Of a DNA stretch of 64,000 nt, positions 1-64,000 are shown in pieces (position 1 is the first letter of the stretch; every line of letters starts with the position of its first letter). Source of the DNA: Eledone cirrhosa. Lineage: Eukaryota. The position numbers were made by a program, and so were the translations under genes. The notes beneath the pieces were generated by a model. It ran no database searches. It saw nothing but the letters and a program-made list of their open reading frames with translations, and was not told the DNA's origin. The stretch covers positions 229,462,001-229,526,000 of the forward strand of contig OZ024742.1 of the NCBI GenBank assembly GCA_964016885.1, written 5' to 3'.

Positions 1-260
1 GACTTTCGTCGGTTTCGACGAAGAGTGTTCCTGCTGTTCTATCAACAGAACTGCCTTCTCGTAAACTTAACAAGCAAGTGCTTAATTGAACATTCCACAG
101 ACATACAGACACTTAATATAATTCTTAATTATTAAAGTTCTAGGTGTTTCATCAACGGAATTAGCTGATCGTGATCCTAACCTGAAAAGGGTTGGTCGAA
201 CATTCCACACACAGATATACTCTTACTATAATTTTCAGCGACATTCCAGGGTGGACTGAG
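1..260 (-). mobile_element. degenerate SINE 3' portion (family also at 6320-6470, 34960-35240, 41825-42410)
   Basis: Reverse complement reads gtgtctgtatgtctgtggaatgttcaa...cacttgcttgttaagtttacgag...ctgttgatagaacagcaggaacactcttcgtcgaaaccgacg. This resembles the tails of the other copies. Confidence 0.5.
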
Positions 261-604
261 ATAACATAATAAATCTTGCTCAACCAGGAATACCCTAACC
301 ACGAAGTTACACGCCACGACGTCTATTTCGTAATTTGAAAATTATTAACTATCTCTGTCTTGAGTTCAAACCGTGGGGCAGCCAAATGTCATAGATCTGA
401 AATTGACGGAATAAATATAGTTTGGAGTGGAAGAGGTTTTTTTAACCTGAAAGATCTGTCTCCAGAGACTGGTGATATTTTGCCAGACTTAGAAATCTAT
501 ATTGGTTTAATCTGAAGATGTTGCTATATACATACATACATACGTGCATACATCAATATTCCCAAACATATATGTAGGTATATATAGTATATATAGATAC
601 ATAC

Positions 605-646
<42 letters not shown>

Positions 647-1595
647 TGTCCTGCACTACATAGGTAAATAGCACTTTTTGCCGATTTGAGACGCCAAGTC
701 CATTTAATATATCTAGTTATTTTGAATGGCACTTCCATTACAATTGAATTAAAAAGTTTTAGCATGAGTTCAAGAGGTGAAAGCTAGCAACTCAACTACG
801 TCTGAAAATTACTTTCTGCCCTGGGGTGAAATGTCTTAATATTTACGTTATTCAACTTCTTCATCATATGTTTATATGACCCAATCTGTTGAGGAAGAGA
901 GAGGGAGAGTGTGTGTAAGTGTTTGTGTGTGAGAGAGAGAGTGTGTGTGTGTGACAGAGACAGAAAAGGGAACCATAGTAGTGGCCTGGTACTTTATTTG
1001 TCGACATCGAAAAGATGGAAAGCAAATTTGAATTCAGAGTACTGTGTTTCTAAATAAATACTGAGCCATTTTAAATCCGCAGCCCCAACGACTCAGTCAA
1101 TTCTTCGCCTTCGTTTATGCCTAGAAAACACCAAGCCCACTACATTGACTAAGTTAAGACTAGTTATTACCAACCTGGTTATATATTACATCCCTCCTGT
1201 TATCTCAAGGTTATGGCAATCTTGGCACTCGTTCTGGTGACAGTTTGATTGTAAGGTCTAGTGACATTGGACTAGTCGTAGAGGAACAATAATAAGATCA
1301 TCAAAAGAGGTATGACTGTGGCCCAGAGATAAAGCCCCCCAGCCATGTTTCACTGGTGATAAACTCGAGGAATTAGCCAGGCTCAATTGTACTATGCAAA
1401 TACATACACAATTGCATACATATTAATATATATTTATACCTGTTGATTACACTCATATTAACATACTATGGAAATTTGCCTACATGAAAACACACAAACC
1501 CTCATTGTACCTCTGTCTATATAAGATAATCTGTGTATAAAAATGCATAACTATAACTACATTATTAATTATTGAAAATATTATTAATCAGGCCA

Positions 1596-2470
1596 ACTGC
1601 TAAGGTAATCTGCAGGTCCATCACGCCTGAACTATTCGAGGGGCTCAGCCCGGTGCAACTAGGGGTCAGTGTGTCCAGTTAGTCTGAGGGGGCCGCTCGT
1701 GCAGCTAGACAGTTCTTCAACAGCTGCCCACTGGAACCGCCACGCGGGACGCCAGACACCTCATTGCCAAGCTTGACATGAAGAATGCCATGAAGTACCG
1801 ACGGCCTGACCTGCCTCGGGAGAGTCCCCGCTGTCTACCCGCTGGTCTACCTGTGGTATGGAGCTCTGAGCATGCTTCTTGCTGACACAGTCCTACCATC
1901 AGCCACTGGTGTTCAACAGAGTGACCCTTCTCTTTGCTCTCAGGATAGATCACATTTCTAGAAGCATCATGACCCCTTTCAGCGTTAGTTACCTGGATGA
2001 TGTCACGTTGGGCGGGCTCCCGGAGTCTGTCTACCAGGATCTGTGGTCGATGTTTCCTGTCCTGGCGACAATCGGCGGCTGTCTTGGCGACTCGAGATGA
2101 ACTTGTCCAAGTCGGTGGTGGTGAATGTCAACTACGACGGAGAGGGCTTTGCTGCCTCCACCAGGTGCAAGTCCATTTCCCCAGGACCACCTCCCTACTT
2201 ACCATCCTCGGATCGGTGGTGGCTACGTGCAGGCATGAGCCTCATGAGCTGGAATGGCTCTTCCAACGTCTCTCCCTCACCATCCTCCGGGGAAACGCCT
2301 TCTCTATTCCGTCCACCGGGGCCGCGCGGCGGCCAACGCATATGATCCCATTTGCTTATAATAGTGAGAAATGGGTAGAGCGAGAGAGACGGAGGATTTG
2401 AGTGCAAGTATTTTATAACATCTTGTTTGATATATGACCATGGAAATATTAATGGTATAAATAAAGTGTC
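1596..2470 (+). mobile_element. CRE-clade non-LTR retrotransposon, internally deleted, decayed
   Basis: Broken frames give SPVQLGVSVSS*SEGAARAARQF, IAKLDMKNAM, SYLDDVTLGG and LEMNLSKS. These are joined directly to the CRE C-terminus WLFQRLSLTILRGNAFSI. Confidence 0.75.
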
Positions 2471-2649
2471 ACTGCTCCTACCGAAACGGTTATGTATACA
2501 AATTATACCGAAATTTACTTTGAAAAGTGTAGTCAAAATATTTGTGAAGGCAATTTGAATTGTAACAAGATTGAAGTGCAGTCTTTTTTACGATTTCAGG
2601 AAAGAAATAAGGACATGGAAGGAAGTTCTATATTTCTTGCGGGTTAGGC

Positions 2650-2900
2650 TTAATCCTTCTCTCGGTTTAACAAAACAATATGGTCATTGAGTGGCTTTGG
2701 CCGAGTCCATTCTGTTGGAAGTATTTGAATCTTTTCTCCGATATGATGATATATTCCTCCTTCCCGCTTCCGTTGTCTCCCTTCCATCTTCCCTTCCACC
2801 AGTCAGGGATGCCTTGAAAATTATCTTGGCTACAGTCTTCTACCCCCACTAAACATCGAAAAAATCCTACATGGAGCAGAGTAAATGTGGTCTTTCTCAA
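2650..2900 (-). mobile_element. RTE-like LINE 3' remnant
   Basis: Minus-strand fragments across frameshifts (KIIF-QG, GGR-GRQRKR) resemble the RTE ORF C-terminus. Confidence 0.35.
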
Positions 2901-2946
2901 TCGCACTTGTTACACAACAAATGCATTGTTAACTCGGACCTGTAGA

Positions 2947-3187
2947 GTAGTGGTTTCCGATCTATTCGCTACCAAGGACACTTATATTTGGGTAAATATT
3001 CTCATGGATCCCCCAATATACGTCAGTTCTAAATTGTTATAAATTGTTAATAACGATCAAAAGATATAAATATTTATACTTATAGTCAGTAACCGAAAAT
3101 GCGTGTATATTATGTTCATAATACGACACTTGAAATTTAAAATTAACTAGCCGGACTAATTTTGTGGACGCCAGGTTGGGAACTGCT
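2947..3187. mobile_element. possible hAT-type MITE
   Basis: Left end is tagtggtttccga and right end is ggttgggaactgctg (CAGTGGTTCCCAA-like TIRs). An 8-bp TSD is not cleanly preserved. Confidence 0.3.
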
Positions 3188-3794
3188 GGTATAGTAGCAT
3201 CATTTATTTGAATACTCGATTTCCCAAAGAATTCCCTTGATTGGAGGTAGGGGTACGTCGAAGCCATCACATCGTATGAAAAAGTCAATAATAGTTAACG
3301 TTGAGTTCGCTTCCCCCATTCGTATATGGTTATTTGCTTTATATTATGTGTACTGTTACCAACACAGACCTGCTAAAGAAATATTAAATATATATAATTT
3401 AATGTAATATGATATCATATAATATGATAAAATATAAAAAAATAGTATATTTTTGCAAACGATTGAAGAAATATGGCGTTTCTATCTATTTTAATTACAC
3501 ATTCAATGATTGAAGGAAATCGTTTTTATGAATAATTCATAAAAATCGATACGAAGAAATTACGACACCTCATCAAAACTGTTAAGATTATTTAAGTGAT
3601 TTTGAAAGAATGGATTCTATTCTAAGCGCCATAGAATATTTTAGAGAACTTTTTAGAGAAAGTGTTTCATTAATATTATATAATAATGAACCCGTGCCGT
3701 CAATAATGATGTCATCAGCAGCGTTGAACGTATTTGAGTTTTAGAGTCCAGGATTGATTGGTATGCCATGTTTATGTGTGTATGTATGTATATA

Positions 3795-3834
<40 letters not shown>

Positions 3835-3898
3835 CATGAAATATTATTCAACAAGTTAAAATTAACTTCGTCTATTCATAGGCGGGGTTATATATATT

Positions 3899-3939
3899 TT
3901 TCGGTGATAACCGTTATGCAACAGCTATGATCTCATCAG
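3899..3939 (-). ncRNA. hammerhead-like motif (degenerate)
   Basis: CTGATGA gatc ATAGCTGTT gcat AACGGTTAT cacc GAAA. Both core boxes flank a long stem II. The base of stem II and stem I are imperfect. Confidence 0.45.
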
Positions 3940-3957
3940 ACAAAATAATTATCTTGT

Positions 3958-4012
3958 CTGACGAATGGGCTGGACGTTTCTGTAAAGATCTAGTTTCTCG
4001 AAATCGTCGGTA
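3958..4012 (+). ncRNA. hammerhead-like motif (degenerate)
   Basis: CTGACGA at GGGCTGGA cgtttctgtaaaga TCTAGTTT ctc GAAA tcg TC. Stem II is G-U rich and stem I is weak. Confidence 0.4.
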
Positions 4013-4169
4013 ATTGGATAATTATATTGTGTTGTTTATTATTTAATTAAATAGCTCTGAACATTACATGGAGCACTCTTCTTTCCTTTACCTTTTCTAC
4101 GGAAATACTTAACACACACACACGCACTCACACACACACACTAACACACACACATATATATTTATATAT

Positions 4170-4244
4170 AAAGAGTCAGGACCCCGACGGCTGAGCTGGG
4201 CTCCAGCGTTATGGGCTCCTTGGTATCCTATCATACCCTCTTTG

Positions 4245-4302
<58 letters not shown>

Positions 4303-4378
4303 CAAAGAGGGTATGATAGGATACCAAGGAGCCCATAACGCTGGAGCTCAGCTCAGCCGTCGGGGTCCTGACTCTTTT
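4170..4378. repeat. inverted repeat (about 78-bp arms) around a (TA)n spacer
   Basis: aaagagtcaggaccccgacgg...ctctttgtt (TA)n aacaaagag...ccgtcggggtcctgactcttt, with one mismatch. The ORF track gives the same peptide on both strands. Confidence 0.95.
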
Positions 4379-4985
4379 CCTATAGCAACTACACAGCCAT
4401 TGCTAATCTCCATATATTTCATCATGTTTTTCTCTTTGACCATTCTTCTCTCCCCTTCTACCTTCCTATTTCGCCACTTTCTACTCTCACCCCTCTTTCT
4501 TCCCCTCCCTCTCTCCCTATCTACTCATTACCCCCACTTTCTTGCTCTCCCTTTCTCCCTCTCCCTTTAACCCCCTCGTCTGACCGTTTAGCAGTTCTCT
4601 TCTCACTTACAACTGCGGCCATCAGACGTGTGTCTTCTTTCTCTCGATTACTCGGTCTCGTACTTAAGTTCTATTATCGAGTGGTCTTCGATTTCCTACC
4701 TAGAGTTGCTCGCACATTGCTCGGTTTGTGGGTTTTTTTCGCTATTTTGTTACTGTTTCTCTTTTCTTCCCCTTTGCTTTCCTCCCCTCCTTCCTTCGTT
4801 TTCCCAATAACTTATCCAGTTATTGACGCCCTGGGGTGAAGTGGTATCCTGTCTCTAAAGCGTAGAAATATCCTAGACCCCCAGTAGACAACTGATGAGG
4901 ACCCCCTCCCTTTCTTCGTATTCTCACTGCATTTTAAGTTACCTTAAATAGCTACTACACAGCCATTTCAATTCTCCATATATTT

Positions 4986-4990
<5 letters not shown>
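4299..4990. mobile_element. non-autonomous (TA)n-inserted element with internal direct repeat
   Basis: ctacacagccatt...tctccatatattt occurs at about 4389 and about 4955. The head is shared with elements at 13780, 31420 and 60500. Confidence 0.45.
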
Positions 4991-5020
<30 letters not shown>

Positions 5021-5145
5021 GTAAAAATTAAAAAGAGAAGCGAGGACCACACATCATCAGTGATCTACCAGCCATCATAGGTACTTCTTCACATTAAAGA
5101 TCAGACACCTCAGGCTACCGCGAACGATAAAATAAGTTAACACAG

Positions 5146-5200
5146 CACGCTGAAGAAGGCATAACATATTGTTAATATGATATCCCTGAAATATATATAA
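5146..5200 (+). ncRNA. hammerhead-like motif
   Basis: CTGAAGA AGGCATAACATATT gtt AATATGATATCCCT GAAA tata TA. Stem II pairs at 12 of 14 positions and loop III is palindromic. Stem I is decayed. Confidence 0.5.
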
Positions 5201-5260
5201 TGAAATAAATATGGTTTTATAAATATAATTTCCATTTATTTAATATCGTATATATATATA

Positions 5261-5664
5261 TATATATTGGTAAACGGAATAGAAAATGCTGACAAATTGT
5301 TCACAGTTGAAAAATGGTTTAATTAGGAATAAAAGAGTATTAGTGATTGTATGGGTTAGTATTCAGTTGTGGTTTTAAGTTTTTAAGTTTTTACCGGTTG
5401 CGCATTTCTAAATGCTTTTCAAAAATAATTTTGAGATAGAGTGTCCGTGCTGTTTGCTCTGATCAGAGCAAACAGCACGGACACTCTATCTCAAAATTAT
5501 TTTTGAAAAGCATTTAGAAATGCGCAACCGGTAAAAACTTAAAAACTTAAAACCACAACTGAATACTAACCCATACAATCACTAATACTCTTTTATTCCT
5601 AATTAAACCATTTTTCAACTGTGAACAATTTGTCAGCATTTTCTATTCCGTTTACCAATATATA
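5261..5664. repeat. perfect spacer-less palindrome of about 404 bp
   Basis: The centre is ...gtttgctctga|tcagagcaaac... at 5462/5463. The arms read as exact reverse complements out to tatatattgg/ccaatatata. Each arm carries a hammerhead-like motif (5503-5533 on +). Confidence 0.95.
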
Positions 5665-5845
5665 ATAACTTGTGTGTTACACCTCTATTCTTTTAACTAT
5701 ATATATATATATATATGTGTGTGTGAGTTTTTCGAATATTAATAATAACATTCGATTTGTTTGCAATTATGCAAAAAAGCCTCAATTTTATAGCCATGTC
5801 AGTAGAATGAACCCTTCATTCTTGCTCTTGTGTTGCATGCGAGCA

Positions 5846-5895
5846 GAACTGCAGACACTAATGTTTCTGGGTATCACCCTTCATCAGTACAGCTC
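5846..5895 (-). ncRNA. type I hammerhead ribozyme, intact core
   Basis: GAGCTGTA CTGATGA a GGGT gat ACCC a GAA ACA ttag TGT C|TGCAGTTC. It has an 8-bp stem I (2 G-U), a 4-bp stem II, a 3-bp stem III and a GUC cleavage triplet. Confidence 0.8.
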
Positions 5896-5971
5896 ACTGT
5901 TCACCTGCCAAACTGTCAGAGCTAGTGAAAATATAAGCTAATTTCAAAAATACAGAGTGACAGATCGGCCT

Positions 5972-6030
5972 GATTTGCATATTAGCAGACTGGCTATTAC
6001 GATTTGCATATTAGCAGACTGGTATTACGA
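5972..6030. promoter_or_regulatory. 29-bp tandem duplication, each copy with an octamer motif (ATTTGCAT)
   Basis: gatttgcatattagcagactgg(c)tattac x2, with octamers at 5973-5980 and 6002-6009. The duplication is seen directly; a promoter role is inferred. Confidence 0.45.
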
Positions 6031-7171
6031 TACTTACAGAATATATATATATATATATTACATAATGTTGTTTTAGGTATCAATCGAAGTTGTAGGTGCC
6101 TTATATAAACACACATGGCGTGTTATAGTTGTAGACGCAGCGCGGCCGAACGGTGATGAGACCATTTGGCAGTCACTAGGTCTCTAGTTAGATATCACTG
6201 CATAGCAGCTTTGGCAATTGTCATTGGCTACAACCTCGGTTAAACCTATATTTTCTCAGTCAAATTAGGTAGATGGAAAGCGTTTGGATGTCCCTGTTTT
6301 TTAAAACCTCAACCTTATCATACAATGTGTCCCGCTGGGTATCGCAAGGAATTGTTAATATTACTATATGTGTCTGTGGAATAGTCAGCTACTTTCACGT
6401 TAATTACAGGTGTATGTTGTCTCTGTTGATAGAACAACTGGAACACTCATGCTCGATAGTGACCGAGGTCCATTACTTTCAAAATTATTTCGTGGTTATA
6501 GTTAAAAATAAACAGTTTATAGGAATCCAAATTGTCGATTGATAATTAATATAAAATCGTTTATTGAGTTATTAAAGTTATGAAAATGCGAAGAAATATG
6601 AAACTGCTTACACATCAATTATATATGTTTGTTTGTGTGTGTTTTAAGTGTGTATGTGTGTGTTGTATGTGTAGGTATGTGCGTGTGTGTGTGTCTGTAC
6701 ATATTAGCGCTTGTTTGTGTGTGTGTGTGTCAGTTTTGTACTTCGATGTTAAATGTGTGTTTGTGCGTGAGTGTGTGTGTCTGTGTGTTGTAAACGTGTG
6801 GATAAAATGTGTGCCCGTATTTATTTATCTATGATAATATATCCGTTGTTACTTTTGTGTTTGTGTGTATTTATGTCTTTTTCTGATTATCTGTGTGTGT
6901 GTATTTGTGAGTGTATGTGTGCGTTCGTATGTGTGTGTATATATTTGTGCGTAAGTATTATCTCATATAAAAATTAAAATTTGTCAGCTATAAAATATTT
7001 AATACACAGAAATATCTTAATTAGGTGACACTCCGTAAGAGTTATAAATTAATGAGTTTGACAGCAGAAAAGTAATAGTAGCTTTGCTTTTAAGTAATTT
7101 TCGAAAGCAAATTCCTGCAACTCACCTTGTTTTCTGCTCCTGGTCTTACGATGTTGATCCCCAAATACATA

Positions 7172-7355
7172 GAGGTAAAATTCCGTTATAACGAATACCA
7201 TTATAATGTATTTTCAGTATAACGAATTTTTTCAATCTCCAAGGTAGTAACAAACAAACGCTCGATTTGTTTCGGTCGATCTCGTTATAAAGAATTTTTC
7301 GATACAACGAATTTTTTTATACACTGTGAATTTCGTTATAACGTAATTTTACTTT
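7172..7355. mobile_element. Tc1/pogo (Tigger-like) MITE
   Basis: TIRs gtaaaattccgttataacgaa / ttcgttataacgtaattttac, internal ataacgaa repeats and TA flanks. Confidence 0.6.
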
Positions 7356-7424
7356 ATATATATTTTTTCTCTCCAGAGCACATTTTACAACTAGTAAAAC
7401 ATTTTTGTGCACTTTGTAAACTAT

Positions 7425-7600
7425 TTCCATCTTCCGGGAAAACACCTTCTCTATTCTCCCCGCCGGGGCCGCGGGGAGGCCACTACATGGGTCCCCATTT
7501 GCTCATAATAGTGAGACATGGGGAAAGCGGGTGTGACGGGGTAGTGACAGTGGGAGTTTGGTACTTTTGAGTTCGGAACTGTATATGTTTTTCATAATGA
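7425..7600 (+). mobile_element. 3' end fragment of the CRE family seen at 1596-2470
   Basis: ccatcttccgggaaaacaccttctctattc...ccggggccgcg...cccatttgctcataatagtgaga matches 2280-2375. Confidence 0.7.
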
Positions 7601-8316
7601 TGTGAAATGATAGTGTCATTGATATGATACAAACAGCTGATCTACCTGTTGATCGTATAACACCTCAATGACCACGTCATCAGAAAATCTTTGTAAATAT
7701 CAAAATCTGAAGATCTACCTAACTGATACTTTAAACTACATTAGCTCAAATAACCCAAATCTGTTCGCTGTCCTTTCTACCGTCCTTCAGATGTTATTAG
7801 TAAGTCGTTTTTATAAATGTAATTTCCAACTTTAATATCACATGATCTCATTTCTAAATTTATTCAAGATAAGTATTTATAAATATTAACACGGTAAAAG
7901 TAGAAATGTGGATATAAGTAGAAATATATAAGTAGATATTGTTATACTTTGGGAGGGTCATGTTGCCAATAAGAAACACACGCACCAGTTGCTTTCACTT
8001 CAATTTATAATAAATTCCTAAATTTAGGAATTTATAAATTTATAAATTTCTGGTTGGTTGGTTGGTTCCACAACCAGATAGTTGTTTATATATTGTCAAA
8101 GTTCTTTCGTGACTGGGGATTCTTTTCTTTGTTTTTGTGCCTCTCTTTTGTTCTGTCCTACGCCATTTTGTTTCTGTGTGTGTGTTGTGTGCTCAGTCTG
8201 CGCATGCGCCACATCCGGGTGTCTGTGTGTGTGTTTATATTCATTTATTTATTTGTTTATTTACATGTTACCGGTTGGTTGTTTGTTCTATGTGTGTGTG
8301 TGTTTTCATTTTGTTC

Positions 8317-11300
8317 TTAATTGTAAGATGTGATGTTGCTGTTCCACTCATATTTTCTATTTAATTTTGGTTGTAATTCTTTTATGTTTAATGCCTCTGT
8401 GATTTGTCTAAACATTGCGTCTTTTCTGTGTGTAGATTCTATTTTTATTTCTATGTTCTCTAATTTACCCTTATGTGCTATATTAGCATGTTGGTAGAAT
8501 ACAGATGATTCTTTACTATCTTGAAGGTCTCGCCAGTGTTCATTTATCCGTTTCCCTACACTCCGAGCTGTCTCACCTATGTACACTATATTTTTGTCTC
8601 TACATTGTCCTTCAGTACATCTTATGCTATACACTACATATCTAGTTTTACACTTAATATGGGGGCTTATTTTACAGGTTATACATTTCTTATCTATACA
8701 GGGGGGTCTTTGAAAAGAGTATCTCTTGCTAATAAGTGTTTTTACGGAGGTACCTGGTATTTCTACTATCTTAATATTGAGTTTATGTTTATCTAGGGCC
8801 CTTCTAAATGTGTAAGCTAATTCACCTCTAGGGGTTGTATCGATGAACATTACACTCTGGTATTTATTGCTATCATACCATGAGTTTATTCTATTAGCCT
8901 TATTCCTAGTTCTTTCTATTCTATTCCAAAATTTGCTCCTATACAAGGGGCAGGTCCCATTTGTGTCATTATTTACCATTTTTTCCCATTTGGTTCTGGC
9001 TCCTCTATACACTCTGATTTTATCTCTCTGATTGTAACCAGAGAACTGCATACGGGGGATGAAGTGTTGTATGTGTCTCTCTAGTTCTTCGGGGTTGCAC
9101 ATGCGGGACACGTTTCTCATCACCCGTACCAAATCCGCAATCAGTATGTTGATTTTGGTATGGTCCGAAACAGGCGAGTTTCGGTGGATCAGATGTTTGG
9201 AAGTCATGGGATTGGCATAATGGGAATGGAGGATTTGTTTTTTGTTATTAATGGTATCTAACCAGAGCTCTGTGTCTAGTACAGGTAATCGATGGTTGGG
9301 GTGTTTACTTGGGTATTCTATAGTAACTCTAATACTCTGGTGGATGGAGTTAGCTATTTGCTGGATGCTTTCCATCGGGTTTTTCTCTAGTTCCTGACTG
9401 TTCTCTAGTGGGGGTGTCTTAACTACGATGTTTATATCATCAACGTAGCGGGAGTACATTATTAGGGTTAAGGGGTCTTCTAATTGTTCTTTAAGTTTAA
9501 GTTTAAGTCTACTGTCCCACCATACCATGAATAAGTTAGCTATGTCGCCTGCGATGATAACACCAATGGCTGCTCCTTCCTCTTGGGCATATGTTTTTCC
9601 ATTAAATTTGAACATATGTTCCTTAAGGGTTAGATTTATGCTGGGCCCTACCGCATGTGCAATCATTTTCTTTAGTTCATCGTGGTTTTCGGGTGTCCGT
9701 ATGGCTCCTGTCCACCCGTTCCATCTATCTGTGTGGGTTTTCTTGGCCATTGAGGTAATGGTAGGTGGTCTGCCTCTTGCTGGTCTTGTAGGGCACAGGT
9801 TGCTAAGGTCATATGTGTCTAGGTAATTATTACTATAGGTAAGTTTAAGTAGGAGTCCCAGCTCACCGGTATCAATCCCACCGAACTCAACATTGCTCTC
9901 ACTGATCATTTCTACGCATTTCTCCACAGCAAAATCCACGTCAATAGATGGATACAGGGACACAACATCCATACTACCTATTATGCAGTTTGTTAGGTCC
10001 CTAGATCAGTTAATCTCGCCGATTCTGCTGAGGAGGTCCTCCGTGCTGTCACATACATCTGGGGACATTTCAATGATGGGGCGTATGATCAGGGTGAGGA
10101 AGTAGGACAGTCGGTAGTTACTAGCAATGTTAGCTCCACAGACTGGCCGTGTTGGTGGTCCCGTGAAAGGGTCACTGCCCGTTTTATGATGCTTTCGAAG
10201 CCCATACAACGCCGGCACGTCATTGTTCCAGGCCTGGAAGTTGTTGGCAGTCCTTTTGTTGGGCTGCATTATATTCGCCCATATCACCATATGGGCATTG
10301 AGGGCTTTCTCTCTATCCTCATGCTCCTGCGGTGTTACCTCTCTTGTGTTAGTGATGTGGGGTTGCAGTGCCTGGATGTAGTTTGGCTGGCTGTCAACCG
10401 ACATTCTGCCAGACTTGTCTGTTGGAAAGCATGCTATCTCTCCATTACGCGAGCGCTGCATGAGCTTACGCAAGCCATTTGCAGATTTTTTTCCCAGTTG
10501 CTGGGCCTCCATTCTATTATGCTTCTTGCTATACTGTTCTATAATATTTCTAAGTTTGGATCTAGCTATACTAAATTGTGCTTCTGTTTGTTCATCGACC
10601 TGCGACGGCAATTGCGTGCGTTTGTTAAATGGTAAAGTCGTGGCGTGGACTCGTCGCAGGTCGAACGACTTATCGGAGGGATTATAAAAAGTAGAGTTCC
10701 AGGCTGCTGCTTTATGTGTACTAGTGCTATTGTTATTGTTAGTTGTGTTGTTTCTATTTCCACCAACAGCCTCATGGTTGTTTCTATGTCTCTCATAATT
10801 ACTCCTGTCTCTTTCCACTGGCTCATTGTTATTATCTACTCTATTTTGTGTGTCTGTGTGTTCGTCTTGGTTATATTCTTTGTCCATAGTCTCCCTTCTC
10901 CTTTTAATCCTATTAATTTCCCTTATTTCTGTGATTTCTGTGCTACTGTCATTACTTGTTTTCTGTGTCTGTGTGTTTGTTAAGATTGTGGTGGTGGTGA
11001 GAGGCATTGAATGTGTGTTGTTGTTGTCGATGTGTGCTGTTGTTGATGTGTGTTGTTGTTGTATCCGTGTGTGTTATTATTGTTGTGTGTGTTGTTATTG
11101 TTGTTTGTGTCTGCGTGTCTGTTGTTGTTGTTTCTGAGTATGTTATTATTGTTGGTGTGTGTGTTGTTATTGTTGATTGTGTCTGTGTGTCTGTTGTTGT
11201 TGGGATGTGTGTTGTATATGTGTGTACGTATGTTGTTACTTTTGTTTTTGTTTTTGTTTTTGAGGCTCCAACGTAATTTTGTAAATGATTTTTCTATTTC

Positions 11301-11550
11301 TGACAGACAACTAATCATATTTACCTTCTTGAATGTCGCAAATTTCGGTGGTAGAAGTAATACAGATAGTTCATCAGGGTCTATTGCCGTGTTGCCGTAT
11401 ATATTTGTGTTGTTGTTGTTGAACTCATCTGTTAATAAGGTGTCGGCCATATTTATACCGTCAATTTTGTCGGGATATCTATTGGTATTCTCTACAGTAT
11501 CCTGATTTAGTTTTATCTGCTTAAGCCACTTTAGTTTTTTGTTAAACTCG
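8317..11550 (-). pseudogene. PLE polyprotein: N-terminal region, DKG motif, reverse transcriptase, Cys-rich linker, GIY-YIG endonuclease
   Basis: Motifs are LLLPPKFA, PTDKSGR, DVVSLYPSI, GAAIG, SRYVDDI, LPVLD, CIDKKCITC, VVYSIRC..C..VYIGETARS..RINEH and RQITEALNI. There is one in-frame TGA (10006-10008), a frameshift in the Asn/Thr-rich tract near 11000, and 5' truncation at the inversion junction. The 551-aa block 8317-9972 is open. Confidence 0.9.
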
Positions 11551-12406
11551 GCTGTTTCGGACCATACCAAAATCAACATACTGATTGCGGATTTGGTGCG
11601 GGTGATGAGAAACCTGTCCCGCATGTGCAACCCCAAAGAACTAGATAGGCACATACAACACTTCATCCACCGTATGCAGTTCTCTGGTTACAATCAGAGA
11701 GATAAAATCAGAGTGTATAGAGGAGCCAGAACCAAATGGGAAAAAATGGTAAATAATGACACAAATGGGACCTGCCCCTTGTATAGGAGCAGATTTTGGA
11801 ATAGAATAGAAAGAACTAGGAATAAGGCTAATAGAATAAACTCATGGTATGATAGCAATAAATACCAGAGTGTAATGTTCATCGATACAACCCCTAGAGT
11901 TGAATTAGCTTACAAATTTAGAAGGGCCCTAGATAAACATAAACTCAATATTAAGATAGTAGAAATACCAGGTACCTCCGTAAAAACACTTATTAGCAAG
12001 AGATACCCTTTTCAAAGACCCCCCTGTATAGATAAGAAATGTATAACCTGTAAAATAAGCCCCCATATTAACTGTAAAACTAGAAATGTAGTGTATAGCA
12101 TAAGATGAACTGAAGGACAATGTAGAGACAAAAATATAGTGTACATAGGTGAGACAGCTCATAGTATAGGGGAACGTATAAATGAACACTGGCGAGACCT
12201 TTAAGATAGTAAAGAATCATCTGTATTTTACCAACATGCTAAAATAGAACATAAGGGTAAATTAGAGAACATAGAAATAAAAATAGAATCTACACACAGA
12301 AAAGACGCAATGTTTAGACAAATCACAGAGGCAATAACATAAAAGAATTACAACCAAAATTAAATAGAAAATATGAGTGGAACAGCAACATCACAACTTA
12401 CAATTA
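11544..12406 (+). pseudogene. inverted duplicate of PLE thumb + GIY-YIG
   Basis: The peptide is nearly identical to the C-terminal half of the 551-aa ORF. Stops lie at 12106-12108 (TGA for Cys) and 12202-12204. Confidence 0.9.
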
Positions 12407-12608
12407 AGGACAAAATGAAAACACACACACACATAGAACAAACAACCAACATGTAATATGTAAATAAACAAATAAATAAATGAATATAAACACACACAGA
12501 CACCCGGATGTGGCGCATGCGCAGATTGAGCACACAACACACACACAGAAACAAAATGGCGTAGGACAGAACAAAGGAGAGGCACAAAAACAAAGAAAAG
12601 AATCCCCA

Positions 12609-12651
12609 GTCACTGAAGAGGTCACAGACTGTGTGACGAAATAACTTTGAC
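12609..12651 (+). ncRNA. minimal hammerhead ribozyme in PLE pLTR
   Basis: GTCA CTGAAGA g GTCACA gactg TGTGAC GAAA taac TT|TGAC. Stems I and II pair and stem III is minimal. Minimal hammerheads are an established feature of PLE pLTRs. Confidence 0.75.
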
Positions 12652-13042
12652 AATATATAAACAACTATCTGGTTGTGGAACCAACCAACCAACCAGAAAT
12701 TTATAAATTTATAAATTCCTAAATTTATGAATTTATTATAATAAATTGAAGTGAAAGCAAATGGTGCGTGTGTTTCTTATTGGCAACATGACCCTCCCAA
12801 AGTATAACAATATCGGTTTCAACACACGATTTCAGATAAAGAATCTTGCTAAACAAATTCAGAAACGAAATATATAAGTTTCTACTTCCTTCAATACACA
12901 CTGTATCATTTTATTATATATCCAATCAACTTCTACCCACTGTACCTGTCTATATGTCCAAGTAAACTGTACACATTCTACCTGTCTATTGAGTCATATA
13001 GAACAGCACTGGAACAAAGTGGTGTCACAGATGAGCAAAAAC

Positions 13043-13085
13043 GTCATTGAGAAAGTCACAGAAGGTGTGACGAAAAAGATTTGAC
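13043..13085 (+). ncRNA. minimal hammerhead, U3-A8 variant, in an older pLTR remnant
   Basis: GTCA TTGAGAA a GTCACA gaagg TGTGAC GAAA aaga TT|TGAC. Confidence 0.65.
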
Positions 13086-13150
13086 AATTAAATATGAAAA
13101 TTAAACAACCATCCGGTTACTAAATGAAACGATGAATAGTTGTTATCTAA

Positions 13151-13487
13151 TCTATCTATATAAAACTGTGGTTGTCTGTCTGTCTATCGATTTTTGGCAC
13201 ACATCTCCTCTTAGAATCTCTCACGGAATTGCACCGAAATTGCTATACTTGTACATTGAGCCCTAGCGAAGACATCGGAAAAAAAAAATTTCAAATTGAC
13301 CCACCCTATGTGACGAAATCGAATATAATGTATCGATTTTTGAGCGTAAGTGATCAGTTATTTCCCTTTGTTCTGTTTACATTGAGCGTCTTACGTAAAA
13401 AATTACGCTGGCTTTAACAGTTGTCGAGCCAGCAAAATATTGACCTGCAAAATTCATCAGTTCGAACACCGGGCTTTACTGCTAGTT
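13151..13487 (+). mobile_element. non-autonomous Helitron/HINE-like element
   Basis: Starts tctatctatataaaa followed by a (tgtc)n tract and ends accgggctttactgCTAGt. It is inserted within a pLTR remnant. Confidence 0.5.
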
Positions 13488-13635
13488 AATAATAAAACTG
13501 AAGCGAAACTCATCCGGTACGTGTGTTTTTATTGGCAGCATGACCGTACCAAATTATAACATTAACTGTTTTACCATATACAGAAAATTTATTTGTACCT
13601 CGTTCTTTACTCAACATAACTAATCCCAATCTGCA

Positions 13636-13683
<48 letters not shown>

Positions 13684-13890
13684 ATCTCTCTATGTAACTA
13701 TATGTCTCTCTGTCTTTTCTTTGCCCCCCTCCCTCTCCCTCTCTCTCTCTCTATATATATATATATACATATATATATGAAAAGAATCAGCACCCCGACG
13801 GCTGAGCTCAAGCCGTTTCGACAGAGCTATTTCTGTACTCCACCTGGTCCACTTGGTTCTTTACCATACCTCCTTCGTTATATATATAAT

Positions 13891-14150
13891 GGAGGCACGT
13901 GGCCTAGTGGTAAGAGTGTTGGACTTATGATCATAATGTCGTGGGTTTGATTCCTGAGCTGCTCTTTATGTTCTTGAGTAAAACACTTCATTTCACGTTG
14001 CTCCAGTATACTCAGCTGAAAATGAGTACCAGCAAAAGCTGGAGGTTTAACCCTGCGATGGACTAGCGTCCATGTACTCTCAGTCGCTTCACGCCATGAA
14101 ACCGGGATAAGGACCGGCCAAATGAACCTTCTGGCTTAAGACAGACTTTA
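13891..14150 (+). mobile_element. tRNA-derived SINE
   Basis: A box tggcctagtgg and B box ggtttgattcc, then ttcttgagtaaaacacttcatttcacgttgctccagtatactcagctg, which is shared with the copies at 23990 and 41825. Confidence 0.75.
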
Positions 14151-14280
14151 GACCTTTTTTTTAAAGATATATATATATGTCTAATATCTATCTATCTATC
14201 TATATGTGTGTCTGTCTGTCTATCTATTTATACTTTCAACAACTAGACACCTTATATGTCTGTTTTATCAACATCTACAG

Positions 14281-14735
14281 CAGTGGTTCCAAAACTTTCT
14301 TTTTTTAACTTACAGTGTATTTTAGAACAAATATTTCGAGGCACATCGTACCTAGATCTCTTCAAAAATGTTATTTGTATAAATTAACACAACATAAAAT
14401 AGAGATATCGATAATTAAAAGAAAAAAAAACAAAAAAAAAAACACGAAACATTTTTCTTCAATAAGTGGCACAGAATTATGACAAAAACATATTTGATGA
14501 TTTCTTTGGCAACGTTTCCATTTTTTTCGTTTAGTTGTGGTCCGCATTCACACTTGTAAATGAACATTACACTAAATATTTAAAAAATATATGTATTTCT
14601 ATCACAAAATTCCTCAATTAATTCTAACTATCTTTGACTGTTCTCCAACAAATTCTTTTGAATCAAAATCTAGCTTTTTCGTGACACTCATAATTACATC
14701 TCGCGGTACACAGAATTACATGTCGCGGCATACTT
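14281..14735. mobile_element. hAT-like non-autonomous element remnant
   Basis: Begins cagtggttccaaaact and has subterminal cgcggtacac/cgcggcatac motifs. The right TIR is not seen. Confidence 0.3.
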
Positions 14736-16230
14736 AATTATATTTTACCAAAGTCTTACCTAGTAACCGGAGAAATTAAACTACAGATTTTATGATACTA
14801 AAATCATAGGGATTTCAAGTGCATTTCTTCTTCTTATATGTTGAGCTAACTGAAATTTTATGAAAAATATAGTGGATCAAGATAAGTATGGATCTCTTCT
14901 TCTTCTTCTTCTTCTTCTTCTTCTTCTTCTGCGATAGGTGAGAAGTCGTTAGGCTCACGTTCCAGAAGGTCCTATCAAAAACTATCTTCACCTCATGCTA
15001 CACATGGACCCCTGCAAATACATCGGAGGTTAGAAAGCATTCACCGACAGAAATGAGCAAAGTCGTTGAACTTAACTACTGAGTACATTTATGTTGATCA
15101 CGACTTTGTATTCTGAAACACCAACGAGAAATATATGCCATAATATATATGTAGATGTTTCTCGGAAATATTGCTCAAAGCTTCGCTATAAAACAGGAAA
15201 AAAATAACAAAACATTTCCCTAACGCCTCTTCTAATTTGCGGCATTATTAAGCACATATATTTATTTATATTTTCAGGTTCTTAGATCGAATCCCAGCAG
15301 ATTTAGAATATAATTTCTTCGTTGCTATATAAATATTTGAAATATCGTGAAAAAATATTATATGTAATAATTTAAAGTATAATATATTATGCAAGTATAT
15401 ATAGTTTGGTTAAACAAAAGAAATCTATCAACGTCAGAAAGAAACTGTTTTTAGCAGATGTACTACAATCTGAAAGAAAACTTCATCCATCTCAATTAAG
15501 TGAACTTTACTCAATATCAGCATAGACCTACTATCAGTGGATTTCACAGTGATAAGGAAGAAGAACGGGAAGAATTTTCCAATCAATATAATGCATGATA
15601 TATGTCCGAATTTCAAACGAACTCCTTCTCTGTTGCCATTGCTCTTGAAAGAAAGGGAAAACGTTAACAACCATAGTGGCAATAGTATAGGTTTCTTACA
15701 AAAATCGATATATCTACGAAAATTCATTTTATGTTATTACTACCCAATTATTTGGTGAAAGGTAAGTAATCTTGGTTTATTGTCATCGAACATAAAAGGT
15801 TCCAGCTTTCTACTTCAATCCGGATCATAAAAAAAGCTGGAAAAGGCTTTCTGAGAGCAGAAAAAAAAATTGCAAACGAAAATGGCCGCGTAATTGTGGT
15901 GATTGTAACAGAGAAAAGTCATATAACCCCAATAACAGATTTGAACTCAGCAATTTTCGAATTTGATACGAAGGGATAGATTAAACAAATGGTTTTTCCG
16001 TCTTGCTTCTGTTTACCCAGCAAACCGTTATACACGCAGACATATAGAGATATTCAGAAACACACATACGTACATCCCCGCCCATACCTTCATAAGAATA
16101 TCTATCTATCTATCTATCTATATATATATATATGTATATATATATGTGTATATATATATGTGTATATATATGTATATATATGTGTATATATATGTATATA
16201 TATGTATATATATATATATATGGATATATG

Positions 16231-16302
<72 letters not shown>

Positions 16303-16679
16303 TAGGGAAAGGGAGAGAGAGAGAGGGTTAGGTGTACATATGTGGAAGTGTGCACAAAACTAAATAGGCCTTTTGATATTTGATCAGTATATGAAAAACG
16401 CGAAATGAAATTGTCGCGTACGAAAAACTGATGTTGCAAGGCACAAACCCGTTCCTTTTATGGAGAGAAATAATCACCATGTAAAACCTGAAAACATTTA
16501 AAGACGCTCTATATATCTGACAATGACGGCGCCTGTCGTCTGTTATCTCTGCGCATGCCCCAGGCTGTATATCTTATATAATCTATATAATACAGTGTTA
16601 AATGATTTTGGTATTTTTCCCCCCACATCCAACCTTACTTTTTAATACTCTTTCTTTTAGTCTCGCTTATTAAAATGAC

Positions 16680-17245
16680 ACAGACAACATTTAATTCACC
16701 GTATGCAGTTCTCTGGTTATAATCTAAGAGACAAGATAAGGCTATACAAAGGAGCCATGGCTAAATTCAGAACCATTATAGCGAATGATACGAAGGGGAT
16801 TTTCCCATTATACAGAAGCAAAACATGGAATAGCATAGAAATAACTAGGGTAATATAGGTAGGTTCAACTCTTGGTATGACAGCCAAATAACTGATAGAC
16901 AGAATAAGACAGGACAGAGAAAAAATAAGATAAAAGACACAAAAAGTCACAAACAGCAAAACAGCTAACGATAAAACCCCACGCACTTTTCAGACTCGAA
17001 ACAGGAAAAACGCACCACAAAACGAAATAACAGCATACAGACAAAATGAAATAGAAATGTAAGAGTCACAAAAAATCGACAGTTATTGAGGAGGTCACAG
17101 AATGGTGTGACGAAAGAGCTTTGAAGGAAGAATAAAGATAAAGTGAAAGTTATATGGTGCTTGTGTTCAATTGGCAAAATGAATGTCCCCAATTATAACA
17201 ATATTGGTTTCAACACAAGATTTCAAATCAAGATTCTTGATGAAT
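16680..17245 (+). mobile_element. internally deleted older copy of the 8-12 kb PLE family with hammerhead (17082-17125)
   Basis: IHRMQFSGYNLRDKIRLYKGAMAKFRTIIANDTKGIFPLYRSKTWN, then GTTA TTGAGGA g GTCACA..TGTGAC GAAA gagc TT and the same pLTR end. Confidence 0.75.
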
Positions 17246-18108
17246 ATATATATATATAATAATATTAAGGATACTATTTATGGTTATGTATATATTAAAA
17301 CTTTTTATAGTTATGTATATTTTAAACCCTAAACAGTGAAGGTCAGTAATTTATTACTACCTTATTACCAGTAAGATAAATAGCTCATTACACACATACT
17401 TCCGGGTAATAAACCACTGTAAATTCTCGCAGCAGAATGAACCTATTCTATAAATTTGGATTAAATAACACTGAGCCTCAATACGATAAAATAATTTAAT
17501 TTAATGCATCAATCATTCAATACGGAATCATCGTTACTTATGTGATGGATGTAAAAACTATGTCTTAATTTCCTGAATGTGAAAATGGTGGTGGATACGA
17601 AAACTATAACTTTCTTTTGCTTCTTCTTTTTATTTTTATTTTATTTTTTGTTTTATACAAAAAATACCTTACCACTACAACCACCATAATAATCTTCCTT
17701 ACACGCTTAAAGTGCTTGCATTACATGTAACACCCTGCCACACAATAATCGTATAAAAATGAGACACACTTGCATGCTCCATGTGTAACTAACGCATACA
17801 TTACCTACTAGATCTGACTATCAAACTATCCTCTTGCATGATCTGTGTTATCTGCCGAATGTATTTTAATTTTTATTTTTATTTTCATTTTGAATTTGAA
17901 TTGCTGTACAAAAATAGTATAGTATAATATATGTCACTCCACTGTACATCAATATATATACATGTATCTGTATGTCTCTTGCGTTGGAAAGGAGGTCAAT
18001 TATGTGTACAAACATTGAAAAATGGTCCGAAGACCTGAAGCCTAGGTTGGTATGAAACAATTGTAAGTGAATAAATGCTTTGAACATAGCTTTGATTCTT
18101 GTGAATTC

Positions 18109-18139
<31 letters not shown>

Positions 18140-18182
18140 TACATATATATCTATATATTATATATATATATGTATATATATC

Positions 18183-18238
<56 letters not shown>

Positions 18239-18243
<5 letters not shown>

Positions 18244-18584
18244 AGAAGTGTAAGCTATCGCCGTATTTTGACTAAAGAAATTAAAGAAATTATTTAGCCT
18301 GATAATGAGGTTAAGAACCCTCGGAGAAATGGAAAAAGATGAGTATTGACGTACATGGGAGTCGAACCCACATCTTTGGTTATCCGGAACACTGTGCTAC
18401 CATTTACACCAACACATAAATGGTAGCACAGTGGTCCGGATAACCAAAGATGTGGGTTCGACTCCCATGTACGTCAATACTCATCTTTTTCCATTTCCCC
18501 GAGGGTTCTTAACCTCACTATCAGGCTAAATAATTTCTTTAATTTCTTTAGTCAAAATACGGCGATAGCTTACACTTCTAATAA
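18239..18584. repeat. fold-back (168-bp arms, 10-nt spacer) containing a tRNA-derived unit
   Basis: Arms are 18239-18406 and 18417-18584, with about 3 mismatches. The structure is flanked by (TA)n. Confidence 0.95.
18346..18417 (-). ncRNA. tRNA-like Pol III unit (SINE head/pseudo-tRNA)
   Basis: A box tggtgtaaatgg, D stem GTGT/GCAC, T arm GTGGG ttcgact CCCAT and acceptor 3' GTACGTCA, followed by TTTTT. The anticodon loop CCGGATA is non-canonical. Confidence 0.55.
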
Positions 18585-18623
18585 TTTCAAACCCACTCGG
18601 TGTTTCGAAAATATTCTCACTTG

Positions 18624-19370
<747 letters not shown>

Positions 19371-19839
19371 ATGTATTTTATACGTAAGTGAACACTAAAA
19401 TTGTCTGATAAAAATTGTTTTAATTTTCAGCAATATTCTTTCATAAGAGAAATAGAAATATAAGTGTTGAGGGTTTCAAATATTTAAACAATTAAAGTCC
19501 TGTTCCACACAAAACCACATTAACAATCATTCTATAAAAGTACAAAACACCAACCATTATGGCAGTACATAATACTACTAATTTTATATCGCTTCGTGTA
19601 CTAGTTAATATGCGATAAATATTTGAGTTAACGAACCTATTCTTAACACTTCGCAACATGTAACGAGTGCAACGATATTCGCAAGATTTTTTGAAAGATA
19701 CATAACTATATCACTTTAAAAATATATTCTTTAGTCAAATGCAAAAGATTTACGCAACAATATGTTAGCAAACCTTTACTCTACTAATTGGCCCCTGAAT
19801 TTCTTGTTTCCTGTCAAACACTGCTAATATTATATGTAC

Positions 19840-20030
19840 AATGGATTGGCAGTATCGATAGAGGGTCGGACGCCATGCTTTCTAGCATAGAGTTACGGTC
19901 CTTTACGGTCTGAGTTCAAATCCCGCCGAGGTTAACTTTGCCTTTCATCCTTACGGGGTCGATAAAATAATGTACCAGCAATGCACTGGGTAATAGCTAG
20001 CATTGTGCGATAAGTAGAAACAATTATATG
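19840..20030 (+). mobile_element. abundant SINE (representative copy)
   Basis: tggcagtatcg...ctgagttcaaatcccgccgaggttaactttgcctttcatccttacggggtcgataaaataa...agtagaaacaatta. Further copies lie at about 20600(+), 23765(-), 35787(+), 39780-40165(-), 44070(+), 44750(-), 45300(-) and 53350(-). Confidence 0.85.
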
Positions 20031-21444
20031 TACTATAAACTGCTACTAATTCACATACTCAAAATGTGTCTATCCTGTAACTCCGTCACTCTCACTATAT
20101 CTACATTGATACCTCCTGATTATTCAATCTGATTACACATTCCGTCTCTTCCTCTTTGAATTTCGCTTTATACACCATACCATGCCATAGAATACTAAGA
20201 ACAGAAAAAGACACCCTATTCTCACATTCGGTCATAACTGGCTTTGTGTATTCCACACATGACAAATATTTTGAGACAAACACCTAGACGGCATGTTTTG
20301 TGGAAGTACAACAGCCACCCACGTATGCCAGTCTCCTCTCCTCATTGAACCGATGTTGACCAATAGAAAGGCAAAGACCGATACATTCTAGCACCTTTCT
20401 TGTGGTAACTTTAATTCAAAGGGTTTGGCTAATCACATATTGTGTTGCATTGAATATATCCGAGACTTAAGATATGGGTATTATATATGTGGAAACCCCA
20501 GCCACTTTCATTATAATTCAAGATGGACTATACCTGTAATTGAAAAGCAGACTTTGTTAAAGATCAGACTTGTGACACATCATTTTACGCTCAATGGGCG
20601 ATGAATGGGCAGTATCGGTAGAGCGTCTGACGCCATGCTTTGCAGCACAGAATTATGTCCCTTTACGGTCGGAGTTAACATCTTGCCGAAGTTAACTTAG
20701 CCTTTCATCCTTACGGGGTCGACAAAATAAAGTACCAGTAATACACTGGGATAATTGCTGGCCTTGTTCCAAAAATAGAAACAATTATTTTACGCTCAAT
20801 TTCCCTACGTTATTTGTATGAGTTTGTGAAAAGCCCTGCAATATACATTAAAATAACTGTAAATCAAAATGCCAGCCTTGTCAATCATTGTGTCGTGCTG
20901 TATCCACCACTTTTCATGTTGACCTACGAAGAAACCTGTTCAAACAAATAGAGCACTCGTCGTTGGAACCGACGAGAGACCAATACACACATAATCGCTG
21001 TTTCAATACATCTGCATTCTATGCACATGGCTTATTCTTGTGACCAACATATGTTCCGTTAATGATAGTATAAAATTGAATTTCAAAAACATTTTGTCGC
21101 CTTTTGTTCATACTTTTTTGACACCTTAATTTAATAAGCGCAGCGCTTCCAGACAGAAACATATGTACTTACACAAATACTTATACTCAGACAGAAACAC
21201 ATTTATTCAATCACACTCAGAGATTGCAGATAAGTGACACCCACATCAACACAACTGAGACACACACTTACAAACGCATGTATAGAGGTATATCATGTAT
21301 CAAAATGTAGATAATAAACATATAAACAATCTTACTCATACACAAGTATATATATATATATATATATATATATCTCAATACACATAAGTTTATATATACA
21401 TATATACATACACACACACTCACACACTCACACACTCACACACT

Positions 21445-21494
<50 letters not shown>

Positions 21495-21584
21495 TATATG
21501 TATATATATATATGTGTGTGGGTTGTGTGTGTGTGTGTGTGCGTGTATATATATATATGTAATTATATACACACACAGGTATAG

Positions 21585-21644
<60 letters not shown>

Positions 21645-22090
21645 CACTATGTACTTACATACATAAACGCATACATACGCATACACTCATACTAGCACGC
21701 ATAGGCATTCATATACGCACATACATGCATATATACATACATACGCACATATATACATGCAAATACACACACATATACACACACATATACATACATACAC
21801 ATTCACATTTGTCTATATTGAGACCTAATTGGAAGACGTGTAGCGAAAAGAATACAGCTAATGAAGTGATACTAGATCACATTTTCTTTAATGGAGGCCC
21901 ATTCTTTGTCCTTATGTCATAACGATTTCTCAATCATGGCTTTCTACTAGCTTTAGTGTCACTGTAAGCAAGTTACAATCTGGTGTAACGACAACATTTA
22001 GCAAGAGACGGCGGGTAACATACGTATGTACTCGTAAGTATGTGTATATGTATTAATGTATGTATGTATATATATGTCTAAGTGTGTTTA

Positions 22091-22144
<54 letters not shown>

Positions 22145-22499
22145 TGTATGTATGTATGTATGCATGTATGTATGTATATGTATGTCTAGGTATGTTTATA
22201 TGTATATATATATATATGTGTGTTGTATATATATATATATATGTGTGTATGTGTGTGTGTGTGTATGTTTATACATGCGTACATTCAAACAGCCATACAC
22301 ACATTACACACATATATGTATGTATTATTCAACAAGGAAAAACAGCTCAGAAGAATAGAATACATTGGTAGCATACTACAATATTTTAGTGCTTGAGAAG
22401 AATACGAAAAATTCGGCAGCTAGTCGTTCATTGGGAAGAGTAAAGGTGACAGGAGGTACCTTTTAAGAGGGAGAGGAAAAAGGAAAACAGACGTGATCT

Positions 22500-22560
<61 letters not shown>

Positions 22561-22561
<1 letters not shown>

Positions 22562-23150
22562 CGTTTCGGAATTTGTTTAGCAAGATTCTTTATCTGAAAA
22601 CGTGTGTTGAAACCGATATTGTTATGCTTTGGGAGGGTCATGTTGCCAATAAGAAACACACGCACCATTGCTTTCACTCCAATTTATTATAAATTTAAGA
22701 ATTTATAAATTTATAAATTTCCGGTTGGTTGGTTGTTCATATATTGTCAAAGTTCTTTCATCACACGTTCTGTGACTTCTTCAGTGACTGGGGATTCTTT
22801 TCTTTGTTTTGTGTCTCTCCTTTGTTCTGTCCTACGCCATCTTGTTTTTGTGTGTGTTGTGTGCTTAGTTCGCGCATGTGTTACATCCAGGTGTCTGTGT
22901 GTGTTTTTATTTGTTTATTTATTTGTTTATTTACATGTTACTGGTTGGTTGTTTGTTCTATGCGTGTGTGTGTTTTCATTTTGTCCTTAATTGTAAGTTG
23001 TGATGTTGGTATTCCATTCATATATATGAACAACCGTCCGGTTATGGAACCAACCAACCGGAAATTTATAAATTCTTAAATTTATAAATTTAATTTATAA
23101 TAAATTGGAGTGAAAGCAACTGGTGCATGTGTTTCTTATTGGCAACATGA
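22561..23150 (-). mobile_element. solo pLTR of the 8-12 kb PLE with short inverted segment
   Basis: 22561-23020 matches the reverse complement of 12375-12870. 23030-23150 is an inverted copy of its 3' part. It is inserted in (TA)n. Confidence 0.85.
22746..22788 (-). ncRNA. minimal hammerhead ribozyme in pLTR
   Basis: GTCA CTGAAGA a GTCACA gaacg TGTGAT GAAA gaac TT|TGAC. Confidence 0.7.
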
Positions 23151-23173
23151 ATAACTATATATATATATAAGCA

Positions 23174-23225
<52 letters not shown>

Positions 23226-23989
23226 GAGAGCAGATTAAGGTTTAAGCAAAGAATCATATTAAGCATATAATATAAACATTTTGTTTTCTTCATTTTTTTT
23301 TTACAAATCACGTCTGTTTTCCTTTTTCTTCTCCCTCTTAAAAGGTACCTCCTGTCACCTTTACTCTTCCCGATGAACGACTAGCTGCCGAAATATTCGT
23401 ACTCTTCTCAAGCACTAAAATATTGTAGTATGCATCCAATGTATTGTATTCTTTCGAGCTGTTTTTCCTTGTTGAATAATACATGCATATATGTGTGTAT
23501 ATGTGTGTATGTCTGTTTGAATGTACGCATGTATAAACATACACACACACACACACACGTACACACATAGACATATAGAGAGACAGAGTGAGAGAGGTAC
23601 GCAAGAAAAAGCTCATGTAGATGCATATATTTTGTGACATATGTATGAACAAATTGCTTGCACACATACATACACACATACATGCGTACATAAATACATA
23701 AATACATACACCCACACACAACACACCTACACCCCCCCCCCCCCACACACACACATATGTATATAATTGTTTCTACTTAAGGCACAAGGCCAGCAATTAC
23801 CCAGTACATTACTGGTACTTTATTTTATCGACCCCGTAAGGATGAAATGTAAAGTTAACCTCGGCGGGATTTGAACTCAGACTGTAAAGGGACGTAACTA
23901 TGCTAGAAAGCATGGCGTCCGACCCTTTACCGATACTGCCAATCCACCGTATATATGTATATAATATTATATTATATTATATTAATAGC

Positions 23990-24320
23990 TTAGGGGTTAG
24001 AGCATTGGGCTTGCAATTGGAAGGTTGTGAGTTCGATTCTCGAACCGGGCGATGCGTTGTATCCTTAAAAATGACTCTTTATTTCACGTTGTTCCAGTTC
24101 ACTCAGCTGCAGAAATGAGTTGCGACGTCACTGATGCCAAGCTGTATCGGTCAGTGCCTTTCCCTTGGACAATATCAGTGGAGTGAAGTGAGGAGGCTGG
24201 TATGCATGGGCAACTACTGGCCTTTCACAAACAACCTTGCCCGGACTTGTGCCTTGGAGGGAAACTTTCTAGTTGCAAATCCTATGGTCATTAGTAGCGG
24301 AAGAGGGTCTTTACTCTGAG
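23990..24320 (+). mobile_element. tRNA-derived SINE
   Basis: B box gagttcgattct followed by gtatccttaaaaatgactctttatttcacgttgttccagttcactcagctg. Confidence 0.7.
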
Positions 24321-24575
24321 TTATATGTTAATTTAGAACTCTATAAAGTTAACTGTAGGCATCTGAATGAATGGGCGAGATATATCAATAAATCAATAAA
24401 TCAATTATCCACTCAGAGAAGTATTAAAATATATCCAACTTCAGCTAAAGTCTCATTCTAGAGGACACAATTGTAGACAACGCAATGAAAAAACAAGATG
24501 CCCTCCTCCCCAGAGATTTTGGCTTAAGTTTAATATATTTCATGTACATATATATATATATATATGTGTGTGTTG

Positions 24576-24710
<135 letters not shown>

Positions 24711-25299
24711 TATTCAGGCATAAACAGAGAAAGAAATGTACATGTAGACTGGGATAAATTTATACATGCACTTGCATACGCAAATATAGGCATAGAAGCA
24801 GAATCAAAAGCCCATGTACTTGTTGAAGACCATGCACAGACATACATACATACACATGCATAAAGACAAACACATTTACATGTACAAATACAAATACGCT
24901 TACATACATGCATACACAGAGACAAACACACGTAAAAATCATACATAATCAGGTGTAATCACACATACATCCACGTGTGCATATTTACACACACAAGCAT
25001 GCACACGCGTGAACAAATACGTTTATGAATACATAAATATTTAATCACAATCACAAATAGATGTTCTTACATGCACACTCACAATCAAGAACGTACAGAA
25101 ATGCATAGAAAGAAAATCTCTTGCAAACGTGCACACTAACACATACTGAAAAAGCCAGCATACACACCTATATTCACTTATTATGTTTTGAATACACAGT
25201 GTGTATATATTTTTTGAGGAGACTATATATCCCCCCCCCCCCAAAAAAAAAATGTTCATGTGTAGGGTGAAGGATAAAAGAGTTTGGTGTCTGCTCGAT

Positions 25300-25666
25300 A
25301 TTACTTTATCTGGGTTTTCAGTTGCTAAAAATGACGTTATAGTCAATTAGTGTGGTCGGATTAGGCTCAGTAAAGCTGGTCTTAGAAGTCCTCATAGAAG
25401 CCATGCTGAAAATTTGCCGATTATAGTCTCGTTGGTATTCCTCCCTTTCAGATGGTGGAAAACAATCTGCCTCGGCCAGTGGACCACAATGCCAATTGAA
25501 AGCTCACCAAAACAAAACGGGATCAAAGTGGAAATAAAAGTTCATCGGTGCAGCATATGCAGACAAGAATATAAGTCCTTGGTGGGCTTAAGAGTCAAAT
25601 TCGTGCTAGCCATGTGTAAGAGGGAGATCAAGTAGTGGCACTTTTTCAATTCTTGATGCAGCCATT
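25300..25666 (+). mobile_element. 5'-truncated RTE 3' end with zinc-finger remnants
   Basis: CGRIRLSKAGLRSPHRSH and HRCSICRQEYKSLVGL match the fingers of the 50-53 kb RTE. It ends gtggc...gcagcca + (TGTA)n. Confidence 0.7.
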
Positions 25667-25687
25667 ATGTATGTATGTATGTATGTA

Positions 25688-26301
25688 TGTCAGGTCACCA
25701 GTTGGTTCTACTGGTAACATGTATCCCAGTACAACCTGTCTCATGGTCGGGTCGTTGGCGACTAAACTGTCAAACCCCACCAAGGTTTCTTGGTGAGGAG
25801 GGTGACTTTGGACATCCTGCAGGACTAAAAACAAAACCTGTCAAAGGGCAAAGGAGCTCTTAAGAGTCAATGGCCATCCAAAATCACCGGGAGAGATGAC
25901 CCCTTAGCCTTTGTCAAGGCAGAATTCTAGGAGAAGGAAAACTCTGATATAGCACCTGCAACCCTGATGGTATCCAATGATGTTGATGTGTTCTTCTTTT
26001 TGGTAAATATCATCTTGGTTAAGAGAGTGGGACTGGCTTTGTGCAGTGCCTTTGCTCACTATAAAAGCTTCACGGCACAGGTATTGCTTTATATCTGGAG
26101 ATCTCTCTGCACTTGTCATCACAGGATACAATGGTCCCAGCACTATGTGTCAGTAATTGTCACAAGTGTAGTGTTTGTACCAAAGTTTTCAAGTCGCTGG
26201 CTGGACTAAAAAGTCACACTCGTTCAGCGCATCAGTAGGGGTTCTGCTACATGGATATAAAATAGTGGCCGTACTCGAAAACGAGTTGGCAGCCACAACC
26301 A
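25688..26301 (+). mobile_element. non-autonomous RTE derivative type A (5' UTR + last zinc finger + 3' tail)
   Basis: It has an RTE-type 5' UTR (ttctaggagaaggaaaactctga), the peptide HKCSVCTKVFKSLAGLKSHTRSAHQ* and the tail ggccgtactcgaaaacgagttggcagcca. A second copy lies at 29667-30250 and a head-only copy at 26317-26510. Confidence 0.75.
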
Positions 26302-26548
26302 TGTGTGTATGTATGTTATGTCCGGTCATTCTTGAGTGCTACTGGTAACATGTAACCCAGTACAACGTGTCGCATAGTCTGGTCGTCAGCGACTAAACCG
26401 GCAACCCCACCAGGTTTACTTGTTGAGGAGTGTGATTTGAGGCACCCTGCAGGACAAAAAACAAAACCTGACAAAGGGTGGAAGAAAACATGAGTCAACG
26501 GTCATCAAAAAATGTCTAAATATGTATGTACATGTGTATATATATGTA

Positions 26549-29250
26549 TGTATGTATGTTCTTCTGGTTTTATAATTTCACAAAATGTTACCAATAGAGA
26601 GAGTCGGTTTCGAACATAGACACAAGGCTCTCTTATTGGAATTTACACAACATCAACTAGGTAGATATGTATGCATGCATGTGTAGATATGGATGTTATT
26701 GTATGAGTGGATGTGTATGTTTTGAGTTGTATGTGTGCAGGTGTATATGCTTTGTATCTGTACATGTGTATATGCAGTTATTAGATGCAAAATATTTGGA
26801 ATGTTTTACATATTTTTACTGTTCCTTTAATGGATTGTACTTTTAATTTCCAAACCTGTTGTGTTCTTTCTGTTCCTGTGAAGCCTAGCTTCTTTAAGAT
26901 TTGTATTGAGGCAGTTTCTAACATAACTCAGTGCCCCAATAATCACAGGCATAAATCTGAAGGTGTAATCAGGGTGGAGTATCTGCAGATTTCTCATCAG
27001 TTCTGCATAAATAATCTCCTTTTCGATAATCTTTGATATTATATTGGCATCTGCTGGGCAGCTAATTTTTACTAGTGTGCATGCTTTATTCTCCCTGTCC
27101 TATATCATAATATCTGGTCTGTTATGCCTGCATTTTATTGGGGTTTTTACTGGAACATTCCACCAGTACTCTTTCATATTATGTACATGGATGTCTTCCA
27201 CATTGCTGTAGTTTTAATGTGTTTATTATCAGGGCTATCTTTTTTACGAACTGCATTGTACAGTATTTTGGCCACTACATCATGCCTCGTAGGTAGATAG
27301 TACCGCGATGACATCTTTGGACAGCTGCTTATGACATGGGTGATATCCTCGATGTTAGTTCTGCAGAGTCTGCACTTGGTATCACATCTAGGTGTTTTGC
27401 CTGCATCCCTATCTCTTTTGTGGATCAGGTATTTCGTGTTAATCTCCTGTTCTTGGATTGCAAAAGCGTATCCTTCAAAGTGGGAGCCAATATAGCGGTC
27501 GTTGGTCCAAGATAGACTACTTTCCTTATCTATATTACTCTCACTCTGGAGCTTCCTGGCAACATATCCATGCATGATTTTTTGCTGATAAGTATGCAGT
27601 TTTTCATCCATGGATTCACTACGTTACTGCTGAGCGAGTTCCCTGGGGGTGAGTTTTTGATTATCACACAGGGAATATCTGTCGAGGAGTTCCTTCCCAA
27701 CTCTCATGATCTTATCTATTTCATGCATATAGACTTGCTCGAGAGACGGCCTCCTACGATTCGAGGTTCGTAGATGTTGTCGGAGGGATATGATGCAATA
27801 TTCAAATGCTGTCTGGACTGATGTTAGGCCTCTGCCACACTGCTTACGTTTCAAGTAAAGGCGGTCTATGTCACTGTTGTTGTGGAAGTTTCCGGTGTTG
27901 TTTAGTATTTTTCGAGTTCCAACATCAACTGCTCGGATTTCGTCTATCGTCCAATTGAGTATTCCAAACGTTGGTGTTAGGACAGGCACAGCAAACACAT
28001 TGTGAGTCACTATTTTGTTTTGCGCAGAGAGTTCCGATGACGAGATCTTTCTTAATCGGGTGTAGTATTCCCTGGTTACGCGTTCTTTATTACAGATACC
28101 ATTATAGGATATGTTCTCATCTATCCCCAGGTATCTGTAGCAGTGCTCATCAGATATCGGTGAAACAGTGAGGCCATTGATGACAACGTTGCTAGATTGG
28201 GTTGTTGTTTTTCCCCGCTTTACAGTCATATATGAGCATCTATCTTGGCCAAACTCCATTCCTATATCCTTTGAGAACGTTGTAACAAGGTCAAGATTTT
28301 TCTTCATCCCATCCATGTTCTTGGCATAGAGTTTCAGATCGTCCACAAAGAAGTTATGGGTTAGGTTCGTATTTCTTTCCTCCTGTGAGTCAATGATGTA
28401 TCCCTTACATTTTTGAGCAGAAAGGACAAGGGGTTTAATGACAAGATGAATAATATCACAGAGAGACTGTCCCCCTGAAATATACCCCTGCAATATTTTA
28501 TTTTATCAGTGAAAATAGAGTCCTCCCTCTCTGTCTTTAACCTTAGGATAGTAGCCCAAGAAGAAGACAACATCTCTATGGCTCTGACAATAATCTCTGG
28601 GACTTTAGTAAGTTGGAGGGCCTCTATCATCCAAGAGTCGGGAACAGAATCGAAAGCTTTCCTGTAGTCCAGCCAGACTGTAGCTATATTCCTCCTAAGT
28701 TGTCGCACCTCCGACATCGCAGTTTTGTTGATTAGGAGTTGTTCAGAACATACCCAAACCCCTTTCTTTCCAGCTGCTTGTTCATCTGTGATGATGCTAT
28801 TATTTTCACAGTGATCTTGGAGGAATAGGTTCAGGCAGGATGTATACATCTTATACATCAGGTTCTGTCATGCAATGGGTCGGTAGTTTTTTGCCAAGTG
28901 GGTGCCTTTGTTCTTGGGCACCAGTAATGTTTGTGCTAATGTCAACCATTCTGGTATAAGTGTACCTCCCTTAAGAACTTGTTGGTAGAGGTCAGTAAGA
29001 TACCTCCGAAAGAATATAAGTTTTTTGTACCAGTAGCCGACAATCATGTCTCTTTCTGGTGTTTTCCTTATCATCTAAATGAATTATGTAGTTAGTCGGA
29101 TATCTCTACGAATTCGAATAAAAGAAGATATACTTAGAAGAATAACCAGTTACTCAACATGACTGTAGTTGTGGCATTACTGTCGGAGATAGTATTCATC
29201 TTACATTTAATAAATAGTCTCCCACGCCAAAATATGCGACTGATCGCGTT
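26549..29250 (-). mobile_element. R4/Dong-type LINE (RT + CCHC + restriction-like endonuclease), decayed
   Basis: Motifs are KNYRPIA, WLDYRKAFDSV, GIFQGDSLS, FFVDDLKLYA, YRYLG, GRGL, CRLC...HVISSC, RHD and PDIMI. It has several frameshifts, and its 3' end abuts (CATA)n. Confidence 0.88.
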
Positions 29251-29337
29251 GACATGTATGTATGTATGTATGTATGTATGTATGTATGTATGTATGTATG
29301 TATGTATGTATGTATGTGTATGGATATGTATGTATAT

Positions 29338-29640
29338 GCGCGGAGACATAGAAATAATCGGGCTGGATACCTGATCACTGGGAGTGAAGGACCTATACCC
29401 TTTGTCAGGGCATTCTTCTAGGTGAAAACAACTGAGAAAACTGGGACAACTCCGACATAGAACCTGTAGCTCAGTAGTTACCGGTGATGATGATCTTTTC
29501 TTCTTTTCGGGTTATAGCTACTGTCGCTCAGAGAGTGGGATTGGTTCAGTTCACTTTAAAAAAATCTTCACGCACAGGCATTGCACTGTGGCATTAATTT
29601 ATAATTACTAATAATGGTATAACGAGGGGGCAGCCATCGT
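29338..29640 (+). mobile_element. non-autonomous RTE derivative type B
   Basis: Head gcgcggagacatagaaa...ttcttctaggtgaa and tail ataacgagggggcagccatc + (TGTA)n. The paralogue is at 49540-49891. Confidence 0.7.
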
Positions 29641-29666
29641 GTATGTATTTATGTATGTATGTATTA

Positions 29667-30250
29667 TGTCAGGTCACCAGTTGGTGTTACTGGTAACATG
29701 TATCCCTGTAAAACCTGTCTCATGAACGGGTCGTTGGCGACTAAACTGGCAACCCCACCAAGGTTTCTTGGTGAGGAGGGTGACATTGGACATCCTGCAG
29801 GACTAAAAACAAAACCTATCAAAGGGCAAAGGAGCTCTTAAAAGTCAATGGCCATCCAAAATCACAGGGAGAGATGACCCCTTAGCCTTTGTTAAGGCAG
29901 AATTCTAGGATACCCTAATGGTATCCAATGATGTTGACTTGTTCTTCTTTTTGGTAAATATCATCTTGGTTAAGAGAGTGGGACTGGCTTTGTGCAGTGC
30001 CTTTGCTCACTATAAAAGCTTCACGGCACAGGCATTGCTTTGTATCTGGAGATCTCTCTGCACTTGTCGTCACATGGTACCATGGGCCCAGCACTATGTG
30101 TCAATAATTGTCACAAGTGTAGTGTTTGTACCAGAATTTTCAAGTCGCTGGCTGGACTAAAGAGTCACACTCGTTAAGCGCATCGGTAGGGGTTCTCCTA
30201 CATGGATATAAAGTAGTGGCCGTACTCGAAAACGAGTTGGCAGTCACCAT
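29667..30250 (+). mobile_element. non-autonomous RTE derivative type A, second copy
   Basis: Colinear with 25688-26301 apart from a roughly 30-bp deletion near 29910. Confidence 0.75.
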
Positions 30251-30898
30251 GTGTGTATGTATGTTTATATGTATGGACGTATGTATGTATTATTTATGTA
30301 TATATGTATGTATGGATGTATGTACGTAATTGTATATGAATTTAAGCGTACATACACATATCTGCACACACGTATAGCCTCGTCACACACATAAACAAAA
30401 CACGTTCACGTACATACACAAGAAACTATTCCAGAATATAATTATAGCCATTTTAGTATTTTTTCGGCATCTGTTTTCTATGTTTAAACGGAATATTGCG
30501 AACATTCAGTAACACTACACTCACTTTAATTACTAGTTTCAATATAATTGATAACATATATATTATCACAAAACTACTAGTTCTGTCATTTGAACGCACG
30601 TATATATCGTTGCCATAACATATGGTACACTATAATGATCTTATATATATTATTCACCATAGTGACCTGTCATTTATTGATTGGCCGACGATGAACTGTG
30701 CGCCATTGAAACGTCAAATTTCACATCTGCCATTATAATCTAAATTATATTTATGTACTTTATATATATATATATAGAGAGAGAGATTATTTTGGTTTCA
30801 TGTGAGTATGTGCATATTGAAATACCATATACATTGTTTATGTATATGCATATGAATATGATTATATATAAATATATATATATACATATATATATATG

Positions 30899-30932
<34 letters not shown>

Positions 30933-30934
30933 TG

Positions 30935-31014
<80 letters not shown>

Positions 31015-31257
31015 CATGCATATGTACATATGATATATGCATGCATACAAACACACACGCACATATTGATTTGTTCATATAAGGAATCATATGTGTCTGT
31101 CGAAGTATGTACGTTGTGTAAAGTAAGAATATGTATGGCATTATCTGATTTCAAGTGTTTCGGCGTTCTAGGTGTACATACATATATATATATATATATC
31201 ATATATTATTGCTGGGAAAGATGTTGTTCTCTATGCTTCTGCCACTTTGTCAATTGG

Positions 31258-31323
<66 letters not shown>

Positions 31324-31564
31324 ACGCATACATATATATAATGAAGGAGTTGTTGTAAGGAACCAGAAGGACCATAACGCCTCAGAGTACTCAATACTGA
31401 GGTTAGTAGAGTGGGTAATAGGAAAATGTATGACCCCTACGACAAAGCTCAAGCCGTTTCGATGGCTATTTAGTTTAGAATGTAATCCAGAAATAGCCGT
31501 CGAAACGGCTTGAGCTCTGCCGTCGAGGTCATACATTTTCATATATATATATATGTATATTGAA

Positions 31565-31945
31565 TTTTTTTTTTTTTGCAAGATTTCCTATCTGAAGACG
31601 TGTGTTGAAACAGATATTGGTATACTTTGGGAGGGTCATGCTGCCAATAAAACAAAAGCACCTGCTCGTTTGCACTTCAATTTATTACAAACTTCCGGTT
31701 GGTTGGTTGGGTCGATAAGCGGATGGCTGTTTATATATTGTCAAAGCTCTTTCGTCACACATTCTGTGACCTCCTCGCACACAACATACAAAAACAAGAG
31801 GGTGTAGGACAGAACAAAGGAGGGACACAAAAATAAAAGCCCAGACCAGAGTCACTGAGGAGCTCAAAAACTGTGTGACGAAATTTATATTAAACTAAAG
31901 TGAAAACGAACAGGTGCGTGTTTTTTTTATTAGCAGCATGAACCC
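31565..31945. mobile_element. two pLTR fragments in inverted orientation, each with a damaged hammerhead
   Basis: The minus arm has GAGGA g GTCACA gaatg TGTGAC GAAA gagc TT TGAC (31740-31776). The plus arm has gtca CTGAGGA g..GTGAC GAAA (31851-31883). Confidence 0.7.
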
Positions 31946-31974
31946 CCCCCCCCCCCCCCGCCCAATGTAACAAG

Positions 31975-32680
31975 TGCAATCTCATTTACACAGGAAGCAC
32001 TATTCGACCGTTACATCTCCGTATTAAATACCATGTTAACACCAACTCCTCTTCTTCCGCAAACAGATCATCAAATATGGAAACCGGGACAAGATTACCA
32101 CCACAATCTTAGCTACCGGATGCAATATAGGTACGCTGAGAATTAAGGAAGCCCTCTTCATCAATCAATTAAAACCTAGGATCAATAATGGAATGGAAAG
32201 AAGTGCACCAGAATGGCTAATTTAAAAGCCTGTATTCCAAGATCTCAGCGGCCTTTTTCATTATTTATTTCAAATTAAATCTATGTCCTTACTAGGCAAA
32301 ACACTTACTCACACACGCACAAATATATATCGCACACATATTTTTCCCGTTTTATTATATAAATATTCGCACACATCTTTCACTACGTAAACATCATACA
32401 CACACATACAAACATCCCACTAAGTACACTTTCATTCACGCACACACAATACATATCAAACACATCACAACACACACGTTCAAAATTTTAACCTCTTTTC
32501 ATTTCATTTAACTGAAATCGGCTCTCCAAACAAGCAAATAAATTTGTCCGATTTTTTACGTCACTCATAGGATTACTCCCTTGATAATGGGTTTTTAAAC
32601 CCCAAAATATTTGGGATCGTTAAATTTGCGAGGGTAAGATTCTTTTGTTATCTTGGCGATTTTGGTTTGCAAAATTATTT
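31975..32680 (+). mobile_element. 3' fragment of another PLE family (GIY-YIG C-terminus + pLTR)
   Basis: TILATGCNIGTLRIKEALFINQLKPRIN, with a downstream hammerhead-like motif TCCC TTGATAA t GGGTTT tt AAACCC cAAA atat TT GGGA (32577-32616, G12 mutated). Confidence 0.65.
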
Positions 32681-32693
32681 ATATATATATATA

Positions 32694-32737
<44 letters not shown>

Positions 32738-33708
32738 GAGTGTGTGTGTGAGAGAGGGAGAGAGAGAGTATTTGGTGCTGAGACCACTAATCACGGGACG
32801 AAGCCACTTGGCACGTGGTTAAGATTTTTCCTCTCTCTCTCTCCCCCACGCGCTCTCTCTCACTATATATATTTATGAAGTTATTTATTTATGTTCATAC
32901 AGGTTTCAATGCCCAATAGTGACCAAAAATCCAGATCGTAAGATCGATCAACATTGTGACCTTATCTTTAGGCGCGTATATATATATATATATATGGGGG
33001 GGGGGATTATTCGTTACCAAGGGTGTAAAAGCTGAATGTGTTAATAACTTATGGAACAATACAGAGCGTAATCGTTCAAATTAGGTGAAAAACCAACAAT
33101 TTCATAGTTCAAATCATTTTATTAATTTCTATGAACATTTCGATTTATTGAAATGTAATTGCAAACATCAAAAACAATTTACTGATTAATTAATTCATTA
33201 ATTAAATCAACAAATATTTCAATCACATTTCACAAATCTCCTCAGGAAATAGATTTTAGATTACAAATATAAGGTGAATAGTAGTATTAAAACTAAATGG
33301 AAGAGTTACATAAGCACTAATGTTTAACATTATGCAATCTGATTTAAGCAACTTAGAAGTCTAATATATAGAAGAAAACCAGTCAACTTGCTGCAATTAT
33401 TCTTCAGGTAACATATAACATACTTACATAATGCCAACACCCATAGTGCATTCATTTGAATATGTCACCTCTTTTTCAAATAAGACACAGTTTACAACGC
33501 TGCAACGTTACACCTTTTGGTGTTTTCTCACCTAAATTGAAGTATATATATATATATATATATATGTATACATATGATCGTATGTGTGTGTGTATCTGTT
33601 TATGTGTGAAAATGTGTGAGTGTGTGTGTGTATACTTAATGAGTGTTCAAATTACTGTAGTACTTAATACATTCAAAAGTCTACTAAATAAATTCTGAAT
33701 ACACACAA

Positions 33709-33788
<80 letters not shown>

Positions 33789-36459
33789 TTACATGAAAAC
33801 ATGTATAAGTGTATGTATGTGTGTGTACGTATAATTTGGTATGTACTAAGAAAGAAAGAGCGGAAGAAAGATGTAGAGCTATATTCAACCTCACCAAGAA
33901 TATACTACTCAGTACTAATGAACATTGCCAACACGCTATCATCCATTAATAATACGAAATGATAATGAAAAATTGAAATGACCAGAGACTACATAACTTT
34001 AACCCTCGCAAATGGAATTGCTTTTCACGAAACATATGTCCGGGCGATGGCAATTATTTAGAAACGGCCGTTATCTGTGCAGTCAGTGTCACGTCAAAAA
34101 TTAATCATAATGGAATATATTATATCGGATTAATACCAAAATCAATAAAAATAGCTATCACCAGGATATGAACATTACAATTTGAAATTAGATATTATCA
34201 CACATTAAAACGTATCGAATTGGATTGGATAATATCTTAATGATAAATATCTAATTTTTGAAAAATATATAATCATTTCATTTTAACGCATTTTAGACAA
34301 AATAATGTACTCTCTCAATATCTAACACGTTTTTTTAATTAATGTATTCTTGGCAAACTCTAAATTTTTAATTATTTCTCATATTTTCAGTAATACAAAA
34401 AAGAAAACTGTTCTGTATGAATATAAATGGTTTATATTTGTCTGAACTTCCATCATAATTTCATGGAAATACTTTTCTCAAATTATATTCCAAACACCGG
34501 ATAAATAATGAAGAATTTAGTTATATTACTGAATCCCTCCAAATTCCTGAATATTTTCTAAATTATTTGGAAATCATAGGCAGTGTCTTTTATGAGAAGT
34601 ATGATTAAGAAGGGGGTAACATTTACTATACATATATTCTTTAAGAGTTTTTGAGTTAATTTGTTTGATTGGCTAAGAGATATGAAGAAGAATCGACCGA
34701 AGTGTTGAACTGGTAATATATTTGTCGACACCGAAAGAAGGAAGAGAGTGGCAGAGCAAATAACGAGGTATTTAATCTGACGCTCCAAAGACTCAGCCAA
34801 TTCGTCGCCTTTCTGTAAGTGAATCGTATTATATTATTGATATGATTTTATAACAATCCCTGAACTGCTAATAAATGAATGGTTTAGAACGACAATATAT
34901 TAACAGCAAGGATTAAGGTGAATGAAAGTCCAGTGATATTACATATACTTTGAAAGCGTATGGCTTGTTGCTTAGTGTGTTGAACGACTCTCGGTGATGC
35001 AAGCATATCAATTTACGTTAACCAACTCCAAAGAGCTGGAAAAGAAAAATAGCGCCTGCAATTCAAAGAAACATACTTGTCACACACTATGTCACACTAA
35101 ATCTCACTGAGAATTATATCAAGGCAGCACTTGTCTGTGGAATGTTCAACCAAAAACACGCACTTTAATTTCATGAGCAGCCTGTTCCTTTGATAAAACA
35201 ACTGGAACATTTGTCATCGGAACCGACGGAAGTCCAACTCGCCTCACACTCTTTCCCTTCTCTCTTCTTTTCCACCACTTCTTCTTTTTCTTCCTTGTTT
35301 GTTAACATCTCTCCTTTTTCTTCACCTTGCATTTCTTCTCCTTCTTCATTTTCCAAATCTTTTTTCCTTTCTTTCGACACCGTTTCTTACTTCTCTTCCC
35401 TTTCGTTTAGCTTTTATGTCCTTCACTCATCTCTTTTCTATCTGTTTCAATCTTTTCCGTCCTTCTTTGCCCGCTTCCCCTCATGCATTTCCCTCTCTCC
35501 TCTCTCTGTATTTTTTTCTTTCTATCGTTGTCCTCCTCTCTATTTCACTTCATATTCCTCTTTGTCTACGATTTCTTTCGTTCTACCCTCTTATTAACTC
35601 TCTCCATTTCTCATATTTTTCTTTCTTCCACCCTCTCTCTCTCTTTGCGTTAACGCTAGGCATGTCGATAAAATTCCTAGCCACTTGAACGTTAACTTCA
35701 CGTACAGACTGTTTTATTGACCAAGCAATTAAAACACTCATCGAAACCGATGAAGATCCATTCCAGTATATTATTGAAGTATTTCAGGCGGTGGGTTCGC
35801 AGAATCGTTATAACATCGGAATAAATGTCTTGCGGCATTTATTCTGAGTTTTTATATTCTCAGTTAAAATCCCGCTGTGGTCAACTTTACATTCCATCGA
35901 ACTAAGGTCTATAAAATAATAAAATAACAAAATAATATACCAGTCAAGTAGTGGGAGTCGATATAATCGACTTTCCTCTCCTCCAAAATTGCTGGCTTTG
36001 TGCCAATGCTAGAACGAATTATATTATTGAAATAATATTATATAGCGACCTCTGAACTGCTAATAAACAAGTTGAGGCAAAAAGAGTATTTTAGAACGAT
36101 AATAAATTAATGACGGTGATTAAGGGGAATGAATTCTAACGATATTATCCATTTAAAAAATCTAGCGAACTGACCTTTGTATTTTCTGAAAGAGTAAGAT
36201 TGTAACTACATTCGTAATAATTACAATATTTCATTTGATTAAATGAATTAGAAAATTATTAGCTAATATTTTTTTATAGAACCATAACTTATAGCAGTGA
36301 ATTGTAATTGCTTGAGTTGTTAAGGTGTCTGGCTACGAATTAGGAGGTCAATAATTAATAGCTTGCCAATAGTAATAAAACATTTACTTGATAATTACCG
36401 AATCCATCAACCTGTAAATACATGCCACAGGGAGCAGTTATTATAATTATATAAAAATA

Positions 36460-36967
36460 ATTGTTTCTACTTTTGACACAAGGCCAGCAATTATCCCAGT
36501 GTATTACGGGTACTTTATTTTATCGTCCCCGTAAGGATGAAAGGCAAAGTTAACCTCGGCGGGATTTGAACTCAGGCCATAATTATATGAAAATAATAAT
36601 AATTGTTTCTACTTTAGGCACAAGGCCAGCAATTTTAAGGAGATGGGAAAATCGATTAAATTGAACCCAGTACATTATTGATGCTCTATTTATCGATCCC
36701 GTAATGATGAAAGGCGAAGCTAACTTCGGCGGGATTTGAACTCAGAATGTAAAGGGCCTTAACTCTCTGCCACAAAGCCTGTTGTCTGACCCTCTACCGA
36801 TTCCTGCCAATCCACAACCACTAATAATAATAATTGTTTCTACTTTTCGCACAAGGCCAGCAATCACGCAGTGTATTACTGGTACTTTATTTTATCGACC
36901 CCGTAAGGATGAAAGGCAAAGTTAACCTCGGCGGGATTTGAACTCAGACCATAAAGGACCGTAACTC

Positions 36968-37003
<36 letters not shown>

Positions 37004-37215
37004 TGTTACTACTTTCGGCACAAGGCCACAAGGCCATATGAAATGTAGGGGAAAGTCTATCAAATCAACCCCTAGTGTATTACTGGGGCTTTATTTTATC
37101 GACCTCGTAAGGATTAAAGGGAAAGCCAACCTGGGATTTGAATATAAAGGGCATTAACTCTATGCCGCGAAGCATTTTCTCTGACGCTCTACCGATTACT
37201 TCCAATCATCAACCA
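36460..37215 (-). mobile_element. head-to-tail array of four SINE copies separated by (TAA)n
   Basis: ttgtttctacttt..cacaaggcc...cgtaaggatgaaaggcaaagttaacctcggcgggatttgaactcag repeats at about 36461, 36601, 36833 and 37001. Confidence 0.85.
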
Positions 37216-37234
37216 TTAACAACAACAATAATAA

Positions 37235-39700
37235 TTTCATTATTGACCACTAGGACCTATATATAGAGGAGAGTAAGGGTTTACAAAAAATTTCGAGTAA
37301 AAGTATGTATAAAAACAATAAGAATTAACAAAAGAAATGCAAAAATGAAAATTCCCCAATACGGGGGATAACCACCCAGTAGCGACTTAGGTAGCTCACC
37401 AATCCTGAACCATCCAATGGTTCGAGGGCAACCAGGCAGGGCACCCCTCTCCACACATCAACCAGCCCGTTCACAAGTGCCATTCTCGCCACATTCACAC
37501 ATCTTTTAGCAAATGAATAAGGTGTCAACACTTCTCTCTCTACCCTCACCTTCATTTCCAGTCCTTTCAAGTCCTTTCAATCTGGTCCACCACACAACCT
37601 CTTTCACTAGCTCCCAGAGAAAGGAAAACCGCTTGTCCTTCCCGACCAAAAGTCGGGACAATCTTCAGTGTGGACTCAGTCGATAGCTGGATCCATCCTA
37701 CACGCGACAACAAGTCAGTAATGCATGGACAGTGGTCGAGTGCGTGCAGAACGCTTTCGTTACTCTACGCGCATCTCATGCAGGTTCGTCTGACAGTACT
37801 TCCGTGTCTGTAGAGTTTATCTCGAACCGGCAGTGCCTCCCAACAGCACTGCCAAGCGATGGATTTCTGGAAGTCATCTGTAGTCCCGACTCAAAATTCT
37901 CACGGAACATACTGGTCAGTTCTACTTCGTAGAGACCCAGAGTGTCTCCGGACGCGTCATCGCAATTGCCCACCACGGCATGCTCAGCCTTCCACGTAGA
38001 GGGTGATGATCGCAGATGGAACACCTTACGAACGGAATCTCTCCCCTGCACAAGAAGTTGAAGAGGAGCCGTTCCAATTTGGCGAGGTGCGATCGGGTGC
38101 AAGGCACGATGGTCATGCGGTAGTAGATGAGGGACGCCACCTCCACCCGACCTTTCAGGGAGAGCTTCCTGGTGGCCCATTTCTTGGTGGGAGTGGCTAC
38201 ACTGTTCGTAACCTCGTCCCGATCCTTATCTAGCTGGAGGTCTAAATCAGACTCCTAGCAAATTTAGCGGGCTGTCCATCCAACGCCTGACGATGGTGTT
38301 GAATGGCATGGGCTTGTCTCCCCAGGTGCCAACTTTTCCGGGTTTAGTTTTGCTCCCATCAACCTTTCGTATTCCTCAAAGAAGGAACTGAACAACTCGA
38401 TATTCGAGGTGTCCGAAACCATGACGGTGATGTCGTCTGCATATACCGATACAGCCTTTCCATGTCCTAGTTCGAGGGGGATGCCCTGCCACAGCTCCAG
38501 CTTCCACTCTAAAATCTCGAGTGTCAATACGTACAGAAGGGAAGAGAGAGGACAGCCTAGCAGGACCGATGGGGAGATCTGAAACGGTTCCGATCGATGG
38601 GCGTAAACTTTGACCACCGACCAGATACCGCTCTGCATTGCAGCAATCCAGCCTCTGAAGACGGGACCGAACATATCTGCTTTGAGGATAGCCTCTAGGT
38701 ACCGATGGTCGACCCTATCGCAAGCTTTCGATTGATTTTATTTGATCAGAGCCCCACTAAAGCCAGGTTTACACACCCCTCTCTATGATTTATCGCCTGC
38801 AGGTGGAGGATGCTGTGTATGGACCTTGTCGGGATTGCTCAAGTTTGCGCCTCTTCTACAAAATCCTCAAAGAAAGGCGCCAAAACCTTAAACTCTGCGT
38901 GTATCAGTTTTACGGGACTGAAGTTGTCTAACGTATCCCTCTTGTTCTCGTCTTTCCTCATGTGCGACACTACGCCCCGGCTCACACAACTGTAAATATT
39001 CCCGTTCTGCAGCCAGTTGCAGTAAAGCACTTCGAGGAGGTCTGAGAACAAGCCTGGCATATCTACGTAAACATCGAAGGGCAGACCATTAAAACCGGAT
39101 GACTTACGCCTCATGCAACCGACTACGGCACTCCGAAATTCTGCTGAAGTTATCGGCCTTGCGCAGCATTCAGCATCCGCTGGTGAGAGACGTGGTAGCC
39201 GTCTCTCACCAGCTTTCTCAGACTACCCCCCCCCCCTCCACACACACACCCGGACAGGTGAGCGAAGTGATAGCGAGAGGCCGCACATATCTGCCTGGAA
39301 TCGTTCAGCTCGTGTTCATCTCGGTCTGTTAATGACTGAATTCTGATTTTATTACCACGCTGCATCACAGCTATGCGGCCCCATCAAACAGGTTTTGTTC
39401 CTTTGTTTCATTGATGGCAGTCATATCCATATCTAATGACCTGAGGTCGTTCATCAAGTGACCCTGCTTCTCGGACGACTCCAGGCCACAAACATTCAAA
39501 CATCCTACTCTTAGGATGGCCATGTCAAAAGGCTAACAGGGAGAGGAAATGTTTACTTACCTGCCGGGGACTTGTGGAGGCCGGGAGGTTCGACCTCAAT
39601 AGTTTGAGGGGTTTCTTTTGGGAACCCCTTTAAATGTCTTGAATTCGCTTTCACATTTCAGGGTTCTCATATCCTGAGGAAAGCTCTCTCTAATCCATTT
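37235..39700 (-). mobile_element. L1/Tx1-like LINE ORF2, decayed and internally deleted
   Basis: APE start MAILRVGCLNVCGL...AINET (ATG at 39523). RT remnants are KSSGFNGLP, KACDRVDHRYL, GCPLSSLLYVL and VYADDIT. The 3' end lies in (TAA)n. Confidence 0.8.
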
Positions 39701-40164
39701 TAAGCATCGAGAAACATACGTACCATCATAAGATCCTCCGCTATACGAAATTTGCTGGTCTCAAAAATGGTCCCCTCCTTTTCTATTTTAAGCACAAGGC
39801 CAGCAATTTGAAATCGACACCAGTTATTACTGGTGTCTTATTTTATCGACCCCGGAAGGATGAAAAGCAAAGCTAACCTCTGCGGGATTTGAATTAAGCG
39901 CACAGGGCCGTAACTCTATGCTACGAAGCATGTTACCCGACATTCTACTAATATTTTCAAAATAATAATAATAATAATATTTCTCCTTTTGGCACTAGGC
40001 CAGCAATCTCCCCAGTACATTACTGGTGCTTTATTTTATCGATCCCGTAAGGATGAAATGCAAAGTTAACCTCCGTGTGATTTGAGCTCAGAACGTAAAG
40101 TCCATACCTCTTTGTTGCAAAGCATGGTGTCTGACGCTCTACCGATACAGCCAAACCAGCGCCC

Positions 40165-40217
<53 letters not shown>

Positions 40218-40221
<4 letters not shown>

Positions 40222-40710
40222 TTTCTTTATTAACCACAAGGGTTTACATAAAGTAGACATTAAGGACAGTGCAGGACAATGCAGGACGGTACAAATGGGC
40301 ATTTCTGCGTGTAAAAAAACAAAAACAGAGGATGTAACAAAAATAACAATGAAAATAACAGTGAAAAATTCCCCAATAGGGGGGAGACTTCGGAGGGACA
40401 TTTGTGGAGAAAGCCCAGTAAAAAGCCACAATGACCCTGACCACCAAGGCAAGTGCCCTCTCCCAGTTTTCCACCTTTAGTTTACAGATATATACTCAGA
40501 GTCGGCCCATTCACTCGGGCCATTCTTGCTTCTCTCACCCATCTTTCAACAAAATGCTGGGAAGAGAGCACTTCCTTCTCTACTCTGATTTTCCTTTTCA
40601 AATGAAATTTGAAAAAGTCAATCAGAGCATCACCGAAGAGGTAAGTGCTCGTCTTCAGCCCTTTCAAACGTGTCCACCATACTATCTCTTTCGCCATGGC
40701 CACCAGACAG
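40218..40710 (-). mobile_element. 3' fragment of the same L1/Tx1-like family
   Basis: KEIVWWTRLKGL...LKRKIRVEKEVLS...RWVREARMARVNG is homologous to 37325-37600. It is flanked by (TAA)n on both sides. Confidence 0.75.
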
Positions 40711-40746
<36 letters not shown>

Positions 40747-40859
40747 GTTTCTACTATCGGCACAAGGCCAGTAATTTCGATTAAATCGACCCCGGTGTAT
40801 TACTGGCGCTTTATTTTATCGACCTCATAAGGCTGAAAGGAAAAGCAAACCTCGTGCTG

Positions 40860-41115
40860 TACAAGAAGTTCCCAGTTGGAAGGTTGAAAGGAAGAATATT
40901 TTCATAATGAAGGATAAAAGGAAAGGTTCTTTAGTTGGAAATTACAGGCGGATTGTTTGCTTGAATTTTCTTTGGAAGCTGTTAACTGGAACCTTTGCTG
41001 TAAACGTGTATGATCACTTGCTTCAGAATGAGATACTTCCTGTCGAGCAGAAGAAGTGTAGTAAAACTTCCCAAGGAACCAAATACCATCTTGCTGGTGA
41101 CAAGGCGACCTGTTA
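40860..41115 (+). mobile_element. R4/Dong-type RT fragment
   Basis: KDKRKG..VGNYRRIVCLNFLWKLLTG...LPVEQK....QGTKYHL. Confidence 0.65.
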
Positions 41116-41319
41116 TTGACATCGCTAGGATTTCAGTTCAGAGCGAAGTTCAAGCTACATCACTACATATGTCTTCATTCTATCTCGATAGTGTATTATT
41201 TGAATGATATTTGGTTGCTATTTCTAGCAGGTCCATTGGCAATATAGAAATTATCGTATTCGATTTTATGAAATGTTGTTATTTGTAGTAATCGCCAGAT
41301 TTTAAAAGGAACACGTCTG

Positions 41320-41700
41320 CGAATATCTTGTAGCTGGGTCATCTTCCATTCTTTGTGGTAATCCAGAGACCGAAAACATCAGAGGCCTGAATAGTGACTG
41401 GAACAAAAAAGAAATGGTCAATCAATGTCTGGTATTTGTTCATCTTCCACGTACAGCTCTCTCTTTTTCTTGAACAAATCACCTGTGTTCTGACCTGGAG
41501 AACGATGAGCTTTGCCATGTGCCTCAATCGTGGTGTAAAATACCCAAGGCAATTTAAAATGCGCCAGGACGGCACCTCTACTCCCCATCAGCAGTTAGCA
41601 GCACTTTTCCTCTCCTACATCTCTGCATTGAGAGCCTCAGTGACCATGATTTGGGGCAAATCAATAAGGTTGACGCTGGGGTAATTGTCCCAAACTGTGA
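41320..41700 (-). mobile_element. CRE-like endonuclease remnant
   Basis: KMNKYQTLIDHFFFVPVTIQASDVFG resembles the CRE REL tail (K..KY..L....F.P...E..G..G). Confidence 0.4.
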
Positions 41701-41824
41701 GGTCTCAGGCAAGTAAACCGAAGTGATAATAGCAGGATAGAGATTACAATGTTATCATAACTCTGAGTTCAATTCCTTCCGATAGTTTTCTATCGTTTCA
41801 GATCAATATAATAAGTTATAGTGA

Positions 41825-42410
41825 TGTCATGTGGCTAGGTGTTAGGTGTCTGTTACATCACGATATTAACATCGTGAGTTCGATTCCCAGCGGCGCAATG
41901 TCTTCTTGAACAAGACCACTTTATTTAGTTGCTCCACTCATCCCAGCTGGCAAAAATGAGTTCTACCTGTAATACAAAGAGTCAGTCACGTTACAAACTA
42001 TGTAATATCGGATCTCCCTGAGATCTACGTTAAGAGTGCACATGTCCGTGTAGTACTACCACATTATAATTTTAAAAAATGGACTCTAATCTTGATTCAT
42101 AAGGCTGCCTTGTCACAAACTGAATCCCGCTGAATCTCGCTGAGAATTATGTTAAGGGTACACGCGTCCGCGGGATAAAGATGGACATTACCTGATATTT
42201 GGAGTGCCTGCCGCGACGCACTCTGTGTCACACACTATTCTACACACATTGTGACATACATTGTGCCACACACTGTGTCACACAGACTCTCTCTCAGATC
42301 TACACTAAGGACTTGTGTTTGTGGAATTCTCAGTCAGATGCACATCAATTCTCGAGGAAGCTCTTACGTTGCTTCATCAACTAGAATTGCCATCGTCGGA
42401 ACCGAGAAGG
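41825..42410 (+). mobile_element. tRNA-derived SINE(s) with duplicated 3' domains
   Basis: B box gagttcgattcc and repeated ctccctgaga..tacgttaagggtaca modules. Confidence 0.6.
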
Positions 42411-43033
42411 TTTTCAAAAACTCCATTAATTTCCCAAGCAGTCTGTGACAAGTTGTCATTATCGAAGTAGTCGATCATGCTTCTGTCAAAAGAACCATAT
42501 ATAAATAAAATAAAACTCTGCTTTCTGATTTTGTAAAAGACATCAATACTTTGAGTTGTAATATTAAGTGTTCATTGGAACTATTTCGTTTTTTCCTAAC
42601 TGTCGCTCTTGTTGTCAATAGCAACACTAGTCACTAGGAAAATATTTTCTAAAATATCGTCCATTCTGTCTGGAAGAAACATACATAGACATTGACAAAG
42701 CCACAATGTACACACAGACATACACATATAGACACTCATACATAGACACGGAGAGATGAAAGAGTAATGGATGCACACATATTCATACATCCATACACAC
42801 AGACGTACGCATAAATAGACATGTACATATGTCCACACGCACACACAGACACATACATATGCACACACACCTTAAAGTAGTTGCGTTAATTAGTTGTATC
42901 CCCAAGTAGTTACTCTCTCTTGTCTTGGTATCCTTGTCAATATTACAGTTTCTATACAAATCCGTTGCCAGAATTCTCCCCACACACATATTATATGTAA
43001 ATATACACACGCATATATCTATATATATATCTA

Positions 43034-43096
<63 letters not shown>

Positions 43097-43132
43097 ATAT
43101 CTATCTATCTATCTATCTATATATATATATCT

Positions 43133-43163
<31 letters not shown>

Positions 43164-43357
43164 TATATGTATACATACATGCACACACAAATCCACACAC
43201 CTATATATATATATACATCATGCCTGTGTATGTGTACGCGTTTGTATGTGTGCTTGCGTTTGTGTATCTATGTATATATATATAAATATATATATATATA
43301 TACATGTATGAATATATATATATATAGTATATATATATATAGTATATATATATATAC

Positions 43358-43429
<72 letters not shown>

Positions 43430-43628
43430 TATATATAAACACATATATATACATATATATGAATATATATATATACATATGTATATTATATATATATATA
43501 CATATATATATACATATGTATATTATATATATATATATACATATATATATACATATATATATATATGAATATATATATATATATATGTACATACATACAT
43601 ACATACATATATATACATATTTATATAT

Positions 43629-43711
<83 letters not shown>

Positions 43712-43714
<3 letters not shown>

Positions 43715-43812
43715 GCTGTCCCAAAAAATGTATACACACACTTTGACTACTGGCATAGGCAATATTTATTAGAATGCTGTTTAAGTGTGTATACATTTTT
43801 GGGGACATCTCT
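43712..43812. mobile_element. about 100-bp Tc1/mariner-type MITE in (TA)n
   Basis: TIRs caggctgtcccaaaaaatgtatacacac / gtgtgtatacatttttggggacatctct. Confidence 0.65.
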
Positions 43813-43815
43813 CTT

Positions 43816-43886
<71 letters not shown>

Positions 43887-45159
43887 TTGGGAGGGAAAGG
43901 AATATGTGTTAGTTTAGTTTAGCTTCTCCAAACAACAATGATAAAACACCAAGCTATAACACTCTATGTCTTCAGGCTAAACAAATATCAGCGTGAATGT
44001 TTCAAACGGAAAATACTGTAAACTCTGTTACAATAGAGATGCGCGCGCAACATATTTTCTAACTATAAAATGGCGGTGGATCGGCAGTACCAGCAGAGAG
44101 TCGGACGCCATGCTTTAACGCTAAGAGTTGTAGCCCTTTCCATTCTGAGTTCAAATCCCGCCAAGGTTAACTTTGCCTTTCATCCTTACGGGGTCGATAA
44201 AATAAAGTACCAGTAATGTACTGGGTAATTACTGGCCTTGTGCCAAAAGTAGAAACAATTATTTCTATTTATTTATGACTGAACCTGCAGAAGCCCTCCC
44301 TACCACATATTTACACACACACTTACACAAATACACACACATGCATACACACGCTTGCACACACACATACACACATACTGAGACTCTCATAGACACACAC
44401 TCACACAGACACAGATACACACACACACACAAACATATATGGAGTGTCCATAGTTCGAAGACTGCAAAGATCACAGATCAGGTTATTACTCAATGTATGT
44501 TAAGATGCAACAGGGAAAGTAAAGAGACTTATTCTCAGCGGGGAGCCCAGCCGTTATAACAAGCTGAAATACCTTGGTTCGTCCTTGTGGTTATATCTAT
44601 ATTCACGTTTGTTTCACTGTATATGTCCAATATCTTAGCTGTCCAAGAACAAAAAAATCAATGAGGTAATTAATGGGATAGATACGATCGACTAAAAGCA
44701 GTGGTACAGAATTGATGGAGTCAAATGACCGAACCAAGTAACATAATGATTTCTAATATAAGCACAAGGCCAGTAATTTTGGGGAGGGGAAAGTCGATTA
44801 AATCGAACCAGTGCATGACTGGTACTTTATTTTATCGACCTAGTAAGGATGAAAAGCAAAGTTAACCTCGGCGGCATTTGAACGCAAAACATAAAGGTCC
44901 GTAACTCTATGCTGCAAAGCATGGCATCCGACCCTCTACCGATACTACCAATCCATCGCCCTCCAAACCAAGTAAAATAATAAAATAGTAAAGAATATGG
45001 TTAGCGAGAAAGACGAAATGGTATGCGTTATGTGCTTCAAATCCCACCGAGGTCAACTTCGCCTCGCATGCTTCCGGAGTTTATAAAGCAAAGCTGCAAT
45101 TAACTACATCCATACATACACACACAGACACAGTCACACACACACAGCTACACACACAC

Positions 45160-45207
<48 letters not shown>

Positions 45208-45589
45208 GTTATTAGTTAAAATTGAGATAAATTTGTAATTAACTTCTCACCTTTGAAAGCTTTTTTTATTTATTAAATGGATTTTCGCAATCTATGATAA
45301 AGGGTTCTAATCTTTGACATAAAGCCATAACTTGGGTCGAGAGTAAAGTCTATTAAATCGACCTCAGTGAATTACTGGTGCTTTATTTTATCGACCCCGT
45401 AAGGATGAAAGGCAAAGCAAAGCTCGACGGCATTTGAACTCACAACGAAAATGGGACATAACTCTATGCTGCAAAGCATGGTGTCCGTTGCCCTACAGAT
45501 ACTGCCAATCCACCGGAAATAATTAAATATATATATAGGCACTGGCATAGATCTGCGGTTTAGGGATTCACGTCGACTACGTGACACTT

Positions 45590-45892
45590 AGGAAACGTTT
45601 CTTTAGCAGCCTAGGACAACGCCATGTGAATGAAATTTAGAATACAGAAATTATAAAACAGCTCATTTACGTAGTAGGCTCGCATTAGCCGGACATGTGA
45701 AAAGTCACAACGGACCTGCAGGCAGAGTCCTTTTCTGGAATCCTGATGTGTGCAGACGAGTTGGGAGACAAGTCACACCGCTGAAGGATGTTCCGGAAGA
45801 GGATACCGGGTTGAAGGCAATAGAAGTTCAGACGACAATGCTAGAAAGGGTGAACTGGAGGAGGAACGTCGTCTTGGCACCCGTAACGTAAT
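45590..45892 (+). mobile_element. RTE-group LINE 3' fragment
   Basis: RLALAGHV.....PAGRVLFWNP...RRVGR...EDTGL...MLERVNWRR, with a short cgtaa repeat tail. Confidence 0.6.
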
Positions 45893-46111
45893 CCTTCATC
45901 AAATCACAGAAGGAGAAACAACAGAAACAATAGAAAGATAAAGGAGCGTGAAAAATGAAAGAACCGGTAAGAATTGTGGGGCAGAAAAAGTACGTGTGTG
46001 TTCACGCAGACATTTAGGGTCCTTCCATGCTGCTCTTAATTATGTTGTTTAATTTTCTTTAGGCGCGGCTGGCTTCTCAGGTTTTTAGACATAGGATGTG
46101 TATGTATGTAT

Positions 46112-49100
46112 GTTCTTCTGGTTTTATAATTTCACAAAATTTTACCAATAGAGAGAGAGTCGGTTTCTAACATAGACACAAGCTCTCACATTGGAATTTA
46201 TACATCAACTAGGTAGATATGTATGTATGCATGCATGTGTAGATATGGATGTTATTGTATGTGTGGATGTGGATATTTTGAGTTGTATGTGTGCATGCAT
46301 GTGTATATACTTTACATCTGAACATGTGTATGCAGTTATTAGATGCAAAATTTCTGGAATGTTTTACATATTTTTACTGTTCCATTAAAGGATTGTACTT
46401 GAAATTTCCTAATTAGTTGTGTTCTTTCTGTTTCTGTGAAGTCTAGCTTCTCAAGATTTGTATTGAGGCAGTTACTAACATATCCCAGTGCCCCAATAAT
46501 CACAGGCATAAATCTGAAGGTGTAATCAGGGTGGAGTATCTGCAGATTTCTCATCAGTTCTGCATAAATATTCTCCTTTTCACTAATCTTTGATATTATA
46601 TTGGCATCTGCTGGGCAGCTAATTTCCACTACTCTGCATGCTTTCTTCTCCCTGTCCCATATCATAATATCTGGGGGTGAGTTTTTGATTATCACACAGG
46701 GAATATCTGTCGAGGAGTTCCTTCCCAACTCTCATGATCTTATCTATTTCATGCATATAGACTTGCTCGAGAGACGGCCTCCTACGATTCGAGGTTCGTA
46801 GATGTTGTCGGAGGGATATGATGCAATATTCAAATGCTGTCTGGACTGATGTTAGGCCTCTGCCACACTGCTTACGTTTCAAGTAAAGGCGGTCTATGTC
46901 ACTGTTGTTGTGGAAGTTTCCGGTGTTGTTTAGTATTTTTCGAGTTCCAACATCAACTGCTCGGATTTCGTCTATCGTCCAATTGAGTATTCCAAACGTT
47001 GGTGTTAGGACAGGCACAGCAAACACATTGTGAGCCACTGTTTTGTTTTGCGCAGAGAGTTCCGATGACCAGATATTTCTTAATCGGGTGTATCATTCCC
47101 TGGTTTCGCGTTCTTTATTACAGATACCATTATAGGATATGTTATCATCTATCCCCAGGTATCTGTAGCAGTCCTCATCAGATATCGGTGAAACAGTTAG
47201 GCCATTGATGATAATGTTGCTAGATTGGGTTTTTGTTTTTCACCGCTTTAGACATGTATGAGCATTTATCTTGGCCAAACTCCATTCCTATATCCTTTGA
47301 GAACGTTGTAACCAGGTCAAGAGTTTTCTTCATCATATCCATCTTCTTGGCATAGAGTTTCAGATCGTCCACAAAGAAATTATGGGTTAGGTTCGTATTT
47401 CTGTCCTCCTGTGAGCCAATTATGTATCCCTTAAATTTCTTGAGCAGAAAGACAAGGAGTTTAATGACAAGATGAATAACATCACAGAAGAACTGTCCCC
47501 CTGAAATATACTCCTGCAATATTTTATTTTATCAGTGAAAATAGAGTCCTCCCTCTCTGTCTTTAACCTTAGGATAGTAGCCCAAGAAGAAGACAGCCTC
47601 TCTATGTCTCTGACAATAATCTCTGGGACTTTAGCAAGTTGGAAGGCCTCTATCGTCCAAGAGTGGTGAACAGAATCGAAAGCTTTCCTGTAGTCCAGCC
47701 AGACTGTAGTCATATTACTCCTAAGTTGTCGCACCTCCGATATCGCAGTTTTGTTGATTAGGAGTTGTTCAGCACATCCCAAAACCCCTTTCTTTCCAGC
47801 TGCTTGTTCATCTGTGATGATGTTATTATTTTCACAGTGATCTTGGAGGAATAGGTTCAGGCAGGCTGTATACATCTTATACACCAGGTTCTGGCATGCA
47901 ATGGATCGGTAGTTTTTTGCCAAGTGGGTGTCTTTGTTCTTGGGGACCAGTAATGCTTGTCCTAATGTCAACCATTCTGGTATAAGTGTATCTCCATTAA
48001 GAACTTGTTGGTAGAGGTCAGTAAGATACCTCCGATAGAATATAAGTTTTTTGTACCAGTAGCCGACAATCATGTCTCTTCCTGGTCTTTTCTTATCTTG
48101 GAGTTTTCCTATCACAGTCTTAAGAGTACCCTCACTTATTTCGTATGTTTTTGTTGTAGTGTCGGAGCAATAATTCTTTCGGATTTCTCTTAGCCACACT
48201 GCATCTTGGTTGAAATTCTTCTTTTCACCCCATAGTTTGCTCCAAAAGGAATCTATGTCTTTCTGGGATGGAGCCTCAGTGACACTTAGTATTTTGCCCT
48301 TCATATCTCTATAGTCTGATGTTTGGTTTCGCCTGAATCTTTTATTAAGCACTTTTCTCTCATCTACCTTCTTCAGACATCGGCGTTTTTCGCTAACAGC
48401 TCTCACTTCTTGTTTGAGGGTGATCAGCTTATATTGGAGAGTTCTGGTTCTACTGTTACCAAACATCGTCTCGATTTTATTTTTCACTCTTTGTTGGTGA
48501 GGAGTGAGGTTTTTTTGTGTTTGTTTGCATATAAGGAGCATTGTCACATGTCCTATGTTTTTTCGTAGGTCAGCAATCTTTTTTTCTATTTTAGTTATAT
48601 ATGATGGTATTTTTGGTGGTGTTCTGTTCTTGTTAATATCTCTGCTATCACCAAGATAATGCTTCACTGTCGTTGCTAAGGCATATAAACAGGCGTTGAT
48701 TTGCCAAAATGTTGGGGTTTTTATCCGTCGTAAATATTCATCCCCTATTTCGTGAATAACACGTAATATTTCATTATTTGTTTTTTTTATTAAATATTGT
48801 CGTTTTAATACGTTCAGCAAGAGAGATATTTATACATGAATTAATTTCTCTCTGGAAGATTTCGTTGAGGGAAAATTTCAATTGTTTATAGTAATACACT
48901 GGGATAATTGCTGGCCTTGTGCCAAAAGTAGAAACAATTATTATCATTATCGATCGTATTTTCGACAGCAGTCGAGAAGTAGACTCGGATGGTACACGTG
49001 GTATCAAATTTCTTCGATTATTATTATTATTTCTTCGATTATTATTATTATCGATAGTGTTTTACCCAGCATTTGAAGTAGACTTAGATGGTACAAGTGT

Positions 49101-49420
49101 TGTCAAATTTCTTACAGGCATAGTTGTTTCAAGGCGCTGTTCGACCTAGCTGCTAGGAAGTCTAGTAGTATGGCGACCTGTAGCACGTGTTGTTGATAGC
49201 ATGTTTGTGTGTGTGGGGGGGGGGGGGGGGACTAACAATTAATAATATTTATTTATCTTATTTTTACGCTCAACAAACGTCGTTTGTTGGCGTAATTGTT
49301 TCGCTGTGAAATAATTTAGCTCTGGGTGCATTTCGTCCCAGTGTAGCTTCATTCTGTTTATATAGCCAATGGAGGGACTTTTTTTTGCCGTTTTATAACA
49401 ATTAACTAAATCATTATTGA
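46112..49420 (-). mobile_element. R4/Dong-type LINE, second copy with N-terminal region and a 529-bp internal deletion
   Basis: Contains the 466-aa ORF 47420-48820, FFVDDLKLYA, the REL motif PDIMIWD...VEISCP and the N-terminal GYINRMKLHW. The 3' end is the same as in the 26549 copy, and the CCHC region is missing. Confidence 0.88.
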
Positions 49421-49539
49421 ACGTAAAAATGTATGTATGTATGTACACATATACATATGCAGTGTATACTCATATACACATGTACATATGTATGTATATG
49501 TATATGTGTATATACATGGGTGCATGTGTATATATATAT

Positions 49540-49891
49540 GCGCGGGGACATAGAAAGAGTCGGGCTGGACACCCGATCGCGCGGTTAAATCACTGGGAGT
49601 GAAGGACCCCTAGCCTTTGTCAGGGCATTCTTCTAGGAGAAGGCAACTCAGGAAACTGGGATAACTCCGATATAAAACCTGCGGCTCAGTAGTTAACGAT
49701 GATGTTGCTCTTTTCTTCTGTTCAGGTTATAGCTACTGTCGCTCAGAGAGTGGGATTGGCTCGGTGCACGGTCTTTCCTCACTTTAAAAAATATCTTCAC
49801 GCACAGGCATTGCACGATAGAATTAATGAATAATTATTAATAAAGGTATATCGTGCCATGGCCATACTCGATAACGAGGGGGCAGCCATCA
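49540..49891 (+). mobile_element. non-autonomous RTE derivative type B
   Basis: The tail atggccatactcgataacgagggggcagccatca is identical to the RTE 3' end at 53074-53107. Confidence 0.75.
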
Positions 49892-50001
49892 TGTATGTAT
49901 GTTTGTATGAACGTATGTATGCATGCATGCATGCATGCATGTATGTATGTATGTATGTATGTATGTATGTATGTATGTATGTATGTATGTATGTATGTAT
50001 G

Positions 50002-52745
50002 TTACAAGATTACAAGATTATTTCAAATGTCAGGATGCGTGACAGACAGGATGTGCAGTGTGTTCGTGCTCTTCTTGGAGCTGAGTGCTGGACGGACCAC
50101 CGCCTGGTACGCGCAAAAGTGAAACTAATCACTAAACGTAAAATCCGGGCTCCTGGTGTTGCTCTGCCCAAAAGATTGAATGCTGCTCGTCTTAAGGATA
50201 AAAATGTGAAGAGGACATTGGAAGAAGAGATGCAGGCTGCAGATCTTGGTGAGGATTGGCCGACCCTTAAAAAGTCGGTTTATGATGTAGGCAGGCGTGT
50301 TCTGGGATTGACGCAGAGGAAACATCAGGACTGGTTTGATGAGAATAATGTACATATAGAAGACTTGTTGGCTGATAAGAGGCGTGCTCTGTCACGCTAC
50401 TTGACGGCAAAACCACGGAATACGTTGCATGAGGAACTCAGGGATGTAAAATCACGTGTTAGGTGGAGTCTTTCTCAGATGAAGGATCAGTGGTGGAGTG
50501 AGAAGGCTGGTGAGATACAAACTGCGTCTGATTCCAATAACACAAAGCTGTTGTACAGTCTCTTGCGTGAGGTTTATGGACCGTCTTCTTCTCTGGTGAC
50601 ACCGCTTCGCAGCAAGGATGGCAAAGAACTTCTTCGTGACTCACAGGGAATTCTACGAAGGTGGCGAGAGCACTTTGATGATCTTTTGAATCAGCCGTCT
50701 GTCGTCAGTGAAGATTTCCTCAATCTCATTCCAGAAAGTCCTGTGAAAGTAGCTCTCGCAGGACCTCCGACACTTGTGGAGGTTGCAGTGGCTATTTCGA
50801 AGCTGAACAGTGGAAGATCTCCAGGTATGGATGGCATACATGCTGAGCTCCTACAATATGGTGGTGAGAGACTCCTGCAACATCTTCACTCTTTGTTTGG
50901 CAAGATATGGGCTAATGAATCCGTACCTGAGGACTGGAGAGATGCAGTAATGGTGGTCTTGTACAAGGGAAAGGGTAACAGGAACGATTGTAGGAACTAC
51001 AGAGGTATATCATTGCTTTCTGTCGTAGGGAAAGTTTTATGTAGGGTGCTTCTGGACCGTTTGCTGACACACATTGCAGATTGTGTTCTTCCTGAAAGTC
51101 AATCTGGTTTTCGTGCTGGACGCGGCACTACTGATATGATCTTCTCAGCTAGACAGCTCCAGGAGAAGTGCATGGAACAAGGCTTGGTTCTGTATCAGGT
51201 TTTTGTCGATCTGACAAAAGCCTTCGATACTGTTAACAGAGATGCATTATGGAAGGTTCTCCAGAAACTTGGTTGCCCTGATAAGTTCCTTGCTTTAGTT
51301 AGGTCTTTCCATGACGACATGAAGGCTTGGGTTAATGTCGGGGGTAACATGTCGGAGCCTATCTCAGTAAAAAATGGAGTGAAACAGGGGGATATTCCAG
51401 CATCGACCCTGTTTGCCATATACTTTGCAATGGTTTTCTGTATTGCATTCAGGAATTGCGAGCATGGTGTTTACATCCGATATCGAACCTCAGGCAGCAT
51501 ATTTAACATCAGGCGCTTTGCTGCGAAGACAAAAGTGTTTACATCAATCATAAGAGACCTCTTGTATGCAGATGATTGCGATCTTGTAGCGCACACAGAG
51601 AGTGATATGCAACACATTTTGAATGCATTTTCTGACGCTTGCACTGCCCTAGGTCTGACTGTCTGTCTCAAGAAAACCGTCGTCATGTACCAACCTGCCC
51701 CTGGTAAGCAGTACACTGAACCAAACATCTATGTGTATGGCAAACGACTTGGAGTGGTTGATCAGTTTGTCTACCTGGGAAGCACTGTCAATCGATACAG
51801 CAACCTTGACAGTGAAATCTCACTTAGGATTAGGAAAGCAAGTGATGCTTTCGGAAAGCTAGAAAGGCGATCTGGGGTCGGCGAGACATATGCAGGAGGA
51901 CAAAGGTAAAGGTGTACAGGGCATGTGTGCTCTCTTGTCTTCTTTATGCCTGCGAGACCTGGGTCACATATCGACACCACCTTAAGCAATTGGAGCGTTT
52001 CCATCAGATGTGTCTCAGACGGATCCATGGCGTTCACTGGAGGGACCACATCAGTGATGTCGAGATTTTGGAAAGCTCTATGTGTGGCAGTATAGTAGCT
52101 CTTGTGCTTAAGCAACGACTCCGTTGGAGTGGTGACCTTGCCAGGATGAAGGATTCTAGAATACCAAAACAACTTTTTTATGGAGAGTTGGTTAAAGGAA
52201 AACGACCGCTAAATAAACCAAAAATGAGGTATAAGGATTCCTTGAAAGCCTCTCTGAAATACGCTAACATCTCTGCTGATACATGGGAAAATATTGCTGC
52301 TGATCGTAATAAATTGAGAAAGACTGTATATGAGGGAAAAGTTGCCTTTGAGGCATCTCGAATCGCATACGAGAAAGTAAAGCGGGATGTGAGGAAGGGC
52401 ATTGCTTTTGCACTTCCAGACGGCGAGGGTCCTCCTATGGTGCTGACATGCAGCGTATGTGCGAGACTCTGCCTAAGCAAAGCTGGACTCGAAAGTCATC
52501 TTCGCAGTCATAAAGTAAGACCAGTGGTTGACTACCAGGCTGCAGTTGGAGATGCTACTCATCATGCTTGCCAAACATGTAGTGGAGAATGTAAATCAGC
52601 AGGAGGGCTCAAGCGACATGCAAAAGTACACGAACTCCAACCACAGCCGACTATTCCCAGTAAATGTTTTGGTTGCCGACTCTGTGCAAAATATTTTAGA
52701 TCATTGGCTGGGCTAAAAAGCCACATTCGATCGCAGTGCTGTTAG
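50002..52745 (+). pseudogene. RTE ORF: APE C-terminus, RT, three C2H2-type fingers
   Basis: Motifs are WTDHRLV, SPGMDGI, NYRGISLLS, QSGFR, FVDLTKAFDTV, GVKQG, LYADD, FVYLG, LRWSG and RIPKQLFYG. There is a single frameshift near 51868. Confidence 0.92.
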
Positions 52746-52890
52746 TTGCTATCGTGTGTGTGTGTGTGTGTGTGTAGATATGCTTATGTGTGTGCGTGTG
52801 TGTGTATATATATATGTATATGTATATCATTATTGTTGTTGTCGTTATTATTATTGTTGTTATTATTATTATTATTATTATTGTTATTAA

Positions 52891-52977
<87 letters not shown>

Positions 52978-53107
52978 ATATATATATATATTTATTTTTT
53001 TTATTTTTTTATTTTTATTTTATTTTTATTTATTTATTATTATTATTATTTTTTTTTTCTTTCTCCTCGTGCAATGGCCATACTCGATAACGAGGGGGCA
53101 GCCATCA
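50002..53107 (+). mobile_element. young RTE-clade LINE, 5' truncated
   Basis: Inserted in (TGTA)n, with a microsatellite-rich 3' UTR and a terminal stem-loop. Confidence 0.9.
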
Positions 53108-53689
53108 TGTATGTATGTATGTATGTATCTGTGTGTGTGTATAATGATGAGAGGATGTGGAAATCTTTATGCTTCTGTCTATGTCTATATTTACGTATCG
53201 TAACTTAGTGGTGCCATAAAATAAATCGGTAAAATATGTACCTGACCTGAAAGAAAGGTTCTGCGATAAAAAAAGGAAGATTGATGACATCTTTACTGTC
53301 CTGGTACCTCAGTATGGCCGCGGAACTGAAACCATTAAAAATAAAAGAATAGTTTCTTATATAGGCACAGCTCAGCGATTTGGAGGCAGGGAAAATCGAT
53401 TAAATCGTACTTTATGTTATTGACCCCGTAAGGATGAAAGGCAAAATTAACCTCGGCGTGATTTGAACTCAGATTATAAAGGGCCGACCCTCTACGGATG
53501 CTGCTATAAAAATAAAAGATGGTGAGTGGTATTTTGAACATATTTGACATTTACATGGCAATGATGCAGCGGTCGATGTACATGTATAATCTTTGCCAAT
53601 AATCACTAATAAATATAAACGCCACAAAATTACTCAGCTATTTATGATCTATGACGCCAAGGGTTGGATTGGAAATATAAACGAAATTG

Positions 53690-53975
53690 ATGTATAACGT
53701 AATTACATCGTAAAGGAATCATTCTACCCATTGAAGAAACAGAAAAACTCTTAAGTTTACATTTATCATTTATGTTTTGGTGTCAAAATTCTAACCGCAT
53801 TGTTAGCAATCTGTTCACTGACAAGTTGCTGTGGATTTGCGTCAGTGATCCCGTCGGAAATTTTTCAATTAAATTTTTGACACCAAGAAATAAATATTTA
53901 AGTGTATGGCGAAGTCAACAATTTTTGTTTGTTTTGAATATATAAAATGACTCTTCAACGATGTAATTCATTTAA
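53690..53975. repeat. degenerate fold-back/MITE
   Basis: Nested inverted blocks aattacatcgt/acgatgtaatt, ttggtgtcaaaa/ttttgacaccaa and tcactgac/gtcagtga. Confidence 0.6.
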
Positions 53976-54793
53976 TTTCGTGGTCGCAAATAAACCCACG
54001 GCCTAACTAAATACAACTTTGTCTAAAATGGCTATTCCACAATGTAATTGCTTAGATTTCAACACACGTTCTCAGTTTTGTACACGTTTCTACAACGCCT
54101 CAGCCTCGATTTATATGCTTTATTGGCTCCGAAACGGTGAGAGGTGACCTTGACTACTATGGTAATTATGGAGCTGTGACGTCCAAGCGATTCTACCAAT
54201 CTACCAGGTGAATCAACTGCAAATAGATTATGAGCAACTACAGCAACATAAATATTACAAGCCACAAAAACAACAGTAGACGCAAACTCAAAAATATTTC
54301 AAGCAGCAAAACAGCAGTAGAATGTAACAAAAGAAATACTAGAAGCAAGAATAGAATCATTCTCAACAACAGGAAGAAAATACCTAAATATAAACATTAG
54401 CGAAACCACGATACAATGAACTCACTGCACAAATAATATTTGCTCATAATAGGTCATTTCGAATTTTCAAGTCGTTCTAATTCAAACAAAGTTTTATTTT
54501 TACGGTATGTCTGTCGCTGACTTCACCATGTTGCCGTTAGAGATAGTATGGTCGTAGGTCGTATCCCACATAAGAAGTTCGCCACTTAGGAATTAAAAGG
54601 CCTTGATGCTGGCTGACGTCTTTGCTTCTCCCTCTATCTAATCACGTTAGCAGCCAGCCCCGTCTAAACAGAGTTTAACGATCTCATTAAGAGGGGCATG
54701 TCATTGAAATCAACCGATGTTGAGGCGGTTTAACAGCAAGTAGAATCGAAAGGTAACCATGTATACAACGTTTCAGACATCTCTTCTTGTCGA

Positions 54794-55145
54794 TATTATG
54801 GACAGAACATTTTCTGAAACGATTTATGTCGAAAAGGATTCAGACAACTGTATATTTCCTGGAAAGTATTTCCTGGAAAGTATTTCCGGAAAAAAATGTA
54901 TATGAGTCTCCATCGGTTATGACTACTTTATTTGTGTTTTCGACTGGAAAGATCCTCGCCATGGCGCAAGGTTTCTTTGTGGAAGACCAAACGTCCCCCG
55001 GGAAATTCAAGTCTTCTCTTATCAGATTATCGTCGTCGACCATGGAGAAGACAACATACTATTCAGCTTGACACCAGTGACGTCCAATGTGAGCTCAGAA
55101 CACAACGGACCGAAAGATCCCATTATCTAAATATTCTGTCAATCC
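54794..55145 (-). pseudogene. possible decayed host-type ORF, lipocalin-like motifs
   Basis: One frame with two stops and a 14-bp duplication frameshift reads ..HIGRHWC...KVVITDGDSYTFF...EIYSCLNP. The resemblance is at motif level only. Confidence 0.2.
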
Positions 55146-56111
55146 ACCGCACTGGACTGGTTCTCAACGCCGAAATGTTTGAAGTTAAAGTTGACTGCAA
55201 CGGGATTCGAACTCAGAGCGCAAAGGACCAACACAAACACCGTGAATTTGCCGCTTTTTGAAAAAGTAATTCAAGTATAAGATAAAGCAAAAATTGATAT
55301 CAATTGAAATTTGTTTGCTGAAATATAAATTCAGTCCCGAAGGAAGATAACATTTAGAAAAGAGTTTATAGTGAATATGATTGGCGTCATCTTAAGAAGA
55401 ATATCTATAAATATTTATCATTAATCTATTAATTAAATATCACTGGCATTTCTTGGGGGAGATGTTTCTTATCGTGTCATCTCGGGGCAAAAGATTTCAC
55501 TGTTCCATGATAGTATTAGTAAATTTAAACGTATACCTATATCAAGTGAAGCGCAGTTGTGCAAATGATTAATTAATAGAATATCTCCTGTTTAATAAAA
55601 AGAAAATATACTGGATTTGAAATACATCGTACTTCTTATTTGTGCCAACCAATCTTTAGTTAAGATAATAAATCTTCCATTAGAAAGAATAAACAGAGAA
55701 TTTTAATTTTGTCAAACGTTTTGTAACTTTAGTTATATTTAATTCACTTCGAAATATATATATATTCGTTTCTATGTTCGTTTCTTTATAAAGATGTGTA
55801 TCTCGATCTGTTTCTCTCGGATTCACACGTTCCAACTTCGAGTTAATTCTGTACACAAATATCGATAAAAACTTGGTAATGTATCAAGCTAGATACTACA
55901 AAAGTAAATGGTTGTTTAACAATTTCATACATCAACTGGGATCTTTATTTGCAAAGGAAAATAGGAGAAAGCTAATTAATTTAGAAGCGATATATCTCTC
56001 AAGTTATCTCTACCTTATAAATGCCGCAGGATATCATTGAAGTATACGGTCACTAGATATAGAGATTAATGGCTATTTTCCGTGTATCAATTGCCAGATC
56101 ATCCGTGTTAC

Positions 56112-56177
<66 letters not shown>

Positions 56178-57247
56178 GGGGGGGGGAGAGAGAGAGATGT
56201 GACCTTCTGAAAATCTGTGCTACTGTTTTTGTTCATGATTGTGTGTAATAAAACGTTGTACTTGTCATTGTATGTGTGTATTTTTAAACGAGTGTGAGAT
56301 AATATATTTCGATAACCTTAAACGTACTTTTTATTTATTTGTTCTATATGACAACTCAACAACGTGTTCCCGACCTCTCAGTATGTGTGTAACAAACTTA
56401 GTAATTGTATCTGTATTATGTGTATGAATTTGAATTAGTTTTCAAAGAAATCTGTGACAGAGTGCTTTTTTGCCAAGGCTTTGTGTGAATTGAAGATTGG
56501 GCAGAACAAAATTAACCTCACTTTTCAGGCATCAGGCTTTTCTGACATCTCCTTTTCTAATTGATTTATAGAAGATTCCATTTCTTTCTTTCAAATATTA
56601 TTCTGTAATTCATAGCGTTAACTTAACAAATTGAGAATGGCAAAGGCCACCATTGAGTTGATTACTGCATAAAGACTATGTCACTGCATGATTTAAAAAA
56701 AAGAAAATAACAATCCTTTGCTATTGAAATTCTTTCAATATTATTCTTTAATGAAGGTAATGGACGTCATTTATAGACTAAAAAGGATCTCAGTAACAAT
56801 ACATCATTTGAAGTCGCCTAAGTCCCTCATTCTATTTCCAGCTGCGATTACAATCGAGGCATCAACGTCGACAAGTAATATGTCCCTTTCCTTTAATTTA
56901 GTCTTCCCATCCTTAGAGAACATTCTCAAATCACTCTACTAACCCCTATTAGTTCCTGTTCTTTCCGAGGAGTTTCCTGGTAAATTTATTTTCCTTGTAT
57001 TTATTTAATATTGTGTGTAAAATATTCATTTTCAGATATTTTCTGCGTTCTTTTAAATTGATTTTTTAAGAAATCTAAAGCAAACATAAATAGGAAAAGA
57101 GAATGGGGATAGCAAATGCAAACTACTTCTGCGTTTTAAACAAATGGATCGAATACTGCAAACATTATATCCTTTAAAATATAAAGGATCAAGATAAAAT
57201 ATAAAGGATCAAGATAAAATATAAAGGATCAAGATAAGTTTGGATAT

Positions 57248-57957
57248 CTTCTTCTTCTTCTTCTTCTTCTTCTTCTTCTTCTACGCTTATTTATTCCTGA
57301 GAGAGTCATGCGGGCAGAGTGCTCAAACACACCTGTCAGAAGCAACCGTCTCCAACTGATCCGATTGGATCCACAAGCGAGACAAGCCAAACATCTTGCT
57401 CGGGATCTACTACTGGGTCACATGTCGGTTGATTTTGCTTGTAAAATATGTCCTGCAATTCTTTCCTGAGACATTCTAACCACATGCCCATAGTATCAGA
57501 GCTGTGATCACTCAATTCGGATAAATAGTGGTTCTACCTGGATTGATTCCGAAGACCATTCGGAAGAACCCCATTCCGACCGCTTGCATTCGCGATCGTA
57601 TTCTTTCGGTCATTACCCAAGATTCATGAACATAGTTAAGGGTTGGCACGTGTACCGAATTGAAGATAGAGAGTTTGCATTTGATGCCTACCTCCCTTCT
57701 TCTGAATACTGAATGCTGAATCTGGTGTATTACTGCACCAGCTTCTGCAATTCTTGCACTTAATTTAACTTCCTGCCTTCCATCACTCGTCAACAACATC
57801 GGTAACCACTGAGCCGTAGGTTTTATGTCAGAGTTAACCCAGTTTCCTGAGTTGCCTTCTCCTAGAAGAATGCCCTGACAAAAGTAGAGGTCCTTCACTC
57901 CCAGTGAATTAACCGCGCGATCGGGTATCCAGCCCGATTATTTCTATGTCTCCGCAC
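57248..57957 (-). mobile_element. chimeric/deleted RTE-group element with (AAG)n tail
   Basis: A type B head (57830-57957) is joined to SDGRQEVKLSARI...KLSIFNSVHVPTLNYVHESW...MGFFR and ends in (AAG)n. Confidence 0.7.
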
Positions 57958-58021
57958 ATATACATACACAAGCATACATGTATATATATATATATATATA
58001 TACATACACACACACACACAC

Positions 58022-58052
<31 letters not shown>

Positions 58053-58058
58053 TATATA

Positions 58059-60256
58059 CGTGGGAAAGCACCCGTAGGATAGAGAACCTTAACAAACATA
58101 TACACAGGTTCTTCAAGTCATACGGCCTATCCTTAACTATGGACCTCAACCACAGGGTTGTCAACTTCCTGGACGTGACCCTGGAGTTGAGTACGGGCTT
58201 ATACAAGCCATACCATAAGCCTGGAGATTGCCTCTCTTATATTAATTATGCCTCCAACCACCCTAAGCAGACTCTCAACTCCATAGTCTATAGTATCTCA
58301 CATAGAATCTCGAGGCTATCCGCCAATGAGGATATCTTCAACCAAGCGGCAGATTACTACAATAGGGCCTTGATAATCGCCGGCTTTAACCGAGGAATTT
58401 CCTACATCCCTAACGCTACCTCTAGAAACGACCCCCCTCATAAAACGAACGTTATAGTAAGCCATACCTATAACCGATCACGCGGCGACCTCGTTGAAGT
58501 CGGATATAATAGAATAGATAACCGCACTAAATATCACGACCCCGGCGACGGTGAACACTGTAGATTACTCGAACTATTCCCCTATTACAAAACCAACAAA
58601 GGCGACGGCCTACTACCAACGCCTTCCAACCAACATCTTCGTGTACATAAACATGGTAGAGGTAGGAAGAGTGCACCCGAGCATAAAGTGAAAGGGGCAC
58701 CGAACGGGCGACTGCGCATTAACAAACATAAGAGCGGTCACCTAGATGGAACCGCCCGTAGCAAAAGTACAAGGACACATAATCGCCACCGTAACGTCCT
58801 ATGGTTCCACCTCCACCCCCCTACTCTCGGAGTGTGGCCTCCAACATACCCCGGATGTTCTTCGAAGTCTTAGAGAAGAACTTCCCGCACAACCATAGGT
58901 ATAGAAAAATTCTTATTAGGAACAATATAAAAATATCCTTCTCTACTACTCCTAACCTAGCAGACATCATAGGAACAACGAACCACAGTAAGATCACCAA
59001 GACACAACACCTCGACACAGACGCACCTACACCTGACAATAACTATATCGGCCTTAACAACTCCCTGGCAGCATCCAATAGTGTTGGCAACGGCATCCGC
59101 AGACGCAACCAGCATAACCGCGAAATGACTGGGGAACATGCAGGACATGACGTGCGGAATAACAATCGCACCACGCCGCGTGCTGTGGGTTGTAATGGTG
59201 CTAACGACAGCTGCGGTAGCGAAGGTAACAACGTACGCAGCAACAATGATAGCCTTACCGTGGGAAATAGACGGAACCGCGACATAAATTGCAACTGTCG
59301 CGACAGAGGACGCTGCCCCCTTAGAGGGTACTGCTTGACTGATAGAGTTATATATAGATGCACTATTACTAGCCACAATAGCGTTATACATTATATAGGG
59401 GCTACCTCCGGCCCGTTTAAAATTAGGTTTCGAACACATCTCCACTCTTTCACAAATAGAAAACTAAGGCACACACTTCGCTCGCGGACTACATCACATC
59501 ACTAAAGGACTTAAACATCAGCTTCTCCACGCACCGGGAGATTGTCGGCAGGGCTGCACCGTACAACTTCAAGAGGAAATGCGATCTTTGCCTCATGGAG
59601 CTCTACCACATCATAACTGCACCCCACGAGCTGATGAACAGCAGAGCTGAAACAGCGATAAGTTGTACACATCGCTTTAAAATATCCTTCTTCAGATGGG
59701 TTAAGGATGAGGAGTGAAACCGTACACCGGATCTCCTTGCAACAGGCAGGGAGATCCGGTGTACGGCAGCCGCTTCAAAATAACACGCAGGAAACAATCC
59801 TTGCATACCAGACCCAGCCTCGGACAAACAGATGCGGATAACAAATTTGTCCGGGAAAGACTGTCCTAACACCGGCCAGAGTTACCTCCCTTGACCTGCT
59901 GCAAAATCAAAACAAGCTATTTTTGCGAGCAATGAACCTTGATGTGGATTTAACCCCCAAAACTCTTTCCGAGCAATATAAGGAACACTTTTGATTATTA
60001 TGCCCTTGAGAAGCCCAACTGGGCGAAACGTACGTAGGTGCTGTTTTAAATAAACATGTTTTAACGGTCTATTCTCCGATTTTTTACTTTCCCACTTGCT
60101 TACGCTCTGCTAACTCTCTAGCCCACTAAATATTAACACTTCGAATATTTAATACTGCCGGCACTAGTATCGAGCACCTTTGGCATACGCTACTTGGCAA
60201 ATAACTATATGTATCACCTATCCTCCCCTTTTTTTCTCTTTCTCGATACGTAAATA

Positions 60257-60259
<3 letters not shown>
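58059..60259 (+). mobile_element. Naiad-like Penelope element, 5' truncated, in (TA)n
   Basis: Motifs are VNFLDVTL, YINYASNHP, LWF.PPYS, CNCRDRGRCPLRGYC (CxCx5Cx5C), VIYRC..HYIGAT..FKIRFRTH and CDLCLME. Frameshifts lie near 58810 and 59474 and the stop is at 59715-59717. Confidence 0.85.
60002..60041 (+). ncRNA. minimal hammerhead ribozyme (U3-A8) in the Naiad-like pLTR
   Basis: GCCC TTGAGAA GCCCA ac TGGGC GAAAC gtac GTA|GGtGC. Stem/loop III is palindromic (ACGTACGT) and the cleavage triplet is GUA. Confidence 0.75.
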
Positions 60260-60329
<70 letters not shown>

Positions 60330-60415
60330 TATGTACATATATATATATATGCATATATATATATATATATACATAAATATACTTACAAATATATATAAAT
60401 ACACACACACACACA

Positions 60416-60503
<88 letters not shown>

Positions 60504-60624
60504 GGAAAAGATTCAGGACCCCGTCTGCTGAGGTAGATCCGAATTTACAAGTTCGGATCTAGTTGTCGAAACAGCCGGAGCTCAGCCGTCGGGGTCCACT
60601 TGGCATCTTACCACATCTTCTTTG

Positions 60625-60742
<118 letters not shown>

Positions 60743-61164
60743 GATGACAGTTACCTCGCGCTCTTGTATAGCATTCGCTTGAATGTTTCACTCACGTTGT
60801 TGCATGTGTGTAGCTCGGATCTGTGTTTTTAGGCCAGCAAGTGTCCTACATTCTCTGGCACATATATTACAGACATCACCTTTGCCAACATGAATCGATG
60901 GCTAGTAGCCATGCACTAAATGTGCCGCTATATGATTTCTGCCAAATGGTAGACTTTACCAGATTCGTTGCAGATTGTTATACTATATGCCTTTTTTCAA
61001 TGGTTCCTTTTAGGACGTGTTAATGCAGCTTTGCTGAAGCAGCTCGTCTATATTCCTTGCATGTCACCTCTCGTTGGTTTCCCTCCTTTCCTGGCAATTC
61101 CGCTTTCAAGCTCTTTTTCACATTCCTTTTTAACCTTTCATAGTATCTTCAGGCCGTTTCAAAG

Positions 61165-61244
61165 ATATATGATTTCATACGAATCATATATAGATATATG
61201 ATTTCATACGAATCATATATAGATATATGATTTCATACGAATCA
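61165..61244. repeat. 29-bp tandem repeat (about 2.8 copies), each unit a hairpin
   Basis: ATATATGATT tcatacg AATCATATAT ag, repeated. Confidence 0.9.
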
Positions 61245-61988
61245 AATAGTTCTTTTCACTTAGAAAACATTTCTATACACGGCTAACGCATGGGGTACAC
61301 ATTTTTTAAACGGTGATCATCTACCTGCAGGGACAGTAGTATTAGAATATAGTTAACAACAGGAGAAGCAATGACAGAAAGGTTATGAGGAACTATAGAA
61401 AAAGTAGAAGTAGCAACATAAATATTACAATCTACAAAACAACAGTGGACACAAAAACAGAAATACTAGTAGCAAGAATAGAATCATTCTAAACAACAGA
61501 AATGAAATATCTCAAAAAATATTAGCGAAAACACAAAAACCAATTAGAAATTATCGTGATGATTAATAATAACTCTACACGCAAAACAGATAGTAAAAGT
61601 GTATTACACAGTCCAGCAAATATGACGTTATATAGCAGGCAGAAATAATGAAACAATTAATTGGTGGTGATATCGCCATTTCCCTCCTTGTTATTCTCAA
61701 TAACAATAATAGCCCAAGCTAAAGTCTGTAGAACACACAATGATATGAAAGACAGCCTCACAATTATTAACAATTATAAATATAATCGTTTCTAAAACAA
61801 CGTTAAATAAGGAAGTAAGGGCGGATTCTTCGTCGGTTTCCGCGATGAAGATGCCGTTGTTCTCCCAACTCAACGTTTGACATGTGAAATAGGATATAAC
61901 ATTTTTTCAGTATTGTACAGTCACCTATATATTCTTATTGTTAATCTCTTGCCAACTCAGCGTTAGAATATATCTCTCTCTCGCTTTC

Positions 61989-62051
<63 letters not shown>

Positions 62052-62171
62052 CATACACATATGGAGATATAAAAGATAGAGAAGCGAAAACCAACCCAAA
62101 CCAAACAGTGACTGTGTTTTGTTATTATTTCTGGCAATATTATAACAACATGACCCTCCCCAAGTATAACA

Positions 62172-62253
<82 letters not shown>

Positions 62254-63049
62254 GAAAGCGAAGGCTTGTAATCGAGTATGACTTGATAGTATATATCACA
62301 ATTTCGCTAAGTGATTTAGATGCCCATGCAGTCAGTAGACACCCTCTTGTCTCTCTTTCTTTTGATCCAACTGATCTATCGAATAGCTGGTGAAAGAGCT
62401 CTATACAAACAATGAGTTGGTATTTTTGTTATCGCTCCCGAAAATGTCAAAGAGGAAGTGGAGCTCGGTTCATTTTGAACTCAGAACGCTGAGACGGGGA
62501 ACAAATATCGGACGTTCTACTGAGTACACTATACCAACGGCTTTATACAAATACCACCGCACTTAGGCACACACACACAAACACACACAGCACACACACG
62601 CACAAACACACACACATATGAATGAATTATTGATAGAGCGTCAGATAAAATACCTTCTGGTATGTCACCGTGATTTCAAATCGTATCGAGATAAATATCA
62701 TTGCTAGTCCATGTACCCATTAATTTGTGATTTATTACTCGTACAGAACAAAGGATACAATTGCATTACTTTTATATATTTTCATTTAAATGATTATTTC
62801 GATGAGAAATTCTAAGCCAATTTTGAGTCTTTATCGCATGAAAATGCACCTTCACGACATTCTGGAAAATAGAAATGACTTTACACTAATACTATAAATT
62901 ATCACAACAAGCAATCTACCAGATACCATTTGAATTGAAAACGCTTTCTAGGGTGTTCTCTGTTAAATCAGTACAGAATGTTAAGAGTTAAATCCATAAT
63001 ATACTTTAATGGAAACAAAATATTGATTTTCTGTATTTTTCTTTTTACA

Positions 63050-63770
63050 CCGTGTAAAGATTTAGCAGAAAATATCTAATATCATACATATTAATTCAAA
63101 TGTTTAGAGTGGCTTTACTAAGAGAGAGGTCATTGTGGAATTTTGCATTATTAAAGCAAGGCCTTCAGATTTTAATGTTCTGAAGGTAGTGTGTTGTTTT
63201 ATACATTTCAAGAATGTTATACTAATATTGATTCATACACTTCAGAATGTTAAACTTTATGCTGCCCGTAGAATATGTGGCTTTGATAGCTATTTAAAAT
63301 ATAATTAGATAGTATATATTTGACAAATAGCTATAAGCGTTAGGTTTTCTGTGAAACCAGCAACTTGTTTATAAGTGTTTCAATATTCACAAAAAATTAT
63401 GGATCATATTATCGGAAAAGACAAGAAAGATATTGACTAGATATGGGTATTTTACACAAATAGCGACACAGACATTATGTGTACTAAAAAAAGAGGTGGA
63501 AAAGAACTAATGGTGTGCAGAGACAGCATTAAAACTGAAGAAAATAACATGGCGTGGTACATAAAATATTCCACAGAATTGTTGTTGCTTGAAGTACGAA
63601 GGTCAGGCTGTACTAAATAGAAACTTGCAAAGAAAAAAACACAGAATAAGCATTTGAAGATGGGTGAAACTGAAATTGGATGGACAGAAAAAAATAATGT
63701 ATGGGCAATTCCACAGAGAATTTGAAGATAAGACAGACAGAGAAAAAGATGTTTATAGATGGCTAAACAA
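63050..63770 (+). mobile_element. highly decayed R4/Dong-type LINE fragment
   Basis: KKRGGKELMVCRDSIKTEENNMAWYIK and KIMYGQFHRE...YRWL resemble the post-RT region of R4 elements. Confidence 0.5.
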
Positions 63771-64000
63771 TAACAACATCAGCGATATAAATAAAAGTCG
63801 TGTACTTGTCGGTCACACACTAGAAATGAGAGAGGAAGGAAGGGGAGGCAGCGTTTAACATTCGCTACGCCTGTGTGCGCATATGTAAAGCGAATAGGCA
63901 ACACACATTGGCTGTTATGATTATGTGAGTGTTTGTGTATGTGCATATGTGTGTTTGTGTAAATTATATTTATATATAATATTTGTGTGAGTGTATATGT

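What the first reader, a model, noticed from the sequence alone, without database searches (positions are those of the whole stretch)
5750..6030. Candidate retrozyme/satellite-2-like unit: intact hammerhead plus duplicated octamer, no ORF
Seen: a roughly 280-bp non-coding segment between microsatellites carries the best-formed hammerhead in the window, on the minus strand (CUGAUGA/GAAA, 8-bp stem I, 3-bp stem III, GUC site). About 80-110 nt upstream are two ATGCAAAT octamers. An A-A opposition closes stem II. Known: newt satellite 2 and metazoan non-LTR retrozymes are short hammerhead-containing repeats, and satellite 2 uses an snRNA-like promoter with an octamer. Inference: this may be a cephalopod family of self-cleaving, possibly circular small RNAs mobilised by PLE proteins.
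Basis: partly seen in the sequence, partly recalled or inferred. Interest (0 to 1): 0.75.

Follow-up and report, generated by a model that had tools for sequence, protein, structure and literature searches.

The report
Hammerhead retrozyme carrying its own promoter
This is a shortened copy of a protein-free jumping repeat, present thousands of times in this animal genome, that carries a predicted self-cutting hammerhead RNA behind a likely promoter resembling those of the host's own small-nuclear-RNA genes, and is probably copied by Penelope-type enzymes.

Summary
Window 5724-6022 (minus strand) is a 5'-truncated copy (about 0.7 unit) of a 437-444 nt, ORF-less, head-to-tail repeat with at least 3081 hammerhead cores genome-wide. 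Copies end in (TA)n (213 of 271 arms) and often form inverted pairs, which is Penelope-type anatomy. No arm continues a Penelope ORF (0 of 100 5' flanks). The unit folds as a strongly self-paired circle (z about -11). So it is a non-LTR retrozyme.

The A-A pair closing stem II is a family trait (217 of 226); relatives have G-C, U-U or C-A there. The octamer alone is at chance level, but its context is not. TATGCAAATCAG plus a TATA box matches this genome's U6 promoters, and a TCAGT block matches its U1/U2 promoters (3 of 1000 shuffles). The predicted start lies about 50 nt before the cut site, and 5' ends of copies are modestly enriched there. This copy's own TCAGT is mutated, and it has one hammerhead, so it is likely dead.

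Cleavage, transcription and circles are untested. The scan reported the same layout before on other DNA, in this genome and others.

The parts
5724..6022 (-). 5'-truncated copy (about 0.7 unit) of the 437-444 nt retrozyme repeat
   Evidence: 94% identical to the family majority over 300 nt; 93-94% to the best genomic hits
5972..6031 (-). 29-bp tandem duplication at the 5' junction of this copy; it gives the second perfect octamer (6002-6009)
   Evidence: TRF period 29, 2.1 copies; the family has ATGCAGAT at the matching place
5970..5981 (-). U6-type proximal element TATGCAAATCAG (contains octamer 5973-5980)
   Evidence: Host U6 genes carry TATGC(A/T)AAT(G/T)AG at -77 to -79; same element 89-102 nt before the hammerhead core in four repeat families
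5956..5965 (-). U1/U2-type PSE-like block (family ATCAGTCACT; this copy has A to T at 5962)
   Evidence: Host U1/U2 genes have TCAGT at -56 to -58; matrix score 13.6 bits for the family, reached by 3 of 1000 shuffles; 7.7 bits for this copy
5931..5937 (-). TATA-like box (family CATATAT; this copy CTTATAT)
   Evidence: 27 nt after TCAGT, as in host U1/U2 (23-28 nt)
5902..5908 (-). Predicted transcription start, 49-55 nt before the cut site
   Evidence: From U1/U2 spacing and U6 spacing; 5' ends of copies enriched in a 15-nt window here, 12 against 5.5 expected in the replication set. Inferred, not mapped
5846..5895 (-). Type I hammerhead motif; predicted cut after C 5854 (GUC); A 5880 opposite A 5868 at positions 10.1/11.1; self-complementary stem III/loop 3 ACAUUAGUGU
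   Evidence: A-A in 217 of 226 cores; register fixed by relatives with G-C, U-U or C-A there
5735..5746 (-). ATTATTAATATT: site that takes an abundant SINE in other copies (empty in this copy)
   Evidence: 1133 exact junctions genome-wide; 25 of 138 hammerhead-selected loci
5698..5723 (.). (TA)n/(TG)n microsatellite at the 3' end; likely the insertion target
   Evidence: 213 of 271 arms of the family run into (TA)n
6041..6058 (.). (TA)n at the 5' side

Best explanation
It is a truncated copy of an ORF-less, tandem-unit hammerhead repeat (a non-LTR retrozyme) that likely carries its own snRNA-type promoter and is likely copied into (TA)n tracts by the reverse transcriptase and endonuclease of Penelope-like elements. 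Proposed cycle: (1) shown: a minority of copies hold a promoter block plus two hammerheads in tandem; (2) inferred: these are transcribed from a start about 50 nt before the first cut site; (3) predicted: the A-A-closed, self-inhibiting hammerhead cuts slowly, best as a dimer, so uncut transcripts and cut-to-cut monomers (which a host ligase would circularise) coexist; (4) inferred from insertion anatomy: a PLE enzyme primes 140-180 nt behind a cut site at U/A-rich points that pair with nicked (TA)n, and copies up to about two units, often as two inverted arms; (5) long products rebuild promoter plus two hammerheads, while short ones such as this copy are dead ends.
For: Copy number: 1104 exact 34-nt cores and 3081 with free stem II, controls 0. 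Tandem period 437-444 in 17 of 20 direct pairs. Longest sense stop-free run 47 codons. 39% GC; the L004 monomer folds as a circle at -153.9 against -100.7 +/- 4.9 kcal/mol, 0 of 60 shuffles, and z is still -6.8 without the octamer hairpin. 3' ends: 118 of 271 arms at unit 142-149, 100 at 170-181; 213 of 271 run into (TA)n; 90 of 175 loci hold both orientations. Craig et al. describe (TA)n bias and tandem/inverted insertions for PLEs (PMC8557442, passages). Promoter: matches to host U6 and U1/U2 promoters. The octamer-TATA-hammerhead order is kept in three other families with different stems. 5' ends near the predicted start: replication set 12 against 5.5 expected (p about 0.01); second pass, both sets, 6 against 0.85. 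Double-hammerhead fold -32.6 against -32.8 for two inhibited monomers, while the single hammerhead fold is 6.2 kcal/mol above its alternative.
Against: No transcription, cleavage or circle was observed. There is no significant pile-up at the cut site (3 against 1.65). The core decays like the rest of the unit (73 of 116 intact), and within the family compensatory change is rare (stem I T-A to G-C in 2 of 218). The sister family scores 0.4 bits on the U1/U2 matrix, so the polymerase is unresolved; a U6/Pol III reading must explain read-through of T9, T5 and T4 tracts. The octamers lie inside a long RNA hairpin, so structure could help keep them. No autonomous partner was found: two arms join directly to PLEs, of two different families (L040, L029). 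Li et al. saw cleavage in only 1 of 9 Xenopus dimers.
Confidence: 0.75

Rival explanations
1. It is the pseudo-LTR or internally deleted derivative of an autonomous PLE not sampled here, copied from linear multimeric RNA by template jumps, with no circular stage.
For: 5' ends lean towards the predicted start site, which a linear RNA explains. No family-1 array of three hammerheads was seen. Published work derives retrozymes from pLTRs (bioRxiv 2026.07.22.740005).
Against: 0 of 100 5' flanks have a PLE ORF reading into the unit within 300 nt (25 baits, flanks up to 700 nt). Long arms wrap back into the unit itself, up to 880-907 nt. None of 50 GIY-YIG loci uses the unit as its end. The whole unit folds strongly.
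Confidence: 0.15
2. The hammerhead is a catalytically dead relic; the family spreads as a SINE-like PLE passenger driven by its promoter and 3' end alone.
For: A-A at 10.1/11.1 replaces the pair that is nearly always G-C (PMC4209133; PMC3088659). The minimum-energy fold hides the core. No significant 5' pile-up at the cut site.
Against: All catalytic core letters, the GUC site and a self-complementary stem III are kept in the master sequence of a family with thousands of copies. Sister families vary at 10.1/11.1 while keeping the core. A natural U-U mismatch there is reported to support cleavage.
Confidence: 0.2
3. The octamers are by-products of repeated RNA hairpins, and the copies are transcribed only by read-through from outside promoters.
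For: The three octamer-like motifs sit in a 33-nt subrepeat that forms a long hairpin. The octamer is at chance frequency in the window. A review states that retrozymes seem to lack promoters (PMC7761336).
Against: The 12-nt element matches host U6 promoters and keeps its distance to TATA and hammerhead in four families. The sister family has one octamer per unit and no such subrepeat. TCAGT matrix match in family 1.
Confidence: 0.12

Closest known systems
Metazoan non-LTR retrozymes (Cervera and de la Pena 2020, PMC7229834, passages read; review PMC7761336, passages read; Li et al. bioRxiv 10.64898/2026.07.22.740005, parts 1-3 of 5 read)
   Same: Type I hammerhead in a small, low-GC, ORF-less head-to-tail unit; predicted highly self-paired circle; PLEs in the same genome.
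   Different: Mostly dispersed truncated and inverted copies, at most about two units in my sample. Fixed A-A at 10.1/11.1. Internal snRNA-like promoter block, which the review says retrozymes seem to lack. No octopus or cephalopod term in PMC7229834.
Newt satellite 2 (Coats, Zhang and Epstein 1994; paper not held; title and a one-line citation seen in PMC2220036)
   Same: Hammerhead repeat with an internal snRNA-type promoter.
   Different: Reported there as Pol II. Here the shared element is the host's U6-type proximal octamer plus TATA, with a U1/U2-type block in one family only. Element positions in satellite 2 could not be compared.
Minimal hammerheads in PLE pseudo-LTRs (Cervera and de la Pena 2014, PMC4209133, parts 1-2 of 4 read)
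   Same: Palindromic stem III/loop 3 suited to dimers; an unpaired base after A9; low activity expected; more-than-unit copying.
   Different: No ORF linked. Stem I is 8 bp and stem III can close alone. G10.1-C11.1 directly before G12 is not kept.

Membership tests
Non-LTR retrozyme | Type I hammerhead with conserved core | tested here: met
   variant A-A closing pair; no Rfam hammerhead row among the 150 shown
Non-LTR retrozyme | Head-to-tail tandem units, at least two consecutive hammerheads | tested here: met
   17 of 20 direct pairs at 437-444 nt; not in this copy itself
Non-LTR retrozyme | Small unit, GC below 45-50% | tested here: met
   436-438 nt, 38-39% GC; above the 170-400 nt of PMC7229834, within the 51-972 bp of Li et al.
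Non-LTR retrozyme | No coding capacity | tested here: met
   Sense stop-free runs at most 47 codons in an in-script trimer; at most 91 codons within the element in real locus L082; an antisense frame of 129 codons in the in-script trimer was not followed up
Non-LTR retrozyme | Highly self-paired monomer | tested here: met
   Predicted only: z -11.0 (L004), -6.4 (sister family)
Non-LTR retrozyme | Self-cleavage as monomer or dimer | not testable with these tools
   Folding energies only
Non-LTR retrozyme | Accumulation of circular RNA | not testable with these tools
   Needs RNase R or northern data
Non-LTR retrozyme | No PBS or PPT | not tested
   No search run
pLTR of an autonomous PLE | Unit flanks an RT plus GIY-YIG ORF | tested here: not met
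   0 of 100 5' flanks; 0 of 50 GIY-YIG loci; samples, not the whole genome
PLE-mobilised element | Fixed 3' ends in microsatellites, 5' truncation, inverted arms | tested here: met
   213 of 271 arms into (TA)n; 90 of 175 loci with both orientations
Satellite-2-type snRNA promoter | Elements matching host snRNA promoters at the right spacing | tested here: met
   U6-type element and TATA in four families; U1/U2 block in family 1 only
Satellite-2-type snRNA promoter | Start site upstream of the cut site | tested here: inconclusive
   Modest excess of 5' ends, mixed between sets
Satellite-2-type snRNA promoter | Promoter activity and polymerase | not testable with these tools
   Needs a reporter or run-on assay

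The most novel reading that the evidence does not exclude
A superfamily of self-promoting retrozymes has captured the host's snRNA promoter inside each unit and tunes its hammerhead down at the stem II closing pair (G-C, U-U, C-A, A-A in sister families), so that uncut primary transcripts and circles both serve as templates for Penelope enzymes. That would close the retrozyme life cycle without read-through and supply a natural series for testing how ribozyme speed sets copy number.
Probability: 0.35. Interest if true: 0.7.

Novelty: new variant of a known kind. Interest (0 to 1): 0.5.

Why it matters
How animal retrozymes are transcribed and what moves them are open points: a review says they seem to lack promoters and show no motif that names their mobiliser (PMC7761336). 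Here a 90-nt block matches the host's own snRNA promoters, and hundreds of junctions show Penelope-type insertion. Both points become testable with short natural constructs. The class itself is known, a similar promoter was reported for newt satellite 2, and the scan has noted the layout before, which limits the surprise.

Tried and rejected
RNA evidence: no RNA holder listed. Contigs of runs X1, X4 and X5, of unrecorded kind, were laid; they show the family and nothing on expression. X5 (organism B) has 3 contigs, one with 238 nt at 6 differences, too little to claim a second species. A genome-wide count of tandem dimers was not obtained; tandem spacing comes from fetched loci only. Rfam: no hammerhead row shown. 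Autonomous partner: not found by blast of 50 GIY-YIG loci against the unit or blastx of 481 flanks against 25 PLE baits. One search stopped on an error part-way and its baits included non-PLE LINEs, so it is not used for counts. A 3'-box reading of GAAAAACTCAGATT (5733-5724 and beyond) resembles host U1/U2 3' flanks by eye; it was not scored and has no clear match in the sister family, so it is not claimed. The host's distal TTACCTCCCTT motif has no sense-strand match in the unit at up to 3 mismatches. A chimeric SINE-retrozyme master was rejected, because 5' junctions vary and two arms of one insertion carry different SINE lengths. A pile-up of 5' ends at the cut site looked real by eye but was not significant. 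Literature: 'retrozyme' with 'snRNA promoter' gave 0 papers; 'satellite 2, newt, octamer, snRNA' gave 0; 'hammerhead ribozyme' with 'octopus' gave 5, none on this family by title or abstract start; the O. vulgaris repeat paper PMC13282606 has none of the terms ribozyme, hammerhead or retrozyme in its main text (supplements not read). Coats 1994 and Lunse 2017 are not held. Supplements of the bioRxiv preprint are closed and were not seen.

Full report
Observation. It was the best-paired candidate in my scan of the window. Octamers lie at 6009-6002 and 5980-5973, but four in the window is below the 6.1 expected. The two lie in a 29-bp duplication at this copy's 5' junction.

The family. A search of the genome gave 1407 candidates, of which 40 were scored, at 92-96% identity apart from the window itself. 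There are 1104 exact 34-nt cores and 3081 cores with a free stem II; reversed controls gave 0. Sequence downstream of the hammerhead reappears upstream, so the element is a head-to-tail unit; 17 of 20 direct hammerhead pairs are 437-444 nt apart. The window copy covers about 0.7 unit, 5724-6022, at 94% to the majority. Median identity to the majority is 93% in 90 core-selected loci. Arms selected for length reach 880-907 nt, about two units. I saw no family-1 run of three hammerheads in the fetched loci. The unit is 39% GC and has no sense reading frame over 47 codons.

Insertion anatomy. I mapped 271 arms with a normal 3' end from 200 fetched loci, after dropping repeated junctions, arms at locus edges and the 60 loci selected for length; a few segmental duplicates may remain. 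118 end at unit 142-149 and 100 at 170-181, and 213 run into (TA)n. 90 of 175 loci hold arms in both orientations, joined at their truncated 5' ends. These are the features described for PLEs (PMC8557442, passages). The unit is not a pLTR in my sample: none of 100 5' flanks has a PLE ORF reading into it within 300 nt, and among 50 GIY-YIG loci the unit appears only as a separate insertion. Two arms join directly to truncated PLEs, of two different families (L040, L029), so the partner is open.

RNA structure. The real monomer of L004 folds as a circle at -153.9 kcal/mol against -100.7 +/- 4.9 for 60 shuffles; without the octamer hairpin z is -6.8, and the antisense strand gives -138.3. The lone hammerhead prefers a fold that pairs CUGAUG with CAUUAG (-16.4 against -10.2). 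Stem III with its loop, ACAUUAGUGU, is self-complementary, and the double hammerhead (-32.6) matches two inhibited monomers (-32.8). This predicts slow, dimer-aided cleavage, as reported for PLE and amphibian hammerheads. A-A is present in 217 of 226 cores. The core decays at the same rate as the rest of the unit, as expected for copies after insertion, so there is little covariation within the family. Covariation comes from sister families found along the way: family 2 (3595 candidates; C-A closing pair; a U-U variant with three tandem cores in L177) and two further families with canonical G-C (L261/L301 and L050). All change the stems and keep the core. A natural U-U at this pair is reported to allow cleavage (PMC3088659, passage); A-A was not mentioned in the passages shown.

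Promoter. I compared the unit with the genome's own snRNA genes. None of 15 distinct U1/U2 upstream regions has an octamer within 330 nt; they have TCAGT at -56 to -58 and a TATA-like run. Four of six distinct U6 upstream regions have TATGC(A/T)AAT at about -77 to -79 and TATA at -31; in a fifth a SINE displaces it and the sixth lacks it. The unit has TATGCAAATCAG, then TCAGT 17 nt later, then CATATAT. A matrix from 8 U1/U2 promoters scores that site at 13.6 bits (left-out true promoters 8.0-25.2; 3 of 1000 shuffles). Either spacing puts the start 49-55 nt before the cut site. Family 2 keeps the U6-type element and TATA but scores 0.4 on the U1/U2 matrix, so the shared part is U6-like, while read-through of T9, T5 and T4 tracts would favour Pol II. 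The window copy has TCAGT changed to TCTGT and scores 7.7.

Do copies record the start? In a 15-nt window chosen on set 1, the replication set has 12 5' ends against 5.5 expected (p about 0.01), and on the second pass both sets give 6 against 0.85. Against this, set 1 over both passes gives 7 against 6.9, the cut site gives 3 against 1.65, and the T tract has the largest excess by count, 20 against 5.0. I take this as modest support for uncut linear templates beside longer or circular ones. Only 5 of 271 arms are long enough to hold a promoter plus two hammerheads; the length-selected search found about 40 places of 1.4 units or more.

Comparison. It meets every sequence-testable feature of non-LTR retrozymes that I tested (PMC7229834; bioRxiv 2026.07.22.740005). 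It differs in the fixed A-A pair and in the promoter block, which a review says retrozymes seem to lack but which newt satellite 2 is cited as having (the original is not held). My searches found no paper on such a family in cephalopods. Earlier scan notes describe the same layout in this genome and others. I saw them only after my promoter and family-2 tests; they are unchecked notes and not independent support.

Verdict. A real, well-supported variant of a known kind. The window copy itself is probably inert. Interest 0.5.

Noticed in passing
family copies at the site matching window 5735-5746; L191-L220: An abundant SINE of about 185 nt (11 copies with a 3' end in the window) sits at one fixed position of the unit in 1133 exact junctions and in 25 of 138 hammerhead-selected loci. 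Insertions look independent. The SINE targets ATTAT-type sites generally.
   Followed up: yes
L282:840-1160, L291-L320, L177:2600-3700: Second ORF-less family (unit about 430-480 nt) with the same octamer-TATA-hammerhead order, a C-A or U-U closing pair, and GUU or GUA cut triplets; three tandem cores in L315 and L177.
   Followed up: partly
L261, L301, L050 flanks: Two further families with the U6-type element 94-102 nt before a hammerhead with canonical G10.1-C11.1.
   Followed up: no
L121-L160: Host snRNA promoters are unusual: U1/U2 have TCAGT plus a TATA-like run, U6 has a proximal octamer, and most share TTACCTCCCTT-like sequence near -260. The same SINE interrupts a U6 promoter in L139/L140.
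   Followed up: partly
window 5261-5664 and 4163-4384: Near-perfect palindromes (202-nt arms at 100%; 111-nt arms at 96%) beside (TA)n, probably inverted insertions of other PLE-type repeats.
   Followed up: no
window 8320-11687 (-) and 57908-59502 (+): Broken PLE-like ORFs (GIY-YIG and weak RT match for 8320-10005; the second judged by eye), with a different hammerhead-like motif near 12613; unrelated to this unit.
   Followed up: partly
L040:1575 and L029:1446: Retrozyme arms joined directly to 5'-truncated PLEs of two families; possible template switches.
   Followed up: partly
L250, L274-L277, L280, L285, L288 flanks: Other recurrent hammerhead-like repeats in (TA)n near PLE loci.
   Followed up: no
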